DNA of 64,000 nucleotides from a virus (IMGVR_UViG_3300009095_001812:120990-184989); one strand, 5' to 3'; positions 1 through 64,000 are shown, counted from the stretch's first letter. A program made the numbers and translations. Notes: generated by a model not told the origin, from the letters alone.

Positions 1-273
1 GATGTATTTGTTCTTATCACTGATGAACAACAGAATGCAGGTACGCGACTCATGACTGCTTGGAAAGAGTACCGTTCTAAGGTCAATAAGAATGCTCAGT
101 TGTGGGTTGTTAACGCAACAAACTACCAGTGGCACTCTGCTGATTTTGGAGATTCATCAATCACTGTGTACCAGACCATGACTCCAGCACTATTCAAGAA
201 CCTTGAATATGTTGGTCAGAATCTAACGCAGGCAATTCGCAAGTTCTCGCTCTCTGATTTTGCGAAGAAGTAA
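1..273 (+). CDS. C-terminal fragment of a gene that starts upstream of the window; function unknown (possibly a vWA-like C-terminal domain)
   Basis: Open frame running from the window edge to a stop at 271-273. The tracked ORF at 52..273 is only the internal-Met version. Confidence 0.4.
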   Translation, partial: DVFVLITDEQQNAGTRLMTAWKEYRSKVNKNAQLWVVNATNYQWHSADFGDSSITVYQTMTPALFKNLEYVGQNLTQAIRKFSLSDFAKK

Positions 274-274
274 T

Positions 275-745
275 TCACAAAAGATATCCAAGACCAACCA
301 AAACAATCATGGTCACAACGATCATGATGAAATTGGTCTTGGACTTCTTCATTTCATATTCTTGATTCTTCTTTATTTCTTTTACTGTTAATTCAACAAA
401 AGATAGACGATTTTCAATATCAAGAATTTGTTTTCTGATTTCAGAAGCATCAGTTTTGAGCCGCTGGTGAACATCAAAATGATTATCAACCCATTGTTTT
501 ATGTTAGCAATGTTTTGTTCTACAAGAGCAATTTTAGTAAGAAGGGAAGATGTTCCTCCATCTTTTACAAGATTGGATAAACTCTGTACATTCTCTTTAA
601 GAATGCTCAGTTCGGTCTTCATCGCTACAAAATCGCCCTCGCTTTCTCGTAAGTCAGAAAGCAATGCCTGAGTTAGTTGGGCGGTTGAGTCCAGACCCTC
701 GGCCAGGCGAGCGAGCAATATTTCATTTGTTTTTATCTCTGGCAT
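275..745 (-). CDS. Coiled-coil protein with a C-terminal transmembrane helix (candidate lysis-associated membrane protein)
   Basis: 156-aa ORF. Heptad-like charged repeats, then a hydrophobic C-terminus (IMIVVTMIVLVGLGYLL). Sits near the M15 peptidase gene. Confidence 0.5.
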   Translation of the reverse strand: MPEIKTNEILLARLAEGLDSTAQLTQALLSDLRESEGDFVAMKTELSILKENVQSLSNLVKDGGTSSLLTKIALVEQNIANIKQWVDNHFDVHQRLKTDASEIRKQILDIENRLSFVELTVKEIKKNQEYEMKKSKTNFIMIVVTMIVLVGLGYLL

Positions 746-920
746 TCAAATTACCTATAAGTTGGTTTGTAATTGTACATGTTTCTTTACACAATCTTAT
801 GTTTTTCTTAGTTCTTTTCATACGAAAACTAAGTGCTCGCATAGTGGAATCAAGCTCATTAACTTTATTAGCTAATGCTTCTAATTCTAATAGATTTTTT
901 TCAGAAATTCCGTCAACCAT
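723..920 (-). CDS. Small coiled-coil protein, hypothetical
   Basis: 65-aa ORF on the same strand as its neighbour, overlapping it by 22 nt. Confidence 0.3.
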   Translation of the reverse strand: MVDGISEKNLLELEALANKVNELDSTMRALSFRMKRTKKNIRLCKETCTITNQLIGNLNARDKNK

Positions 921-1138
921 TCACCTGCTCCCTGGGTACTCTACAATCCCAAAATATGCACAACGGAAACATTTAGCAGTCGAGAGCAGCTAATTTTTTT
1001 ATATTATATATAAGTAACGCGAATGAAGTTCATTCATCTTTATTTTAAAATAAAACCATTTCCGGCGTGAGCCGGGCTTGGACTTCAAAATTTCGTTACT
1101 GCTCTATTTGATGTGAATCTCGCGTAGAGCGCCAGAGG

Positions 1139-1194
1139 TCAACGCGCCAAAGATCATTCATCGGTAATTATGAGGTCTTTAATTATTTCGTTTG
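1139..1194 (+). ncRNA. Empty/minimal copy of the leader-trailer RNA element (no tRNA halves inside)
   Basis: Outer stem TCAACG (1139-1144) pairs with CGTTTG (1189-1194). Conserved CGCGCC follows, then the inner stem AAAGATC (1149-1155) pairs with GGTCTTT (1174-1180). The loop starts with the conserved ATTCATC. The same 12-mer AGATCATTCATC occurs at 53203-53220 and 62894-62912 on the minus strand. A trailer-like TTTCGTTACT sits just upstream at 1091-1100. Confidence 0.3.
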
Positions 1195-1214
1195 CTTCCA
1201 TTTCTTAACTGTAG

Positions 1215-1250
1215 AAAAGGCTGGAGAATTTTCTCCAGCCTTTTCGCTTT
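1215..1250. terminator. Bidirectional rho-independent terminator-like hairpin
   Basis: Perfect 10-bp stem GGCTGGAGAA / TTCTCCAGCC (1219-1240) with a 2-nt loop. Preceded by AAAA and followed by TTTTCGCTTTC. Confidence 0.55.
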
Positions 1251-1275
1251 CTAGGGTTTTTTCTACATATCCTAG

Positions 1276-1833
1276 ATGGTTGATTACGTTAAAATCCGTA
1301 AGTTTGCTGATATGTTTGCAGATTTAGCGGGAGTAGAAAGCTTGATATGGGATGGGGCACCTCCTGTATTTAATGAACAAGAGCAGCCTGTTGGTGATTT
1401 TGGATTTCAACAACCACAACAATCACAAGAACAAGTAAAGCTTAGTGAGAAATCAGTGGGAATGATTTCTCAGCTGCAACCTGCATTTCAAGAACAGGCT
1501 GCACAATTGATCTTGAGGGGACTTGCTGCTGGTCTGAGACCAGAAATTGTCGAGGGGTACCGAACCCAGGAGAGACAGGATGAACTGTATGAGCAGGGAA
1601 GATCTCAACCTGGACAGGTAGTTACCAAGGCTAAGAAATCTATGCACACCCAGGGTCTCGCAATTGATATTGCCCAACTTGATGAAAATGGAAATATCAC
1701 TTACGACACAACTCCTGGCTTCTGGGAACAGATGGGTGCTATTGGAAAATCTCTTGGAATGATCTGGGGAGGAGATTGGAAATCCATACAGGATAAACCA
1801 CACTTCCAATATAAGGTAAATAAATTTCAATGA
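1276..1833 (+). CDS. Peptidase M15 family (L-alanyl-D-glutamate / D-Ala-D-Ala carboxypeptidase-like) endolysin candidate
   Basis: 185 aa. Zn-ligand motifs of the VanY/M15 type are recalled (HTQGLAIDI, GGDW...H). Confidence 0.75.
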   Translation: MVDYVKIRKFADMFADLAGVESLIWDGAPPVFNEQEQPVGDFGFQQPQQSQEQVKLSEKSVGMISQLQPAFQEQAAQLILRGLAAGLRPEIVEGYRTQERQDELYEQGRSQPGQVVTKAKKSMHTQGLAIDIAQLDENGNITYDTTPGFWEQMGAIGKSLGMIWGGDWKSIQDKPHFQYKVNKFQ

Positions 1834-2047
1834 AAACAAATTTTTTCTTTCCGTACGATAATGACGATGATTATGAAAAAAAGAAGAGTATGATGGACCG
1901 AACGCACATCTAACAAATGATTGGTATGATGTTATGGGCTCTCTTCATTATGTTTACTGGGAAAAGAACAGCGAATATAGAAAAGAAACTTTATAATACG
2001 ATTCTGTTTTTCGAGTCGAGTTTTAATGCCGGTGCGCCATAAAGTTC

Positions 2048-2602
2048 ATGGCTGAACCAATTATAATTACGTTTGTCGATCTTGAAACAACTGGATTTGA
2101 TTCTAAGAAATGTGAAATCATCGAAGCAGCAGCTGTACGCTCTATTGTTGATGATGGAACTATCAGAATCGTAGCTCGTGCAGATTTCAAAATAGATCCG
2201 GAATATCCAGTGGATCCATTTATTGCAAGAATCAATGGGTACAGAGAAGATGTTTGGTATCAAGAAAGCTCTCAGTTTGAAGATGTAATTGGTGGTATTT
2301 TTGACCTGATGAGGGGAGCTTGGCATGCTGGCTCTAATCCTAGGTTCGATGAAAAATTCCTTATGAGAGCTGCAAAGATGCTTCGCTGGGATTATCCCAA
2401 ACTAGCATCTTATCATCTGTTGGATGTTAGTATGTTAGCTTTTCCTTTATTGGTAAAAGGGGAGGTCGAGAACCTTCGCCAACAGACGATTTGTAAGTAC
2501 TATGACATTCCCGGTGGAGGTCATAGAGCACTTGCCGACGCAATGCAGTGTCTTTATTTGTTTGCCAATATCAATAATTTGAAAGTTGTAACGGAGCAGT
2601 AA
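2048..2602 (+). CDS. DnaQ-like DEDDh 3'-5' exonuclease (DNA pol III epsilon-like)
   Basis: 184 aa. Exo I motif FVDLETTG near the N-terminus, H-x4-D near the C-terminus (GGGHRALADA). Confidence 0.75.
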   Translation: MAEPIIITFVDLETTGFDSKKCEIIEAAAVRSIVDDGTIRIVARADFKIDPEYPVDPFIARINGYREDVWYQESSQFEDVIGGIFDLMRGAWHAGSNPRFDEKFLMRAAKMLRWDYPKLASYHLLDVSMLAFPLLVKGEVENLRQQTICKYYDIPGGGHRALADAMQCLYLFANINNLKVVTEQ

Positions 2603-3372
2603 TGAAAACTCTCGTTTTCGATTTAGATGGAACACTTACCGAATCAAAACAGCCTATCGATCCTGAAATGGCTGCTCTTATCGGGAAGCTTCTTGAAACG
2701 AATAATGTAGCAATTATCTCAGGGGCTTCCTGGGAACAAATTGAAACTCAAGTTCTAAATAGATTAACCATTAAACCAGAACTTCTCAGTTCTCTCTACA
2801 TAATCCCAACATCGGGTTCTGCAATGTACCAAGTTTGGGGTAAGTACGGTTGGGTGAGTGTTTATCAACACAAACTCAACAAAGGATCTGTTGTAGAAAT
2901 TACAAAAGCTTTTGAAAAATCTATTGTTGAAACTGCTTGGAAGCAACCAGAAAAACTCTGGGGAAAGCAGATTGAAAATAGAGAGTCTCAAATCACTTTT
3001 TCTGCTCTTGGGCAAAAAGCACCAATAGAAAAGAAAGAGGTTTTTGATCCTGATGGATCAAAACGCAAAGTCTTATTGGAGTTCTTACAAAAGAAAATTC
3101 CTAATTATGACATCCGTCTTGGAGGTTCTACATCCATCGATATTTCACTTCGAGGAATTAACAAGAAGTATGGTATTGAGGAACTAATCAAGAGACTACA
3201 TATATCAAAAGATAATATCACTTATATTGGTAATGCCATCTACAAAGACGGAAATGATTATGCAGCAATTGAACTTGGACTTAACTTTGTTAAAGTATCA
3301 GATCCAGAGGATACTAAGAAATGGATTTCTTGTGTCCTTGACGGCGAAGTTAAATTAGAGAAAACGGCATAA
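2602..3372 (+). CDS. HAD-IIB hydrolase, phosphomannomutase (eukaryotic PMM)-like
   Basis: 256 aa. N-terminal FDLDGTLT motif. C-terminal GGSTSIDISLRGINKKYG and YIGNAIYKDGNDY resemble PMM motifs. Start overlaps the previous stop (ATGA). Confidence 0.65.
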   Translation: MKTLVFDLDGTLTESKQPIDPEMAALIGKLLETNNVAIISGASWEQIETQVLNRLTIKPELLSSLYIIPTSGSAMYQVWGKYGWVSVYQHKLNKGSVVEITKAFEKSIVETAWKQPEKLWGKQIENRESQITFSALGQKAPIEKKEVFDPDGSKRKVLLEFLQKKIPNYDIRLGGSTSIDISLRGINKKYGIEELIKRLHISKDNITYIGNAIYKDGNDYAAIELGLNFVKVSDPEDTKKWISCVLDGEVKLEKTA

Positions 3373-3438
3373 GGGAAATGGCACATTTTAGTTTACAAGA
3401 TGCTATAACTTTAGCAAAGACTTTTGGGTTGATTCCTC

Positions 3439-3477
3439 CAGACCCTCTCCCAAAGAAAGGTCTGATTATTTTTTTGT
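3439..3477 (+). terminator. Putative terminator hairpin downstream of the PMM-like gene
   Basis: Stem CAGACC / GGTCTG (3439-3464) followed by ATTATTTTTTTG. Confidence 0.4.
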
Positions 3478-3824
3478 TCTTTGGTAATCTTCTGGGCTGC
3501 TTTTATTGGTTTTTGAATTTTTAGTATCCCGGATTTATATTAAAAGTTCGGGATACTAAGAGGTTCTATGAGAGTGGTGAGATGAAACCCTTTATAAAAC
3601 GATGTGGCTCACTCTTAAAAATAAACGAAAGTGTATTATTTAATATGGACACGAAGATTTATGAATCCGTTATTCCTGAAGATTTTGGATGGATGAAGAG
3701 AAGTCCAGCTAGAAGAAGATTGGTCTTTCGATGATCCTGTTAGTGCAATCCGAAAGTTTGAAGAACTCAGGCATGAATCTGAAATGGGCGATGATTACGA
3801 TACCGTTCATTACTTGAAATCAAA

Positions 3825-4328
3825 ATGATTAGAGTAAAATTAACAAAGAATGATCTGAAATTCGCCGAATCAGTTGCGAGGCAAAGGAACCGATCTCAGC
3901 GTGATGGTGACCGCGCCGATGGCAAAGTCATGGAAGATTCCCTGGGTATCGATATCCAGGGCGCAGAGGCCGAGCTAGCAGTAGCAAAGGCACTCAATCT
4001 TCCCTGGGACGGTTCCTTCCTCGAACTGGATAAGTGGTTCGATTGGAGAGATGTGGGCCATGATGTTTCGGGCTTGGAAGTTCGTTCCACCCATCACAAA
4101 AATGGCTCACTCATTCTCCACCCAAAGGACAAAGATGAATCTCCATTCATTCTAGTTCTCACTCATGAAAGACCAATTTTCATTCTGGCTGGATGGTCTT
4201 TTGGTAAAAATGGGAAGGATCCACAGTACTGGAGAGATGTGGGGTACGGAAGACCTTGTTTCTATCTTCCACAAAATAAGTTGTTTGATATGAATGATTT
4301 GAATTTGAAGACACTCAAAACAGCATAA
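3825..4328 (+). CDS. Hypothetical protein
   Basis: 167-aa ORF in a consistent coding-strand block. No recognisable motif. Confidence 0.55.
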   Translation: MIRVKLTKNDLKFAESVARQRNRSQRDGDRADGKVMEDSLGIDIQGAEAELAVAKALNLPWDGSFLELDKWFDWRDVGHDVSGLEVRSTHHKNGSLILHPKDKDESPFILVLTHERPIFILAGWSFGKNGKDPQYWRDVGYGRPCFYLPQNKLFDMNDLNLKTLKTA

Positions 4329-4348
4329 ATTGATATATAGAAAGTAAC

Positions 4349-4424
4349 CGGGGTGTAGCTCAGTCTGGATTAGAGCGTTCGGTTTGGGTCCGAAAGGCCG
4401 GGGGTTCGAATCCCTCTACCCCGA
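4349..4424 (+). tRNA. tRNA-Pro (anticodon UGG)
   Basis: Cloverleaf found manually. Acceptor is CGGGGTG / TACCCCG with a C1-G72 pair typical of bacterial tRNA-Pro. D-arm GCTC..GAGC, anticodon loop TTTGGGT, T-arm GGGGG-TTCGAAT-CCCTC. Confidence 0.85.
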
Positions 4425-4450
4425 CAATATTTATAGTATTTGAACAATTT

Positions 4451-4630
4451 ATGAATGATTACGAACCATGGACATTTGAGGAGTCCCTAAGTTTTACTAG
4501 AGAGTTACAGGGTTTGTTTAAGCCTAAGGTATCCAATATTTGGGCTAGGAAGGGCTCCACTGACGCTAAACACGTCGAGGCCTGGAAGACACCTAAAGGG
4601 CAGAAAGTTGATTTGTTCTTCTTGAGATAA
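4451..4630 (+). CDS. Small hypothetical protein (59 aa)
   Basis: ATG-initiated ORF in the gap after tRNA-Pro. Below the 60-aa cutoff of the ORF track. Confidence 0.35.
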   Translation: MNDYEPWTFEESLSFTRELQGLFKPKVSNIWARKGSTDAKHVEAWKTPKGQKVDLFFLR

Positions 4631-4658
4631 TCTATATGATTATGACGATATAGAAAAT

Positions 4659-4826
4659 GTGGATAAGCAAAAGTGCCCTAAATGTGATAAATCCAACAAG
4701 TGCCAAATAGCCGAAGGTAAAGGTGTTTGCTGGTGCTTCTTCGAGGATGTTCCAAGAGATCTTCTCGAAAAAGATCCTGAAGATAGCTGTTATTGTTTGA
4801 CATGTATAAAACAACACAAGGAGTAA
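4659..4826 (+). CDS. Small Cys-rich (zinc-ribbon-like) protein, about 55 aa
   Basis: GTG-initiated frame encoding CPKCDKSNKC...CWCF...CYCLTC. Ends at TAA 4824-4826, immediately before the RF2-like gene. Confidence 0.35.
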   Translation: MDKQKCPKCDKSNKCQIAEGKGVCWCFFEDVPRDLLEKDPEDSCYCLTCIKQHKE

Positions 4827-4828
4827 AT

Positions 4829-5495
4829 ATGGAATCTGTTGTTATCGAAATACGTGCCGCTGAAGGTGGTGCGGATTCAAAGTTGTTATGTGAAGATATG
4901 CTCGTAGCGTACACGAAAGCGGGAGACCGGGAGCGTCTTTGACTCGGAACTCCTAGAGTCTCAGCCTGGCTTGATAGTTATCTTATTCAAAGGAAGAGGA
5001 GCCAAAGCACTTTTCAAAAACGAAGCTGGAGGTCACCGCTGGCAGCGAATACCTCCAACTGAAAAACGTGGTCGTGTCCAAACATCTACCGTTACTGTTG
5101 CTGTTTTAGATCCAGAACCATCTACAAAATTTGTTCTCGATGAGAAGGATGTTGAAATAAAGACAAGTCGAGGATCGGGTCCTGGTGGTCAACATAGAAA
5201 CAAGACAGATTCATGTGTAACGGTTACACACAAACCAACCAAGACATCCGTTCGCATTGACATGCGAAGTCAACATCAGAGCCGTGAAATGGCTCTGAAA
5301 GTTCTTGCGGCCAAATTGGCAGATGAGTCAACCAATTTGGATCGAAAGGACAGAGAGCGACTTCGCAAGTCTCAGGTGGGATCTGGCATGCGCGGAAATA
5401 AAATCCGCACCTACAGATTCCAAGATGATCAAGTAACTGATCATCGAACGGGAAAGTGTTGGAAACTTAAAAAATGGATACGAGGCGAGTGGTAA
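4829..5495 (+). CDS. prfB: Class I peptide chain release factor homolog (RF2-like, N-terminally truncated) with a programmed +1 frameshift
   Basis: Frame 0 (4829..4939) encodes MESVVIEIRAAEGGADSKLLCEDMLVAYTKAGDRERL, matching the EIRAGAGGDEA region of release factors. It stops at TGA 4940-4942 inside the classic RF2 shift site CTT TGA C, with an SD-like GGGAG 3 nt upstream. The +1 frame (4941..5495) continues with GGHRWQRIPPTEKRGRVQTS, SGPGGQHRNKTDS and the conserved C-terminal RSQVGSGMRGNKIRTY..VTDHR. An AAGGAG RBS sits 7 nt before the ATG. Joined product is about 221 aa. Confidence 0.8.
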
Positions 5496-5767
5496 TGAAA
5501 TACGAAGAATATCAGGTTTGGTTTCACGCTTACAATACAGCAATCTCCTCATTATTGAGAGCTGGAGATGTGGGACCAATCATCAAAAGAAGCGATGAGG
5601 TTCCGAAACTCACCCAAAATGTCATTGGTTGTGCAGATCAAATCGCGGCTCACGCACTAGAGAAGTTCAAGCAAGTAGATAACCCAAAGGTAGAAAACAT
5701 GCCTTCGGAATTTAAAAACATAGTTGAACAGGTAGCAAAAGAGGCGTTGAAACGTGGCAAGCCCTGA
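5474..5767 (+). CDS. Hypothetical protein
   Basis: 97-aa ORF overlapping the end of prfB. Confidence 0.5.
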   Translation: MDTRRVVMKYEEYQVWFHAYNTAISSLLRAGDVGPIIKRSDEVPKLTQNVIGCADQIAAHALEKFKQVDNPKVENMPSEFKNIVEQVAKEALKRGKP

Positions 5768-6350
5768 GCAAGTGCTGCTTGAGTTTTACATTGAAAATTC
5801 ACCAGTTCAACCATTCAATTGGCTTCAGGGACGTTCGTTCTCTGAAGCTTTTGTTATTTGTATTGGTGCCGGCCCGTGGAAGTTCGGTAGAAGAAAAAAG
5901 ATCCAGGGTGAAGCTTTGGAAAAATTGGGTGGAAGAGATATTTCCCAACTACCAAAAACAGAGGCTTGTAAATTTTATCCATTAGATTGGCAAAACAAAT
6001 TTCTTTACAATTCAGTTTGCTTTATAAATAATTACAACATAAGTTTTGAAATTTTTTGCAAAGATTTATACAATAAAGAAAATGTATTCTTTGCACTGAA
6101 CTCAATCTATTCTTTAGCCGGAGCTAAAGGTAATCCCAAGGTTCTATCCTTATTCTGTAGAGATGGACTACAGCTTCCATCTTTCCCTATTGACAGACAC
6201 GTCAAGAGAAAGCTGACTGAGTTAAAATTACCAACAGAAGAGTTCGATATGATTTCTCTCTGCAATTCTGTTGGTATAAACCCTAGAGATGCTGCTGTTG
6301 CATTTGTACGCGCAGCGTCTGATATGGACAATCCCGATTGGAGTATTTGA
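5754..6350 (+). CDS. Hypothetical protein (weak HhH-GPD-like motif)
   Basis: 198 aa. GAKGNPK..IDRHVKRK is faintly reminiscent of HhH-GPD glycosylases. Low confidence. Confidence 0.5.
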   Translation: MASPEQVLLEFYIENSPVQPFNWLQGRSFSEAFVICIGAGPWKFGRRKKIQGEALEKLGGRDISQLPKTEACKFYPLDWQNKFLYNSVCFINNYNISFEIFCKDLYNKENVFFALNSIYSLAGAKGNPKVLSLFCRDGLQLPSFPIDRHVKRKLTELKLPTEEFDMISLCNSVGINPRDAAVAFVRAASDMDNPDWSI

Positions 6351-7042
6351 TGAGTAAAGAAATCTTGCTTATTGAGCATGTTGCATCTTGGCTCGCAAAA
6401 TATATGGAAGAGTCTGGAAGAAAGGTTTTTATTGTAAATTACAACGGAGCACGCTCTGACGCTCTTGTACTGAAAGTTTGCTCGGAAGCCACATCAATCA
6501 AAAAAGGTTTGAGTACAATTTGTTTGTATCAAGATTTTTTTCCCAAAGAATTTATGGGAAGGTCTTACAAAATAGATATTCCTGTTATTCCAAACATCAC
6601 TGGTACAGAATATATGATTGCTAACAAGTGGGCAGATGATAAAGACGGTGTTGTTATTGGATCTGTTGATAAAACGTTTGGTAAATACAAAAGAACTTAC
6701 ACAAAAATTGAATACTCTTTGTGTGATATATTTCCATTATATGATTTGTACTACTCAGAGATTATACATCTAACGGATTTTATATGGCCTGATGCTAAAT
6801 GGAGAGATGCCGAGGTCGATGACTACAAAATGCTTGAGTTCTGTGTAAGGGCTGAGAATTCGTTCGGAATCATAACCTCTACGAATCCTCCTCATAAACA
6901 TGAGATGTGGCATACCTTTACGGGAACTCAGAAAAAATTCGTTGCTGAATGTCAACAGCGCGAAAAGAAGACGAGACACAAAGAGTTAAGAAAGCCATAT
7001 CCCAAAATACCAGATAATATAGGATTATATAATGGCCGATAG
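6338..7042 (+). CDS. Hypothetical protein (N-terminus faintly PP-loop ATPase-like)
   Basis: 234 aa. GRKVFIVNYNGARSDALVLKV resembles a degenerate SGGxDS PP-loop. Confidence 0.5.
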   Translation: MEYLMSKEILLIEHVASWLAKYMEESGRKVFIVNYNGARSDALVLKVCSEATSIKKGLSTICLYQDFFPKEFMGRSYKIDIPVIPNITGTEYMIANKWADDKDGVVIGSVDKTFGKYKRTYTKIEYSLCDIFPLYDLYYSEIIHLTDFIWPDAKWRDAEVDDYKMLEFCVRAENSFGIITSTNPPHKHEMWHTFTGTQKKFVAECQQREKKTRHKELRKPYPKIPDNIGLYNGR

Positions 7043-7346
7043 TAAAATAATACTTGAGAGTATGTTTGGGTTTGAGTCTTCTGATAATACCATCAAGATT
7101 ATGGGTGAGGTTTATAAAGAACTTGCTGAGGCAGAGGCTAAGTTTGAACCATTCAATTCATCTCATGAGGGATACGCTATTCTTCTTGAAGAGGTGGATG
7201 AGCTTTGGGATGTTGTGAAAATCAATCCAAAAAAACTTGAAGGTGGAGCTAAAGCAAGAAATCAAATGATGCGCGCTGAAGCTATTCAGGTTGCTGCAAT
7301 GGCAATCAGATTCGTCAAGTGTATTTGCGATAAGGAAACCATCTAG
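7032..7346 (+). CDS. MazG-like all-alpha NTP pyrophosphohydrolase candidate
   Basis: 104 aa. Acidic helix LLEEVDELWDVV plus a second helix AEAIQVAAMAIRF. Small size fits phage MazG-like proteins. Confidence 0.4.
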   Translation: MADSKIILESMFGFESSDNTIKIMGEVYKELAEAEAKFEPFNSSHEGYAILLEEVDELWDVVKINPKKLEGGAKARNQMMRAEAIQVAAMAIRFVKCICDKETI

Positions 7347-7349
7347 TTT

Positions 7350-7892
7350 ATGAAAAGATCTGCTGCAATCGCATCAGCCCGTATAGGAACTAAAGAATCT
7401 AGGTTCAATACCATTGTTGAGATACTTGATCTCAAACATAAAGGTGATTGGCGCATTTGGGAAGATGCAGAATCAAACATCTTGAAGATATCCAAAAACG
7501 GAGCTGTACAGGTTTATCCATCAAAAATCTCTATTACAACAAGAGATATCTTCAAGAAGGCAGAGCCAAAGCTCATTGCCAAGCACTCATATTGGGTGCT
7601 GTGTTTGTTTGGGACAACACAGAAAATACTTGTGTTTCTTGGTAATGATGGAATTCTTAGATGTTGCCTGTTTGATAACAATCAGTGGATAGAAAATTTA
7701 AGTTCTGTTCTTTTGGGGTTCAAAACATTAAAAGTTATAGCTTCTGGATATATAGACTCAGAACCAAGAAGGATGCCACAAATGAATATTACGTATCCTA
7801 AGAGTTTCGAGATCGAGGAGGCTTGGGCTTCTGGATATCCATCTAATGATTCACAGTTACAGGAGAAAATACAGTGTCTGGGGATAAGTTAA
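7350..7892 (+). CDS. Hypothetical protein
   Basis: 180-aa ORF. Confidence 0.5.
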   Translation: MKRSAAIASARIGTKESRFNTIVEILDLKHKGDWRIWEDAESNILKISKNGAVQVYPSKISITTRDIFKKAEPKLIAKHSYWVLCLFGTTQKILVFLGNDGILRCCLFDNNQWIENLSSVLLGFKTLKVIASGYIDSEPRRMPQMNITYPKSFEIEEAWASGYPSNDSQLQEKIQCLGIS

Positions 7893-8101
7893 AATTTGGA
7901 GGGATTATTTTAGGGGCTTTGGGAAATGGTTTTTTCTCAGTTGGCATTGATCTCGAAAACGGTTCTGAGCCGAAGCGTACTATTTGTCAGCTGTCAGGTA
8001 AAATGAGAATCAAGACCATCAAAGTTGTCGAGGGTGATAAAGTTGATGTAGAGCTTGATCCATATGACATGAATAAGGGCAGAATTGTTCGCCGCAATTA
8101 A
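7874..8101 (+). CDS. infA: Translation initiation factor IF-1 homolog (S1-like OB fold)
   Basis: 75 aa. The C-terminal SGKMRIKTIKVVEGDKVDVELDPYDMNKGRIVRR aligns closely with E. coli IF1 ([34 protein letters not shown]). Confidence 0.85.
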   Translation: MSGDKLKFGGIILGALGNGFFSVGIDLENGSEPKRTICQLSGKMRIKTIKVVEGDKVDVELDPYDMNKGRIVRRN

Positions 8102-8642
8102 AGGTATCTATCAACCTACGAATGATGCGAAAAGGAAAGAAATGAATAAACCAAGTGATCACAACCCAAAGGGACTTTTAAAATTCATTAAGGGTGATGC
8201 AACTCTTCCTCAAGGAAGCTCTCTCCGATATGTTCTTCAGATTGTAAATGATGAAGGTAAGTATGGAGCTGGTTTTTCTGGCGCTCTATCAAGACGCTGG
8301 CCAAAAGTAGAGTCCGAGTATAAACAATGGTGGCGCGAAAAATATGGTCAATTGAAACTAGGTGATATTCAAATCATCCAAGTCCTTAGCGATCTTGTTG
8401 TCGTCAATATGGTAGCTCAAAAAGGTGTTGTCTCTAAAGAAAATCCAACACCTATCAAGTACGATGCTTTGAAAGCTTGTCTTTCAAAAGCTGGTGTTGA
8501 GATTTCAAAATACAATGCTTCCGTTCATATACCTCGCATTGGTTGTGGGCTCGCTTGTGGTAAGTGGGAAGAGGTTGAGCCACTGATCGAACAAGAACTG
8601 CTCAAGCGAGGTATCAATGTCACGGTGTATGATAAAGAATAG
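8085..8642 (+). CDS. Macro domain protein (ADP-ribose / O-acetyl-ADP-ribose processing)
   Basis: 185 aa. IVNDEGKYGAGFSGALSRRW matches the macro-domain glycine-rich motif (NAAN..GGGVagAI). Confidence 0.65.
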   Translation: MFAAIKGIYQPTNDAKRKEMNKPSDHNPKGLLKFIKGDATLPQGSSLRYVLQIVNDEGKYGAGFSGALSRRWPKVESEYKQWWREKYGQLKLGDIQIIQVLSDLVVVNMVAQKGVVSKENPTPIKYDALKACLSKAGVEISKYNASVHIPRIGCGLACGKWEEVEPLIEQELLKRGINVTVYDKE

Positions 8643-8835
8643 AACAATTATAAAAACAAATCTCTGGGCCAATGCAGATTGCAAAACGTGCGAAGGGCAA
8701 GGGGTTGTAATTAAAACTCTAAAGTACAATAAAATGAAATTTACATTTCATCCTAAACTTTGTGAGTGTGTTCGTTATTTTAAAACAACCGCATATGGAG
8801 ATGACACTTGGCAAATTTGGTGCGATCAGATGTAA
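8617..8835 (+). CDS. Small Cys-rich protein
   Basis: 72 aa with CKTCEGQG...CECV zinc-ribbon-like spacing. Confidence 0.45.
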   Translation: MSRCMIKNRTIIKTNLWANADCKTCEGQGVVIKTLKYNKMKFTFHPKLCECVRYFKTTAYGDDTWQIWCDQM

Positions 8836-8893
8836 TGTATCAGATATGATACACTAAGCCTCAAAAACGCTTCAATGTATCAGATATGATACA
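8836..8893. promoter_or_regulatory. Two identical 18-bp palindromes, an operator-like pair
   Basis: TGTATCAGATATGATACA occurs at 8836-8853 and again at 8876-8893 (7-bp inverted arms), with centres 40 bp apart. The second copy contains the ATG of the gene at 8886. Confidence 0.5.
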
Positions 8894-9110
8894 AAAGGAA
8901 TTTATGCTTAGAATGAAAAATGCACTTACAGATACTTACGTTGCCATCGAAACTCTTGTTCTAGATACGATTGATGAAATAGATAACAAAGAGATGTATC
9001 ACGTTTCTATTCATCCTTTTGAACTACAAAGAAAAGATAACACACCAATACCAGCAGATGTTTTAACTAAGGTTCAAAACCTATGGACTATAAAAAAAAT
9101 ATCCTTATAG
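8886..9110 (+). CDS. Hypothetical protein
   Basis: 74-aa ORF whose start codon lies inside the operator-like palindrome. Confidence 0.5.
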   Translation: MIQKEFMLRMKNALTDTYVAIETLVLDTIDEIDNKEMYHVSIHPFELQRKDNTPIPADVLTKVQNLWTIKKISL

Positions 9111-9652
9111 ATGTTGATGGTGTATTAGCTAACTTTGATCAAACGTTCATAAACGTTGCAAAGAATATGTTTGGTATCAACGTTGTACAGCATCCTGACA
9201 TTTGGGATTTTTGTGAGTTTCCAGAAATAAAGCCATACAAAGATCAGATAATGAATGACATAATTCATATTCCAGGTATCGTTGGAAATATGGAAGTCTA
9301 CGATGGCGCAAAGGAAATGGTACAAGCCTTGAGAAGTAAGGCGAACGTTATCGCTTGTACAGATTCTGCTTACCCAGGTATCTTTGCAACAGAGCGTGTC
9401 ATCTGGTTAATGGAAGAATTCAACTTCAAAAAAGAAGATATCATATTCTCTGGTAGAAAATATCTTATTAATGCCCGGATGCTTATTGATGATAAACCAT
9501 CTAATGTTGAAAAGTGGGTAAGACACAATCCGAATGGGGTTGGTGTATTGTGGCACCCAGCTACAAGAGAATACAAGTTAGAAGTTGATAAATCTTTAGA
9601 ATACAAAATATTAAAAACATCTGATTACCAAGATATTCTCAAATTCTTTTAA
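9083..9652 (+). CDS. HAD-family 5'(3')-deoxyribonucleotidase (NT5C-like)
   Basis: 189 aa. N-terminal ILIDVDGVLANF (DxDGV) motif and size typical of T4-like phage nucleotidases. Confidence 0.65.
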   Translation: MDYKKNILIDVDGVLANFDQTFINVAKNMFGINVVQHPDIWDFCEFPEIKPYKDQIMNDIIHIPGIVGNMEVYDGAKEMVQALRSKANVIACTDSAYPGIFATERVIWLMEEFNFKKEDIIFSGRKYLINARMLIDDKPSNVEKWVRHNPNGVGVLWHPATREYKLEVDKSLEYKILKTSDYQDILKFF

Positions 9653-9656
9653 AATA

Positions 9657-10460
9657 TTGGTATATCTTGTTAGTATGGAAAAAGATGTAATTATTTCAGT
9701 ACTTGCATGTGGTGGAAAGATGTCTTGCCGCAAGCAGGCTGTTGAATTTGAAAATCCTCCGTCGATTATTAATATCAACTCTTCAACAGGAGCGTCTGTA
9801 GGAACTGGTACAGCTAAGGGCTTTCGAGATCTGGCGAGAGATTTGAAATCAAACGGATCTATACTTGCACCCTTATTCAGATCACAAAATATCAAACCAA
9901 GAAGGGTTTGTCTTATTTCATATCTGTACGGCTGGAGCTTCATTCATGAGATTCTAAAGACCGAGGATTACAAGCACATAGACACCATCATTGTGCTTGA
10001 AGGGCTCAATACGCGAAGCTTAAATCCATGGATTCGATACGCTAACAATGGACGGCTCTGGATGGCTCAAACAGAGATGCCTCACAAAATAGCTTCTTCC
10101 AAATCCACAGCTAAAGCTATAACTTGCAATTTTATCAATGAGAGGATTGTAGATTTTCCCAGTGTGACTGATGTGGCTTTAGAGAAACCAATTTCTATCT
10201 ATTCTAAATTAGAAAATCCAAAAACCAAAATCTTTCAAGAAGATCCACTGATTAAAACTCAAAGTTTGGTAACTAGAAGTGTTTCATGTTTACAATACAA
10301 AGGTAAACAAGTTCAGGATCAAACGTACATTCAACAATATGTTCAACCAAGACTTTGGAAAGCTCTAAAAGAACAATGGAAAGATCCTAGTGGAATAGTC
10401 TTTAATCATTATCCTACAAGACCTAAATCTGAAAGATGTGATAGATACAGCTGGTATTAA
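9657..10460 (+). CDS. Hypothetical protein
   Basis: 267-aa ORF. Confidence 0.55.
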   Translation: MVYLVSMEKDVIISVLACGGKMSCRKQAVEFENPPSIININSSTGASVGTGTAKGFRDLARDLKSNGSILAPLFRSQNIKPRRVCLISYLYGWSFIHEILKTEDYKHIDTIIVLEGLNTRSLNPWIRYANNGRLWMAQTEMPHKIASSKSTAKAITCNFINERIVDFPSVTDVALEKPISIYSKLENPKTKIFQEDPLIKTQSLVTRSVSCLQYKGKQVQDQTYIQQYVQPRLWKALKEQWKDPSGIVFNHYPTRPKSERCDRYSWY

Positions 10461-10474
10461 TATAGTATTCTTGT

Positions 10475-11254
10475 ATGAGTAATACAAGAATTTGGGCAAC
10501 AGATAAAGATTCATTTGATATTGGTTGTAGAGTTGTAAAGTGGGATGATAAGAATGGTATCTCATTTATTAAATCTTACAAATATCACAATACTCAAGCC
10601 AAAGATCTAGCCGAATTACAGAAGCACATCAAGCAGTTCACTGTTCATTGGAGTGGTACCTATAGAGCATCTCACATGGCAAATGGTCTTGCGGCTCGTG
10701 GGCTTTCTGTGAACTTCATGATCGATGATGATTGTGATGACGAGGGATACGCAACCATTTATCAATGTCTACCAATCTCGAAGCTTGGGTATTCTCAAGG
10801 TTCTCATACAAATGGAGTTTCATTTAATCGTCTTGGACCTGGTGTAGAGGTTTCTTATCAACCAGCACGATATGAAGAAGATTGGTATGACCCAAATGAT
10901 CGTAAAAAGTGGAACGTACCTCTACACGATTCGATAAAGGCTAAGATTCACGGAACAACACTCACTGTTCATTTACCAACAGAGGCGCAGATGAAATCCT
11001 TGAGTTCGTTGACTTGGGGAATCTCTCAGTTATTTCCGGACATGCCAATGAAATTTCCAAGGGACTCTAAAGGTGAAGTCCTTACCACGGTTCTCAAAGA
11101 CCCTGTTGGATACGAGGGTATCTGTGGTCACTTCCATCTGAAACGTGGTAAGATTGATCCTGCTGGCATTGACTTCAAGCGCATCGAGTCTGATGTCGAT
11201 GAGATGAAGGCAACAGGATACAATATATTTAGGGTCGCATCATTCATAGGTTGA
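10475..11254 (+). CDS. N-acetylmuramoyl-L-alanine amidase (amidase_2 / PGRP / T7-lysozyme-like)
   Basis: 259 aa. VHWSGT, GSHTNG..SFN and GHFHL..KIDPAG resemble T7 lysozyme motifs (VHCSAT, GSHAKG, AHHEV). Confidence 0.6.
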   Translation: MSNTRIWATDKDSFDIGCRVVKWDDKNGISFIKSYKYHNTQAKDLAELQKHIKQFTVHWSGTYRASHMANGLAARGLSVNFMIDDDCDDEGYATIYQCLPISKLGYSQGSHTNGVSFNRLGPGVEVSYQPARYEEDWYDPNDRKKWNVPLHDSIKAKIHGTTLTVHLPTEAQMKSLSSLTWGISQLFPDMPMKFPRDSKGEVLTTVLKDPVGYEGICGHFHLKRGKIDPAGIDFKRIESDVDEMKATGYNIFRVASFIG

Positions 11255-11407
11255 TGGATACCTTTTAGGATCTACAGCATCAACAGTAGGAACTCCAGCC
11301 TTCGCAAACATGCGAGCTACAGTTGATTTTCCAGAACCAATTCCACCAGTTAAAGCAAATACATTATGATGCAGCTCTTCGCTGCTGGGCTTGTTGAGTG
11401 CGTTCAT
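11240..11407 (-). CDS. P-loop NTPase N-terminal fragment (dephospho-CoA-kinase-like), possible pseudogene
   Basis: 55-aa ORF MNALNKPSSEELHHNVFALTGGIGSGKSTVARMF... The start overlaps the end of 11364..12155 in another frame. The Walker A motif is present but the protein is far too short for a kinase. Confidence 0.3.
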   Translation of the reverse strand: MNALNKPSSEELHHNVFALTGGIGSGKSTVARMFAKAGVPTVDAVDPKRYPSTYE

Positions 11408-12155
11408 AAATTATCCTAAGGTTTTCTGTCAAATCATTGGCCCGTTCTTCTGTTATTGGACCTAGTCTAGCAGAACCCATACTTCTAACAACACTTTGTT
11501 TTAGAGGTTGTATATTAGTTATATTCGATATCTTCCAAAACTCTTCAGGATTGGTTTCTAGAAGAAGTTTCTGAATCAGCATCAAGTCATACATTGGAAG
11601 AGGTTCGTGATCTTTGAATACGATACAAAAAGATTTAGTAACAACACCATTCTCGACAAGTCTAACGTTGTTACAAGCTCCTTCTGTTATAAGATATTCA
11701 TTACCATCTTTACCAATGACAGTAAATTCTTTACAATGTTTTAGTTCAAGAATTTGATTTCTTGTTAGATGTTTATGTAAAAGAATCTTTGCTCTTTTTA
11801 TAGCCGGCCCCTTATCTCTTCGCTCTCTAATCCTATATCTTTCAAACATCTGATTGAAACTATTGTACAAGACATACATGTCTTGAGCATCCAGATGTCT
11901 GATGTCAGTGATTGGAATTTTTACTTCCAGTTCCTCTTCTCCACACCCACACGTAAAGCCCCAGCAGCGCTCTCTGGGCCAGCTCTGAGCGCGGAACGTG
12001 CGATGCCCCTCATGCTCTGAGACCAAGTTACAAAAGTAGTCTGCGCGAGCGATACGGGCAGCAATATAAGCTGCGTGAACGGCAGCCCGCACATTCCTTG
12101 AAACGTTGGTTTCAAGATGAGGTAAAGGTCTTTCTTCCATTCTAATGAGTGGCAT
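11364..12155 (-). CDS. Hypothetical protein
   Basis: 263-aa ORF, first gene of the long minus-strand block. Confidence 0.55.
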   Translation of the reverse strand: MPLIRMEERPLPHLETNVSRNVRAAVHAAYIAARIARADYFCNLVSEHEGHRTFRAQSWPRERCWGFTCGCGEEELEVKIPITDIRHLDAQDMYVLYNSFNQMFERYRIRERRDKGPAIKRAKILLHKHLTRNQILELKHCKEFTVIGKDGNEYLITEGACNNVRLVENGVVTKSFCIVFKDHEPLPMYDLMLIQKLLLETNPEEFWKISNITNIQPLKQSVVRSMGSARLGPITEERANDLTENLRIIYERTQQAQQRRAAS

Positions 12156-12655
12156 TAGTCGTGCTCGTATTCTTCAATTTTGAAACCTTTTTTGGAAGCA
12201 ATCACTTTGACATGATCACCAAAGACTGACTCGAAAATTTCATCAAGAGAAAATGCCTCAATGATATCTTTTGAGTCATCAACTAGAGCTTGCTCTTCTG
12301 GAGTTTTATTTTTTTTACGCTTTAAAGCATATAAATAACACTGTTTATATGTATCAGCGAAAGGATCTTCTGTGTACTCTTCTTCTTTTGAGTACCTAAA
12401 GAATTCTTTTCGAATTTCAGGATCCATGATGCTGAGTTTTTTAGGATGAATTTTGAAATGTGGAGATCCTACAGAAAACGTACATGCCTCTCCATCATTG
12501 AAGTATGGGGTATATTGTGTCCACACAATACCTTTGATTTCCGGATGTTTCTCAAAGAAAATAGAAAAAACTTCTTTTAGAGCGGACTTGCCATTCTCTT
12601 CCATTTCTTTTTTGATAGCTTGGTATTTAGCCTTGAGTTCTGCAATCTTTGTCAT
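12155..12655 (-). CDS. Hypothetical protein
   Basis: 166-aa ORF with a stop/start overlap. Confidence 0.55.
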   Translation of the reverse strand: MTKIAELKAKYQAIKKEMEENGKSALKEVFSIFFEKHPEIKGIVWTQYTPYFNDGEACTFSVGSPHFKIHPKKLSIMDPEIRKEFFRYSKEEEYTEDPFADTYKQCYLYALKRKKNKTPEEQALVDDSKDIIEAFSLDEIFESVFGDHVKVIASKKGFKIEEYEHD

Positions 12656-12658
12656 GAT

Positions 12659-13009
12659 TCAATCTATTGGTATAAATTTGGTTTTGCCACGTTTACGACC
12701 AGAGCCAAACATCCAGTCCTGAGTAGGAATGTGTTTCAGCCAATGATCAACTCTTGGGATAAATCCCATATCTTCGATGATGTGTTGTTCTGCAATATCT
12801 CTAGTAGAAATTTCTCTACCATTTGATATTTTTATGGATGTTCCAAAAACTCTCTCAACAAGGAAGAAAGCAGAATGCAAAATAGCCCTATGGCGAATGT
12901 CAGGCATGCACTGTTTAGAAGAGTCTATAAAGTCATGAATAGCTTGATAGTCCTCCGCCTTACCACCCCATCTTCTGACAGAATTATTTGCATGAATTAA
13001 AGGCTTCAT
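12659..13009 (-). CDS. Hypothetical protein
   Basis: 116-aa ORF. Confidence 0.5.
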   Translation of the reverse strand: MKPLIHANNSVRRWGGKAEDYQAIHDFIDSSKQCMPDIRHRAILHSAFFLVERVFGTSIKISNGREISTRDIAEQHIIEDMGFIPRVDHWLKHIPTQDWMFGSGRKRGKTKFIPID

Positions 13010-13044
13010 GAATAAATAAATCCCTGCGCTTAAGCGCAGGGATT

Positions 13045-13710
13045 TTAGTTATGGGCTCTGATGTTTGCTATTTGCAAGAACTGATCGTGAGATTCAGGAT
13101 CTTCAAGCATAAGCTTCTGAACGAGCATTGCATCTCCTTCAGGAACACTCACTCTTGGATGAGCACAGATAGTTTTTAGAACCTTGCCGCTTGAAGGATC
13201 AACCTCATTGATATTCTGAGCAATCCCGCGCCTGATTCTATAATGTTTAATCTGGCCTTCTTTTGAGATAGATTGAAGAGAGAAATATCCTTTCTCTGCA
13301 AGCTCCGCTCTCTGTTGTTCAGAAAGAGATTCTTGTAATAGAAGCTCAGCTCTTTCTCTTGCAATTGCTCTCTCACCCTCAATCCGAATTCTTTCAGCTT
13401 GATTTCTTTGTCTCGCCTCTTCGGATCGACGCACATCTTCGGCAGATGCTTGAACAATTCTTGAATGATCTCGAACCCAACCAGTCCAGATAATACTTGT
13501 AGTGTTAGAAGAAGTAGCCGAAGGGATTGAAGTAGCCGAACAGGTTACAGATCCAGCTGTACCCCTAACCCAGATAGGCCAAGGATCTGTGATGGCAGTA
13601 ATGGACGATGATGTTATATAATCATTGTTCCATTGTGTCCAAGTAACAGAAACAGAGGCTTTAGATCCTGAAGAGCTTGAAGTATATGTTTGCATATTTA
13701 TCCCCCACAA
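13045..13710 (-). CDS. Hypothetical protein with a Ser/Thr-rich N-terminus and a charged coiled-coil (ER-rich) segment
   Basis: 221-aa ORF. Confidence 0.5.
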   Translation of the reverse strand: MWGINMQTYTSSSSGSKASVSVTWTQWNNDYITSSSITAITDPWPIWVRGTAGSVTCSATSIPSATSSNTTSIIWTGWVRDHSRIVQASAEDVRRSEEARQRNQAERIRIEGERAIARERAELLLQESLSEQQRAELAEKGYFSLQSISKEGQIKHYRIRRGIAQNINEVDPSSGKVLKTICAHPRVSVPEGDAMLVQKLMLEDPESHDQFLQIANIRAHN

Positions 13711-13973
13711 AGCGGAGGGCTGAATATATATCTTTCTTCTTTCGGATCGAATTCACGAACCTGTTCACCCTTATCTCCCTTGTCATTGACTTTGAATGCG
13801 AGATACTTCTTTTCTTTTACAAGAGTATTAAAGAGTACTTTTGCAGCTTCTATTTCTGCTTGATTGTTCTTATCCCAAATATGCTTTGAGTCACCTTCAA
13901 TACCCATCACTGCAAAAGCTCCAAATCCAAGAGGTACGTCCTTGAAGCTTCCTTTGATAATCTGTAAATCCAT
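13698..13973 (-). CDS. Hypothetical protein
   Basis: 91-aa ORF. Confidence 0.45.
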   Translation of the reverse strand: MDLQIIKGSFKDVPLGFGAFAVMGIEGDSKHIWDKNNQAEIEAAKVLFNTLVKEKKYLAFKVNDKGDKGEQVREFDPKEERYIFSPPLCGG

Positions 13974-14022
13974 AATGTATTTCCTTTCGGGTTTTCGATA
14001 ATAGCACTTAAAATAAAAAACG

Positions 14023-14445
14023 TCAATACACCTTGCATTTTTCGCAAAGCGTTTTCATCCACGATTTTTTGGCAGCCATTTTACCGGGCTCTCCACACAT
14101 TTCACAAATGGTAAAAGATTTCTCCTCAGCTTCATGAATAAGAGCGTTGATTTTTTTCATGAATGATTCATCAGAATTTTCAAAATCTACGTAATATCTG
14201 AGACCCCCAAATTTTTCTTTTATCTGAGCAACAGTTACGCTTGGCTTTGTTTTATCATTACCTTCTAGACCTAGCTTGTCTACTTCTGTAGAGATATCAG
14301 AGCACAAACGATTTATTAAAGGCCACCAACCATAGTCACAATAAAACCCACAGTATGGTTCACCTTTAGGAAACATCTGTGGATACTTTTGGTAAAACTC
14401 TGATTGTTGTCTTTCTTTGTAGATTTTGTAATCTTCGTCGTTCAT
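14023..14445 (-). CDS. Hypothetical protein with a C-terminal zinc ribbon
   Basis: 140 aa with CEMCGEP...CEKC. The start region carries a 14-bp tandem duplication. Confidence 0.5.
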   Translation of the reverse strand: MNDEDYKIYKERQQSEFYQKYPQMFPKGEPYCGFYCDYGWWPLINRLCSDISTEVDKLGLEGNDKTKPSVTVAQIKEKFGGLRYYVDFENSDESFMKKINALIHEAEEKSFTICEMCGEPGKMAAKKSWMKTLCEKCKVY

Positions 14446-14544
14446 TTTCGTCGTTCATTTTACCACGGGTTTCTACATGTCGTAGTATTTGAAGCCCCAC
14501 GCGGCTATTATTTTTATCCAAAATACTTAATAGTGATCAGCAAA

Positions 14545-14718
14545 TCATCTTACCCTCGTAGCCCAATCTTCCCCGGTAAGAAATGTCATATCTCTAACTA
14601 TTTTTGCACATTCTTTAGACCATGCTCTCGAAGCTTCGAGAATTTCTTTTCTCATCTCTTCAGTAACTTCGGAAGGTGGTGGTAAATTCTTTACCAATTT
14701 CGGTTTATCATCATTCAT
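14545..14718 (-). CDS. Small hypothetical protein (57 aa)
   Basis: ATGAATGATGA-type overlap with the stop of the gene at 14711..15025. Confidence 0.3.
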   Translation of the reverse strand: MNDDKPKLVKNLPPPSEVTEEMRKEILEASRAWSKECAKIVRDMTFLTGEDWATRVR

Positions 14719-15025
14719 CTATACCTAAAAGCTTCATTCGCTCTACAAGAACTCGGGAAGTATATGCACTTGAAGGAGAGTTTCCTTCAATCCAATGCTC
14801 TATTAGTGATATCGAGACTTCCAAAAACTCAGATAGAATATCTAAATTTCCACCGAGTTTTGCAATAGCCTTATTGAGAACGAATACAAACTCTTCTTTA
14901 GTAAGGTGTCCTTCGAAAATGTTCTTTGAACAAATTTCACAGTACCCAAGGGTTCCTGGACCTACACAACCTTTGATAAATTCATTCTTACATGATAAAC
15001 ATATTATTTTTCTTGGAGCGATCAT
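14711..15025 (-). CDS. Hypothetical Cys-rich protein
   Basis: 104 aa with CLSCKNEF..CEIC. Confidence 0.5.
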   Translation of the reverse strand: MIAPRKIICLSCKNEFIKGCVGPGTLGYCEICSKNIFEGHLTKEEFVFVLNKAIAKLGGNLDILSEFLEVSISLIEHWIEGNSPSSAYTSRVLVERMKLLGIDE

Positions 15026-15469
15026 TCAGCCAATAAGAGTTATATCTAAATCATATGATATTGCCATTATGCAATGAGCACCATCTTCAAAATTAAAACA
15101 AATAACTGTAATACAATCAGTTTCAGGTACAACTTTTTTCATTGTATCAATAACTTGTCCAAAGTCTGATGATTGTAGACGATTATATATCTTTGGGATA
15201 TGATAATAATTATCCCCATCGGGAGCCTTGATAAAAAGATTGTTTTGATCTATATTCGTTATACCAAATATACCATTGGGGTACTGAACACGAATTTGTT
15301 TATGTTTATGTTCAAGTGATAAATGTATTGTTTTGATTCTTGGATATTGATTATCACCAGATAATGTTACCGCTGGGGTTTCTATAAAACCAGCATTGGC
15401 TTGATTGGGAACCAACCAACCAATAAAAGGAATAGATGATATGAGCGCGATGAATTCTTTTCTGTTCAT
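15026..15469 (-). CDS. Secreted/periplasmic hypothetical protein
   Basis: 147 aa with an N-terminal signal-peptide-like hydrophobic stretch. Confidence 0.5.
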   Translation of the reverse strand: MNRKEFIALISSIPFIGWLVPNQANAGFIETPAVTLSGDNQYPRIKTIHLSLEHKHKQIRVQYPNGIFGITNIDQNNLFIKAPDGDNYYHIPKIYNRLQSSDFGQVIDTMKKVVPETDCITVICFNFEDGAHCIMAISYDLDITLIG

Positions 15470-15783
15470 AATTCTTTTTCCTCATTCTGGTATTGAGCCT
15501 TTACAGCTTTACCATATATGATTTTGGTCCAACCATTTTCAAATCCGTGATTGTTTGCAATCATGTATTTTCCATCGGAGTCTATCTTTGTAATTTTGTG
15601 AGCGTCGATATATCGACCCTTTACCTTACAGAAAACGATATCTCCAATTTCATATTTTTCTTGTTTGATAAAAGTAAGCAATGAACCAGATTTGAGAATT
15701 GGAACCATTGAGGATCCAAAACATTTCATTTGCCCAGAGCCGGTTGCTGCTAACTTTATCTTCAAAGCTTCATATTTGCTCAT
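15466..15783 (-). CDS. Hypothetical protein
   Basis: 105-aa ORF. Confidence 0.5.
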   Translation of the reverse strand: MSKYEALKIKLAATGSGQMKCFGSSMVPILKSGSLLTFIKQEKYEIGDIVFCKVKGRYIDAHKITKIDSDGKYMIANNHGFENGWTKIIYGKAVKAQYQNEEKEL

Positions 15784-16307
15784 TACGCAGTTAGACCTAA
15801 AAGCTCTCTCCCTTTATCATGAGAACCTTGTGTAAGCGCCATTGCATCAGGTCCAGCAAGCTTTCTGAACGTTGCTTCGTGAACAAGCTCATCCTTTAGA
15901 ATGCGCTGAAAAATTTTACGAATATCCTCAGGAGCCTCATCATCATCTGCAATGACTTTTATACGCTCAAGGCGCATTGCCTCTGCGTGGGCTCCAACAG
16001 CAGCACCGGTTTCAAAGGAGTCAATGTAAGGAAGAGTTTGTTTCCAATATTTCTCCTCTGCGTTATCAATATCTGGAGTTATGTCCCGAGCAATCAATAA
16101 GTCCAGAACCCAGATAGCATGCATCTGTTCTTGATTAGCAATCACCATCAAATTACGAATTACATTCGTATCATTTGAGTACTGATGAGCAAACCTAGTG
16201 ATTCTATTGGCGGCTGTAATCTCACCCCTGTATTGCTTGACAAGCCAATCTGTTAGAAGAGCTGGGTCTTTCTTTACTTCAGTCCACCATTCTTGTGATG
16301 TCTTCAT
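15783..16307 (-). CDS. Ferritin-like diiron-carboxylate protein (two ExxH motifs)
   Basis: 174 aa. NQEQMHAIW and KDELVHEATF give two ExxH motifs spaced as in ferritin-like or MiaE-like four-helix bundles. Confidence 0.45.
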   Translation of the reverse strand: MKTSQEWWTEVKKDPALLTDWLVKQYRGEITAANRITRFAHQYSNDTNVIRNLMVIANQEQMHAIWVLDLLIARDITPDIDNAEEKYWKQTLPYIDSFETGAAVGAHAEAMRLERIKVIADDDEAPEDIRKIFQRILKDELVHEATFRKLAGPDAMALTQGSHDKGRELLGLTA

Positions 16308-16323
16308 AATAATATTCTTTCTG

Positions 16324-16411
16324 CGGAAGAGGAGGGGATCGAACCCCCAAGTCTGTTAAGATCGTCACCTTTCCAAGGTGATGCCGTCGCCTGCCCTCGG
16401 CTAGCCCTTCC
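16324..16411 (-). tRNA. tRNA-Ser (anticodon GGA), type II with a long variable arm
   Basis: Acceptor GGAAGGG / CTCTTCC with a G-U pair. Anticodon loop TTGGAAA, 17-nt variable arm, T-loop TTCGATC, discriminator G. Confidence 0.8.
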
Positions 16412-16416
16412 GAATT

Positions 16417-16584
16417 TTACAAACCAAGTTCGCTAGGGCTCAAATCTTCAGAGGAAACTTTTCCTCTTTTAATTACTGTATCATCAGGATCTTTACCATC
16501 CTTGATCTTTGAACCAGCTGGAATGGTTACGTCATTTTGTTTGATAACCTTTCCTTCCATTTTATCTTCGCCTGTTTTATTCAT
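16417..16584 (-). CDS. Small hypothetical protein (55 aa)
   Basis: ATG-initiated ORF between tRNA-Ser and the next gene. Confidence 0.3.
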   Translation of the reverse strand: MNKTGEDKMEGKVIKQNDVTIPAGSKIKDGKDPDDTVIKRGKVSSEDLSPSELGL

Positions 16585-16592
16585 ATAATTTC

Positions 16593-16793
16593 CTATTTGG
16601 ATTCTGAATATTTGTCGGCGGCACTTGATAGAGTTGAGAAATCTTCTTCTGTAGGATCTCTCAATTTATTTCCATCAATTACATGTATCAGTCGAACCTT
16701 TTGCCATCCACAATCATATTCAGATGCAGCGCGGCTTAGAGAGAAGATTCTCTTTTCACCATCTATATCCAAAATATACTTTATCTCTGACAT
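16593..16793 (-). CDS. Small hypothetical protein
   Basis: 66-aa ORF. Confidence 0.4.
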   Translation of the reverse strand: MSEIKYILDIDGEKRIFSLSRAASEYDCGWQKVRLIHVIDGNKLRDPTEEDFSTLSSAADKYSESK

Positions 16794-16802
16794 AATACGG
16801 TA

Positions 16803-17411
16803 TTATTCCCTCATCCAATGAGTTACCATTTCAACCAGTTGATCTAGATTTTCCGCAGGATATAATTTGTGCTCTTTGTATAGGAGCCAGTCTAAATATT
16901 CGTATTCTGTAGATGATGCGCGCCCGTAAAATACACGCTCAGCTTTATGCCACGCCCCAAACTCCAAAGAACTCTGAGGCGTTATGGTTCCGGGAGGATA
17001 CCAGAAAAGGATAACGGAGGCAACGGAAATGGCCATGTGCTGCCATTGGAAAATAGCGTCCTTTGGAAGCTTGTTGAAGCCACCCTTCAACTGATTTTTA
17101 GTTTCAGGAATGAAGAATGACACAGGGCTTTTTGTCTCTTCAAACTTCTTCATGATATCAAGTCTCCATGACTTGCCCTTTGGATTTCTCGGACCTCCAA
17201 GATAAACGCTTCCGAGACCATATTCCCAATCTTCTTCCATGAAATCTTGACCAAGATAGAACCGTTTGTTCATGGAACTGAATGGTTTCCAGGGAGCAAC
17301 CTCGACCAAAAATAAAGGGGAAATGAAATTTTCATTTCCCCTTCTGAAGATATTTGGTTTTTTAGGAGATGAAAATTCATCTCCCTTTTGAAGAGCTTTG
17401 GCTTTGGGCAT
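16803..17411 (-). CDS. Hypothetical protein (start reassigned to an internal Met)
   Basis: The tracked ORF 16803..17576 overlaps the upstream gene by 200 nt. The Met at MPKAKALQKG (17411) has an AGGA RBS and cuts the overlap to 35 nt. Confidence 0.5.
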   Translation of the reverse strand: MPKAKALQKGDEFSSPKKPNIFRRGNENFISPLFLVEVAPWKPFSSMNKRFYLGQDFMEEDWEYGLGSVYLGGPRNPKGKSWRLDIMKKFEETKSPVSFFIPETKNQLKGGFNKLPKDAIFQWQHMAISVASVILFWYPPGTITPQSSLEFGAWHKAERVFYGRASSTEYEYLDWLLYKEHKLYPAENLDQLVEMVTHWMRE

Positions 17412-18429
17412 GTTCCTGAACCGCTGCGAGAGCAGCTCTACCGGACTGAGCTTCCATTGCCGCAACTGCGACCTCTTTGACTTCTGTATCTTTCTTGTCG
17501 AGAGCTTCACGCAACTTCTGAATCTCTTTATCCCTGTCTTGTAACAGAGACTTGAGAATCTTGTTGTCGTGATCAAGCAATTTCATAGCGGACTCAAATT
17601 CAAGTCCCCTGATCTTTGCATTATTCTCAAAATCAGACTTGACCTTTGCGGTGATAATTGCAACGTCTTTTTTGACGGCCGCATCAACGATCTGATCGAA
17701 GTTATCGAGCTTGTCTTTGTTTTCTGCAATAGCGGACTCAGCTTTTTTCAAAGAATCTTCACGTTCTCTCCACGCCTTTTCCAAAGACTCTTCAGTCTCT
17801 CTCTGCTCACGTTGTCGCTGAGCAACAGTAGATTTCCAAACTTCCTCTTCGTTTCTACGCTTTATGCTTTTGTTATATTCGTATTCCTCTTCTTCACGCT
17901 TACGCTCTTTGGCTAAGAAGGTATCCCTCTCAGCGAGAAGAGCTTTATGATCGGCCTGCTCTTTAAGCCAATCATTACGAGTTGCGTTTATGTTCTTCTC
18001 CCAATCAGCTTTGTAGGCTTCATTCTTAAGAACAAGATCGCGAAGAGAAGATGCGACAGTTTCCTTGTCGAACAACTCTTCCAACTCTTCCTTCTTGGTT
18101 TCGATAGCTTCGCGAATTGTATCAAGCGCTGATATTTCAGACTCAAACAATTCGCGAACACCGTTGAGTGTCTTGGTTATATCAAGACCCGCCTTGGTGA
18201 GGCTTTGTGTCACTTTTTCAATTGTGATATTTGCGGAATCAGATACTGCTTTGGCTTTACGTATTGTACGAACCCGAGTAACGGCTTCATCTTCTGGCTC
18301 AGTGCCGAGAACTGAAGATGTTACTTCGTCAACAGTTTTAGTAGAGCGATGTGTTGTGCGTTTTGTTGTTTTTTTAGCTGCCATATTTATCCTTTTATCG
18401 TCTATTTCGTTGTCCCAAACCAGGAACAT
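17377..18429 (-). CDS. Highly charged coiled-coil protein with a basic N-terminal tail
   Basis: 350 aa. N-terminus MAAKKTTKRTTHRSTK, then long E/K/R-rich heptad repeats. Confidence 0.55.
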   Translation of the reverse strand: MFLVWDNEIDDKRINMAAKKTTKRTTHRSTKTVDEVTSSVLGTEPEDEAVTRVRTIRKAKAVSDSANITIEKVTQSLTKAGLDITKTLNGVRELFESEISALDTIREAIETKKEELEELFDKETVASSLRDLVLKNEAYKADWEKNINATRNDWLKEQADHKALLAERDTFLAKERKREEEEYEYNKSIKRRNEEEVWKSTVAQRQREQRETEESLEKAWREREDSLKKAESAIAENKDKLDNFDQIVDAAVKKDVAIITAKVKSDFENNAKIRGLEFESAMKLLDHDNKILKSLLQDRDKEIQKLREALDKKDTEVKEVAVAAMEAQSGRAALAAVQEHAQSQSSSKGR

Positions 18430-18532
18430 ATTAGACTATTTAAATGTTTGATTTTACAGATTTAAAGCGGCAAAAACCGCTACTGTATATATAACAAGAC
18501 TCTACCAAAACTTGACAGTTTGGTTATTTTTT

Positions 18533-18766
18533 TTAGCAAACATCCCAGCCAGTTAATCTAGAGGATGGAGATGTTCTCGAATCAAATTCTTCAGGATCCA
18601 TTTCTCCCTTGCAAATTCGATGAAGCTGAGTTTTCATTTTTCTTCTATAAGCTCGGTGAGCGCAAGCTTTGGCTGAAGACAAATGTGTTCGATCACCCAA
18701 AATATGATGGGCGGCCCAACGAGCAGATCTATAAACTATAGGTGGGGTTTGATTTGTTGTATGCAT
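18533..18766 (-). CDS. Hypothetical protein
   Basis: 77-aa ORF. Confidence 0.4.
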   Translation of the reverse strand: MHTTNQTPPIVYRSARWAAHHILGDRTHLSSAKACAHRAYRRKMKTQLHRICKGEMDPEEFDSRTSPSSRLTGWDVC

Positions 18767-18797
18767 ACCTAAGGTGGCATGACATACCTCCTCTCAA

Positions 18798-19421
18798 TTA
18801 TTTAGAATGTCCCTGAAGGGCTTGCTGTAATAAATATAAATGAACTTCAGAATCAGATGCTTGACCCATGATTAAATCATCTAATCCAAGGGTCATCATA
18901 TCTTTATCTTTTAAGAAGTCATATACTTTTTTACATACACCCTGAAAAGTTTTCTCGATTGCTAAAGAAGACAGAACTAAACCTTGAATAGTCTTTTCTT
19001 TTGGTAAAAACTTCTGTACAATTATAGATTCTCTTCCATCGAAATCTATCTTGCCACAGAGCCCTATGACACGTTCAGCAGCATCATCTGCCATTTCTTG
19101 AGCATCTTCATAAAGGCGTTGGAACAAGAGATGATCTCCGTAGTTCACAGACTCCCAGTGGTTCTGTTGATGGAGTAGATACAAAGCTCTTGTAAATGCA
19201 ACATACATAGAAAGAAGCTTGCAAGCCTCCTCGGACATTGTCTCTTGAGCTTTCTTACCAAAGAAATTATCAAGTAGAGTTTCAGCTACAACAATTTCTG
19301 TTGTAGATGTTCTTCCTTTATTCCATCGGGATATAAGCTTTTGTGCATCTCCACGTAGCTCTTTCGTTTTTGATTGAAGCGAAGCTGCCTTTATAAATCC
19401 TTCAATAATGTAATCACTCAT
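18798..19421 (-). CDS. Dps-like ferritin-superfamily protein (DNA protection during starvation)
   Basis: 207 aa. LLHQQNHWESVNYGDHLLFQRLYEDAQEMADDAAERV matches the Dps ferroxidase-site helix pattern (FHW.V.G..F..LH..FEE.Y.E....D.IAER). Confidence 0.65.
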   Translation of the reverse strand: MSDYIIEGFIKAASLQSKTKELRGDAQKLISRWNKGRTSTTEIVVAETLLDNFFGKKAQETMSEEACKLLSMYVAFTRALYLLHQQNHWESVNYGDHLLFQRLYEDAQEMADDAAERVIGLCGKIDFDGRESIIVQKFLPKEKTIQGLVLSSLAIEKTFQGVCKKVYDFLKDKDMMTLGLDDLIMGQASDSEVHLYLLQQALQGHSK

Positions 19422-19695
19422 GCTTGGATTCAGAATTATGCGTATTTAAAAGCCTCTTCAAAACCAAACCACAAACAAGTGCTGAAGGCACTGAACCGAC
19501 CCAATACCATGGTGATTTTAAAGCTTCAAAACCAACAGTGATAGATGACCATATAGATCCTGTAACAATTATTGATACTACACAAAACATATATATTTTA
19601 ACAGAGTTGTTTCTATGATCTAATTTAACAGAACATAGTGTGCAATATCTAAATGGTTGGTATAGATTACATTTCTTACAGTGATGTAATCCCAT
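19414..19695 (-). CDS. Small membrane protein
   Basis: 93 aa, mostly hydrophobic. Confidence 0.45.
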   Translation of the reverse strand: MGLHHCKKCNLYQPFRYCTLCSVKLDHRNNSVKIYMFCVVSIIVTGSIWSSITVGFEALKSPWYWVGSVPSALVCGLVLKRLLNTHNSESKHE

Positions 19696-19878
19696 TATAC
19701 TAAATCTTTCCCAACAATATTTCTATCCCAGTTTTCAAAAGCCCAATATGCTTCGCTTAGGAGAAATCCACCGAAAGGGGGGCACAAATACTAATAAGTT
19801 TTTTGTAATCTTTATATAATAAATCTTGTAGCGCTACGCCTTGTCTATAGAAAAGTTTTGTTTGAACGTAATTATTTT

Positions 19879-20301
19879 TCATAGCCCGAGTTTCATTTTC
19901 AATTTTTGATTATATTCCCCAAAAGGACCATTAAGTACATCATTCCAAGTAACCCATTTAGCAGGTCCGGCATCACCTTGCTCTGGAACCTGATCGATGT
20001 TTCCATGATAGAAAAATGTAGTTACTTTAAATGGATAATCCACCCGCTCGAACACAGGTTCGAGCTTGGTCTTGTCAAGTTGAATGTGGGCTTCTTCCCA
20101 AACCTCGCGTACCAAAGCTTCTAGAGGAGTTTCTCCAGGGTCAACCTTACCACCAGGAAGTCCCCATTCATTGGTAGTGCCTCTACGGGCTACACCAAGT
20201 ATTTTGTCACCTTTGAGCGCACAGACGCAAACCGCCTGTCGGGGCTCTACGTCTTTTGCGTACTTACGTGCCATTTCAAATAGAACTTCTATTTTACCCA
20301 T
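19879..20301 (-). CDS. Nudix hydrolase (MutT-like)
   Basis: 140 aa with a clear Nudix box GGKVDPGETPLEALVREVWEEAHI. Confidence 0.8.
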   Translation of the reverse strand: MGKIEVLFEMARKYAKDVEPRQAVCVCALKGDKILGVARRGTTNEWGLPGGKVDPGETPLEALVREVWEEAHIQLDKTKLEPVFERVDYPFKVTTFFYHGNIDQVPEQGDAGPAKWVTWNDVLNGPFGEYNQKLKMKLGL

Positions 20302-20313
20302 TACACACCTCTC

Positions 20314-20487
20314 CTAGTTGGAGAAGCGTGTCAGATCCTTTGGGTTAGTAGCTTTAGATGTAAAATCTCCCCTATAACGTACAAAAACATATTGTTTGTT
20401 TATAGAGGTAACAATACCTTCTTCAGCGTTAGCTTTTGGATAGGGTCTGTAAATGACTTTTTCTCCAACTTTAAAATCAGTTGTCTT
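20314..20487 (-). CDS. Small hypothetical protein (57 aa, GTG start)
   Basis: AAGGTAA RBS 8 nt upstream of the GTG. Below the ORF-track cutoff. Confidence 0.3.
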   Translation of the reverse strand, partial: KTTDFKVGEKVIYRPYPKANAEEGIVTSINKQYVFVRYRGDFTSKATNPKDLTRFSN

Positions 20488-20608
20488 CACTGTTTTATTA
20501 CCTTATTAATCATATACTTAACAATCAGATCCACAAGATCCGCATGTATAAGATTGAAATAAAGAGTTTTCTAAACTTTGTGCCATACAAGTTCTTTTTA
20601 ACCAAATT

Positions 20609-21052
20609 TTAGGTTTGGATATTTAGACATTCCTCAAGTATCCATGGTGTCTGTTTTGACGCTTCAATAACAGCTGTTAAAGGATCTGGGGAGCTTGCGT
20701 GTTTTGTTTCGCTTTCATCAAGCCACTTTCCAATAAACCAAAACAGTGAAACAACCCAGTTACCAGAACTTTTTAAAGTAAATTCATGGTCAAGCCATCT
20801 TTCACCAGCAGCAACCTTCCATTCTTTTAGCTTCTCTAGTGCTGTTTCTAATCGCTTTCTTTCAATGTTTTCTTTAATGAAAGTAGCAACAATATGACCG
20901 GCTTGCGTTAGATAGATTTCATCTCCGCGACTCACCTCAGGCCATGCCAACCCAAGTTCAATAAACCTACTAACAAACGGTTGAGCGACAACACCATCAC
21001 TCTCCAAAGCCTTCACAAGCACCGCTTGCTCTTCATTGCTGAGGTTTGTCAT
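20609..21052 (-). CDS. Hypothetical protein
   Basis: 147-aa ORF. Confidence 0.55.
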   Translation of the reverse strand: MTNLSNEEQAVLVKALESDGVVAQPFVSRFIELGLAWPEVSRGDEIYLTQAGHIVATFIKENIERKRLETALEKLKEWKVAAGERWLDHEFTLKSSGNWVVSLFWFIGKWLDESETKHASSPDPLTAVIEASKQTPWILEECLNIQT

Positions 21053-21154
21053 TTTAATTCTTTCTTAATTGAAAAAGAAACACTGGTTTTAGTACGGGAC
21101 TTCCCAGTACGTTGAGATGACTAGAATTTGGATTTAATCCAAATTTTCTCTTTG

Positions 21155-21227
21155 AGCAGGAGATGGGACTTGAACCCACGAACCTTCTGATTGGCAATCA
21201 GACGCTCTACCACTGAGCTACACCTGC
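21155..21227 (-). tRNA. tRNA-Gly (anticodon GCC)
   Basis: Acceptor GCAGGTG, D-arm GCTC-AGTGGTA-GAGC, anticodon loop TTGCCAA, T-loop TTCAAGT. Confidence 0.85.
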
Positions 21228-21402
21228 AAAATTAACTAAGACTTGGGAGTATTATAATTTTTCTTAGACATACTTACCATATAAAGTTGCGAACACCTAG
21301 ATTTTCTAGGTGAGGTTTTGGCTATCCAATTCCCTTAGGTTTCACCTCAACCATAGAACATGAACCTTTTAGATAATCTTCTATTCTATATTCGCGATTG
21401 TG

Positions 21403-21474
21403 AGCAGACGGTGGGATTTAAACCCACGACATTAACCTTGGAAGGGTTACGTTCTATCACTGAACTACGCCTGC
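21403..21474 (-). tRNA. tRNA-Gly (anticodon UCC)
   Basis: Acceptor GCAGGCG / CGTCTGC, anticodon loop CTTCCAA, T-arm GTGGG-TTTAAAT-CCCAC. Confidence 0.85.
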
Positions 21475-21701
21475 AATTATAAACTTATTTTATGATCCAT
21501 TATTAGTAGGCTCATCAAGATGAGCCATATTTTCTACTATTTTATGACCGTAGCTCGGAGGAGGCGCAATGTGTTTATCGCCGCTCTCCTCTTCCTTTTG
21601 ATGCTCCTCAGTACGTGCCCACTTTTTAGGCGGAGGTTTAGGAGGCTTCGGAAAACTAGCACATCCGAAGGAAAATACAACAAGTAAAATTGCTAATTTA
21701 G

Positions 21702-22607
21702 TTATCCCATTAATTGGATGCTAGAATATTCAGTGTTGCTCAAATCAAAATCGACTACGTTTTTCTTCAAGTGATCAATGTAGTACTGAACATCTTCACC
21801 TCCTGATATTTCATGAGATGTAATCTTGCTTTCTAGTTTCTTTCGAATATCACCGATCTTTGGACCAAAAGGAACGTTGAATTCTTTTGCGATGACATTA
21901 CCCAATCCCTTAGGTAGTGTGTTTTGCTTTGAATCAATCTCTTGAATCTTGAGAACTCTTTCTCTCAACTCTTCAATAGAATCAAGAATTTTTTGTTTCT
22001 TTGCTTGATTTGCTGTTGTGATATCAGCACTTGATAATGTAAGAATATCATCAAGATGATTTCCTATATCTTTACCAAAACGACGCACAGCGGAGTCTGT
22101 CCACTCAGATGAGTAGCTTTCAACATATCCCAAATTTCTTACAAGGAAATAGATCCTATCTCTTTGTCTTTGAGAGAAGATTCTAGAACGCTTTGCAAAG
22201 GCGCTAAAGATTTGAGCTGAGATTTTCTCATGGTTGTGGAATGTTACTTTTTTGTTCTTGATTGAGAATGCACGAGCCTTTCCAAGATCATGAAACAGAG
22301 CTGCCCATCTCAGGATTGTTACTGGTGGTGTTTGACTTACAACACGAATTGTGTGCGGCCAAATTTCCTTGAACCGTTTTGATGATTTCAGCTCCAAAGA
22401 TTCTCTGATTTCCGGAATGAGATATTCAAAGAATCCAGCTCTCTGAAGCGCAACAAGGGCAATGCCAACGTGAGGGCCTCTTACAATTTCGTGAAGAACC
22501 ATCAACTGATTTCCTAATGCCCGTACATCTTCGTTTGTGATGGGTTTAATTTTACCATCACAAATTCCAGTAATTGCAAGCTGTTGAGCTTGTTTTAGCA
22601 GTTCCAT
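21702..22607 (-). CDS. HD-domain phosphohydrolase (resembles the HD module of bacterial CCA-adding enzymes / 2',3'-cyclic phosphodiesterase)
   Basis: 301 aa. H...HDLGK motif at WAALFHDLGKA, plus downstream conserved His/Asp residues. Confidence 0.65.
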   Translation of the reverse strand: MELLKQAQQLAITGICDGKIKPITNEDVRALGNQLMVLHEIVRGPHVGIALVALQRAGFFEYLIPEIRESLELKSSKRFKEIWPHTIRVVSQTPPVTILRWAALFHDLGKARAFSIKNKKVTFHNHEKISAQIFSAFAKRSRIFSQRQRDRIYFLVRNLGYVESYSSEWTDSAVRRFGKDIGNHLDDILTLSSADITTANQAKKQKILDSIEELRERVLKIQEIDSKQNTLPKGLGNVIAKEFNVPFGPKIGDIRKKLESKITSHEISGGEDVQYYIDHLKKNVVDFDLSNTEYSSIQLMG

Positions 22608-22933
22608 TATATCACTATAACTTTCTTATTGGATATAAAGCTATCCATATCTATTTTGGCTTCATAATCAGAGTAGTCTACACAAATCTCTTCATCTTTC
22701 TTTATAGCTTGAAGAGCGACAAAATGCCAATCTCCATTGATCTTTTGACAGACAGCATTTGGAGTTTTTGAATCATTTATCAAAAGTCCAAAAGTATTTC
22801 TTTGGTACACTTTGACAAAGTTATCATCATTTACAAGAGGAAGAGAAACCCCTATATCCTCACCTTTTTTGAGATTTGTTGAAGCAAAAACTCCATTACC
22901 ATGAATGCTAGATTTTTGTACTTTCCACTTCAT
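22607..22933 (-). CDS. SET-domain protein (small lysine methyltransferase-like, vSET-sized)
   Basis: 108 aa. SIHGNGVFA (GxG), INDSKTPNAV (NHSxxPN-like) and EEICVDYSDY (ELxxDY) in the canonical SET order. Confidence 0.6.
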   Translation of the reverse strand: MKWKVQKSSIHGNGVFASTNLKKGEDIGVSLPLVNDDNFVKVYQRNTFGLLINDSKTPNAVCQKINGDWHFVALQAIKKDEEICVDYSDYEAKIDMDSFISNKKVIVI

Positions 22934-23573
22934 TGAATTCTATCGGATAATCAGAGAGTCGTTTCTTTATAGCTTTTGTTTGTAGTAAGCCACTAATCCA
23001 GGAAGCGGGCGCAATAGAATCCTCGACTTTATCAAGAAGTTCCTCAACCGTGAATAAATCCAAGGGCGAAGAACCAAAATCAACACTAACCCAAAAATCA
23101 CATGAACAATTTAGAATAGAATCAATCTCATTTTGTGTTATAGATAACCCACATAAAGAGCAAGGTTTTTCATTCTTTGGTAATAAAAGACATGTATTAA
23201 ATTTATCTAACTCTTCGTTTTTATGTGTTAGAATTATATTCTTGTCTTGTATAAGCTGAATGCAATCAATTAGATGACCATTGTCATTTGTGTTATCTAC
23301 TTGAATTCGCTGAAGCGAATTCCACAATCTAGGGTTTTCTACTCGTAGCGATAGATTTCCTTGCATCATATCATGATTCCATTGATCATGCAAGATGCCC
23401 CGAAGACGAAGCTCTTCCGAGAATGCAAGAAGTTTATTCAACCAATACGATGGAAACAATTCTTCTTTGATGTCCAGCGCCCATTCAACAAATGGATACT
23501 CCCGAGATATTTGAACAAGATTCTCAGGTGGTATATGATGGTCAACACCAACTATCGAGACGGTGGAAATCAT
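22908..23573 (-). CDS. Hypothetical protein
   Basis: 221-aa ORF. Confidence 0.5.
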   Translation of the reverse strand: MISTVSIVGVDHHIPPENLVQISREYPFVEWALDIKEELFPSYWLNKLLAFSEELRLRGILHDQWNHDMMQGNLSLRVENPRLWNSLQRIQVDNTNDNGHLIDCIQLIQDKNIILTHKNEELDKFNTCLLLPKNEKPCSLCGLSITQNEIDSILNCSCDFWVSVDFGSSPLDLFTVEELLDKVEDSIAPASWISGLLQTKAIKKRLSDYPIEFNEVESTKI

Positions 23574-23587
23574 ACGCCTATGTTAGC

Positions 23588-24160
23588 TTATGCGTCAGAT
23601 ATTTTTAAATCTCTAAGCCTATATACTTGTATGTTATCGTAAATAAACATGAAATTAAAAAAATCTTCATTAATAGAAAGAACACCAAAGTCTTCGATCT
23701 GTGGTGTGATTACAATTAATTTGTTTGGAATATCTAATTCCACTCCTTTACGATCTACATCATAGTATAAATCATTTAGGTAACGACCACCAGCATACTT
23801 TACTTGTTTAGTAAGTGCTTGTTTTGTATCTTTTGATGCAAACCAAAGATTAGGAGAAAGTTCAATACCATTATACTGATGGGTACTAAAGTCCATAAAA
23901 GCATGGGCGAAATTATCAACATGTTTCTGGGGCTTTAGAGATATAGCCTCTATCAAAACTTCTTGAAGTTTTGTTTGCCAATCATAGGTTGATCTAGATA
24001 ACATTGGTAGTGTTATTTTAGTTATCTTAACATCTGAAGCAGATTCTCCAGCCAACCCAAGATACCAAACATTAGCCTGTTGTTCAAAACTATAAGATGG
24101 ATCTGCGCCTTCTTGAAGCCAATCATATACTAATGCATGCTCTAATTTTCTATATCCCAT
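23588..24160 (-). CDS. Hypothetical protein
   Basis: 190-aa ORF. Confidence 0.5.
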   Translation of the reverse strand: MGYRKLEHALVYDWLQEGADPSYSFEQQANVWYLGLAGESASDVKITKITLPMLSRSTYDWQTKLQEVLIEAISLKPQKHVDNFAHAFMDFSTHQYNGIELSPNLWFASKDTKQALTKQVKYAGGRYLNDLYYDVDRKGVELDIPNKLIVITPQIEDFGVLSINEDFFNFMFIYDNIQVYRLRDLKISDA

Positions 24161-24190
24161 GCGGAAATATATATCAACAAAATCTATATG

Positions 24191-24263
24191 AGCTGGCAGT
24201 CGGATTCGAACCGACCTACTTTAACTTACCAAGTTAATGCTTTCCCTAGTCAGCTTTGCCAGC
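24191..24263 (-). tRNA. tRNA-Thr (anticodon GGU)
   Basis: Acceptor GCTGGCA / TGCCAGC, anticodon arm TTAAC-TTGGTAA-GTTAA, T-loop TTCGAAT. Confidence 0.8.
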
Positions 24264-24268
24264 ATGTC

Positions 24269-24472
24269 TTACATACCTAATATATCCTCTGCGAGCCTGA
24301 TCCACACTTCTTTATCATGTGCAGTTTCAAAATCTCCAGGATCAAATTCTTCAAGAAATGAAGGCATTTTTCCTTCATCTTCTTCAATACGAGCATCTCG
24401 AATACCACGAATGTAGTATTCTCTTAGCTTCTTAGCCACTATTTGTATGATTGCTTTTTTGACCGTTATCAT
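24269..24472 (-). CDS. Small hypothetical protein
   Basis: 67-aa ORF. Confidence 0.4.
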   Translation of the reverse strand: MITVKKAIIQIVAKKLREYYIRGIRDARIEEDEGKMPSFLEEFDPGDFETAHDKEVWIRLAEDILGM

Positions 24473-24550
24473 CCCGCACCTCGCAAAAGGTGAGGTGCAT
24501 CAGTCTTCAAAACCTGATAAGCGCCTCCTTTATTTATACTACATTATCAC

Positions 24551-24814
24551 CTAAAACAATTCATCAATTTGATTTGTATATGGTTTTATTTTAAAAGTAT
24601 TAAATAATTCAATTAAACAAATTTCACATAAACTAAATTTACATTCAATACAGTCGCCTATCTTGGAGGCATATCCTCCACAGAAAGAAACCTCTATAAG
24701 ACCTTCGTAATTCATATTGCAACTATCTTTTAAAGAACACCCACATTTATTACAAATAATATCTTCAACGACAGTTACAGTTTCTGTTTGTTCTATTTCT
24801 TTTGTTATTTGCAT
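24551..24814 (-). CDS. Small Cys-rich protein
   Basis: 87 aa with several CxxC pairs. Confidence 0.45.
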   Translation of the reverse strand: MQITKEIEQTETVTVVEDIICNKCGCSLKDSCNMNYEGLIEVSFCGGYASKIGDCIECKFSLCEICLIELFNTFKIKPYTNQIDELF

Positions 24815-24993
24815 ATTTCTATTTCATGTAGTTTGAAAAACAATTCATATGCATCTTTACAGTGCTTGCATTGCTTTCCATCAACAATACCATATCCAGC
24901 GTTGCAGGTGTTGTTCCCGCAATTACCACAAATTATGATCTTTCTTTCACAATGAGTACAATAAGACTCTTTGTGCTCTACAATATCTATCAT
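24805..24993 (-). CDS. Small Cys-rich protein
   Basis: 62 aa (CTHCERK..CGNCGNNTC..CKHCKD). Overlaps the previous gene. Confidence 0.45.
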   Translation of the reverse strand: MIDIVEHKESYCTHCERKIIICGNCGNNTCNAGYGIVDGKQCKHCKDAYELFFKLHEIEICK

Positions 24994-24995
24994 GG

Positions 24996-25066
24996 AGCTG
25001 ATTACCGGATTTGAACCGATGTTGCCACTTTACGAAAGAGGAGTGCTACCATTACACCAAATCAGC
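24996..25066 (-). tRNA. tRNA, probably tRNA-Thr (anticodon CGU)
   Basis: Acceptor GCTGATT / AATCAGC, D-arm GTGT-AATGGTA-GCAC, anticodon arm CCTCT-TTCGTAA-AGTGG with one stem mismatch, T-arm ATCGG-TTCAAAT-CCGGT. Confidence 0.65.
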
Positions 25067-25113
25067 ATCTGGATCTATTGCTAAAACATTTGTTTTCAGT
25101 TCAGCTTCAGCAT

Positions 25114-25272
25114 CTATAAACCACTTTTCTGTCTCTGTTTTAGAATACCCTTGACGACAGGAAGACAGCCGCCGCATCCGCGAGTTGCATTTGTGTTTTC
25201 TCTGACGAGCTTCAAACTTTTATACTTTTTGATTTGACTCTCGGTTACACCAAAACAATGGCAAACTATCAT
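25114..25272 (-). CDS. BFD-like [2Fe-2S]-binding domain protein (52 aa)
   Basis: MIVCHCFGVTESQIKK...TNATRGCGGCLPVV. The C-x-C ... C-x2-C spacing is typical of bacterioferritin-associated ferredoxin domains. Below the ORF-track cutoff. Confidence 0.45.
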   Translation of the reverse strand: MIVCHCFGVTESQIKKYKSLKLVRENTNATRGCGGCLPVVKGILKQRQKSGL

Positions 25273-25273
25273 A

Positions 25274-25546
25274 TCAATTCTCAATATCAATTATTTGAAT
25301 AAAACAATCTGGGATATCTTCTCTAGTTGTTTCTAGAGTTTTGTTTTCTTTTTTATTCAAAAGAAAAGAAACGACAGCCATATAAAAAGAGTAAACAACC
25401 ATAGCGGCACAAAATGCGAGAGGGGACTCTTCCTTTGAGAACTTTGCTACCAGATATAAAGCGTCAATCAATCCATCCACTGTTAGTAATATCTCGTATT
25501 CATTTAATTTATGACCTACAAGACCACCAGCGAAAAATGCGAACAA
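25274..25546 (-). CDS. Small membrane protein
   Basis: 90 aa, two hydrophobic helices. Confidence 0.45.
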   Translation of the reverse strand: MFAFFAGGLVGHKLNEYEILLTVDGLIDALYLVAKFSKEESPLAFCAAMVVYSFYMAVVSFLLNKKENKTLETTREDIPDCFIQIIDIEN

Positions 25547-25571
25547 GAAGAAAAATAATTTTATATCAATG

Positions 25572-25644
25572 TGGAGCTGATCGGATTCGAACCGACGACC
25601 TCTTATCAGCCAGATAAGCGCTCGCCCAACTGAGCTACAGCCCC
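25572..25644 (-). tRNA. tRNA-Ala (anticodon GGC)
   Basis: Acceptor GGGGCTG / CAGCTCC with the G3-U70 wobble that marks Ala identity. Anticodon arm CTTAT-CTGGCTG-ATAAG, discriminator A. Confidence 0.85.
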
Positions 25645-25850
25645 AACAAGGCGAAGATCCTAATGATCTTCTGCCTCGGTATTACCATGTTATTTGCTTT
25701 TCTTTTCAACTTTACGCACACCAGCGCGATAGCAAGGTCTACAATAGTAAACTAAGCCTCCGCTGATTTCTTGCGCAAGTTGACACCATTTGCATGTATG
25801 CATAGGCACCTCCTTTCAGTAAGGAGGCACTCTAACTTGTGTTATTTCTA

Positions 25851-26087
25851 TTATTCATCGTACTCCACACTTGGAAGCTCTCTACACATAACAGGTCCGT
25901 ACTTATGATAGTTTGGACAAACTCTACCAGTTCGTCTTAAAGACCTATTCTTAATTTTCTTCCAATCAGCGCGAGCTTTTGCAACATGCGTCGAGTTACA
26001 GCCAGCTCCGGGATTTCCATTCTCCCATCTTGGACCGTTCTCAGTGCGGTGTTGCTCACCCCTTTTGTGATTGGTATGATTAGACAT
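25851..26087 (-). CDS. Hypothetical basic protein
   Basis: 78-aa ORF. Confidence 0.4.
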   Translation of the reverse strand: MSNHTNHKRGEQHRTENGPRWENGNPGAGCNSTHVAKARADWKKIKNRSLRRTGRVCPNYHKYGPVMCRELPSVEYDE

Positions 26088-26244
26088 TTTGTTCTTTACG
26101 TTGTTCCCTCTCTCGAAGACGAGAGATACGTTCTTGTTTAGTTTCGATACGGTGATGAATGCAACGAAACCTATCTAGCATGCACATACCGCAACAACCT
26201 ACGGTACCACCTTTCCTTCTTTTTCTCTTTTTGTAGTGTGCCAT
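26080..26244 (-). CDS. Small basic Cys-rich protein (54 aa, start reassigned to MAHYKK)
   Basis: AAGGAG RBS 7 nt before the internal ATG. The upstream part of the tracked 112-aa frame does not look like protein. Confidence 0.35.
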   Translation of the reverse strand: MAHYKKRKRRKGGTVGCCGMCMLDRFRCIHHRIETKQERISRLREREQRKEQNV

Positions 26245-26439
26245 TTTGATCTCCTTGAGCCGCCGCCAGCGGCTTGGGTATGATCTTGGACACTTGAAGA
26301 GGGACGTAAGGAAACCAAAATCCGTACATAATAAAATGCGTAATAACTTCTTTGTAAAAACAATCGTCAGAGCAATAGAACCTCTCTGATACGGATGTTT
26401 TACAATAGTTACACACATCAGGATAATTTATATCCATAG

Positions 26440-26511
26440 TGGCGACAGTGGGATTTGAACCCACACAACACGACATATGAAATCGCTGCACTACCATTAT
26501 GCTATGTCGCC
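26440..26511 (-). tRNA. tRNA-Met/Ile (anticodon CAU; elongator type, G1-C72)
   Basis: Acceptor GGCGACA / TGTCGCC, anticodon loop TTCATAT, T-arm GTGGG-TTCAAAT-CCCAC. Confidence 0.8.
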
Positions 26512-26846
26512 AATTTGGCTAATTTCTTTTCTTGCCTTTCAGCAAGACGCTGTCTTAATGCCGATTCAGCTTGCCATCGAATCTCTGCCTTGGCTCGATT
26601 AGACTCAGCTAACTCAATAGCTTCCGATAGAGATAATTTACATACCCGACACTCTCCAGAGCTGTCGTGGGTATAAATGTGGATGTGATTATTTTTCGGT
26701 ATTCATTTCTTCAGTTTTCTATACAAACAGTATAATTAAAAATCCATTATTTCAATACTTCAATATTGCTTATAAATTCGTCTATATCATAAAAAAGATC
26801 TTCATTACCACTTGGGTTGTAGTCTTTTAGGTTATCTTTATAGAAA

Positions 26847-27203
26847 TCAAGGTGATTTAAAAAAATCCTCGATTACTTTTTTGGTTATAGACTTACAGTT
26901 CTTTCCATATCCCGCTTTCTCAAGATAGAAAGCATTCATCTCTTGCTCAAACTGACCCTTGATAGGCAATGACAATATCGGCTTACGAAGAGCAAGGCTT
27001 TCTGTTAGTACTGTAAATGAGCCGCCAGAGATGATAGCTCTAGCCGATGCTAAGTCAAGCATAAATTGATCTTCTGAAAACGGTTTCAAGATACAATTAC
27101 CAAGCTGTTTTTCTTTTACCTCTTCATTTCGCAAATATCCGTAAACAAAGAATTTCAAATCGAAAGAAGAAGAGGAATAACAACTTGTAAGTATTTCTAA
27201 CAA
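26847..27203 (-). CDS. Glycosyltransferase family 28 C-terminal domain-like protein (MurG/Alg13-like, stand-alone or truncated)
   Basis: 118 aa. IISGGSFTVLTESLALRKPILSLP...EQEMNAFYLEKAGYG matches the GT28 C-terminal nucleotide-sugar-binding motif. Confidence 0.5.
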   Translation of the reverse strand: MLEILTSCYSSSSFDLKFFVYGYLRNEEVKEKQLGNCILKPFSEDQFMLDLASARAIISGGSFTVLTESLALRKPILSLPIKGQFEQEMNAFYLEKAGYGKNCKSITKKVIEDFFKSP

Positions 27204-27308
27204 GTTGTTATTTTATTACTGAAATTATTGCTACAGCAAGTACTGTAACAATGAGAAAAATGGTTTGAAAAATTTTTCCATAACATATACCTTTCGAGAT
27301 ATTTAAGT

Positions 27309-28013
27309 ATGAAGATAGCTGTAATATCAGATTTACATATTGGACATTCTGAAGAAACACACCAGCTAGGTCATACAGATCATGATTTTGCAAATTTTCT
27401 TTTTGAACTAGAAAAGAGATATGATAAAATTATTCTTTTAGGAGATATCTTTGAAGTTGAAATGGAGATAGTCAACACTGAAGAAGATACGTATGAAATG
27501 TCAGTATCTGAACACCAAGCTATTACCAAAAGATTCAAATCTGACAAGTACATATATATCTTTGGCAATCATGACACTATCGCTAGAAAGTATGGTGCTG
27601 TTGAGCAATACCAGATAAGATATAAGGGTAGGAGTTATCTTTTTATTCACGGTCATCAATTTGACCGTCTCTACCAAACTGTGAAATCAAAAGTTGCAGT
27701 TTTCGGTGGCCTCTGTCTTTTGTTTGGTTTTAAGGTACTTTACCGATGGACTTCTGAAAGCTTTCCAACTTTAAGAAGTGAGAATGAGTTGTTTCAAAAA
27801 ACGGCTATTGAGCATGCTGCTGGTACTGGTTGTGAATTCATTGTCACTGGTCATACTCACGATCCGATGATTATAAAAGATCATATTACTTATATCAACT
27901 CAGGTACCTGTACTTATGGCAGGATTTGTTATGTGCACATGGATCTTGAAAAAGAAGAATACTTGATAAAAACCAACGATGTATTTGTCAGGACTTCTAT
28001 CTTTCCTACATAG
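27309..28013 (+). CDS. Calcineurin-like metallophosphoesterase
   Basis: 234 aa. DLH, GDIFE, GNHD and GHTHD motifs in the canonical order. Confidence 0.75.
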   Translation: MKIAVISDLHIGHSEETHQLGHTDHDFANFLFELEKRYDKIILLGDIFEVEMEIVNTEEDTYEMSVSEHQAITKRFKSDKYIYIFGNHDTIARKYGAVEQYQIRYKGRSYLFIHGHQFDRLYQTVKSKVAVFGGLCLLFGFKVLYRWTSESFPTLRSENELFQKTAIEHAAGTGCEFIVTGHTHDPMIIKDHITYINSGTCTYGRICYVHMDLEKEEYLIKTNDVFVRTSIFPT

Positions 28014-28848
28014 CCATTTTCATAATGGCTTCTTTGGGTTGAGCCATTACGAGGTTAATAATTTCTTTCTCTGGAATTCTAGAAAGCAAAACCTTGTTGA
28101 TTACTTTTCTTTTTATACTCGATTTGGTCTTATCTAAAAACACTAATAATGTTTTTATTTCTGCCTGTTTAGCTGCGTTTTCAACAACAAGGGTAGATCG
28201 GTCTGTGAAAAACTGACTAGCGTTTTCCGATCCTGCTGCTTTTGCAACAGCAGCACGCACTCGTGCATCTTTGTCGTCTTTGAATATCAAGATGTTTTCA
28301 GTAGATAAGTTCTTGCATAGGTACATCTTTAGAATGTAATAATTGCTGCTACTATATTTTAAATCAATGAGTTCTTTAGCTATATTGAGAAGATACTCTT
28401 GACTTGCTGAAGTCAAAGTCTCTGAAATTCTGTTATTTATACTGTACTGAACTTCGAAGATGTATTTTATAATTTCTTTTGGGGTTTTGTTGATAAAACG
28501 TAATTCTGGAATCCTACCCTCAATAAATTCCCTTGTTATTTTTGACTGTGTCTTTAACCATTCCACAGTCTCTTGAATATCAACTTTCTTATGAAAGGCT
28601 TTCCATAAAAAGTTTTTGGGAGGGCGATCTCCAACAATTGCTTGAACTGGTTTGTATAATAAGTTTGTTTCTTTATCAGAAAACTTTCTAGAATAAGAAT
28701 CATTTGCATCAAAAACCTCAAAATCCAAAAGACCCTTTCGGACAACTGCGTACTTTGATGATTTTAAAGATTTTTTATCTTTGGATATGATTATATAGAA
28801 ATCATGTCCGCGTGTCACATAATCTTCATAGTATGACTGATCACTCAT
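28006..28848 (-). CDS. Hypothetical protein
   Basis: 280-aa ORF. Confidence 0.55.
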   Translation of the reverse strand: MSDQSYYEDYVTRGHDFYIIISKDKKSLKSSKYAVVRKGLLDFEVFDANDSYSRKFSDKETNLLYKPVQAIVGDRPPKNFLWKAFHKKVDIQETVEWLKTQSKITREFIEGRIPELRFINKTPKEIIKYIFEVQYSINNRISETLTSASQEYLLNIAKELIDLKYSSSNYYILKMYLCKNLSTENILIFKDDKDARVRAAVAKAAGSENASQFFTDRSTLVVENAAKQAEIKTLLVFLDKTKSSIKRKVINKVLLSRIPEKEIINLVMAQPKEAIMKMAM

Positions 28849-28867
28849 GGTGGTGCACCATCGTGTC

Positions 28868-29260
28868 TCAGCTCCATAGAAAAATCATCGCGTCTTTATC
28901 ATCAACTCGAATAACGAGTGTATGATCATCTTCATAAATTTTTTCAGATGCTGATTTTTTCTGCTCTCTCTCTTTTCTTTTAGAGAGACCTATATTTTTT
29001 ACTATATCTTCAAGATCTTTGAGATCTTTATAGTTGTTTATATTTTTTTCAATAAACCTATTGGTATTGTTATGAAAGAATTTAATAGTAGCAGAGATGT
29101 CAGATTCATTGTGTCCTGCATCTAACTGCTTAGCGATCCACATTAGGTATTTATGTTTGCCACCGCTGTAGTCTTCGATTGTTAAAGCCCTATCAAATTG
29201 TTCAGGGTACTTCTTTTGTACTAGCTCTTTTCTGGCCATTGAGGATTCCTTATGGTTCAA
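28868..29260 (-). CDS. Hypothetical protein
   Basis: 130-aa ORF. Confidence 0.5.
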   Translation of the reverse strand: MNHKESSMARKELVQKKYPEQFDRALTIEDYSGGKHKYLMWIAKQLDAGHNESDISATIKFFHNNTNRFIEKNINNYKDLKDLEDIVKNIGLSKRKEREQKKSASEKIYEDDHTLVIRVDDKDAMIFLWS

Positions 29261-29328
29261 GATAAAATTCTCTCACAACCACAAGTGCCAAAAACCAGTG
29301 CCTATCGACTTTATTTTTTATAGGTCTT

Positions 29329-29565
29329 TCATTTTTGATCTGGAGTTGTTGTTAGCTTGCCATTCTTTGGCTTCGCAACACCCCTTAGAACCAAACCAGT
29401 AGGCTTGAATCCGTCCCTATCAACAGCGAGAACCTGCCATCTATTCTTTCCTTGAAAAACAAAAATTCCAGGCTTGATAGAATCGAAGCTCTCGTCGTCA
29501 CTAACTGAAATAGAAACGGCAGGTCCTCTGCCTTCAATTTCATAATTTCCTGTTATCTTGATCAT
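29329..29565 (-). CDS. Hypothetical protein
   Basis: 78-aa ORF. Confidence 0.45.
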   Translation of the reverse strand: MIKITGNYEIEGRGPAVSISVSDDESFDSIKPGIFVFQGKNRWQVLAVDRDGFKPTGLVLRGVAKPKNGKLTTTPDQK

Positions 29566-30068
29566 TTTTCACCAATATCGTATTTAATATCTCTAACCTT
29601 ATCACTGAACTCTCTAATAGACATATCAAGATTACTTAATGTTTCTCCAGTATTTTCCATAACAGAATGTTTCAAGCTTTCAATGTCTTTTTGATAGTTG
29701 AGCACAGAATCATTTATAATTGATACAAGATCTTCTTTATATGAAGCAATATCTTGTTTAATATAATTTAAATTTTCTTTTGATTCATCTATTTCTTCTT
29801 TGATTTCTCCCAAAGAATTCTCAAGAGATGAAAGCTCTTCTTTGGCATCTTCAATTTCCTTTTCTAACTGATGATATATTTTTTCAAGAAGTTCTGTTTT
29901 ATTATCAGATGGTTCAGTAAAAACCTCTCGAATGATAATCCTCTCCTTGGAAGCAGGTATTACAGATTTAGACTTATTTGATAAATCAATAATAAATATC
30001 ACAAAGACAGTTGCAAAAACACCAACAAAAACACCAGCTAGAAATTGCATATTATTTAGCTTATCCAA
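29562..30068 (-). CDS. Membrane-anchored coiled-coil protein
   Basis: 168 aa. N-terminal transmembrane helix followed by a coiled-coil. Confidence 0.5.
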   Translation of the reverse strand: MDKLNNMQFLAGVFVGVFATVFVIFIIDLSNKSKSVIPASKERIIIREVFTEPSDNKTELLEKIYHQLEKEIEDAKEELSSLENSLGEIKEEIDESKENLNYIKQDIASYKEDLVSIINDSVLNYQKDIESLKHSVMENTGETLSNLDMSIREFSDKVRDIKYDIGEK

Positions 30069-30492
30069 TTAGTTTTGAATACTCTTCTGGAGATATACAA
30101 TCATGAGTAGCGTACTCATCATCTTGTTCTGGTTCTATAATTAGAAGCCAACCTTTATCCAACGGAGATTCATTTATAAGTTCTGGTTGATTTATAAGAT
30201 CTTTGTTGATAGCTATGACAGATCCGGTAACTGGAGTGTAAAGATCACTTAAAGTCTTCACGCTTTCTATTGTACCTATTTCAGAACCTGCTTCGATAGA
30301 ATCGATATTACAAACATAAATATCAATCATCGTAATATCACCAAGTTGATCAACGGCAAATGGAGTGATTCCAATTACCCAATTTCCGTCTTTATTTTTT
30401 CTTGCCCATTCATGTGTTGGGGTATAAAGACAATCATTTCTAACTTCAGTATTCATGTGCTTCCTTAAATTAAGTATATAGAGAGGTTTCAA
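30061..30492 (-). CDS. gcvH: Glycine cleavage system H protein-like lipoyl-carrier protein
   Basis: YTPTHEWARKNKDG.WVIGITPFAVDQLGDI and the lipoyl-lysine motif ESVKTLSDLYTPVTGSV align with E. coli GcvH (ESVKAASDIYAPVSGEI). The true start is probably an internal Met. Confidence 0.7.
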   Translation of the reverse strand: MKPLYILNLRKHMNTEVRNDCLYTPTHEWARKNKDGNWVIGITPFAVDQLGDITMIDIYVCNIDSIEAGSEIGTIESVKTLSDLYTPVTGSVIAINKDLINQPELINESPLDKGWLLIIEPEQDDEYATHDCISPEEYSKLIG

Positions 30493-30541
30493 CTCTCAAA
30501 ATAATGATACCGAAACCACAGCGCCACTTGCGCGAATTGAG

Positions 30542-30823
30542 TTACTCTTTTTTAGAAGAGAACTTATCGAGGACTGAGCGATCTCTATCGGCTTGCTTAA
30601 TCAAGCCCTGAGCTTTTTGATCTAGTTTCTCTTTCATTTCTTTGATGAACTCTGGATTTAGAAATCTACCAATGTCAGGATTGTTGAGCAGTTTATCAGC
30701 AACTTCGACATCAAAAGCTTCGTTCCTGATCGCTCCAGAAGGAAATAAGTGTTTTTCCAAATCCTGAACTATGGATTTAAATAATTCAAACTTTACATCA
30801 ATTTCTCTCATTACATTCCCCAT
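30542..30823 (-). CDS. Hypothetical protein
   Basis: 93-aa ORF. Confidence 0.5.
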   Translation of the reverse strand: MGNVMREIDVKFELFKSIVQDLEKHLFPSGAIRNEAFDVEVADKLLNNPDIGRFLNPEFIKEMKEKLDQKAQGLIKQADRDRSVLDKFSSKKE

Positions 30824-31112
30824 AGAGCATAGTGCTGTACGCTTTATTTACAGCAGCTTCATTTGTTATACCAGTATCATCTAAGAGTTGATCTCTCCAA
30901 TAGACACCAACATATACTATATCTGGCTCATCAGAGAGCTTCTCCACTTTGGCCCAATCTACCAAAATCTGATTGGGCTGTATAGCAATATCCTTCGGTA
31001 CTTGGTAAGACTCAAGGTACCAGAAACCACCCTTCTCACAGATTATAAAATCAACTTTTCCTGTTTCCATATCCAGGAATATATCAAAAAAGAAGGCAGT
31101 GAGTTTCCCCAC
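30798..31112 (-). CDS. Hypothetical protein
   Basis: 104-aa ORF. Confidence 0.5.
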   Translation of the reverse strand: MGKLTAFFFDIFLDMETGKVDFIICEKGGFWYLESYQVPKDIAIQPNQILVDWAKVEKLSDEPDIVYVGVYWRDQLLDDTGITNEAAVNKAYSTMLYGECNERN

Positions 31113-31139
31113 TGCCTTGCTTTCTAGAAGATTGAACTT

Positions 31140-32858
31140 TTACTTAGAAAGTATTCCAGAAACAGTGTCAACTACTCCATCTACCTTTGACTTAATAGCC
31201 GGGTCGAGATTCTCTGCAAATGAATTGATCAATTCAGCCGTCTTTTGACCAGACATCAAAGAATTAAGCATTGCATTTGCAGATTCCGGAGTGCCATAAA
31301 GAGTCATAGTAATCTTCTGACCAATCTCTGCCATTGCCTTCGCAGACTCGATACGAATAGTCCTGTCCGCCTCAACCTTCAGCTTGGCAATCTCGAACTC
31401 CTGAGCAACCTTACCAGATTTCTCACGAGCTTCGAGTTCAGGCTTCACAACATTTTCAATACGATCCTGATCGATCTTGACCCTTTCACGCTCAACCTCC
31501 ACAGGAACAAGAGCGAGAGCGCGGTCACCTTCAGCTTTGGCTTTTAGGGCAACAGCTTCGGCAGTTGCTTTCTTGGTTACCGCCTCTGCATCAGCGTCGG
31601 CAGCGAGCTTGCGGGCTTCTGCATCCTTTTGAACGCTATATGCCTTGGCATCTGCTTTACGCTGCTCTGAAACAAACGCTTGCTCTGCTTGTGCTTGCGC
31701 TGCAATCACAGCACGTTTCTTCTCGCGCTCTGCTTCTGCCTCAACCTCAACGGTCTTGACGGACTGCATCTCACGTTCACGAAGAGCTTGTGCTGTAGCG
31801 AGTTCTGCTTCTTTTGCGGCTTTCAGCTTAGCAGCCTCTGCAACAGCTTGAGTCCTTGCTTCGTTTGCAACTTCTGTTGCCTGTTTCTTCTCGATAGCTG
31901 CAACTTCAAGATTTCGTTGCTTCTCGACTTCAGCAAGTTCCACAGCACGAGCAGCTGCAATTGCTTTCTCTTTTGCAATTTGATCTTGCTCAGCTCTAAC
32001 CTTTGCAATCTCTGCCGCTTGTGTTGCTTCGGCTGCTTGCTGATCTTGCTCATGAGCGAGAACAGCTTTTCTGGTTTCAACATCTTGTTGTTTTCGAGCC
32101 TGTTCACCAGCACGTTCCAGCTTGTTTCTTTCAGTCTTGTTACGCTCAGTGATCTCTGCAATGGTTCTCTTACCCTGTGCGTCGAAGATGTTATCATCAC
32201 TTAATGAGGAAACAGAAGTCTGATCCAATTTAGAGATGGTTACAGATTCAAGAGACAGACCGTTTTCGGCAAGGTCATTATTCACAGCTTTGGTAACTTC
32301 TTCTACGAAGTTTTCACGATCTGAATGAAGTTCTTGTAGAGATTTAGTTGCAGCAACTGAACGAAGAGCAGAGATAAGTTTGTCTTCAACTGCGGCTTTT
32401 ACCAAGTTGACATTCATCATCTTATCACCAAGAGAACGTGCTGCTTGAAGTATACTTTCCTGAGATGGTGATACTTTAACAAAGAACTCTGCACCAATAT
32501 CAGCACGCAGATTATCTTTGGTAATAAGAGCGTCTTTGTGTTCACGCAGAACTTCGAGTTTCAAAGTCTCTAATGAGATTTTAATGAACTCATGTAGTAC
32601 AGGAATTACAAGTGCGCCACCATCTTGGATTATTCTCACTCCACCCATACCAGTACGAACGAAAGCTTCATTTGCTTTTGCCCTCTGATAGAGTTTTGTG
32701 ATGACTGCGATGATTCCGATGACGAGCATCAAGAACACACCAGCGCCCATCAAAATGGCTTGTGACAAAAAGCTTACTTGAACTCCCATTGCACTCATAG
32801 CAATCGGGGTCACTAGTAAACCCAGTGCCAATATGAAAAGTAAAACAAGACCGATCAT
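31140..32858 (-). CDS. SPFH/band-7 (flotillin/stomatin-like) membrane protein
   Basis: 572 aa. N-terminal transmembrane helices, an SPFH core, then a long Ala/Glu/Lys-rich coiled-coil tail typical of flotillin-like proteins. Confidence 0.75.
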   Translation of the reverse strand: MIGLVLLFILALGLLVTPIAMSAMGVQVSFLSQAILMGAGVFLMLVIGIIAVITKLYQRAKANEAFVRTGMGGVRIIQDGGALVIPVLHEFIKISLETLKLEVLREHKDALITKDNLRADIGAEFFVKVSPSQESILQAARSLGDKMMNVNLVKAAVEDKLISALRSVAATKSLQELHSDRENFVEEVTKAVNNDLAENGLSLESVTISKLDQTSVSSLSDDNIFDAQGKRTIAEITERNKTERNKLERAGEQARKQQDVETRKAVLAHEQDQQAAEATQAAEIAKVRAEQDQIAKEKAIAAARAVELAEVEKQRNLEVAAIEKKQATEVANEARTQAVAEAAKLKAAKEAELATAQALREREMQSVKTVEVEAEAEREKKRAVIAAQAQAEQAFVSEQRKADAKAYSVQKDAEARKLAADADAEAVTKKATAEAVALKAKAEGDRALALVPVEVERERVKIDQDRIENVVKPELEAREKSGKVAQEFEIAKLKVEADRTIRIESAKAMAEIGQKITMTLYGTPESANAMLNSLMSGQKTAELINSFAENLDPAIKSKVDGVVDTVSGILSK

Positions 32859-33464
32859 TTACCGCAACTCCTCTTTTGGTTTATCGACATAAAAAACGCC
32901 ATCTTTGTATTCGGTTATCAGTACGCCATCTGATATAGCGAACCTTCCGCTATATGTTCTGGCATTTAGTTTGTGAAGACTTCCATAGTTATCAAGGACG
33001 TGAATTTGTCCGAAAGTCTCAGATACAGAAATTACTACTTTGCCTCGTTTACCAACGAAGTGTTCGGGTGTGATGTTGTACGTTTCTGTTTGTGGCATGA
33101 AAGCAGAAACTGCTAACGCAATAAAGCGTGTACTAACTGATGTTATTAATAATGCACCAAGAACAGAAAACACTCTAAGTAGAGGCGGAAAGAAGATGTT
33201 GAGAAACAACCCTGAGGCACCAAATAAAAGGAATGCTGTAAACAGTACGATACTCAAGGGACATCGACCAACGCCAAATAGACTCAAGAACTTGATAAAG
33301 AAACTTTCATGTCCTTCAAATTCAATTTCCGGGTTATCAGCGATATCCGCATCTATATCTGTTCCGGCTCCAATACCAGAAATAGAAGAGAGAATGAACA
33401 CTATCCCTAGCATAATTGATACATAGAAGATCAAAATATGCCACTGTAATATATTTTCTAACAT
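32859..33464 (-). CDS. NfeD-like membrane protein (partner of SPFH proteins)
   Basis: 201 aa. Multi-pass transmembrane N-terminus plus a C-terminal OB-fold-like beta domain. Abuts the SPFH gene as in canonical operons. Confidence 0.65.
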   Translation of the reverse strand: MLENILQWHILIFYVSIMLGIVFILSSISGIGAGTDIDADIADNPEIEFEGHESFFIKFLSLFGVGRCPLSIVLFTAFLLFGASGLFLNIFFPPLLRVFSVLGALLITSVSTRFIALAVSAFMPQTETYNITPEHFVGKRGKVVISVSETFGQIHVLDNYGSLHKLNARTYSGRFAISDGVLITEYKDGVFYVDKPKEELR

Positions 33465-33465
33465 G

Positions 33466-33972
33466 TTAGCGCATCAGAGCCTTTAATATTTCTGGTTTTT
33501 TTAGATATGAAATGTCGCAGGCAAACTTTTCGCCAAACCCAAAATCTTTTTTAGGCAGGCTTATCAAAGCTTTATGGGTTATCCACCCAAGCTCTTCGAA
33601 CCCTTTATCTATAGAGCCTTTTATTACAATATAAATATCAGCCCAACGCTGGGGCTCTTCAGGATTTACTATGAGATGCCCGGTATCTCTGGGCTCGCCA
33701 TTTTTCTGTTGTCCCAACCATATAACCTCTACAGATAAAGTCAATGAAAAATCGCTACCTCCATCGCCTCTGGAATCTATATTTGCATTGAATGGTCTGT
33801 TGTATTTTTGTGCTGCGAAATATTCAGCACCAGTTGCATTTATGTCATTATCTATCGAACACTCAGATCCGTCATATCTTTTATCCGAAATACCAACAGA
33901 TCGTTTAGATAAAAACCTGGCTTTAGCCAATGCTTTTATGAGTTCTTTCTCGTCTTCACTTAATTCGCTCAT
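33466..33972 (-). CDS. Hypothetical protein
   Basis: 168-aa ORF immediately downstream of the SPFH/NfeD pair. Confidence 0.5.
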   Translation of the reverse strand: MSELSEDEKELIKALAKARFLSKRSVGISDKRYDGSECSIDNDINATGAEYFAAQKYNRPFNANIDSRGDGGSDFSLTLSVEVIWLGQQKNGEPRDTGHLIVNPEEPQRWADIYIVIKGSIDKGFEELGWITHKALISLPKKDFGFGEKFACDISYLKKPEILKALMR

Positions 33973-34226
33973 AGATGTTGAAAATGTTCTTTGACTTCAT
34001 TCACAAATTGATTAAATTCAGGAGTAGATGAAATGTTTGGTCTCCATGCTAATCCTCTCTCAATTAGATTGAAAGTTTTTTTGATATAAGCTCCTGGAAT
34101 TGTTTGACCGTCTGTACCTATGTGATTTATACTATGTCGGGGAGGGTGGTAACATTTTCAACAGATAAAGTCAACGAAAATTTTCAACCAACGAAACCCG
34201 GAAAGTTTTCATTAAAATTATTTCAA

Positions 34227-34865
34227 TTAGATGCTTCTATTTATGAAGCTTTCGGCATATAGAATATCTTGAACAGAAGATATTTCAAAAGATCTTTTTT
34301 CAGGAATAACAACACACTTAGTATTATCTGTAATAAATTTTTTGTTGTTCAAAAATGATTTAGCTTTGCATATGCTAAATGAACAAAATTTGTAATATAT
34401 CATTCCATCTTCTGGATGGCTGAATATTGGGATGACGTACTTTTCAGGAGATATCAAACAAGCTGATTGAATCGAATCCACCATCTTACAGACACCGACA
34501 ACAGAATCTACATCAGAGTTAGAAAATAGATTGAATCCTTTTTTGATATCATCAATACTTACAAACGGAAATAGAGACGAAAAATAGGAAAACGTATCTC
34601 CGATTTCAAGATCAAAAGTTGATGCGATAGCTATGACGTTATCTATATCATCTTCATATTTCGAATCAAATTTTTGGACTTGAAGATCCGAAACAGCGTA
34701 ATAAACAGAATCGGTGTCCGTAGAGATAATGATGATATCAAAAAGATTGGAGTTCACAACAGTTTGAGTGATCCATCTAATTAGAGGCTTTCCATCTAGG
34801 GAATAAAGATTCTTATTTTCTAGTCTTGAGGCCCCTCTTGCAGGTATTACTGCAACATTTACCAT
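34227..34865 (-). CDS. Cytidylyltransferase (CMP-sugar synthetase; NeuA/KdsB/PseF-like)
   Basis: 212 aa. N-terminal VIPARGASRLENKNL..LDGKPLIRW..IIISTDTD matches the CMP-Kdo / CMP-sialic acid synthetase signature (IPARxxSxxxxxKN). Confidence 0.7.
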   Translation of the reverse strand: MVNVAVIPARGASRLENKNLYSLDGKPLIRWITQTVVNSNLFDIIIISTDTDSVYYAVSDLQVQKFDSKYEDDIDNVIAIASTFDLEIGDTFSYFSSLFPFVSIDDIKKGFNLFSNSDVDSVVGVCKMVDSIQSACLISPEKYVIPIFSHPEDGMIYYKFCSFSICKAKSFLNNKKFITDNTKCVVIPEKRSFEISSVQDILYAESFINRSI

Positions 34866-35299
34866 TACGACCTTCTAAAGATTCCAGCAGTAAGGAGCCC
34901 ATCTGGTCTCTGGATAATACCATTTTCATCCATTATTGTAAGACCGGCCCTTCTGGCCGTAACAATAAATTCAGTACGAGCTTCTTTGGTAAATCCTTTT
35001 GGTTTCTGAGAAGTTTTTGGAGGTTCTGGTTTGGGCTTAGGCGGATCTAGATCCCCAACGTATCGATATCGTTGATGACCAACATGGTCAAAAACCAAAG
35101 GCTCAATGATAGTCTTCTTCTCTTTTTTAATCTCTCCAGATTCATCAGAGAATACAAAAACAATATCTTCCTGTTTTTGTGTTTTAGATTCCGGAGAATT
35201 TACATTATCTTTTTTACCATAAAGAAAATCATAGGCTCTTTTTTCAGCCTCAGCTTTTCTTTTGGAAAATTCATTTTCGATATCTTCGAACAGACCCAT
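34865..35299 (-). CDS. Hypothetical Lys/Pro-rich protein
   Basis: 144 aa with PKPKPEPPK repeats. Confidence 0.5.
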   Translation of the reverse strand: MGLFEDIENEFSKRKAEAEKRAYDFLYGKKDNVNSPESKTQKQEDIVFVFSDESGEIKKEKKTIIEPLVFDHVGHQRYRYVGDLDPPKPKPEPPKTSQKPKGFTKEARTEFIVTARRAGLTIMDENGIIQRPDGLLTAGIFRRS

Positions 35300-35300
35300 T

Positions 35301-35963
35301 TCACTCCTTGCGAGGAAGCAGCATTTCTTTTAGCTTTCTCGATAGAGAAACCCTATCATCTCTAGATATACCATCAAAAAAGATATCGCTAATCTCACAG
35401 CTTTTCTCAACTACTTTCAGTAGTAATTCTTTTTGTTCTAAATCGTCAAATACCCTATCATATGGATTTGTTGGTTCGGGTTTGATCTCTGGAGATTGAG
35501 CTTGTTTAATTTCAGTTTTAACTTCAGGAAATGTTTGTTTTTCTAGTTTTTTTACATTACCAGCTCTCCATGAAGAGCTACCATCTGATTTTCTAACTAT
35601 GATTCCATAGTAATCAAAGCCATCTATTACTTTAACAATGTGATCTGTTATTTGTGAACATGTAAGTTCTGGGTTAAAGTTTTCAACTATGATTGCCATT
35701 ACTGTTGTTGCTGTATTGGACTCAGCAAACAAACTGTTATTAGAAGCTGCTGGGGATATACGAACACCCAAAGATCCTACTTTTGCAAATATTTGTTCTA
35801 TCTTTGCCAAATCATTTGGTACACAAATATGGATAGTGTGACTCATAACCCTTACATTCTTTATTTTAAACATGTTATTGAAATCTTTATTCATTTCTTT
35901 AAACATGTTATTGAAATCTTCGTCAATTATTTTTTCAAACATACTATCTAGCACTTCCGGCAA
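35301..35963 (-). CDS. Hypothetical protein
   Basis: 220-aa ORF. Confidence 0.5.
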   Translation of the reverse strand: MPEVLDSMFEKIIDEDFNNMFKEMNKDFNNMFKIKNVRVMSHTIHICVPNDLAKIEQIFAKVGSLGVRISPAASNNSLFAESNTATTVMAIIVENFNPELTCSQITDHIVKVIDGFDYYGIIVRKSDGSSSWRAGNVKKLEKQTFPEVKTEIKQAQSPEIKPEPTNPYDRVFDDLEQKELLLKVVEKSCEISDIFFDGISRDDRVSLSRKLKEMLLPRKE

Positions 35964-36023
35964 GATTTGAACTTGCGATCTTCGCTTTAGGAAAGCGCTG
36001 CTCTATCCATCTGAGCTACGGAA
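35950..36023 (-). tRNA. tRNA-Arg (anticodon CCU)
   Basis: Acceptor GCTTCCG / CGGAAGT, D-arm GCTC-AGATGGATA-GAGC, anticodon loop TTCCTAA, T-arm GCAAG-TTCAAAT-CTTGC. Confidence 0.8.
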
Positions 36024-36220
36024 GCTTGATCCTATATATTCATCATATAGATTTAAATTTCTAAATTGAGTTGATAAACCCCAATCCATACTAATATCTA
36101 CAGGTAGTAAATTCAAAATAGGATGCGAATAATTTCGAATATGATTTGATAAATCATATTTAAAATGACTAAATCTATTAGGTATATCTAGGTGATTCAT
36201 TTGATTCTATCTCTTAGAGA

Positions 36221-36382
36221 CTAAGCTGCACAATCAAAGAAATCATCAACACTGTAGTTTCGAGGTCTGTCCTTTCGACCCTTACCCTTTTCTGGTTTTA
36301 CAATTCTTTCCCTATATCTTTCAGGATCGTTTTGTTGAACGATGGCAAGAATTGTATTCTTCCTTCTATGTTTTTTTCTCAT
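36221..36382 (-). CDS. Small basic protein (53 aa)
   Basis: MRKKHRRKN... ORF below the track cutoff. Confidence 0.3.
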   Translation of the reverse strand: MRKKHRRKNTILAIVQQNDPERYRERIVKPEKGKGRKDRPRNYSVDDFFDCAA

Positions 36383-36410
36383 TTTGATCTCCTAAAAATG
36401 TTTTTATATT

Positions 36411-36893
36411 TCATGGCCATGGGTTTCCGGTGAATCTTTCATTTGGAATATCATATTCCATCTCAACATATATTTTCATTGTATCAAAACCTTCAGAAGT
36501 CCAATACTCATACCTGAATTCTCGACCTCTAAAAGATCCATCTAAGGCGTTTATGAATGCTGTTGTTAATGTTCCTTTATTACCACCTATATCAAACATA
36601 GGAAATCCGACCCTTTGAGCAACCAAAGCGGTTTTCCTTTTCTCTTCTAAAGCTTCAAGCCAACGTTTTATATCATCTTTAGTTACAGATGAAAATTGAG
36701 TTTGCTCAACCAAAACATCACGACTTTCAAATTTTTTAGGGATATCATTGAAAGCTTCAGTTACAGCTTTTTCATATATCTTCTGACATTCAATACATCT
36801 TTTACTAGAGTTGTAAGCTGGGTTGTAACCAGATAAATAGTAATAATATTCATCGCCACAGTGCGAGCATCGTGTTCTTTTTTGAGTACTCAT
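36411..36893 (-). CDS. Hypothetical protein with an N-terminal zinc ribbon
   Basis: 160 aa with CSHCGDEY..CIECQ. Confidence 0.5.
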   Translation of the reverse strand: MSTQKRTRCSHCGDEYYYYLSGYNPAYNSSKRCIECQKIYEKAVTEAFNDIPKKFESRDVLVEQTQFSSVTKDDIKRWLEALEEKRKTALVAQRVGFPMFDIGGNKGTLTTAFINALDGSFRGREFRYEYWTSEGFDTMKIYVEMEYDIPNERFTGNPWP

Positions 36894-36899
36894 CCGAAG

Positions 36900-37085
36900 T
36901 CATCCGAACATGCGGTTTTTATTACGAGTGATCTTCCAGCGAATCAATTTCACAAGCTGGCGCTTAGACATTAGCTCCAGATTATAGCGCAAACCCTCCC
37001 ACTTAGCAAGCCTGATCAATCCATCCTTAGAAGACTTCATCAAATCTGACTTTGTCATCGATATTGGTGGTTCGCCGAAGTTCAT
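36900..37085 (-). CDS. Small hypothetical protein
   Basis: 61-aa ORF. Confidence 0.4.
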   Translation of the reverse strand: MNFGEPPISMTKSDLMKSSKDGLIRLAKWEGLRYNLELMSKRQLVKLIRWKITRNKNRMFG

Positions 37086-46146: not shown

Positions 46147-46863
46147 CTATTCCTCGACTTGCTCTAAAAGCACGTCGATATACTCCCGGTTTTCTTGAAA
46201 CCGTGGAATCTCAAGATCGGTTGATCCATTTACCAATACACACCAACCTCTTTTATTGATTGTAGGTATTTGTTCCCAATCTATACTTTTCTCATCAAGA
46301 AGCATCTTCTTCATTTCCTTGCAAGACTTACCCTGCAACATTCTGTGAGAAAAATGAGCCTGTGCCAATGAAGAAACAGAATTTCGTTCAGCGTCTTGTT
46401 GTCTCCAAACAAAATAGTTACACGCCTCTTCTCTTGGTATTACAAAAGCTCTGGAATCAAACATTGCCAATTTAGAAATGACAATCTTTTCATCCATCAT
46501 ATATTTGTTGAAATATGCCGTGGCGATGGATGCAGACACAGATACAATCTTTTGTAACTCTTTTCCAAACCACGCCTGAGTTTCAAAGTTCTCGTAATCA
46601 TTTACTAAAATGGATATTTCATCAGATTGGATGTACGCAAGTTTTGCACCCTGGATGTTTTCCATTAGTCCTTTGGCAGCTTGAGTCATTGCACTTTGAA
46701 TACTCTGATCAAAGGGCCTGGTAAAACCCTTTGTATATGAGTGAAATGCTTTACCATCGCAGCGAATTATCATAGGCATGCGTGGGGTTAGGGCAATTTT
46801 AGAGACGTTCTCATAACTTTTCATTCGGTTGCCTAAAGATGATTTCTCCATTTTACCTCTCAA
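46147..46863 (-). CDS. Thg1-like protein (tRNA-His guanylyltransferase family; 3'-5' polymerase / tRNA 5'-end repair)
   Basis: 238 aa. IRCDGKAFHSYTKGF..PFDQ and YIQSDEISILV align with Thg1 motifs (RxDGRxFH..., QSDEYSF). Downstream YFVWRQQDAERNS resembles the Thg1 WRQ(A/Q)D motif. Confidence 0.75.
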   Translation of the reverse strand: MRGKMEKSSLGNRMKSYENVSKIALTPRMPMIIRCDGKAFHSYTKGFTRPFDQSIQSAMTQAAKGLMENIQGAKLAYIQSDEISILVNDYENFETQAWFGKELQKIVSVSASIATAYFNKYMMDEKIVISKLAMFDSRAFVIPREEACNYFVWRQQDAERNSVSSLAQAHFSHRMLQGKSCKEMKKMLLDEKSIDWEQIPTINKRGWCVLVNGSTDLEIPRFQENREYIDVLLEQVEE

Positions 46864-46880
46864 TATTATTGTATGTAAGC

Positions 46881-47102
46881 ATGCCTTTCAGAAGCAAAAA
46901 GCAGCAGAGATTTATGTTCGCCACCATGCCAGATACAGCAAAGGAGTGGGCCCATGAAACTGACTTCTCTAAATTGCCAGAAAAGGCTCGAAAGAAGCGA
47001 AAATCCAAAAAGGACAAGTCTGATCTTGATGACATGAAGATGTCTATCGATCTCCTTGCGGCGCTCGTTGAAGAATTTGTTAAGCAAGTGAAGAAGAAAT
47101 AG
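46881..47102 (+). CDS. Small basic hypothetical protein
   Basis: Internal-Met (MPFRSKK) version of the tracked ORF 46839..47102. Lys-rich. Confidence 0.3.
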   Translation: MPFRSKKQQRFMFATMPDTAKEWAHETDFSKLPEKARKKRKSKKDKSDLDDMKMSIDLLAALVEEFVKQVKKK

Positions 47103-47255
47103 GTAGTTTAGACTTCAACCAAATAAGAAGTCTTTTCTGCCCATCAAGCTCACGTTCAGCCTCTTGTACTTTATCAAAAAGTTTTTTACTATCTTTGTAA
47201 CGAGCTATGTAACGAGTGAGTTTGCGAATTCTTTTTTCTGTACTAACAATATTCA

Positions 47256-48044
47256 TTAAATATTAGGGATTCCCCAAATCATCTGCTCTAATGAACTAAG
47301 ATCTGACTCTCCCATACCCTCTGGTACTGAAGGTTCCTCATACTGTGGTTGAGGGTTTGATTGAACATGATTTGATTGAACATGACCAGTTGGTTGGTAG
47401 TGATTGGTCTGAATACTCCAAGCTGGAGATTCACCAAGAGCAGATGCTATTTGGTTGATGCGAGTTTGCAGACCTTCTGCATGTCGTAGGATACGCTCTT
47501 GATATGTTGGAGCTGTTCCTTCAAAATATCCTGTGAACCACATAGCGCGAGAGAAAGCTAAGGTATCGCCTTGTTGAGCTGCTTGTTCAATTAACTCACC
47601 TCTTGTAGGTCCAGATATTTCTTTTCCCAAAGCTCGATTACCTTGGGATGGATCTGGCATACGTTGAGGTCTTGTTCCCTTGAATAAAAGTTTCACAACA
47701 TCAGCTGCTCCGTCTATATCAGAATCATATGATTTGAATTTCGCATTGTATTTCCCTTGAACGGAAGAATCTTGATGACTAAATCCAGGAGTAGAATTAT
47801 CTCTGGTTTGAACAGCTCCCCAATTATGAGAATTTTCTCCAGATGTGGAGTTTCCCTTTCCCCATCCTTTTCCATATGAAGATTCTAAGTCAGAGACAGC
47901 CATTACAATCTGTCTTTCGGCAGAGGTTGGCCATCGACCCATGACCTGCTGAAAAGCCCTAGAGACCACATCTGAAGCCCAGCGATGGGTATCTGCACTT
48001 ACAGCTGTTTTATAGATCTCTGCAAACTTATGAATCTTCTGCAT
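47256..48044 (-). CDS. Hypothetical protein (possible peptidoglycan-hydrolase-like motif, low confidence)
   Basis: 262 aa with a Gly/Ser-rich low-complexity middle. Confidence 0.5.
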   Translation of the reverse strand: MQKIHKFAEIYKTAVSADTHRWASDVVSRAFQQVMGRWPTSAERQIVMAVSDLESSYGKGWGKGNSTSGENSHNWGAVQTRDNSTPGFSHQDSSVQGKYNAKFKSYDSDIDGAADVVKLLFKGTRPQRMPDPSQGNRALGKEISGPTRGELIEQAAQQGDTLAFSRAMWFTGYFEGTAPTYQERILRHAEGLQTRINQIASALGESPAWSIQTNHYQPTGHVQSNHVQSNPQPQYEEPSVPEGMGESDLSSLEQMIWGIPNI

Positions 48045-48328
48045 ATTCTCATGCGGTTTTATTGAGAGATTCAGGACTAATCAAATATAGGCTTTGGATG
48101 TAGTTTTTTCAAGAAAAACAATTTTATATAGATCGGGATGAAGCCTATTTATTTGGTTTTAACATCATTTAGCCTTTTTTATACAGAAACAACCTTCTTT
48201 GGTAAGAACTGGTGATGCTCCATTATCACAAACTTTCTTAGAGCAATCGTTGGTGTTTACTAAATAAACACCAACGATGACTAGAATAATAACCAATCCA
48301 ATCACAAAATTTACAAAGTCTTCATCAA

Positions 48329-48541
48329 TCATTTAAAATGCTCTTTAGGGTATCTCCACAAAGCATCATGTTGCCGAACATACCCTATACAGTTATACTC
48401 TAATTCTACTTCTATAGTATCGGATATTGGAAGTAACAACCTTACAAATTCCCAACATAAAATATTACCAATATCATTGGTTTTACCATATGGAACAGGA
48501 TTGAACTCGTGAAACATTTTGTTGAACACCATCTTATTCAC
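48329..48541 (-). CDS. Small hypothetical protein
   Basis: 70-aa ORF. Confidence 0.4.
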   Translation of the reverse strand: MNKMVFNKMFHEFNPVPYGKTNDIGNILCWEFVRLLLPISDTIEVELEYNCIGYVRQHDALWRYPKEHFK

Positions 48542-48731
48542 TGTAAAAGGTTTCTATGGTTTTATTGTGCGGCCATAAATATACAAATGATCTTGAACCA
48601 TTGTAGCATGATGTTTATACAAGATGTGTTTATCTTTTATAGATATTTGCAATAATTTCAGTATACTGCAATCTGATTTTATCCATAATAGATTCGCAAT
48701 AAGGACGAGTAAGAATAGGTCTAGCATTCAT

Positions 48732-49169
48732 TTAGAATCTTCCTTTAGAATCTTCCTTTAGATCTTTGAAAGAATGGTACTTCCAAACACCATCACGTCG
48801 CCGAAGAGTTCCTTCATTAGTTGAGAGGTCGAAAAACTCTGTCGGGGTTATGTGGATTGGTGTCATGAAGTCAGAAATTCTACTGCGCCGATCACTTTCC
48901 CATCGCGCATCTGCTTCATCCGCAAGAGCATTGTATTGCTCATTGGCTTCTCCGAAACAGTTTGGGCAGACGTGCCATGTTCCACAGTGGTAAAAACTGC
49001 CCTTGGTTATTTGCCAAGATACACGATCACCAGGTATGTTCAGCGAAACATCGACCCTAACTTCAGTGCAGCGCCCACAAAACTTACACGGGCGCACATC
49101 TTCTCCATGTTCAAATATTAATTCTCTATTGTTACTTTCAACGGGAAAACTATAGATAAGATGAACCAT
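48732..49169 (-). CDS. Cys-rich hypothetical protein
   Basis: 145 aa with CKFCGRC..CGTWHVCPNC. Confidence 0.5.
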   Translation of the reverse strand: MVHLIYSFPVESNNRELIFEHGEDVRPCKFCGRCTEVRVDVSLNIPGDRVSWQITKGSFYHCGTWHVCPNCFGEANEQYNALADEADARWESDRRSRISDFMTPIHITPTEFFDLSTNEGTLRRRDGVWKYHSFKDLKEDSKGRF

Positions 49170-49170
49170 A

Positions 49171-50226
49171 TTAAAAGTCCCATTGCATAAAGTTCTTTCT
49201 TGATTCTTTCTTGATGGTTATTTTATAGAAACCATCTTTGAACTCAAATTGACCATTCTTAGCAGAAATTAGATTTTCTTCAACTAATTTTACCCCCTCA
49301 TAGGGGTTGTCATCTTCGCCATTTTCTTTCGTATAGTTTTCAACACAGTTCTCTGTGAAATACCATCTATCATGAGTAAAAGGTCTCAAAGTATGTTTTC
49401 CCGTATACTTTCTATCGTTTCTTGAATCCACAACTTCAAAATTGTAGGTATCATACGAAGAAACGTGACGGATATTCAGCATTTCAAAAACTTCTTGTGG
49501 GGTTTCCTTATGAAGGTTACACTCAAACACAATAGCTTGTAACATATCAAAATTGAAATTAGGTACCAATCTTGATAGGTTGATTACTGAATCGGTATGT
49601 TGTTTATTTTCCATATTTCTATGGCAGTACTCTATAATGAAAGACTCTTCAAGAGATGAGAATCTGATATGGTAGTGAATTCTACCTGGACGATTCAAGA
49701 AGAAATCGTTTACATGAAAAATATCATTGACCGTTAGTACCAACAGTTTGTTTGACGAATAAACACCTTCAAACAAGGTTAGTAGCTTTGATTGTGCCTC
49801 ATCTTTTTTGAAAACCTTTTCGAACTCATCAAAAACAATTACACATTTCTGATTGATATCTGAAATAAACTTACAGAAGTCTTCATCAAAATCATTGGTG
49901 ATAATTATTGTTGGAATTCCCATTTCTTGACACTTCTTGCAAGCAAGCCGAAGCATCATTGTCTTTCCAGAACCCTTTTCTCCAGAAAGTAAAACACCAA
50001 CATTTCCTTCTTTGTGGGAGTAGGTTTTGATAATCTTGTTTACGTTTTTTACAACGTCTCCATAGATATGATTCGGAATTGTGAACTCATCAACAAGCTC
50101 AAGATAAAACCCTGTAAATTTGTTGAATCTCAACGTATAAACATTAGGCGGCAAATCATCTAAGATATGTGTAGCGTTATCGGGAGCTACGTGAATTCTA
50201 TTACCGTCTTTAAAATATTTGGCCAT
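49171..50226 (-). CDS. P-loop (AAA-like) ATPase
   Basis: 351 aa. Walker A SGEKGSGKT, Walker B VIVFDEFE. Confidence 0.65.
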   Translation of the reverse strand: MAKYFKDGNRIHVAPDNATHILDDLPPNVYTLRFNKFTGFYLELVDEFTIPNHIYGDVVKNVNKIIKTYSHKEGNVGVLLSGEKGSGKTMMLRLACKKCQEMGIPTIIITNDFDEDFCKFISDINQKCVIVFDEFEKVFKKDEAQSKLLTLFEGVYSSNKLLVLTVNDIFHVNDFFLNRPGRIHYHIRFSSLEESFIIEYCHRNMENKQHTDSVINLSRLVPNFNFDMLQAIVFECNLHKETPQEVFEMLNIRHVSSYDTYNFEVVDSRNDRKYTGKHTLRPFTHDRWYFTENCVENYTKENGEDDNPYEGVKLVEENLISAKNGQFEFKDGFYKITIKKESRKNFMQWDF

Positions 50227-50272
50227 TATTACCTTTGTAGTATAACGAAACAGTGTTTAATGTCTGAGTAGG

Positions 50273-50509
50273 TTAGTCGTTTATACACTTAAACTTTTCA
50301 GGTCTGATATTACCGTACTTGGTAATTTCATGTCCATTAGGACAAACTTTCTTAACTGCTTTAAAGCACTGCGATTCTCTATGACAGTATTGTAACCTGT
50401 ATTCGTTTGTACCCTCAATCATTTTTGGTCTTGGATACCCACAAGCTGGTAGGATAAATGCAAACGCGATATAAATGTATTTCATTTGGACCTTACGAAA
50501 TCTTCCCAC
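50273..50509 (-). CDS. Small secreted Cys-containing protein
   Basis: 78 aa with an N-terminal signal-like segment. Confidence 0.45.
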   Translation of the reverse strand: MGRFRKVQMKYIYIAFAFILPACGYPRPKMIEGTNEYRLQYCHRESQCFKAVKKVCPNGHEITKYGNIRPEKFKCIND

Positions 50510-50663
50510 TCTTCCTTTGAGAGTTTTTTAGAAGAATTCTGTGGCTCGATTCCTCGACAGGAATCGCAAATGTGTTTATCATCAATACGAATGCAACCCT
50601 GCCAGTAATCATTCTTACACACTTCGCATTGTTCTTTGTATGGAACTACCACATCTTCCTTTG

Positions 50664-50739
50664 TAGGCCACCCCGGATTCGAACCGGGAACTTTCAGGTT
50701 AAAAGCCCGCTACTCTATAGCCAATTGAGTTAGTGACCC
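50664..50739 (-). tRNA. tRNA-Lys (anticodon UUU), copy 1
   Basis: Acceptor GGGTCAC / GTGGCCT, D-arm ACTC..GAGT, anticodon loop CTTTTAA (27-43 mismatch), T-arm CCCGG-TTCGAAT-CCGGG. Confidence 0.7.
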
Positions 50740-50761
50740 AAAGAACATAAACTGTTCTTAG

Positions 50762-50832
50762 TGGGCCGCCTGAGACTCGAACTCAAAGTACAGGATTAAA
50801 AGTCCTGTGGTTTACCATTAACCGACCAGCCC
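50762..50832 (-). tRNA. tRNA-Lys (anticodon UUU), copy 2
   Basis: Acceptor GGGCTGG / GCGGCCC (one mismatch), D-arm GGTT-AATGGTA-AACC, perfect anticodon arm CAGGA-CTTTTAA-TCCTG, T-loop TTCGAGT. Confidence 0.75.
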
Positions 50833-51507
50833 AAAAGAAAACTTCTGGAGTCCAGGTCGTCAATGCAATGCTTACAGTACACAAAACACAATAGCAATAG
50901 CAGAGATCATAAGAGTTTTTACAACTCCGACCTTTACTCCAGTATGCTGTTTGTGTTTGTATTCTCTGTACATATCAATATCTCTCAATAACTTCTCGAA
51001 GAGAACGCCTTCTAATGGAAGTGTATCCAAAGCAAATATAATTCTCGAAATTTATAAATTGGACTGCTAATTTGTTATGTAGTGTTATTACTATGTGTTT
51101 TTTTCAAAACATGACAAAATCTGTCATCAAACAATGATCCGGTTCTCAATCCATATAGTATTCTAAACTTTGTCTTCTTTGACATCACTGAATACTTCAT
51201 TCATATTCATTACAAACATCTCTTGATTTTTAAAGGGAGAGAGAAAATGTGGTACATCGCAATTTAAACCTTTGGCTATTTGATAAAACAATATTCGCCT
51301 TAAGTGTTTTGATGTGTTATTACACAAATCTTTGAAAGATTTATCTACCAAACAAAATCCTTTAATTGATCTTCTATTGGAATTGAAAAAAGATCAAGAT
51401 TCAGTAATGATGAATATATTTCACCTTGAGGAATAGGATCGAAACGAGAAATGCCCTGAGCATCTCGCAAATCTGAAGTAAACCTCTGTCCTAATGACTT
51501 CCACATT

Positions 51508-51846
51508 TCAACTGGAATATTTTTCAGTTGCATATATCAATCCCAGAATATGATCATTGAAGACATCAAGTTCTTGAGCTGGAACCCAAAGTTCCTCGTG
51601 AATTTTAGAACCCACAATCTGTCTAGGATACCGCTTTATGAACTCGGAGTCAATATAGAATTCCGTGACATATCCGGTCTTGCCATCGCGAGCATTCCAT
51701 CCTTGAGCAATGAGTCTCGCGTATTCAATATTGCAAACAGGATAGAAGATAGATTGCTCAGGCAGTCTTGGAGGAAAACGCTTGCTTCCACTTTCTCTTA
51801 TGAGTTGGAGTTCTTCTTCTCCCACGGGTCTGTATAAAGTTATCAA
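51508..51846 (-). CDS. Hypothetical protein
   Basis: 112-aa ORF. The two upstream small ORFs (51163..51351, 51345..51533) may also be genes. Confidence 0.45.
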   Translation of the reverse strand: MITLYRPVGEEELQLIRESGSKRFPPRLPEQSIFYPVCNIEYARLIAQGWNARDGKTGYVTEFYIDSEFIKRYPRQIVGSKIHEELWVPAQELDVFNDHILGLIYATEKYSS

Positions 51847-52039
51847 TGATATTTCCTTCTTTATCTAGTTTTATATCATCACGATACGGATAGAACATTA
51901 ACTCTCCGTATTTAACTTTTTCTGCCCATTGTGCATTGAGAGAACCTATGTGCTCATCTACGGCTTCACGAGTTGCAAAAACCGTATCATAAGCCAACGA
52001 CCAACCAAAGCGATCTTTCCGCCAAATCTTATATCCCAT
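51758..52039 (-). CDS. Hypothetical protein
   Basis: 93-aa ORF. Confidence 0.45.
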   Translation of the reverse strand: MGYKIWRKDRFGWSLAYDTVFATREAVDEHIGSLNAQWAEKVKYGELMFYPYRDDIKLDKEGNIIDNFIQTRGRRRTPTHKRKWKQAFSSKTA

Positions 52040-52187
52040 ATTACTTCTTATTTTTTATCTTTCTTCTTTTTCTTTAAGAGGGCAATGGTTGTAACAATAG
52101 CAAGGCCACCCATACCAACGAAAATAATAATGAATAGCGTAGTTATATCTGTTTGTGAAAAGCCTGGATCCAACATAATTCTCCTAT

Positions 52188-52406
52188 TTAGTTCTTTACA
52201 GTTGTAATAAACTCTAAAATTGAGAACTCTAGAAAATTTATATGCTCTCCCAACTTACAGATGGTAACAACGTCCTCGGTCTCACCCTCTTTGGGAATGA
52301 AGCACCCTTTTAGAGCTGTGTGAGTGTGATATTGTTTACAATTCAGGTTCACTCGACTCTTTGCATCTTCAAGCAATTTAAGGAACTCCATCCTTTTTAG
52401 TTTCAT
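52188..52406 (-). CDS. Small hypothetical protein
   Basis: 72-aa ORF ending just before tRNA-Leu. Confidence 0.4.
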   Translation of the reverse strand: MKLKRMEFLKLLEDAKSRVNLNCKQYHTHTALKGCFIPKEGETEDVVTICKLGEHINFLEFSILEFITTVKN

Positions 52407-52407
52407 G

Positions 52408-52488
52408 TCCGTGCGGAGGGATTCGAACCCCCACGCTTTTCAGCAGCGAATTTTAAGCTCACCGTGTCTGCCATTCCACCACGCACGG
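52408..52488 (-). tRNA. tRNA-Leu (anticodon UAA), intron-less copy
   Basis: Acceptor CCGTGCG / CGCACGG, type II D-arm GTG-GAATGGCAGA-CAC, anticodon arm GTGAG-CTTAAAA-TTCGC, 13-nt variable arm, T-arm GGGGG-TTCGAAT-CCCTC, discriminator A. Confidence 0.75.
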
Positions 52489-52520
52489 ATATCAACTACA
52501 TGTCTTATTATGGTGTGTAG

Positions 52521-52694
52521 TTATTTATAATACAAATCAGAACCTACAATGCAAATTTCAGTATTTAAATCATCTTGAGAGAGCAAGGGATCTATTTTTT
52601 CACAAAGAAGCTCATAAAATGAGTATATATCTTTGATATGATCTAAACTGTATTCGAAATTTTTAAACTTCCAGAAAAAAGTTTCTTTATTCAT
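52521..52694 (-). CDS. Small hypothetical protein (57 aa, start reassigned)
   Basis: The tracked ORF 52521..52838 reads through tRNA-Cys. The Met at MNKETFFW lies just downstream of the tRNA. Confidence 0.35.
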   Translation of the reverse strand: MNKETFFWKFKNFEYSLDHIKDIYSFYELLCEKIDPLLSQDDLNTEICIVGSDLYYK

Positions 52695-52696
52695 AG

Positions 52697-52768
52697 AGTC
52701 CAGAGTGGGATTCGAACCCACATCATGCGATTTTGCAGATCGCAGCCTCACCACTCGGCCTTCTGGAC
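52697..52768 (-). tRNA. tRNA-Cys (anticodon GCA)
   Basis: Perfect acceptor GTCCAGA / TCTGGAC, anticodon arm GCGAT-CTGCAAA-ATCGC, discriminator U (Cys identity), T-arm GTGGG-TTCGAAT-CCCAC. Confidence 0.8.
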
Positions 52769-53054
52769 ATTGTTTGTTTGGATCGTAATAAACCTGGTTT
52801 AGTAATACCTGCGCGTTTATGGCAAAACCAACACCCACATCTATTATATTTTAACCACTGTTTATACTGTCCTTTTTTCATTCTGAATCACATCTTCGTA
52901 AAAGAGATCCCACGCACCAGATAATAAGGCATCACTAACATCATATAGTTTATCAGAGCCTGGTAAACATCGAAGCGTACTTATCCAAAGCCAACCAAAA
53001 TTTGTGCGAATAGGAAGGGTTGATCTAATGATTGTAGATGTCATGGTAAATAAA

Positions 53055-53228
53055 TAGTGACGAAAAAAAGCGAGACCATTTTTTATCGGCGTCCTAGTCC
53101 CCTAGACGAAACTCGCGAGTTGAGAAGATAAAGATCTCAAAATGGGAATTTTAAGTTCCCGGTGCGAGCTGGGAGATTCGAACTCCCGTTTCCGGCTTGA
53201 TGCGATGAATGATCTCTGTCGCGTCACT
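53055..53228 (-). ncRNA. Permuted/split tRNA-like cassette 1: tRNA 3' half upstream of its matching 5' half, enclosed by a conserved leader/trailer
   Basis: Read 5' to 3' on the minus strand. Leader outer-stem strand AGTGACG (revcomp of 53222-53228). Motif CGCGAC-AGAGATCATTCATC. Then GCATCAAGCCGG-AAAC, T-arm GGGAG-TTCGAAT-CTCCC (53171-53187), acceptor 3' strand AGCTCGC (53164-53170), discriminator A, CC. Next is the hairpin GGGAA-CTTAAAA-TTCCC (53144-53160) and a 27-nt spacer. Then the acceptor 5' strand GCGAGTT (53110-53116, 7 bp complementary to AGCTCGC with one G-U), TC, D-arm GTCT-AGGGGACTA-GGAC, G, CCGAT-AAAAAAT. Trailer: GGTCTCGC-TTTTTTT-CGTCACTA (53055-53077). Leader GAGATC pairs with trailer GGTCTC, and leader GTGACG pairs with trailer CGTCAC. 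Confidence 0.5.
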
Positions 53229-53231
53229 TAG

Positions 53232-53305
53232 TTGCGGGAGAAGGATTTGAACCTTCGGTCTCCAGGTTATGAGCCTAGCGGGCTACCAGACTGCCCTATC
53301 CCGCG
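53232..53305 (-). tRNA. tRNA-Met (anticodon CAU), initiator-like (C1-A72 mismatch)
   Basis: Acceptor CGCGGGA / TCCCGCA with unpaired C1 and A72, a hallmark of bacterial initiator tRNA. D-arm GGGC-AGTCTGGTA-GCCC, anticodon arm CTAGG-CTCATAA-CCTGG, T-arm GAAGG-TTCAAAT-CCTTC. Confidence 0.75.
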
Positions 53306-53554
53306 ATAACTTATGAAGATTTTTTTTCTTTTATAAAATCTTTTAGTATTTCTTTTATCTAATCTACGAATTCGTTTTCGAACAAATGGTTCTATTTCTT
53401 TATCATTAGAAGAGAATGTTTGTTTAGAATTTTCACATCCTAATTTGTGGTGATAAAATTCACTACCATGAAATGGTTCAAGATCGTTCATAATACATTT
53501 GCATTTTTTACAAACTGCTTTGAAACTTTCGTAATCTGAATCTCTGTTTTCCAT
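53267..53554 (-). CDS. Zinc-finger hypothetical protein (3' end overlaps tRNA-Met)
   Basis: 95 aa with CKKCKC...H..C. Confidence 0.4.
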   Translation of the reverse strand: MENRDSDYESFKAVCKKCKCIMNDLEPFHGSEFYHHKLGCENSKQTFSSNDKEIEPFVRKRIRRLDKRNTKRFYKRKKIFISYRGIGQSGSPLGS

Positions 53555-53558
53555 ATTG

Positions 53559-53631
53559 TGACCCTAGAGGGATTCGAACCCTCGTTACCTGATAGAGAGT
53601 CAGGTGTCCTAAACCGTTAGACGATAGAGCC
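53559..53631 (-). tRNA. tRNA-Glu (anticodon CUC)
   Basis: Body matches E. coli tRNA-Glu (TC-GTCT...GGAC-A, variable TAAC, GAGGG-TTCGAAT-CCCTC). Anticodon arm CCTGA-CTCTCTA-TCAGG, acceptor GGCTCTA / TAGGGTC. Confidence 0.8.
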
Positions 53632-53634
53632 ATG

Positions 53635-53748
53635 GCAACGAAAATGTGTCGACAAATTGCAGAACCAACACTGCGTCCAAAGCTTACGCCCTGGATAGGA
53701 ATCGAACCTATGAATCTAATAAAGATGAAATGTCAACTTGCGCGTTGC
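53635..53748 (-). ncRNA. Degenerate copy of the leader/trailer tRNA-like cassette (T-arm and acceptor-like module only)
   Basis: Leader outer GCAACG (revcomp of 53743-53748), CGCAAG, inner stem strand GTTGAC, conserved ATTTCATC. T-arm ATAGG-TTCGATT-CCTAT plus CCAGGGC-G. Trailer inner stem GTCGAC (53648-53653), ACATTTT, outer CGTTGC (53635-53640). No complementary 5' acceptor strand or D-arm found. Confidence 0.35.
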
Positions 53749-54298
53749 GTAAAGTTTAATTGAGATTCAATTTCTTGAATGAATTTATCACAACAACCAT
53801 CAACTGAGTTGTGATACTTGTACCTGTAGATGAGTGCGGTTCTCTTGTGTAAGGAACATACCATCTCAGTTCTTTCAACCTGAATGAGATCCGCTTCACC
53901 GGTCATCATTATTATATCCAGGTATTAGCTGTCTTTTACAGCGTTCGAGGATAAACCCTCGACCTCTTCTTTTAGTACTTTTGTAACTTCAATACAAATC
54001 AAATGTAATGGAATGAACTTTTGATAAACAGGAATATTTACATGTGGGTTTTCATTACCCCAATAATTATCTTTTAACCATTTTTCAATACCCATTTCAT
54101 TTTCAGTATTCAAAAGAAGTTCGGTTATTGAGTTAGATTTCTTTTTTGAATTCATGTGAAATCTGATTATCTATCACGTACAAACCAATCAAATCTTCAT
54201 ATACACAAGGATCATCTTCTGACATTGATAATGGAGCAACATCAGGAATATTTCCTCGATCTAATTCGGCTTCACAGCAATCAAAAATTGCTCGCCAC

Positions 54299-54763
54299 TC
54301 AAATATTAGAGAGTTTTTTTCTTGAGACATCAATCAACTCTTCAATTGAATCAACTGTTTGGATTCTGTACTTTTCACAAACAATATCTACATTACCCTT
54401 TCGATGAAAACCATTAGGACAACATACAATCATTTTTCCAGACTTAGCAAACAATCCAAGTTCCAACAATGAAATAGGAGATATTGTATTGCTCTCAAGA
54501 TACATTACAATGACATCAGAGTCTTCAAGAGCTTGCAGCTCCCATCGAACTTGTTCATAGAAATCATCGTTCTTGATATCTTGAGCCCAGGAAGGATCCC
54601 AGTTCTCACGCCTAGGGTTATAAATAGTTCCTGGTAGAGATTCTAAAGCATTCTCTATGATAGATTGCCAGTCTTGAGCTTTTCCCATTTCAATTGATCC
54701 GGCAAGGAATAATCGGGGAGACTTTGCTTTTGCAATACCGCTAGGGGGTTTTATTACATTCAT
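54299..54763 (-). CDS. Nucleoside 2-deoxyribosyltransferase-like (NDT/DUF4062-type Rossmann) protein
   Basis: 154 aa. LFLAGSIEMG near the N-terminus and SDVIVMYLE...SLLELGLFAKSGKMIV fit the NDT-like fold pattern. The upstream small ORFs 53925..54155 and 54133..54333 are hypothetical. Confidence 0.5.
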   Translation of the reverse strand: MNVIKPPSGIAKAKSPRLFLAGSIEMGKAQDWQSIIENALESLPGTIYNPRRENWDPSWAQDIKNDDFYEQVRWELQALEDSDVIVMYLESNTISPISLLELGLFAKSGKMIVCCPNGFHRKGNVDIVCEKYRIQTVDSIEELIDVSRKKLSNI

Positions 54764-54807
54764 ATGATTCCAGACATAAAAAAGGGGCCGAAGCCCCTTT
54801 TTGAAGA

Positions 54808-55437
54808 TTAGCCCTCCTTTGTTGCTTTGGGCTGATCTCGATGCGCTTCTTTTTCTTTAGGAGGATCCTTCTGCTCTTTCTTAGCAACAGAATTTAGATC
54901 GTGGGCCATAGCTTTAATCTTCTTTAGATATGGCATTCTCTCTTTTGATTTCTCATTGGAACAAGACTTGGATGTTGCATACGCAGATGTTGCCCAGAAC
55001 GCATACATTGCCGGATTGTTACCGTGCCTAGAAATGCAAAGGTTTACACTTTTGTTGAGTGTAATTGCAGCTCTATTAGCTGCAAGGGTTGTAGCCTCTA
55101 GATCAGCTCCCACAATCTTATCCCATTCCTTTTTGGGAAACCAGTGCCCATATTGAAGCTGCCAGGGAGAACCCGCTCTTCCCGAGTCACACTCTCCAAT
55201 ACTTACTCGACAGTTTCCTTCATGAACGTGCTTTGCGAATTTGGATTCCCACCATCCTTGATTGATCAAGAGATAAGCCATCTCATCAGATGAACCCAGA
55301 AAAGGATTTTCTTGTGATGCTTTCAAAATGCTCTCCGCAATGATCTCAATACGATCTTCACGGTTTGCTTCTTGTTCATCACCCTTCCATGCGGGTATCT
55401 TCATTAATAGTGCTATGATAATAGCTTTCGTCAACAT
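54808..55437 (-). CDS. Lytic transglycosylase (SLT-domain)-like secreted protein
   Basis: 209 aa. Signal-peptide-like N-terminus. WWESKFAKHV (catalytic E-S) and GSPWQLQY resemble SLT motifs. Confidence 0.55.
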   Translation of the reverse strand: MLTKAIIIALLMKIPAWKGDEQEANREDRIEIIAESILKASQENPFLGSSDEMAYLLINQGWWESKFAKHVHEGNCRVSIGECDSGRAGSPWQLQYGHWFPKKEWDKIVGADLEATTLAANRAAITLNKSVNLCISRHGNNPAMYAFWATSAYATSKSCSNEKSKERMPYLKKIKAMAHDLNSVAKKEQKDPPKEKEAHRDQPKATKEG

Positions 55438-55439
55438 AT

Positions 55440-55706
55440 ATACTCTCCTCTAACAGAAGGGACTACGAGACTACGAGACAGAAAAGCCATCAAGCTGTTT
55501 TCACAGCCAAATCGCGAGTGGCTCGTAGGCACGCACTTCTGCGTGTTGTAGTCAATTTTGATTTAGCTGTAAATTGCCGTTCCCGGCTGATAAGCGGTCA
55601 GCGACCCTAGCGTTGAAACGCCTACGACACAAGACCCCTCGACACCAATTTTCACACCTGAGTAAAGAAGACCTAATGATCGCTACGAATTATACAACAT
55701 TATTAC
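55440..55706. ncRNA. GC-rich structured noncoding island (candidate ncRNA)
   Basis: About 265 nt with no ORF, and markedly more GC-rich than the surrounding AT-rich DNA. Direct repeat ACTACGAGACTACGAGAC. Several hairpins: CACGC-ACTTCT-GCGTG, GCTGA-TAAGCGG-TCAGC, GCGTT-GA-AACGC. CTCGTAG occurs as the reverse complement of the repeat unit. Confidence 0.35.
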
Positions 55707-56108
55707 ATGAAGCTTTCTTTTGAATGTTTTGATACACTTACAGATGAACTAATAACAATTAAATCTGAAAACTGGGAAACATCAGCTTACATCAAATCAA
55801 CAATGAAAAAGTACATTCGATCTGATAAAGATTTATCAAAACAATCAGTTGTACTGCTTTGGTTTGATGCGAAACACAGTGCTTCATTCGAAAAATTTCA
55901 AGACATCGGGGACTGGGTTTTTTTTACCTCAGTTCTCTTTCCAAAGACGATATCTTGCGACATGAACTTTTACCAGAGTATTGGTCGATCTTCATACTAC
56001 AAGTGTCATCGACACTTGCACGGGTCTTGGCCCTTATACGAAGAGTTGGCGGATAACTTCACGAACTTTGTTCGTCAGCTTCAAAACTCTGGATTTAGAC
56101 TTCGATAA
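55707..56108 (+). CDS. Hypothetical protein
   Basis: 133-aa ORF transcribed divergently from the SLT-like gene. Confidence 0.5.
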   Translation: MKLSFECFDTLTDELITIKSENWETSAYIKSTMKKYIRSDKDLSKQSVVLLWFDAKHSASFEKFQDIGDWVFFTSVLFPKTISCDMNFYQSIGRSSYYKCHRHLHGSWPLYEELADNFTNFVRQLQNSGFRLR

Positions 56109-56131
56109 CTTAGATGTGGTGATGTATTACG

Positions 56132-56732
56132 TCACTCATCGAGTGTCTCTGTGTATGCATCACTTAAGTCCGAACCGATGTTTTTTAATCGATCCCAAGT
56201 GAATGGCCTTGGGTTTTCACGCAATAATGATGCTCCAACCGAATCCAGCGCGATGTCGACTGGGAGGAGCGCTGTTTTGACGCTTGCACTGCCTAGTTTT
56301 TTGATTGCTCTGAAAATACTCATATTCTAAAATATCCTTTGCCTTCTCTTTCGATTCTATCTTTTTCTGTGAGTCTAATTAGTTGTTGATCAACTTCTGT
56401 CATAACTGAACTAAGACGTGCAGAAAAACCAATTGAAGATCTTGGAGCATCATGATACTGGTCTGATACGATTGAAATCAGATCAATTTGTTGACGCGAG
56501 CAGAACTGTTCAAACTTTATATCTTTCATTAGGTACTCGATAAACTGAAAGTATCAGGAATGAAATGAAGTGTCCAGCTTGATTCTAAAACCCAAAACAT
56601 TACAGATTTGTTATCCGAATCCATAAAATCAGGAAGTTGTTTTAGATGGTTTTGACACAATGAAAATATGAGCATTGGACTAATACTATCACACGGCGGT
56701 ACGTATGTCAAGCCATTTTTTATAGTGTTCAT
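56132..56732 (-). CDS. Three consecutive small hypothetical ORFs (56132..56323, 56320..56529, 56529..56732)
   Basis: 63, 69 and 67 aa, same strand, with start/stop overlaps. They sit upstream of the rfb operon. Confidence 0.35.
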
Positions 56733-57507
56733 TAGGTCCTAAAATTTCATCAGTTTTAGATGTGTCCAGAACGCTATAACTAGGGCGCAAGGCCTGCCTT
56801 GGAAATTCATTTGTAGAACAAGGCTTGATATTACAGGAAGATCCTACCTTGTGAGAAATGTCTTTTGCAAACTCAAACCACGAACAACTACCTCCATCTG
56901 TAATATGAAAAGTTCCAGTTTGTTTCAGATCGATTAGCTTCAAAGTTCGCTGGGCCAAACCAATTACATGAGTAGGGCGGCCGAACTGATCATTAACTAC
57001 ACTAATTTCATCTTGGGTATTCAAAAGGCGTAACATTGTTTGTAAAAAATTATTACCCCAAGGAGCGTAAACCCAACTTGTCCGAATCAAAAGATAATTA
57101 GCACCAGATGATTGAAGTAATTCCTCACCACGAAGTTTGGAACGCCCATAAGCATTAATGGGACTTCTTTTATCGTCAGTTTTATAAGGTGTCTCTGAAG
57201 ATCCGTCGAAAACATAATCTGTACTAAAATGTACAAACTTTGCACCAACAATAGCGCACTGTTCTGCAAGACTTCCAACTGCATCGCCATTAACGCGAGA
57301 GGCTATATCCTCTTCCTTTTCGGCATCATCAACTTTTGTATATCCTGCGCAGTTGATTACACAATCACCAACATCAATTGGTAATTTTAAATTTTCAAAC
57401 TTACACAAATCAGCTTGGGCTCGATCTAAAAATATAGATTCTTTTGGTAAGAGCTTTGTAAAAGCTTTTCCTAATTGACCACTGGATCCTAGAATAATAA
57501 ATTTCAA
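56689..57507 (-). CDS. rfbD: dTDP-4-dehydrorhamnose reductase
   Basis: 272 aa. N-terminal GxxGxxG Rossmann motif (ILGSSGQLG). Position and size fit RmlD as the last step of the operon. Confidence 0.75.
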   Translation of the reverse strand: MKFIILGSSGQLGKAFTKLLPKESIFLDRAQADLCKFENLKLPIDVGDCVINCAGYTKVDDAEKEEDIASRVNGDAVGSLAEQCAIVGAKFVHFSTDYVFDGSSETPYKTDDKRSPINAYGRSKLRGEELLQSSGANYLLIRTSWVYAPWGNNFLQTMLRLLNTQDEISVVNDQFGRPTHVIGLAQRTLKLIDLKQTGTFHITDGGSCSWFEFAKDISHKVGSSCNIKPCSTNEFPRQALRPSYSVLDTSKTDEILGPNEHYKKWLDIRTAV

Positions 57508-58052
57508 AATATTTCCTTATAAACAGGAAGATTTTTGATATCTTTCAAAAAAGGAGCTTCACTATCTTTTGAAGAAAGTAATGGATTTTCTATAGGCCAT
57601 GGAATATTTAAATCAGGGTCTCTAAATGATATACTCATTTCACAAGATTTTTCATATACATTAGTACATTTATATAAAACATGAGCACTATCACTAAGAA
57701 CACAAAACCCATGAGCAAATCCGGGCGGTACGTAAAATTGATATTTGTTTTGAGAGTTTAGTTCCGTAGCGCAATATCTACCAAATGTTGGAGATCCTAT
57801 TCGAACATCAACTGCAACATCCCAAATACATCCCGTAATAGCCATGACCAATTTTCCCTGATCATTTGGATGTTGTAAATGTAAACCACGTAAAGTTCCA
57901 TTGTATGAATATGAAAGATTATCTTGAACAAATTTTATTTCTTGAGGAAACGATCTTATAGAAAATGTTTCCGTAAAAAATCCACGATAATCAAAAATAA
58001 CACGAGGTTTAATAAGTAAAACCTCAGGTATTTCTTGTTGAACAATTTCCAT
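57504..58052 (-). CDS. rfbC: dTDP-4-dehydrorhamnose 3,5-epimerase
   Basis: 182 aa cupin. RGLHLQ and the His/Lys/Tyr catalytic pattern match RmlC. Confidence 0.75.
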   Translation of the reverse strand: MEIVQQEIPEVLLIKPRVIFDYRGFFTETFSIRSFPQEIKFVQDNLSYSYNGTLRGLHLQHPNDQGKLVMAITGCIWDVAVDVRIGSPTFGRYCATELNSQNKYQFYVPPGFAHGFCVLSDSAHVLYKCTNVYEKSCEMSISFRDPDLNIPWPIENPLLSSKDSEAPFLKDIKNLPVYKEIF

Positions 58053-58925
58053 TTATATTTCCTTTTTTAACAAAGAATTTAAATATTTTGCATAATCTGT
58101 TTTTCCTAAAGAACTTATACTCTTTCGCAGATCGGGTTCGGTTATCCATTTCGAATTGAAAGCAATTTCTTCTGGGCAAGCAATTTGCAAACCCTGCTTT
58201 TCCTGTACCGTTTGTACAAACTGAGATGCTTGTAACATTGCTTCTGGAGAACCTGTATCAAGCCAAGCAATACCCCTACCAAGTTTTACACATAACAAAG
58301 AACCATTGTTGAGATACATTCTGTTCAAATCTGTTATTTCCAATTCACCTCGGGAAGATGGCTGTAGTGTTTTAGCAAATTCAGAAACCCGATGGTCATA
58401 AAAATAAAGACCAGTAACCGCATAATTACTTTTGGGTTGCTTTGGTTTTTCTTCAAGTGATATGACTTGACCCAACTGATCAAATTCAGCAACTCCATAT
58501 ATTTCAGGAGTTGCTGTGTGATATCCAAATATTTTAGCGCCGTGAGTTAGCTTGGCCGCATTCTGTAACTCACCTTGTAAACCATGACCAAAGAAAATGT
58601 TATCACCAAGAACAAGTGAGCACGGTTCGTTATTGATAAATTTTTCACCAATGATAAATGCTTGAGCTATACCATTTGGAGATTGCTGAACTTCCTGTTG
58701 AATATTCAAACCCCACTGAGAACCATCGCCAAGAGTTTTAGAAAAAGACTCTTTATCTTCGGGTGTTGTTATAACAAGTACATCTCTAATTCCGGCAAGC
58801 ATTAGTACGCTAAGCGGATAATAAATCATAGGTTTATCATAAACAGGAATTAGTTGTTTACTAACACCTCTAGTAATTGGAAATAATCTAGATCCTGTAC
58901 CACCAGCTAATATAATTCCCTTCAT
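58053..58925 (-). CDS. rfbA: Glucose-1-phosphate thymidylyltransferase
   Basis: 290 aa. N-terminal [16 protein letters not shown] is the classic G-x-G-T-R-L nucleotidyltransferase signature. RmlA-like throughout. Confidence 0.85.
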
Positions 58926-59977
58926 TCAATACCACGCTTAGTATAGTTTTCTTCAATCCAAAATTGGTATTTGCCAGATGTAACTGAATTTACCCAATCT
59001 TGATTATCTATATACCAATCTACTGTTTTTTGTAGACCAGATTCTATTGTTTCTTGCGGGGACCAACCACACTCTTTTCTTATCTTGGTTGAGTCAATCG
59101 CATATCTTAGATCATGCCCTGGACGATCTTTTACATAAGTAATTAAAGATAAAATATCATCTTCAGACTCTCCTAGTTTTTTAGAAAGCAAAGTGCATAA
59201 AGCTTTAATAAGATTTATATTTGAACATTCATTATTACCACCTACATTGTAAGTTTCTCCAACTCTACCATTTTCATGTACAGCCCAGATAGCAGAACAA
59301 TGATCTTCAACATATAACCAATCACGTACGTTTTCACCTTTACCATAAACAGGTATTGGTTTTCTTTGTAGTACATTACTAATTACCAAAGGTATTAGTT
59401 TTTCTGGAAACTGATATGGTCCATAGTTATTTGAGCAATTAGTTATATTAACAGGAAGTCCGTATGTTTTATGATACGCTCGAACTAAATGATCACTAGA
59501 CGCTTTAGAAGCTGAATAGGGACTAGAAGGATCATATGGTGTTTTTTCTGTAAACAAACCATTCTGATCTAAAGACCCATATACTTCATCAGTACTTACG
59601 TGATGAAAGATAATTGATTTTTGTTTTCTGGATTCTTCGAGTAAATTGAATGTTCCAATTATATTGGCTTGTATGAAAGCTCCAGGTCCAAGAATACTAC
59701 GATCAACATGACTTTCTGCGGCAAAATGAAAAACAACGTCAGGTTGTACTCTTGCAAATAATGATTGAACTTCAATAGGATTTGAGATATCAACACGCGA
59801 GAATTCGTAATTTCCAAGCTTAGAAATATTTTCTAGATTTTGTAAATTAGCTGCGTATGTCAAATTATCTGCATTTACAAAATGCACTTCTTTCATTATT
59901 GGTACTGATTTTAGTAAAAAATTAGAACCAATAAATCCAGCCCCACCTGTCACTAAAATTTTCTTATCAAAATCCAT
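58922..59977 (-). CDS. rfbB: dTDP-glucose 4,6-dehydratase
   Basis: Start reassigned to [18 protein letters not shown] (ATG 59975-59977). The tracked ORF's extra N-terminus is the translated tRNA-Val. YxxxK and TGGAGFIGS are SDR motifs of RmlB. Confidence 0.85.
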
Positions 59978-60051
59978 GGTGCAAGATAGAGGATTCGAAC
60001 CTCTGACCACTTCCTAGTCAAAGAAGCACTCTACCGCTGAGTTAATCTTGC
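59977..60051 (-). tRNA. tRNA-Val (anticodon GAC), 3' CCA encoded
   Basis: Perfect acceptor GCAAGAT / ATCTTGC, D-arm ACTC-AGCGGTA-GAGT, anticodon arm CTTCT-TTGACTA-GGAAG, T-arm AGAGG-TTCGAAT-CCTCT, discriminator A then CCA. The CCA overlaps the rfbB start codon. Confidence 0.8.
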
Positions 60052-60240
60052 AATTTATTTGGTATATCAAGAATTTTTATGATTTCATTGTTACGAACTG
60101 GTCTGCCAAGACTCAGATTTGTAATCTGACGATCAAATTCCATCGGCTGTGTATTCAGTGTCTTAGACCAAGTACTGGACATTGCAGTGAAGTCACATGC
60201 AAACATATCAGAAAACGTTTTTGGTCGTGCTTTAGTCATA

Positions 60241-60420
60241 TCAATGAGGTCTGTATTTTCTGAAAAACTCTTCTTGAAGTATATTACCCATTACTTGAGA
60301 CGCTTCAATTCCTAAAGGAAAAATACGATCAAGGATCTTAGGATAATCATACTTTGACTGCCCGAAGCCTAACTGTCTACAATGAAAACGAAAGAGAGAA
60401 CTGAATTTAGGATGTTTCAT
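60241..60420 (-). CDS. Small hypothetical protein (59 aa)
   Basis: ATG-initiated ORF between tRNA-Val and the PIN gene. Confidence 0.3.
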   Translation of the reverse strand: MKHPKFSSLFRFHCRQLGFGQSKYDYPKILDRIFPLGIEASQVMGNILQEEFFRKYRPH

Positions 60421-60523
60421 CTAGCTTATCACAATGGTTATCATCTGTAAAATTCACAGCGGATCACTTGTACTACACTTTCGTACAGGTGTCAAGTTCC
60501 GAGAAAATTCCAGTATGGGTGGA

Positions 60524-60973
60524 CTAGGGTAAAAATCTGTTGCAGAACTCTTCGTACCCGATGATGTCAGCAATACCAATTTTCTTTTTGTTTTTCATTC
60601 TTTTATCTTCGGTAACAACCATATCTAACTGCAACTCACTTATAGCATCAGCAATAATTGCATCTTTGTGCGCCTTACTTGATGTACGTCCATTCATATC
60701 ATCGTCATACACTAAACCATCTCCTAATTTTGCAGCGTCCAACAATGAATGATCTAGAATAAACACAGGATCATCATTGTGTTGGTAATTAAACCATCCC
60801 AGTGGGTTTGTTTGAAATTTATTCAAACCATTTGACAATTCTTCTGCAATGGTTGGAATCATGTAAATCTGAAGTTGAGTCAGTTGTTGAATATTTCCAA
60901 GATCATTTTCTATAAGATTGAAAACATTTGTATCAAACAATATTTTAGTCATCTGGATGACTTGATGAATCAT
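60524..60973 (-). CDS. PIN-domain nuclease
   Basis: 149 aa. N-terminal ILFDTNVF with the Asp of the PIN acidic quartet, and further conserved acidic residues downstream. Confidence 0.65.
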   Translation of the reverse strand: MIHQVIQMTKILFDTNVFNLIENDLGNIQQLTQLQIYMIPTIAEELSNGLNKFQTNPLGWFNYQHNDDPVFILDHSLLDAAKLGDGLVYDDDMNGRTSSKAHKDAIIADAISELQLDMVVTEDKRMKNKKKIGIADIIGYEEFCNRFLP

Positions 60974-61034
60974 CCTAATCTCGACCTATCAATATTTTGT
61001 AATCGATATTACTTGCGCAAGTAAAGGAGATTAC

Positions 61035-61604
61035 ATGGTATGTGTCATTTGTAAAGAATGCAAAAACACGTTTGATATTCATCAAGCAGAGATAAATAGA
61101 GGAAATGGTAAGTTTTGCAGTTCAAAATGCTCTGCTAAATTTTACGGTTACCTAAGGAAAAAACCAAAGACACCTAATGTAAAATGTGCTCATTGTGGTT
61201 GTGAATTTTACAAGCAACCGTCAAAAATGAAGAATTCTAAAAGCGGAATTTTCTTCTGTTGTAGAGAGCACAAAGACTTATCACAACGTATAGGCGGCAT
61301 CAAAGAAATTATGCCATCACATTATGCTAATGGTGATGGAAGGCATTATCGTAAGATTGCTCTTTCACAAAAACCTATGGAATGTGAACGTTGTGGTTAT
61401 AATAAACATCCTGCTGGGATTGTAGTTCATCATAAAGACAGAGATAGAACCAATAATTCAATCGAGAATTTAGAGGTTCTCTGCGCTATTTGTCATAATA
61501 TTGAGCACTATGACGAATCGGTGGAGGCGATGGGATTCGAACCCACAAGGTCTTCTTTGCAAGAGAAGATTGTAACCCAATTACCACCCCCAGTGGGAGC
61601 ATGA
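61035..61604 (+). CDS. HNH endonuclease with N-terminal zinc ribbons
   Basis: 189 aa. CVICKEC...CSSKCSAKF and CAHCGCEF zinc ribbons. C-terminal HNH motif HHKDRDRTNNSIENLEVLCAICHN. The C-terminus overlaps tRNA-Ala on the opposite strand. Confidence 0.7.
   Translation: MVCVICKECKNTFDIHQAEINRGNGKFCSSKCSAKFYGYLRKKPKTPNVKCAHCGCEFYKQPSKMKNSKSGIFFCCREHKDLSQRIGGIKEIMPSHYANGDGRHYRKIALSQKPMECERCGYNKHPAGIVVHHKDRDRTNNSIENLEVLCAICHNIEHYDESVEAMGFEPTRSSLQEKIVTQLPPPVGA
61522..61591 (-). tRNA. tRNA-Ala (anticodon UGC)
   Basis: Acceptor GGGGGTG / CGCCTCC with G3-U70. Perfect anticodon arm CTTCT-CTTGCAA-AGAAG, T-arm GTGGG-TTCGAAT-CCCAT, discriminator A. The D-arm is short and irregular (ATTG-GGTTA-CAAT). Confidence 0.7.
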
Positions 61605-61631
61605 TCCCAATTTCAACAATGCCCCATATTA

Positions 61632-61895
61632 TCAACCAGTAGCCCAGACATGCACATCTACAGCGCCTGTACCTCTAAACCACATAGTTGATTCGTTCCT
61701 ATTCTGAAATTGAAAGATTTGATTTGCAGATATTCTACCATGAACAGTAGATCCATCAAAAGAGTATTCTATATTCGTTCCAGAGGTGCAAACAAACATA
61801 AAACCCATAGGGTTTCTAATTGGTACAATTACATCTGCTGTAGTTGTAAACGCCGCTGATACTGTAACTGATTTAAAATGGGATCGATTACTCAT
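61632..61895 (-). CDS. Hypothetical beta-rich protein
   Basis: 87-aa ORF. Confidence 0.45.
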   Translation of the reverse strand: MSNRSHFKSVTVSAAFTTTADVIVPIRNPMGFMFVCTSGTNIEYSFDGSTVHGRISANQIFQFQNRNESTMWFRGTGAVDVHVWATG

Positions 61896-61916
61896 ACATC
61901 TCCTGATGTATGTATA

Positions 61917-62603
61917 TCATTGTATTGACAGTTTGGCTGTTTTTCTTGTGGTGTAAGAAGTATAAGATTTAAAAAGCTTAATGAAAGGTATTTGAGTTTT
62001 TACAACCCGCTCAACATTTTCAATTGATTCTTGAATAGACTCACATAAACCAGTTGACATATAAGCCTGAGTCTCGTCATCCAAAACACTTTCAGCATAT
62101 CCCATATTTACCAAAGCTTCTTTTATTGAAGTTATTAAGTCTTGAGGGGTTTTGTCAATTAACTCCAGAGCTTTGGTTTTATATTCATCATTTGTATAGA
62201 ATAAACCGTGAGCTATCTCATGAGATATTGCGGATGAATGACATTCCGAAGTTCCAATAATATATGCCTTAGGAGCATAAGTAAGTGCTTTCTTTGCTAT
62301 GATATGAAGAAAACGATCATAATCGTTCATATCAGTAATTCCTGCATGACACTGAAGTATTACTTCTGCTGGTATATTAAAACCGCCCCAGTCATCAAAG
62401 TACGAAAAAATATCTTTTCCATCTTCATCTGGCCTTCCCTCTTTAATGTACCACATGATGAAGTCCATAAGCTGAAATGACTTACCCTGGAATTTGGGTG
62501 ATTCATAAAACTCCTGAGCCCTAAGAAAGTGAGCTGTTAGTTCAATTTTGTCTTTGAACTCTAAATGGAAAATACCTGGATGAATTTGTGAAAATTTAAA
62601 CAT
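61917..62603 (-). CDS. Putative zinc metallopeptidase (HExxH)
   Basis: 228 aa containing HEIAHGLFY plus a downstream Glu. SprT/Wss1-like or M-family zincin candidate. Confidence 0.5.
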   Translation of the reverse strand: MFKFSQIHPGIFHLEFKDKIELTAHFLRAQEFYESPKFQGKSFQLMDFIMWYIKEGRPDEDGKDIFSYFDDWGGFNIPAEVILQCHAGITDMNDYDRFLHIIAKKALTYAPKAYIIGTSECHSSAISHEIAHGLFYTNDEYKTKALELIDKTPQDLITSIKEALVNMGYAESVLDDETQAYMSTGLCESIQESIENVERVVKTQIPFIKLFKSYTSYTTRKTAKLSIQ

Positions 62604-62614
62604 AAATTCTTAGC

Positions 62615-62682
62615 AGTTCTGGAGGGATTCGAACCCTACACGTTCGAAGCGTGCTGCACTAATCCGCCGTGCTACAGAACCA
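62615..62682 (-). tRNA. Noncanonical 68-nt tRNA-like gene (anticodon UCG, Arg-like) lacking a variable region; possible pseudogene
   Basis: Acceptor GGTTCTG / CAGAACT (G1-U72). D-arm GCAC-GGCGGATTA-GTGC, anticodon arm GCACG-CTTCGAA-CGTGT, then directly AGGG-TTCGAAT-CCCT. No nucleotides are left for positions 44-48. Confidence 0.4.
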
Positions 62683-62688
62683 TATAGC

Positions 62689-62763
62689 AGTCCCAGAAGG
62701 ATTCGAACCTTCATAAACCCAGCTTCGTAGACTGGTGCATTATCCAGTTATGCTATGGGACTA
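62689..62763 (-). tRNA. tRNA-Arg (anticodon ACG)
   Basis: Perfect acceptor AGTCCCA / TGGGACT, D-arm GCAT-AACTGGATA-ATGC, anticodon arm CCAGT-CTACGAA-GCTGG, T-arm GAAGG-TTCGAAT-CCTTC, discriminator G. Confidence 0.85.
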
Positions 62764-62767
62764 AAAT

Positions 62768-62921
62768 AGTAACGAAAAAAGTTGAGACCTCACGCTCCTC
62801 TGCTCTGCCAACTGAGCTACCTTCCCATGAACTGAACCCTAAGGTCCCGGTGGGAAGAGTTAGATTCGAACTAACGACACAAGGTTTTCAATTGATGAAT
62901 GATCTCTAGGCGCGTTACTAA
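62768..62921 (-). ncRNA. Permuted/split tRNA-like cassette 2: tRNA 3' half upstream of its matching 5' half, enclosed by a conserved leader/trailer
   Basis: Read 5' to 3' on the minus strand. Leader outer TAGTAACG (revcomp of 62914-62921). Motif CGCC-TAGAGATCATTCATC, then AATTGAAA-ACCTT-GTGTC. T-arm GTTAG-TTCGAAT-CTAAC (62860-62876), acceptor 3' strand TCTTCCC (62853-62859), discriminator A, CC. Linker GGGACCTTAGGGTTCAGTTCAT. Acceptor 5' strand GGGAAGG (62821-62827, pairs with TCTTCCC), TA, D-arm GCTC-AGTTGGCA-GAGC, A, GAGGA, GCGTGA. Trailer: GGTCTC-AAC-TTTTTT-CGTTACTA (62768-62790). Leader GAGATC pairs with trailer GGTCTC, and TAGTAACG pairs with CGTTACTA. Confidence 0.5.
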
Positions 62922-63052
62922 AACATTTAGTAATTCTTGGAATTTTTCTCGACATCAGATTACATACCAGAACTAATTGATTGTATACCTGTATTCTTTG
63001 ATGCAAAATCAGCTATCAAATTTTCCAATCGAATTATTTGCGGCTCCAGGGA

Positions 63053-63736
63053 TCAAGTTATAACAACTATACCAAATCCCTTCTTTAGCCTTTTACGGAC
63101 AGCGTTGTCGGAGACGCCAAATCTTTTACCAGTTCCAACAAATCCTAAAGTATCTATAAGGATTTTTAATTCATCATAGGGTGGCCATTGGATTTTGCAA
63201 AAAGAGTCATCTTCTATAGAGCATTTTTTGCATTTATCTGCGTGGCCACCGATAATTTTATTGCATTTGGAACAATGATTTTGGGGACGCTGTCTCAATG
63301 CCCCTCTTGAATATGTAGGGGTTATTGAATGACAATTGGGACAAAGCAATCTAAGATTTTCTATCCTGTTGTCATAATGGTCACCATTGATATGATCAAG
63401 GTGCAACGACAATTTTTGACCACGCCAGTGCGTATTACCACACTCTTTACACTCATCTATAATAATGTTAGATTCTATCAATCTTCTCTTTAATGATGAA
63501 GAGCTGTAATCAACATCATTCTTTAGAACTTCATCTAAAGTTTTGGGCGGTGTCCTTTTGAATTTTTTACGATGAAGATGGGATGTATCTAATCTAAGTT
63601 CATCTATTCTTCTTTTGACGCTATACCTATTTCCAGCAAATGGTTTTAAACCCAACCTCTCTACGATTTCGGTTATGGTATTGGAGTCTCTGGTAGCTGT
63701 TTCTAATTCAGTATCAGACCATTTTCGTTTACGCAT
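63053..63736 (-). CDS. HNH endonuclease with an N-terminal DNA-binding (HTH-like) region
   Basis: 227 aa. Same architecture as the intron-encoded HNH. ECGNTHWRGQKLSLHLDHINGDHYDNRIENLRLLCPNCH, and N-terminal ITEIVERLGLK resembles the other copy's IRQVLFKLELK. Confidence 0.8.
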   Translation of the reverse strand: MRKRKWSDTELETATRDSNTITEIVERLGLKPFAGNRYSVKRRIDELRLDTSHLHRKKFKRTPPKTLDEVLKNDVDYSSSSLKRRLIESNIIIDECKECGNTHWRGQKLSLHLDHINGDHYDNRIENLRLLCPNCHSITPTYSRGALRQRPQNHCSKCNKIIGGHADKCKKCSIEDDSFCKIQWPPYDELKILIDTLGFVGTGKRFGVSDNAVRKRLKKGFGIVVIT

Positions 63737-63779
63737 TCGAACCTCATAATAAATGTTCGAATATGCATAGGTTCGAGGG

Positions 63780-63851
63780 CGATTCCGACGAGAGTTGAAC
63801 TCGCATAAACTTCCGTGACAAGGAAGTGCTCTACCGTTAAGCTACAGAATC
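63780..63851 (-). tRNA. tRNA-Asp (anticodon GUC)
   Basis: Acceptor GATTCTG / CGGAATC, D-arm GCTT-AACGGTA-GAGC, anticodon arm CTTCC-TTGTCAC-GGAAG, T-arm GCGAG-TTCAACT-CTCGT, discriminator G. Confidence 0.8.
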
Positions 63852-63920
63852 AAGTGTGGATGATTTAGAGATTTCAATCTCCTAAGCTCATTCACAAAGC
63901 TTTTAGGAAGATTGATATCT

Positions 63921-63998
63921 TCCTAAAATAGTACAACGAAAATTGCGCAGACCCTTTGCTCTACCGCTGAGCTATTCGGCCATAAATGCGGCCGAAAT
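63921..63998 (-). ncRNA. Permuted/split tRNA-like cassette 3, truncated by the window edge (5' half and trailer visible)
   Basis: Acceptor 3' strand TTCGGCC (revcomp of 63988-63994), discriminator G, 7-nt linker CATTTAT. Acceptor 5' strand GGCCGAA (63973-63979), TA, D-arm GCTC-AGCGGTA-GAGC, A, AAGGG. Trailer: TCTGCGCAA-TTTT-CGTTGTACTA-TTTTAG (63921-63949). The T-arm and leader should lie beyond position 63998. Confidence 0.4.
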
Positions 63999-64000
63999 AA

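What the first reader, a model, noticed from the sequence alone, without database searches (positions are those of the whole stretch)
62768..62921. Family of circularly permuted / split tRNA-like cassettes with covarying leader-trailer helices
At 62768-62921 (minus strand) a tRNA 3' half (T-arm GTTAG-TTCGAAT-CTAAC, acceptor strand TCTTCCC, discriminator A) lies 22 nt UPSTREAM of a tRNA 5' half (GGGAAGG-TA-GCTC-AGTTGGCA-GAGC-A-GAGGA). The 5' acceptor strand is exactly complementary to the upstream 3' acceptor strand (7 bp, one G-U). The same inverted order recurs in cassette 1 at 53055-53228 (AGCTCGC upstream, GCGAGTT downstream) and in cassette 3 at 63921-63998 (TTCGGCC upstream, GGCCGAA downstream, 7-nt linker). 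All copies share a 5' leader CGCGMC-NAGAGATCATTCATC and a 3' trailer GGTCTC-N2-3-TTTTTT-CGTYACTA-TTT. The 12-mer AGATCATTCATC occurs three times in the window (1150-1161, 53203-53220, 62894-62912). Leader GAGATC pairs with trailer GGTCTC in every copy. An outer stem covaries between copies: GTGACG/CGTCAC, GTAACG/CGTTAC, GCAACG/CGTTGC and CAACG/CGTTTG. Compensatory changes of this kind are what a conserved RNA helix looks like. The layout is 3' half, linker, 5' half, with leader and trailer paired. That matches the permuted and split tRNA precursors of red algae, prasinophytes and archaea, which are not established in phages or bacteria. A 2-3' ligation or trans-annealing route to functional tRNAs from these pieces would be new biology.
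Basis: seen in the sequence. Interest (0 to 1): 0.9.

Follow-up and report, generated by a model that had tools for sequence, protein, structure and literature searches.

The report
Phage Y RNA family mimicking tRNA
The "split tRNA" cassettes are real structured RNAs, but they are best explained as a large family of tRNA-mimicking Y RNA-like molecules that partner with a Ro60 protein encoded by the same giant phage, not as precursors of working tRNAs.

Summary
At 62767-62920(-), a T-arm plus 3' acceptor strand lies upstream of a 5' acceptor strand plus D-arm, all carried on a two-helix stem formed by the RNA's ends. I found 6 copies in the window, 12 in 81 kb of the 446 kb source contig, and 39 distinct copies in related huge-phage and metagenome contigs. 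None turned up in bacterial genomes. The basal stems are 99.8% paired, with compensatory changes at 14 of 17 pairs. The tRNA-like helices covary as well.

The interpretation as permuted or split pre-tRNAs is not right. No copy has an anticodon arm. The "acceptor" stem is usually a closed hairpin, often capped by a GNRA tetraloop. About 12 copies have no tRNA-like insert at all. The ortholog of cassette 1 has only a 5-bp hairpin where cassette 1 has its long linker.

This layout is that of bacterial and phage Y RNA-like YrlA RNAs. The window begins with the 3' end of a Ro60/Rsr gene, and two family members follow it on the same strand. Three related contigs show the same arrangement.

What is new is a distinct basal module, at least 12 copies per genome, and placement 0-5 nt from tRNA genes. 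Ro60 binding is inferred, not shown.

The parts
62767..62920 (-). Flagged element c2: a complete Y RNA-like RNA of 154 nt. It has basal stem S1 (62913-62920 pairing with 62767-62774), a 5' bulge CGCCUA (62907-62912), stem S2 (62901-62906 pairing with 62784-62789), the invariant AUUCAUC (62894-62900) and a U-rich 3' bulge (62775-62783).
   Evidence: Sequence. The unbiased minimum-free-energy fold reproduces S1, S2, the T-arm and the closed acceptor stem. Covariation. YrlA hit of 29.7 bits, E=5.6e-4.
62802..62875 (-). tRNA-like domain of c2: T-arm 62859-62875; acceptor-like stem, 3' strand 62852-62858 pairing with 5' strand 62820-62826; 25-nt closing loop 62827-62851 (A-CC followed by a small hairpin); U8-A9; D-arm 62802-62817.
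   Evidence: G53-C61, the UUCGAAU T-loop, GG in the D-loop and G15:C48 are all present.
53056..53228 (-). Element c1 (173 nt): same plan, with a 7-bp acceptor-like stem closed by a 47-nt loop containing two hairpins. It starts 2 nt after tRNA-Met (53231-53305).
   Evidence: Its ortholog Z2 in L259 has a 5-bp hairpin in place of the long loop.
53635..53748 (-). It ends 3 nt before tRNA-Glu (53558-53631).
   Evidence: Its positional ortholog Z1 in L259 has a GAAA-capped stem.
63931..64000 (-). Element c3: the 3' 70 nt of a 110-nt copy cut by the window end. The complete copy is at L121 9697-9806. Its acceptor-like stem is closed by a 6-8 nt loop.
1013..1100 (+). Element A (88 nt): basal module with bulge CGAAU and a plain hairpin instead of a tRNA-like domain. 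It lies about 740 nt downstream of the Ro60 gene on the same strand.
   Evidence: (26.3 bits, E=8.5e-5).
1138..1197 (+). Element B (about 60 nt): a minimal copy with both basal stems, AUUCAUC and an 11-nt loop. A strong hairpin follows at about 1217-1245.
   Evidence: 28.4 bits, E=2.1e-5.
1..273 (+). 3' end (amino acids 440-529 plus the stop codon) of the phage Ro60/Rsr gene. The full 529-aa gene is at L205 6083-7672.
   Evidence: Pfam vWA_Ro60, 54 bits. D. radiodurans Rsr 2NVO, E=4.3e-13 over residues 31-487. tblastn places window 1-270 at residues 440-529. Matches actinophage 'Ro-like RNA binding proteins' over 78-90% of its length.
62687..62762 (-). tRNA-Arg(ACG), 4 nt downstream of c2. RNase P cleavage at its 5' end would create the 3' end of c2.
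   Evidence: The processing step is inferred.

Best explanation
These are members of a multi-copy family of Y RNA-like noncoding RNAs (YrlA/YrlB type) encoded by a clade of huge phages.

**Architecture.** Each RNA has a conserved basal module built from its own 5' and 3' ends:
- stem S1, ending ...ACG/CGU...
- an asymmetric bulge, 5' side CG(C/A)N and 3' side U-rich
- stem S2, with a conserved U.G wobble
- an invariant single-stranded UUCAUC

On top of this sits a variable apical domain. In about half of the copies it is a tRNA body without an anticodon arm: T-arm, closed acceptor-like stem-loop and D-arm.

**Proposed mechanism.**
- Shown: the RNAs sit 0-5 nt from tRNA genes on the tRNA-sense strand.
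- Inferred: they are transcribed as units of tRNA polycistrons and released by the tRNA-processing enzymes. RNase P at the next tRNA's 5' end would make their 3' end.
- Inferred: the basal module binds the phage-encoded Ro60/Rsr ring protein.
- Inferred: the tRNA-like elbow gives a nuclease-resistant fold and/or docks the particle onto tRNA-recognising enzymes or exoribonucleases. Candidates are host PNPase and the two RNase T-like exonucleases encoded beside the Ro60 gene. The particle would then work as in known Ro60-Y RNA-exoribonuclease complexes.

The different apical domains would act as interchangeable adaptors.
For: **Topology matches YrlA.** YrlA (RF02553) is the only non-tRNA Rfam family these elements hit: 29.7 bits for c2, and 40.3, 33.8 and 30.3 bits for relatives, two of them across the full-length model including the basal stems. 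Chen et al. 2014 (PMC4201824) define YrlA as T-arm, acceptor-like stem-loop and D-arm on a long 5'/3' stem.

**Structure is conserved by selection.** The Levitt pair covaries: G15:C48 in five copies and A15:U48 in X1 (alignment A2).

**RNA strand is defined.** There are 22 G.U cells among the 18 copies, including the conserved S2 wobble, found in 28 of 39 copies. These would be A.C mismatches on the other strand.

**The partner protein is present.** A 529-aa Ro60/Rsr ortholog ends at window position 273.

**Elements follow the Ro60 gene on the same strand within about 1.5 kb in four contigs.**
- the source contig (A and B)
- L120 (Ro60 71% identical; X1, X2, X3)
- L135 (69%; Y1, Y2, Y3)
- L467 (56%; four elements)

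L120, L135 and L467 were found through the RNA motif, not through the protein.

**Modularity resembles YrlA/YrlB.** About 12 of the 39 copies have the basal module only.

**Precedent.** Phage Ro60 with nearby Y RNA-like RNAs is known for mycobacteriophages, CcrColossus and phage G (PMC4201824). For Thermus phage phiLo, binding to the phage Ro60 and to host PNPase has been shown (PMC12135203).
Against: - All YrlA scores are below Rfam's gathering score of 69.
- The proposed Ro60-contact motif GNCGAAN0-1G is not present as defined. Only the CG is invariant; CGAA occurs in 1 of 39 copies.
- The flagged copy is 62 kb from the Ro60 gene and on the opposite strand, so it fails the '4 kb, same strand' criterion that defined YrlA.
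- One related contig with this Ro60 (L209, 78% identical) has only a decayed remnant at the syntenic spot and no model hit.
- Ro-like genes sit next to tRNA arrays in unrelated actinophages too. Part of the Ro60 adjacency could therefore follow from both features being linked to tRNA arrays.
- There is no expression or binding data.
- The fold z-score for c2 alone is only -1.3.
Confidence: 0.75

Rival explanations
1. Permuted or split tRNA precursors. The leader and trailer pair, the transcript is cut and ligated or trans-annealed, and a functional decoding tRNA results.
For: The 3'-half-then-5'-half order is real, with 7-bp complementary acceptor strands, a canonical U8-A9, D-arm and T-arm in c2, c3 and L121 5690-5826. 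c1 and c2 encode A-CC after the acceptor strand. The phage encodes CCA-adding-like enzymes and a Thg1-like enzyme.
Against: - No anticodon stem-loop can be assembled in any of the 39 copies.
- The leader/trailer structure is two helices of 6-9 bp and 5-8 bp separated by a bulge of 3-6 nt against 6-11 nt. It is not a bulge-helix-bulge motif.
- The acceptor stem is capped by tetraloops or short loops in most copies.
- About 12 copies have no tRNA part at all.
- c1's linker and ACC are absent from its ortholog, and c2's CC is absent from the related copy M389.
- The two halves do not derive from any one phage tRNA.
Confidence: 0.03
2. Ro60-independent elements of tRNA arrays. In this view the basal module is a processing, stability or punctuation signal, for instance for a phage or host endonuclease. 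The tRNA-like tops would be decoys or sponges for host tRNA-binding or tRNA-targeting factors. Adjacency to the Ro60 gene would be incidental.
For: All copies abut tRNAs by 0-5 nt. Most copies lie far from the Ro60 gene. L209 keeps Ro60 without intact adjacent elements, while L259, from the same sample, keeps the array copies. Ro-like genes neighbour tRNA arrays in unrelated phages. The canonical Ro60 contact motif is not conserved.
Against: - Elements A and B follow the Ro60 gene with no tRNA within 3 kb.
- Four contigs repeat the arrangement of Ro60 followed by elements.
- The only known RNA class with this topology is the Ro60 partner.
- Decoys for anticodon nucleases would need an anticodon loop, which is absent.
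Confidence: 0.17
3. DNA-level repeats or decayed tRNA pseudogenes: remnants of tRNA duplication and deletion, miniature mobile elements with inverted-repeat ends, or homing-endonuclease scars, with no RNA function.
For: HNH endonuclease genes are interspersed in the arrays, at 63053-63736 and 61035-61604. The elements have inverted-repeat termini.
Against: - Helices are maintained by compensatory changes while their sequences diverge.
- G.U pairs are tolerated on one strand only.
- The single-stranded motifs are invariant.
- Positional orthologs in L259 have entirely different helix sequences but the same structure.
- There are no target-site duplications or transposase genes.
Confidence: 0.03

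Closest known systems
YrlA (Rfam RF02553), the bacterial and phage Y RNA-like tRNA mimics that bind Ro60/Rsr (Chen et al. 2014, PMC4201824)
   Same: - The order is T-arm, then a closed acceptor-like stem-loop, then D-arm, on a stem-bulge-stem formed by the RNA's ends.
- tRNA tertiary positions are kept, including a covarying 15:48 pair.
- Several differing copies occur per genome, some without the full tRNA-like domain (compare YrlB).
- Copies are encoded next to a Ro60 gene on the same strand.
- A 7-bp acceptor variant exists that could be cut by RNase P, as in M. smegmatis.
   Different: - The basal module has a different sequence: invariant CG|CG junction, UUCAUC and a U-rich 3' bulge, with no GNCGAAN0-1G.
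- Scores are 30-40 bits against a gathering score of 69.
- There are at least 12 copies in 81 kb, rather than 1-2 near the rsr gene.
- Most copies are dispersed up to 70 kb or more from the Ro60 gene, on either strand.
- Every copy is embedded 0-5 nt from tRNA genes.
Yrl1 and Yrl2 of Thermus phage phiLo with phage Ro60 (PMC12135203)
   Same: A phage-encoded Ro60 with small stem-bulge-stem RNAs encoded beside it. This shows that phage Ro60 proteins bind such RNAs and can recruit host PNPase.
   Different: The phiLo RNAs were picked by a CGAA motif, lie upstream of the gene, number two, and are not described as tRNA-like or as embedded in tRNA arrays.
Circularly permuted tRNA genes of Cyanidioschyzon merolae and some prasinophytes, and split tRNAs of Nanoarchaeum (from my own knowledge)
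   Same: The 3' half, with T-arm and 3' acceptor strand, lies upstream of the 5' half, with 5' acceptor strand and D-arm. The leader and trailer pair.
   Different: Those genes reconstitute a full cloverleaf with an anticodon loop through a bulge-helix-bulge motif, a splicing endonuclease and a ligase. Here there is no anticodon arm and no bulge-helix-bulge motif, and the acceptor stem is usually closed by a tetraloop.
Two-piece (permuted) tmRNA, and the small stable RNAs encoded in the T4 tRNA cluster (species 1 and 2) (from my own knowledge)
   Same: These are tRNA-like noncoding RNAs. Permuted tmRNA has the same gene-order inversion. The T4 RNAs are co-transcribed and co-processed with phage tRNAs.
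   Different: There is no tag reading frame or pseudoknots, and ARAGORN finds no tmRNA. No sequence or structural similarity to the T4 RNAs was tested.

Membership tests
Y RNA-like / YrlA | T-arm, then a stem-loop in the acceptor position, then D-arm, carried on a long stem formed by the 5' and 3' ends | tested here: met
   About 18 of the 39 copies, including the flagged one.
Y RNA-like / YrlA | Conserved tRNA tertiary nucleotides, including a covarying Levitt 15:48 pair | tested here: met
   Alignment A2: G53-C61 invariant; UUCRAWU T-loop; GG in the D-loop in 6 of 7 copies; 15:48 is G:C in five, A:U in one and A:C in one.
Y RNA-like / YrlA | GNCGAAN0-1G (CGAA) motif near the 5' end, proposed as the Ro60 contact | tested here: not met
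   The 5' bulge begins with an invariant CG: CGCN in most copies, CGCAA in four, CGAA only in element A (alignment A5). It occupies the same position in a stem-bulge-stem but has a different sequence.
Y RNA-like / YrlA | Encoded within 4 kb of a Ro60/TROVE gene on the same strand | tested here: met
   Met for the family: A and B in the window, and clusters in L120, L135 and L467. Not met for the flagged copy itself, which is 62 kb away on the opposite strand, nor for L209.
Y RNA-like / YrlA | Reaches the Rfam RF02553 gathering score of 69 bits | tested here: not met
   Scores of 29.7, 30.3, 33.8 and 40.3 bits. Three deposited Ro60-encoding phages also show no gathering-level YrlA hit near the gene, so this threshold is not very informative for phages.
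Y RNA-like / YrlA | Physically bound by Ro60/Rsr | not testable with these tools
   Needs immunoprecipitation or a gel-shift assay.
Circularly permuted tRNA gene | 3' half upstream of 5' half with complementary acceptor strands | tested here: met
   (topology only).
Circularly permuted tRNA gene | The halves together supply a complete anticodon stem-loop | tested here: not met
   No anticodon arm in any of the 39 copies. At most a 2-4 bp helix lies below the D/T junction, followed by the open basal module.
Circularly permuted tRNA gene | Bulge-helix-bulge motif at the leader/trailer junction | tested here: not met
   The junction consists of helices of 6-9 bp and 5-8 bp with a bulge of 3-6 nt against 6-11 nt.
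Circularly permuted tRNA gene | A linker between the acceptor ends that is removed to give free 5' and 3' ends | tested here: inconclusive
   Long linkers occur in c2, c1, M389 and M414. Most copies have tetraloops or 5-8 nt loops, and c1's linker is absent from its ortholog.
Two-piece tmRNA | tRNA-like domain plus a tag reading frame and pseudoknots | tested here: not met
   ARAGORN and Rfam report no tmRNA in the window. The elements are only 60-175 nt long.

The most novel reading that the evidence does not exclude
A clade of huge phages runs its own Ro60-centred RNA surveillance or repair system, with a dozen or more interchangeable Y RNA adaptors co-transcribed with the phage's tRNAs.

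In this reading, a subset of copies is cut in the loop by RNase P. These are the ones with a 7-bp acceptor stem, an encoded A-CC and a long loop, such as the flagged c2 and also c1. They would then be trimmed by the RNase T-like exonucleases encoded beside the Ro60 gene and completed by the phage's CCA-adding enzyme. The product would be a two-piece, CCA-tailed tRNA mimic that couples Ro60 to tRNA-handling machinery. One possible role is to sense or counter host attacks on the tRNA pool.
Probability: 0.15. Interest if true: 0.8.

Novelty: new variant of a known kind. Interest (0 to 1): 0.55.

Why it matters
Y RNAs and Ro60 are conserved from bacteria to humans, where Ro60 is a major autoantigen. 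Why bacterial Y RNAs carry a tRNA-like module is still unknown.

This phage clade offers a natural experiment. One Ro60 gene is accompanied by a dozen or more Y RNA-like paralogs. They share a sharply defined basal module but carry different tops:
- a full tRNA body
- a T-arm only
- nothing at all

All are wired into tRNA operons. That makes three questions directly testable:
- which part binds Ro60
- what the tRNA-like part docks to
- whether Y RNA production is coupled to tRNA production

The finding also shows that the Rfam YrlA model misses such phage families, so Y RNAs are probably under-annotated in large phage genomes. It does not show a new route to making tRNAs.

Tried and rejected
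- **Deposited phages.** Megablast and blastn of the region against deposited phages found no match.
- **First viral scan.** The 14-mer AGAGATCATTCATC gave 119 loci, all chance hits.
- **Looser viral scan.** Leader plus T-loop gave 80 loci, of which only L135 was real. The rest were ordinary tRNAs, such as tRNA-Glu anticodon regions, or coding sequence.
- **A mistyped local pattern** returned nothing.
- **Hammerhead or other ribozyme.** I considered this on either strand and rejected it by inspection. The core motifs are absent, and Rfam permissive scans list no ribozyme.
- **Integron attC-like or inverted-repeat DNA element.** Rejected because of the strand-specific G.U pairs and the T- and D-loop signatures.
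- **UUCAUC pairing with the 3' side or elsewhere in the RNA.** Not consistent across copies.
- **Covariance model R1 of the basal module.** It found no further convincing copy in the window; 34306-34351 scores only 15 bits, E=0.16. It found none in actinophage or megaphage Ro60 neighbourhoods.
- **Promoter and terminator scans.** The number of sites was no higher than chance.
- **Bacterial genome scan.** 48 hits, none passing the full-element filter.
- **Reviews.** Two Wolin-lab reviews were not held in the library. The supplements of Chen et al. 2014 were also not held.
- **Walking along the contig.** I could not go beyond about 81 kb of the 446 kb contig, so the total copy number per genome is a lower bound.

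Full report
**1. What is there**

The window is part of a 446,112-bp phage-like metagenome contig, ENA ERZ27256727 k141_1871243. It is extremely rich in tRNA genes. ARAGORN finds 21 in the window and 16 more in the next 10 kb.

On the minus strand, 62920-62767 reads as follows:
- outer stem strand TAGTAACG
- bulge CGCCTA
- inner stem strand GAGATC
- ATTCATC
- a short spacer
- a canonical T-arm, GTTAG-TTCGAAT-CTAAC
- 3' acceptor strand TCTTCCC, then A-CC
- a 24-nt linker containing a small hairpin
- 5' acceptor strand GGGAAGG, then TA
- a canonical D-arm, GCTC-AGTTGGCA-GAGC
- a spacer, then GGTCTC
- a U-rich bulge
- CGTTACTA

Neither ARAGORN nor Rfam's tRNA model calls this region.

**2. It is a large family**

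I used a motif-plus-pairing scan and a covariance model of the basal module. They found six copies in the window:
- c1, 53056-53228(-)
- c4, 53635-53748(-), which is new
- c2, 62767-62920(-)
- c3, 63931-64000(-), truncated by the window end
- A, 1013-1100(+)
- B, 1138-1197(+)

Six more lie in the 9.7 kb beyond the window's right end (L121). Related copies occur in other huge-phage contigs:
- L120 (218 kb), three copies
- L135 (336 kb), three copies
- L259 (169 kb), three copies
- about 20 more in metagenome contigs

A scan of one genome from each of 185,579 bacterial and archaeal species gave no true member. Deposited phage genomes have no similar DNA. In total I hold 39 distinct sequences.

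**3. The structure is under selection**

For the two basal helices across 39 copies:
- 99.8% of 576 cells form standard pairs, against 35-56% when the 3' strand is slid by 1-3 columns.
- 14 of 17 pairs have changes on both sides, in 126 cells.
- None of 500 shuffles reaches the observed values (18-copy version).

The invariant positions are the CG|CG junction at the top of S1, UUCAUC after S2, and UUU|CG on the 3' side. A U.G wobble in S2 is kept in 28 of 39 copies. G.U pairs would be A.C mismatches on the other strand, so the functional strand is the tRNA-sense RNA.

For the T, acceptor-like and D helices in seven copies, 98.2% of cells are paired and 15 of 16 pairs are compensatory. G53-C61 and the T-loop are invariant. 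The 15:48 tertiary pair reads G:C in five copies and A:U in one. An unbiased fold of c2 reproduces the architecture.

One caveat applies. The alignments were hand-registered. The position of S2's 3' strand was chosen by best pairing. The metagenome copies were also filtered on pairing, so the percentage paired is somewhat inflated. The compensatory changes and the slid-register controls are not affected in the same way.

**4. Why these are not tRNA precursors**

- No copy has an anticodon stem-loop. The open basal module sits where the anticodon arm would be.
- Among the roughly 18 copies with a full tRNA-like domain, the 'acceptor' stem is closed by GAAA or GUAA tetraloops in at least seven (one read by eye), by UUUU in one and by 5-8 nt loops in six. 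Long linkers occur only in c2, c1, M389 and M414.
- About 12 copies (B, L121 5546-5613, X3, Y2, Y3 and others) have the basal module with almost nothing on top. Others carry a T-arm plus unrelated hairpins.
- L259 is syntenic with the window's array: tRNA-Ile, Z1, tRNA-Glu, tRNA-Met, Z2 in L259, against c4, tRNA-Glu, tRNA-Met, c1 in the window. Z2 is clearly the ortholog of c1, yet it has a 5-bp hairpin where c1 has a 7-bp stem, ACC and a 47-nt loop.
- The halves of each copy do not match any one phage tRNA.
- The leader/trailer structure is not a bulge-helix-bulge motif.

**5. What it is**

A permissive Rfam scan gives YrlA (Y RNA-like) as the only non-tRNA family hitting these elements:
- 29.7 bits for c2, covering the T-arm, acceptor-like stem and D-arm
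- 40.3 and 30.3 bits across the full-length model, and 33.8 bits, for relatives

All are below the gathering score of 69. Tandem tRNAs can give about 24 bits, so these scores alone are weak.

The decisive evidence is context. The DNA just left of the window (L205) encodes a 529-aa protein that hits the Ro60 vWA domain at 54 bits. It aligns over residues 31-487 with D. radiodurans Rsr (2NVO, E=4.3e-13). It also matches the 'Ro-like RNA binding proteins' of actinophages.

That gene ends at window position 273, and elements A and B follow 740-925 nt downstream on the same strand. The same arrangement recurs in L120 (Ro60 71% identical, then X1, X2, tRNA-Met, X3), in L135 (69%, then Y1, Y2, two tRNAs, Y3) and in L467 (56%, then four elements and a tRNA-Met). 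Those three loci were found through the RNA motif, not the protein.

Chen et al. 2014 (PMC4201824) defined YrlA by exactly this topology and by proximity to the rsr gene. They reported it in 22 phages. They also showed that an M. smegmatis YrlA with a 7-bp acceptor stem is cut by RNase P and receives CCA. Phage phiLo's Ro60 binds two adjacent Y RNA-like RNAs and host PNPase (PMC12135203).

**6. What does not fit neatly**

- The proposed Ro60-contact motif GNCGAAN0-1G is not conserved here; only CG is.
- The flagged copy lies 62 kb from the Ro60 gene, on the other strand.
- L209, found through the Ro60 protein (78% identical), has only a decayed remnant at the syntenic place. L259, from the same sample, retains array copies.
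- Ro-like genes neighbour tRNA arrays in unrelated actinophages, so adjacency is partly confounded. Against that, A and B have no tRNA within 3 kb.

I therefore file this as something that works like a Y RNA and is probably a Ro60 partner. It is a new variant rather than a member of Rfam YrlA in the strict sense.

**7. Mechanism**

Shown:
- a conserved stem-bulge-stem with invariant single-stranded motifs
- a variable apical domain that is often a tRNA body without an anticodon arm
- a position 0-5 nt from tRNA genes in every contig
- a Ro60 gene in the same genomes

Inferred:
- co-transcription with tRNAs, and release by RNase P and the tRNA 3'-end nucleases
- Ro60 binding to the basal module
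- the tRNA-like elbow giving stability and/or docking to tRNA-recognising enzymes or exoribonucleases

Relevant neighbours of the Ro60 gene are two RNase T-like exonucleases and a 501-aa CCA-adding/poly(A) polymerase-like protein. The window also encodes a Thg1-like enzyme and a second HD/CCA-like protein.

A few copies, c2 and c1 among them, could be cleaved into two pieces as in M. smegmatis. That feature is not conserved.

**8. Verdict**

The split-tRNA interpretation is replaced by a known class, Y RNA-like tRNA mimics. The novel aspects are a distinct basal module, expansion to at least 12 paralogs per genome, and integration into tRNA operons. Interest is moderate.

Noticed in passing
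window 42358-42434 (-); window 4971-5495 (+): A tRNA with anticodon CTA (an amber-reading suppressor, labelled 'Pyl' by ARAGORN) and a short 174-aa protein with PCRF/RF-1 release-factor domains. Together they hint at stop-codon recoding or manipulation of termination in this phage.
   Followed up: no
window 62614-62681 (-): Rfam calls a 68-nt tRNA at 40.3 bits that ARAGORN does not report. It appears to lack a variable region and lies directly after tRNA-Arg(ACG).
   Followed up: no
L205 1700-3205 (-), 4434-5111 (+), 9447-10001 (+), flanking the Ro60 gene; the last corresponds to window 2048-2602: The Ro60 gene is flanked by a 501-aa CCA-adding/poly(A) polymerase-like protein (PolyA_pol head plus HD domain) and two RNase T-family exonucleases. 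These are candidate enzymatic partners of a phage Ro60-Y RNA particle.
   Followed up: partly
window 46147-46863 (-), 21702-22607 (-), 15783-16307 (-), 7874-8101 (+): A set of translation and tRNA-metabolism genes: a Thg1-like 3'-5' nucleotidyltransferase, an HD/CCA-like protein, a MiaE-like tRNA hydroxylase and an IF1/eIF-1A-like protein.
   Followed up: partly
0-15 nt downstream of UUCAUC in many copies, e.g. window 62889-62893 (-), L120 X1 and X2, L135 Y2 and Y3: A second semi-conserved single-stranded motif, A(A/U)UUG(G/A), recurs after UUCAUC in roughly a third of the copies, whatever the apical domain type. Its role is unknown.
   Followed up: no
window 63053-63736 (-), 61035-61604 (+); L121 7611-8198 (-): HNH-type endonuclease genes are interspersed between the tRNA and Y RNA-like genes. 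This suggests homing-endonuclease traffic in the arrays.
   Followed up: no
L209 8440-8525: In a related contig the spot downstream of the Ro60 gene holds only a decayed copy. It has a trailer-like AAATTTCGTTACC and a leader resembling Y2, but no outer stem. L259, from the same sample, keeps intact array copies.
   Followed up: partly
L205 1-1539 (left of the window); window 56689-60010 (-); L121 2540-3574: Other unusual cargo: a ThyX gene interrupted by an intein with a LAGLIDADG domain, a complete dTDP-rhamnose pathway (RmlA, B, C and D), and a PAS-GGDEF diguanylate cyclase-like gene.
   Followed up: no
L121 2070-2185: One family member seems to carry a colinear rather than permuted tRNA-like top. 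It has a D-arm-like hairpin (GCG-AAAUGGUAAA-CGC), a 5-bp stem with a 4-nt loop, and then a T-arm. This suggests the basal module can host different tRNA-derived inserts.
   Followed up: no
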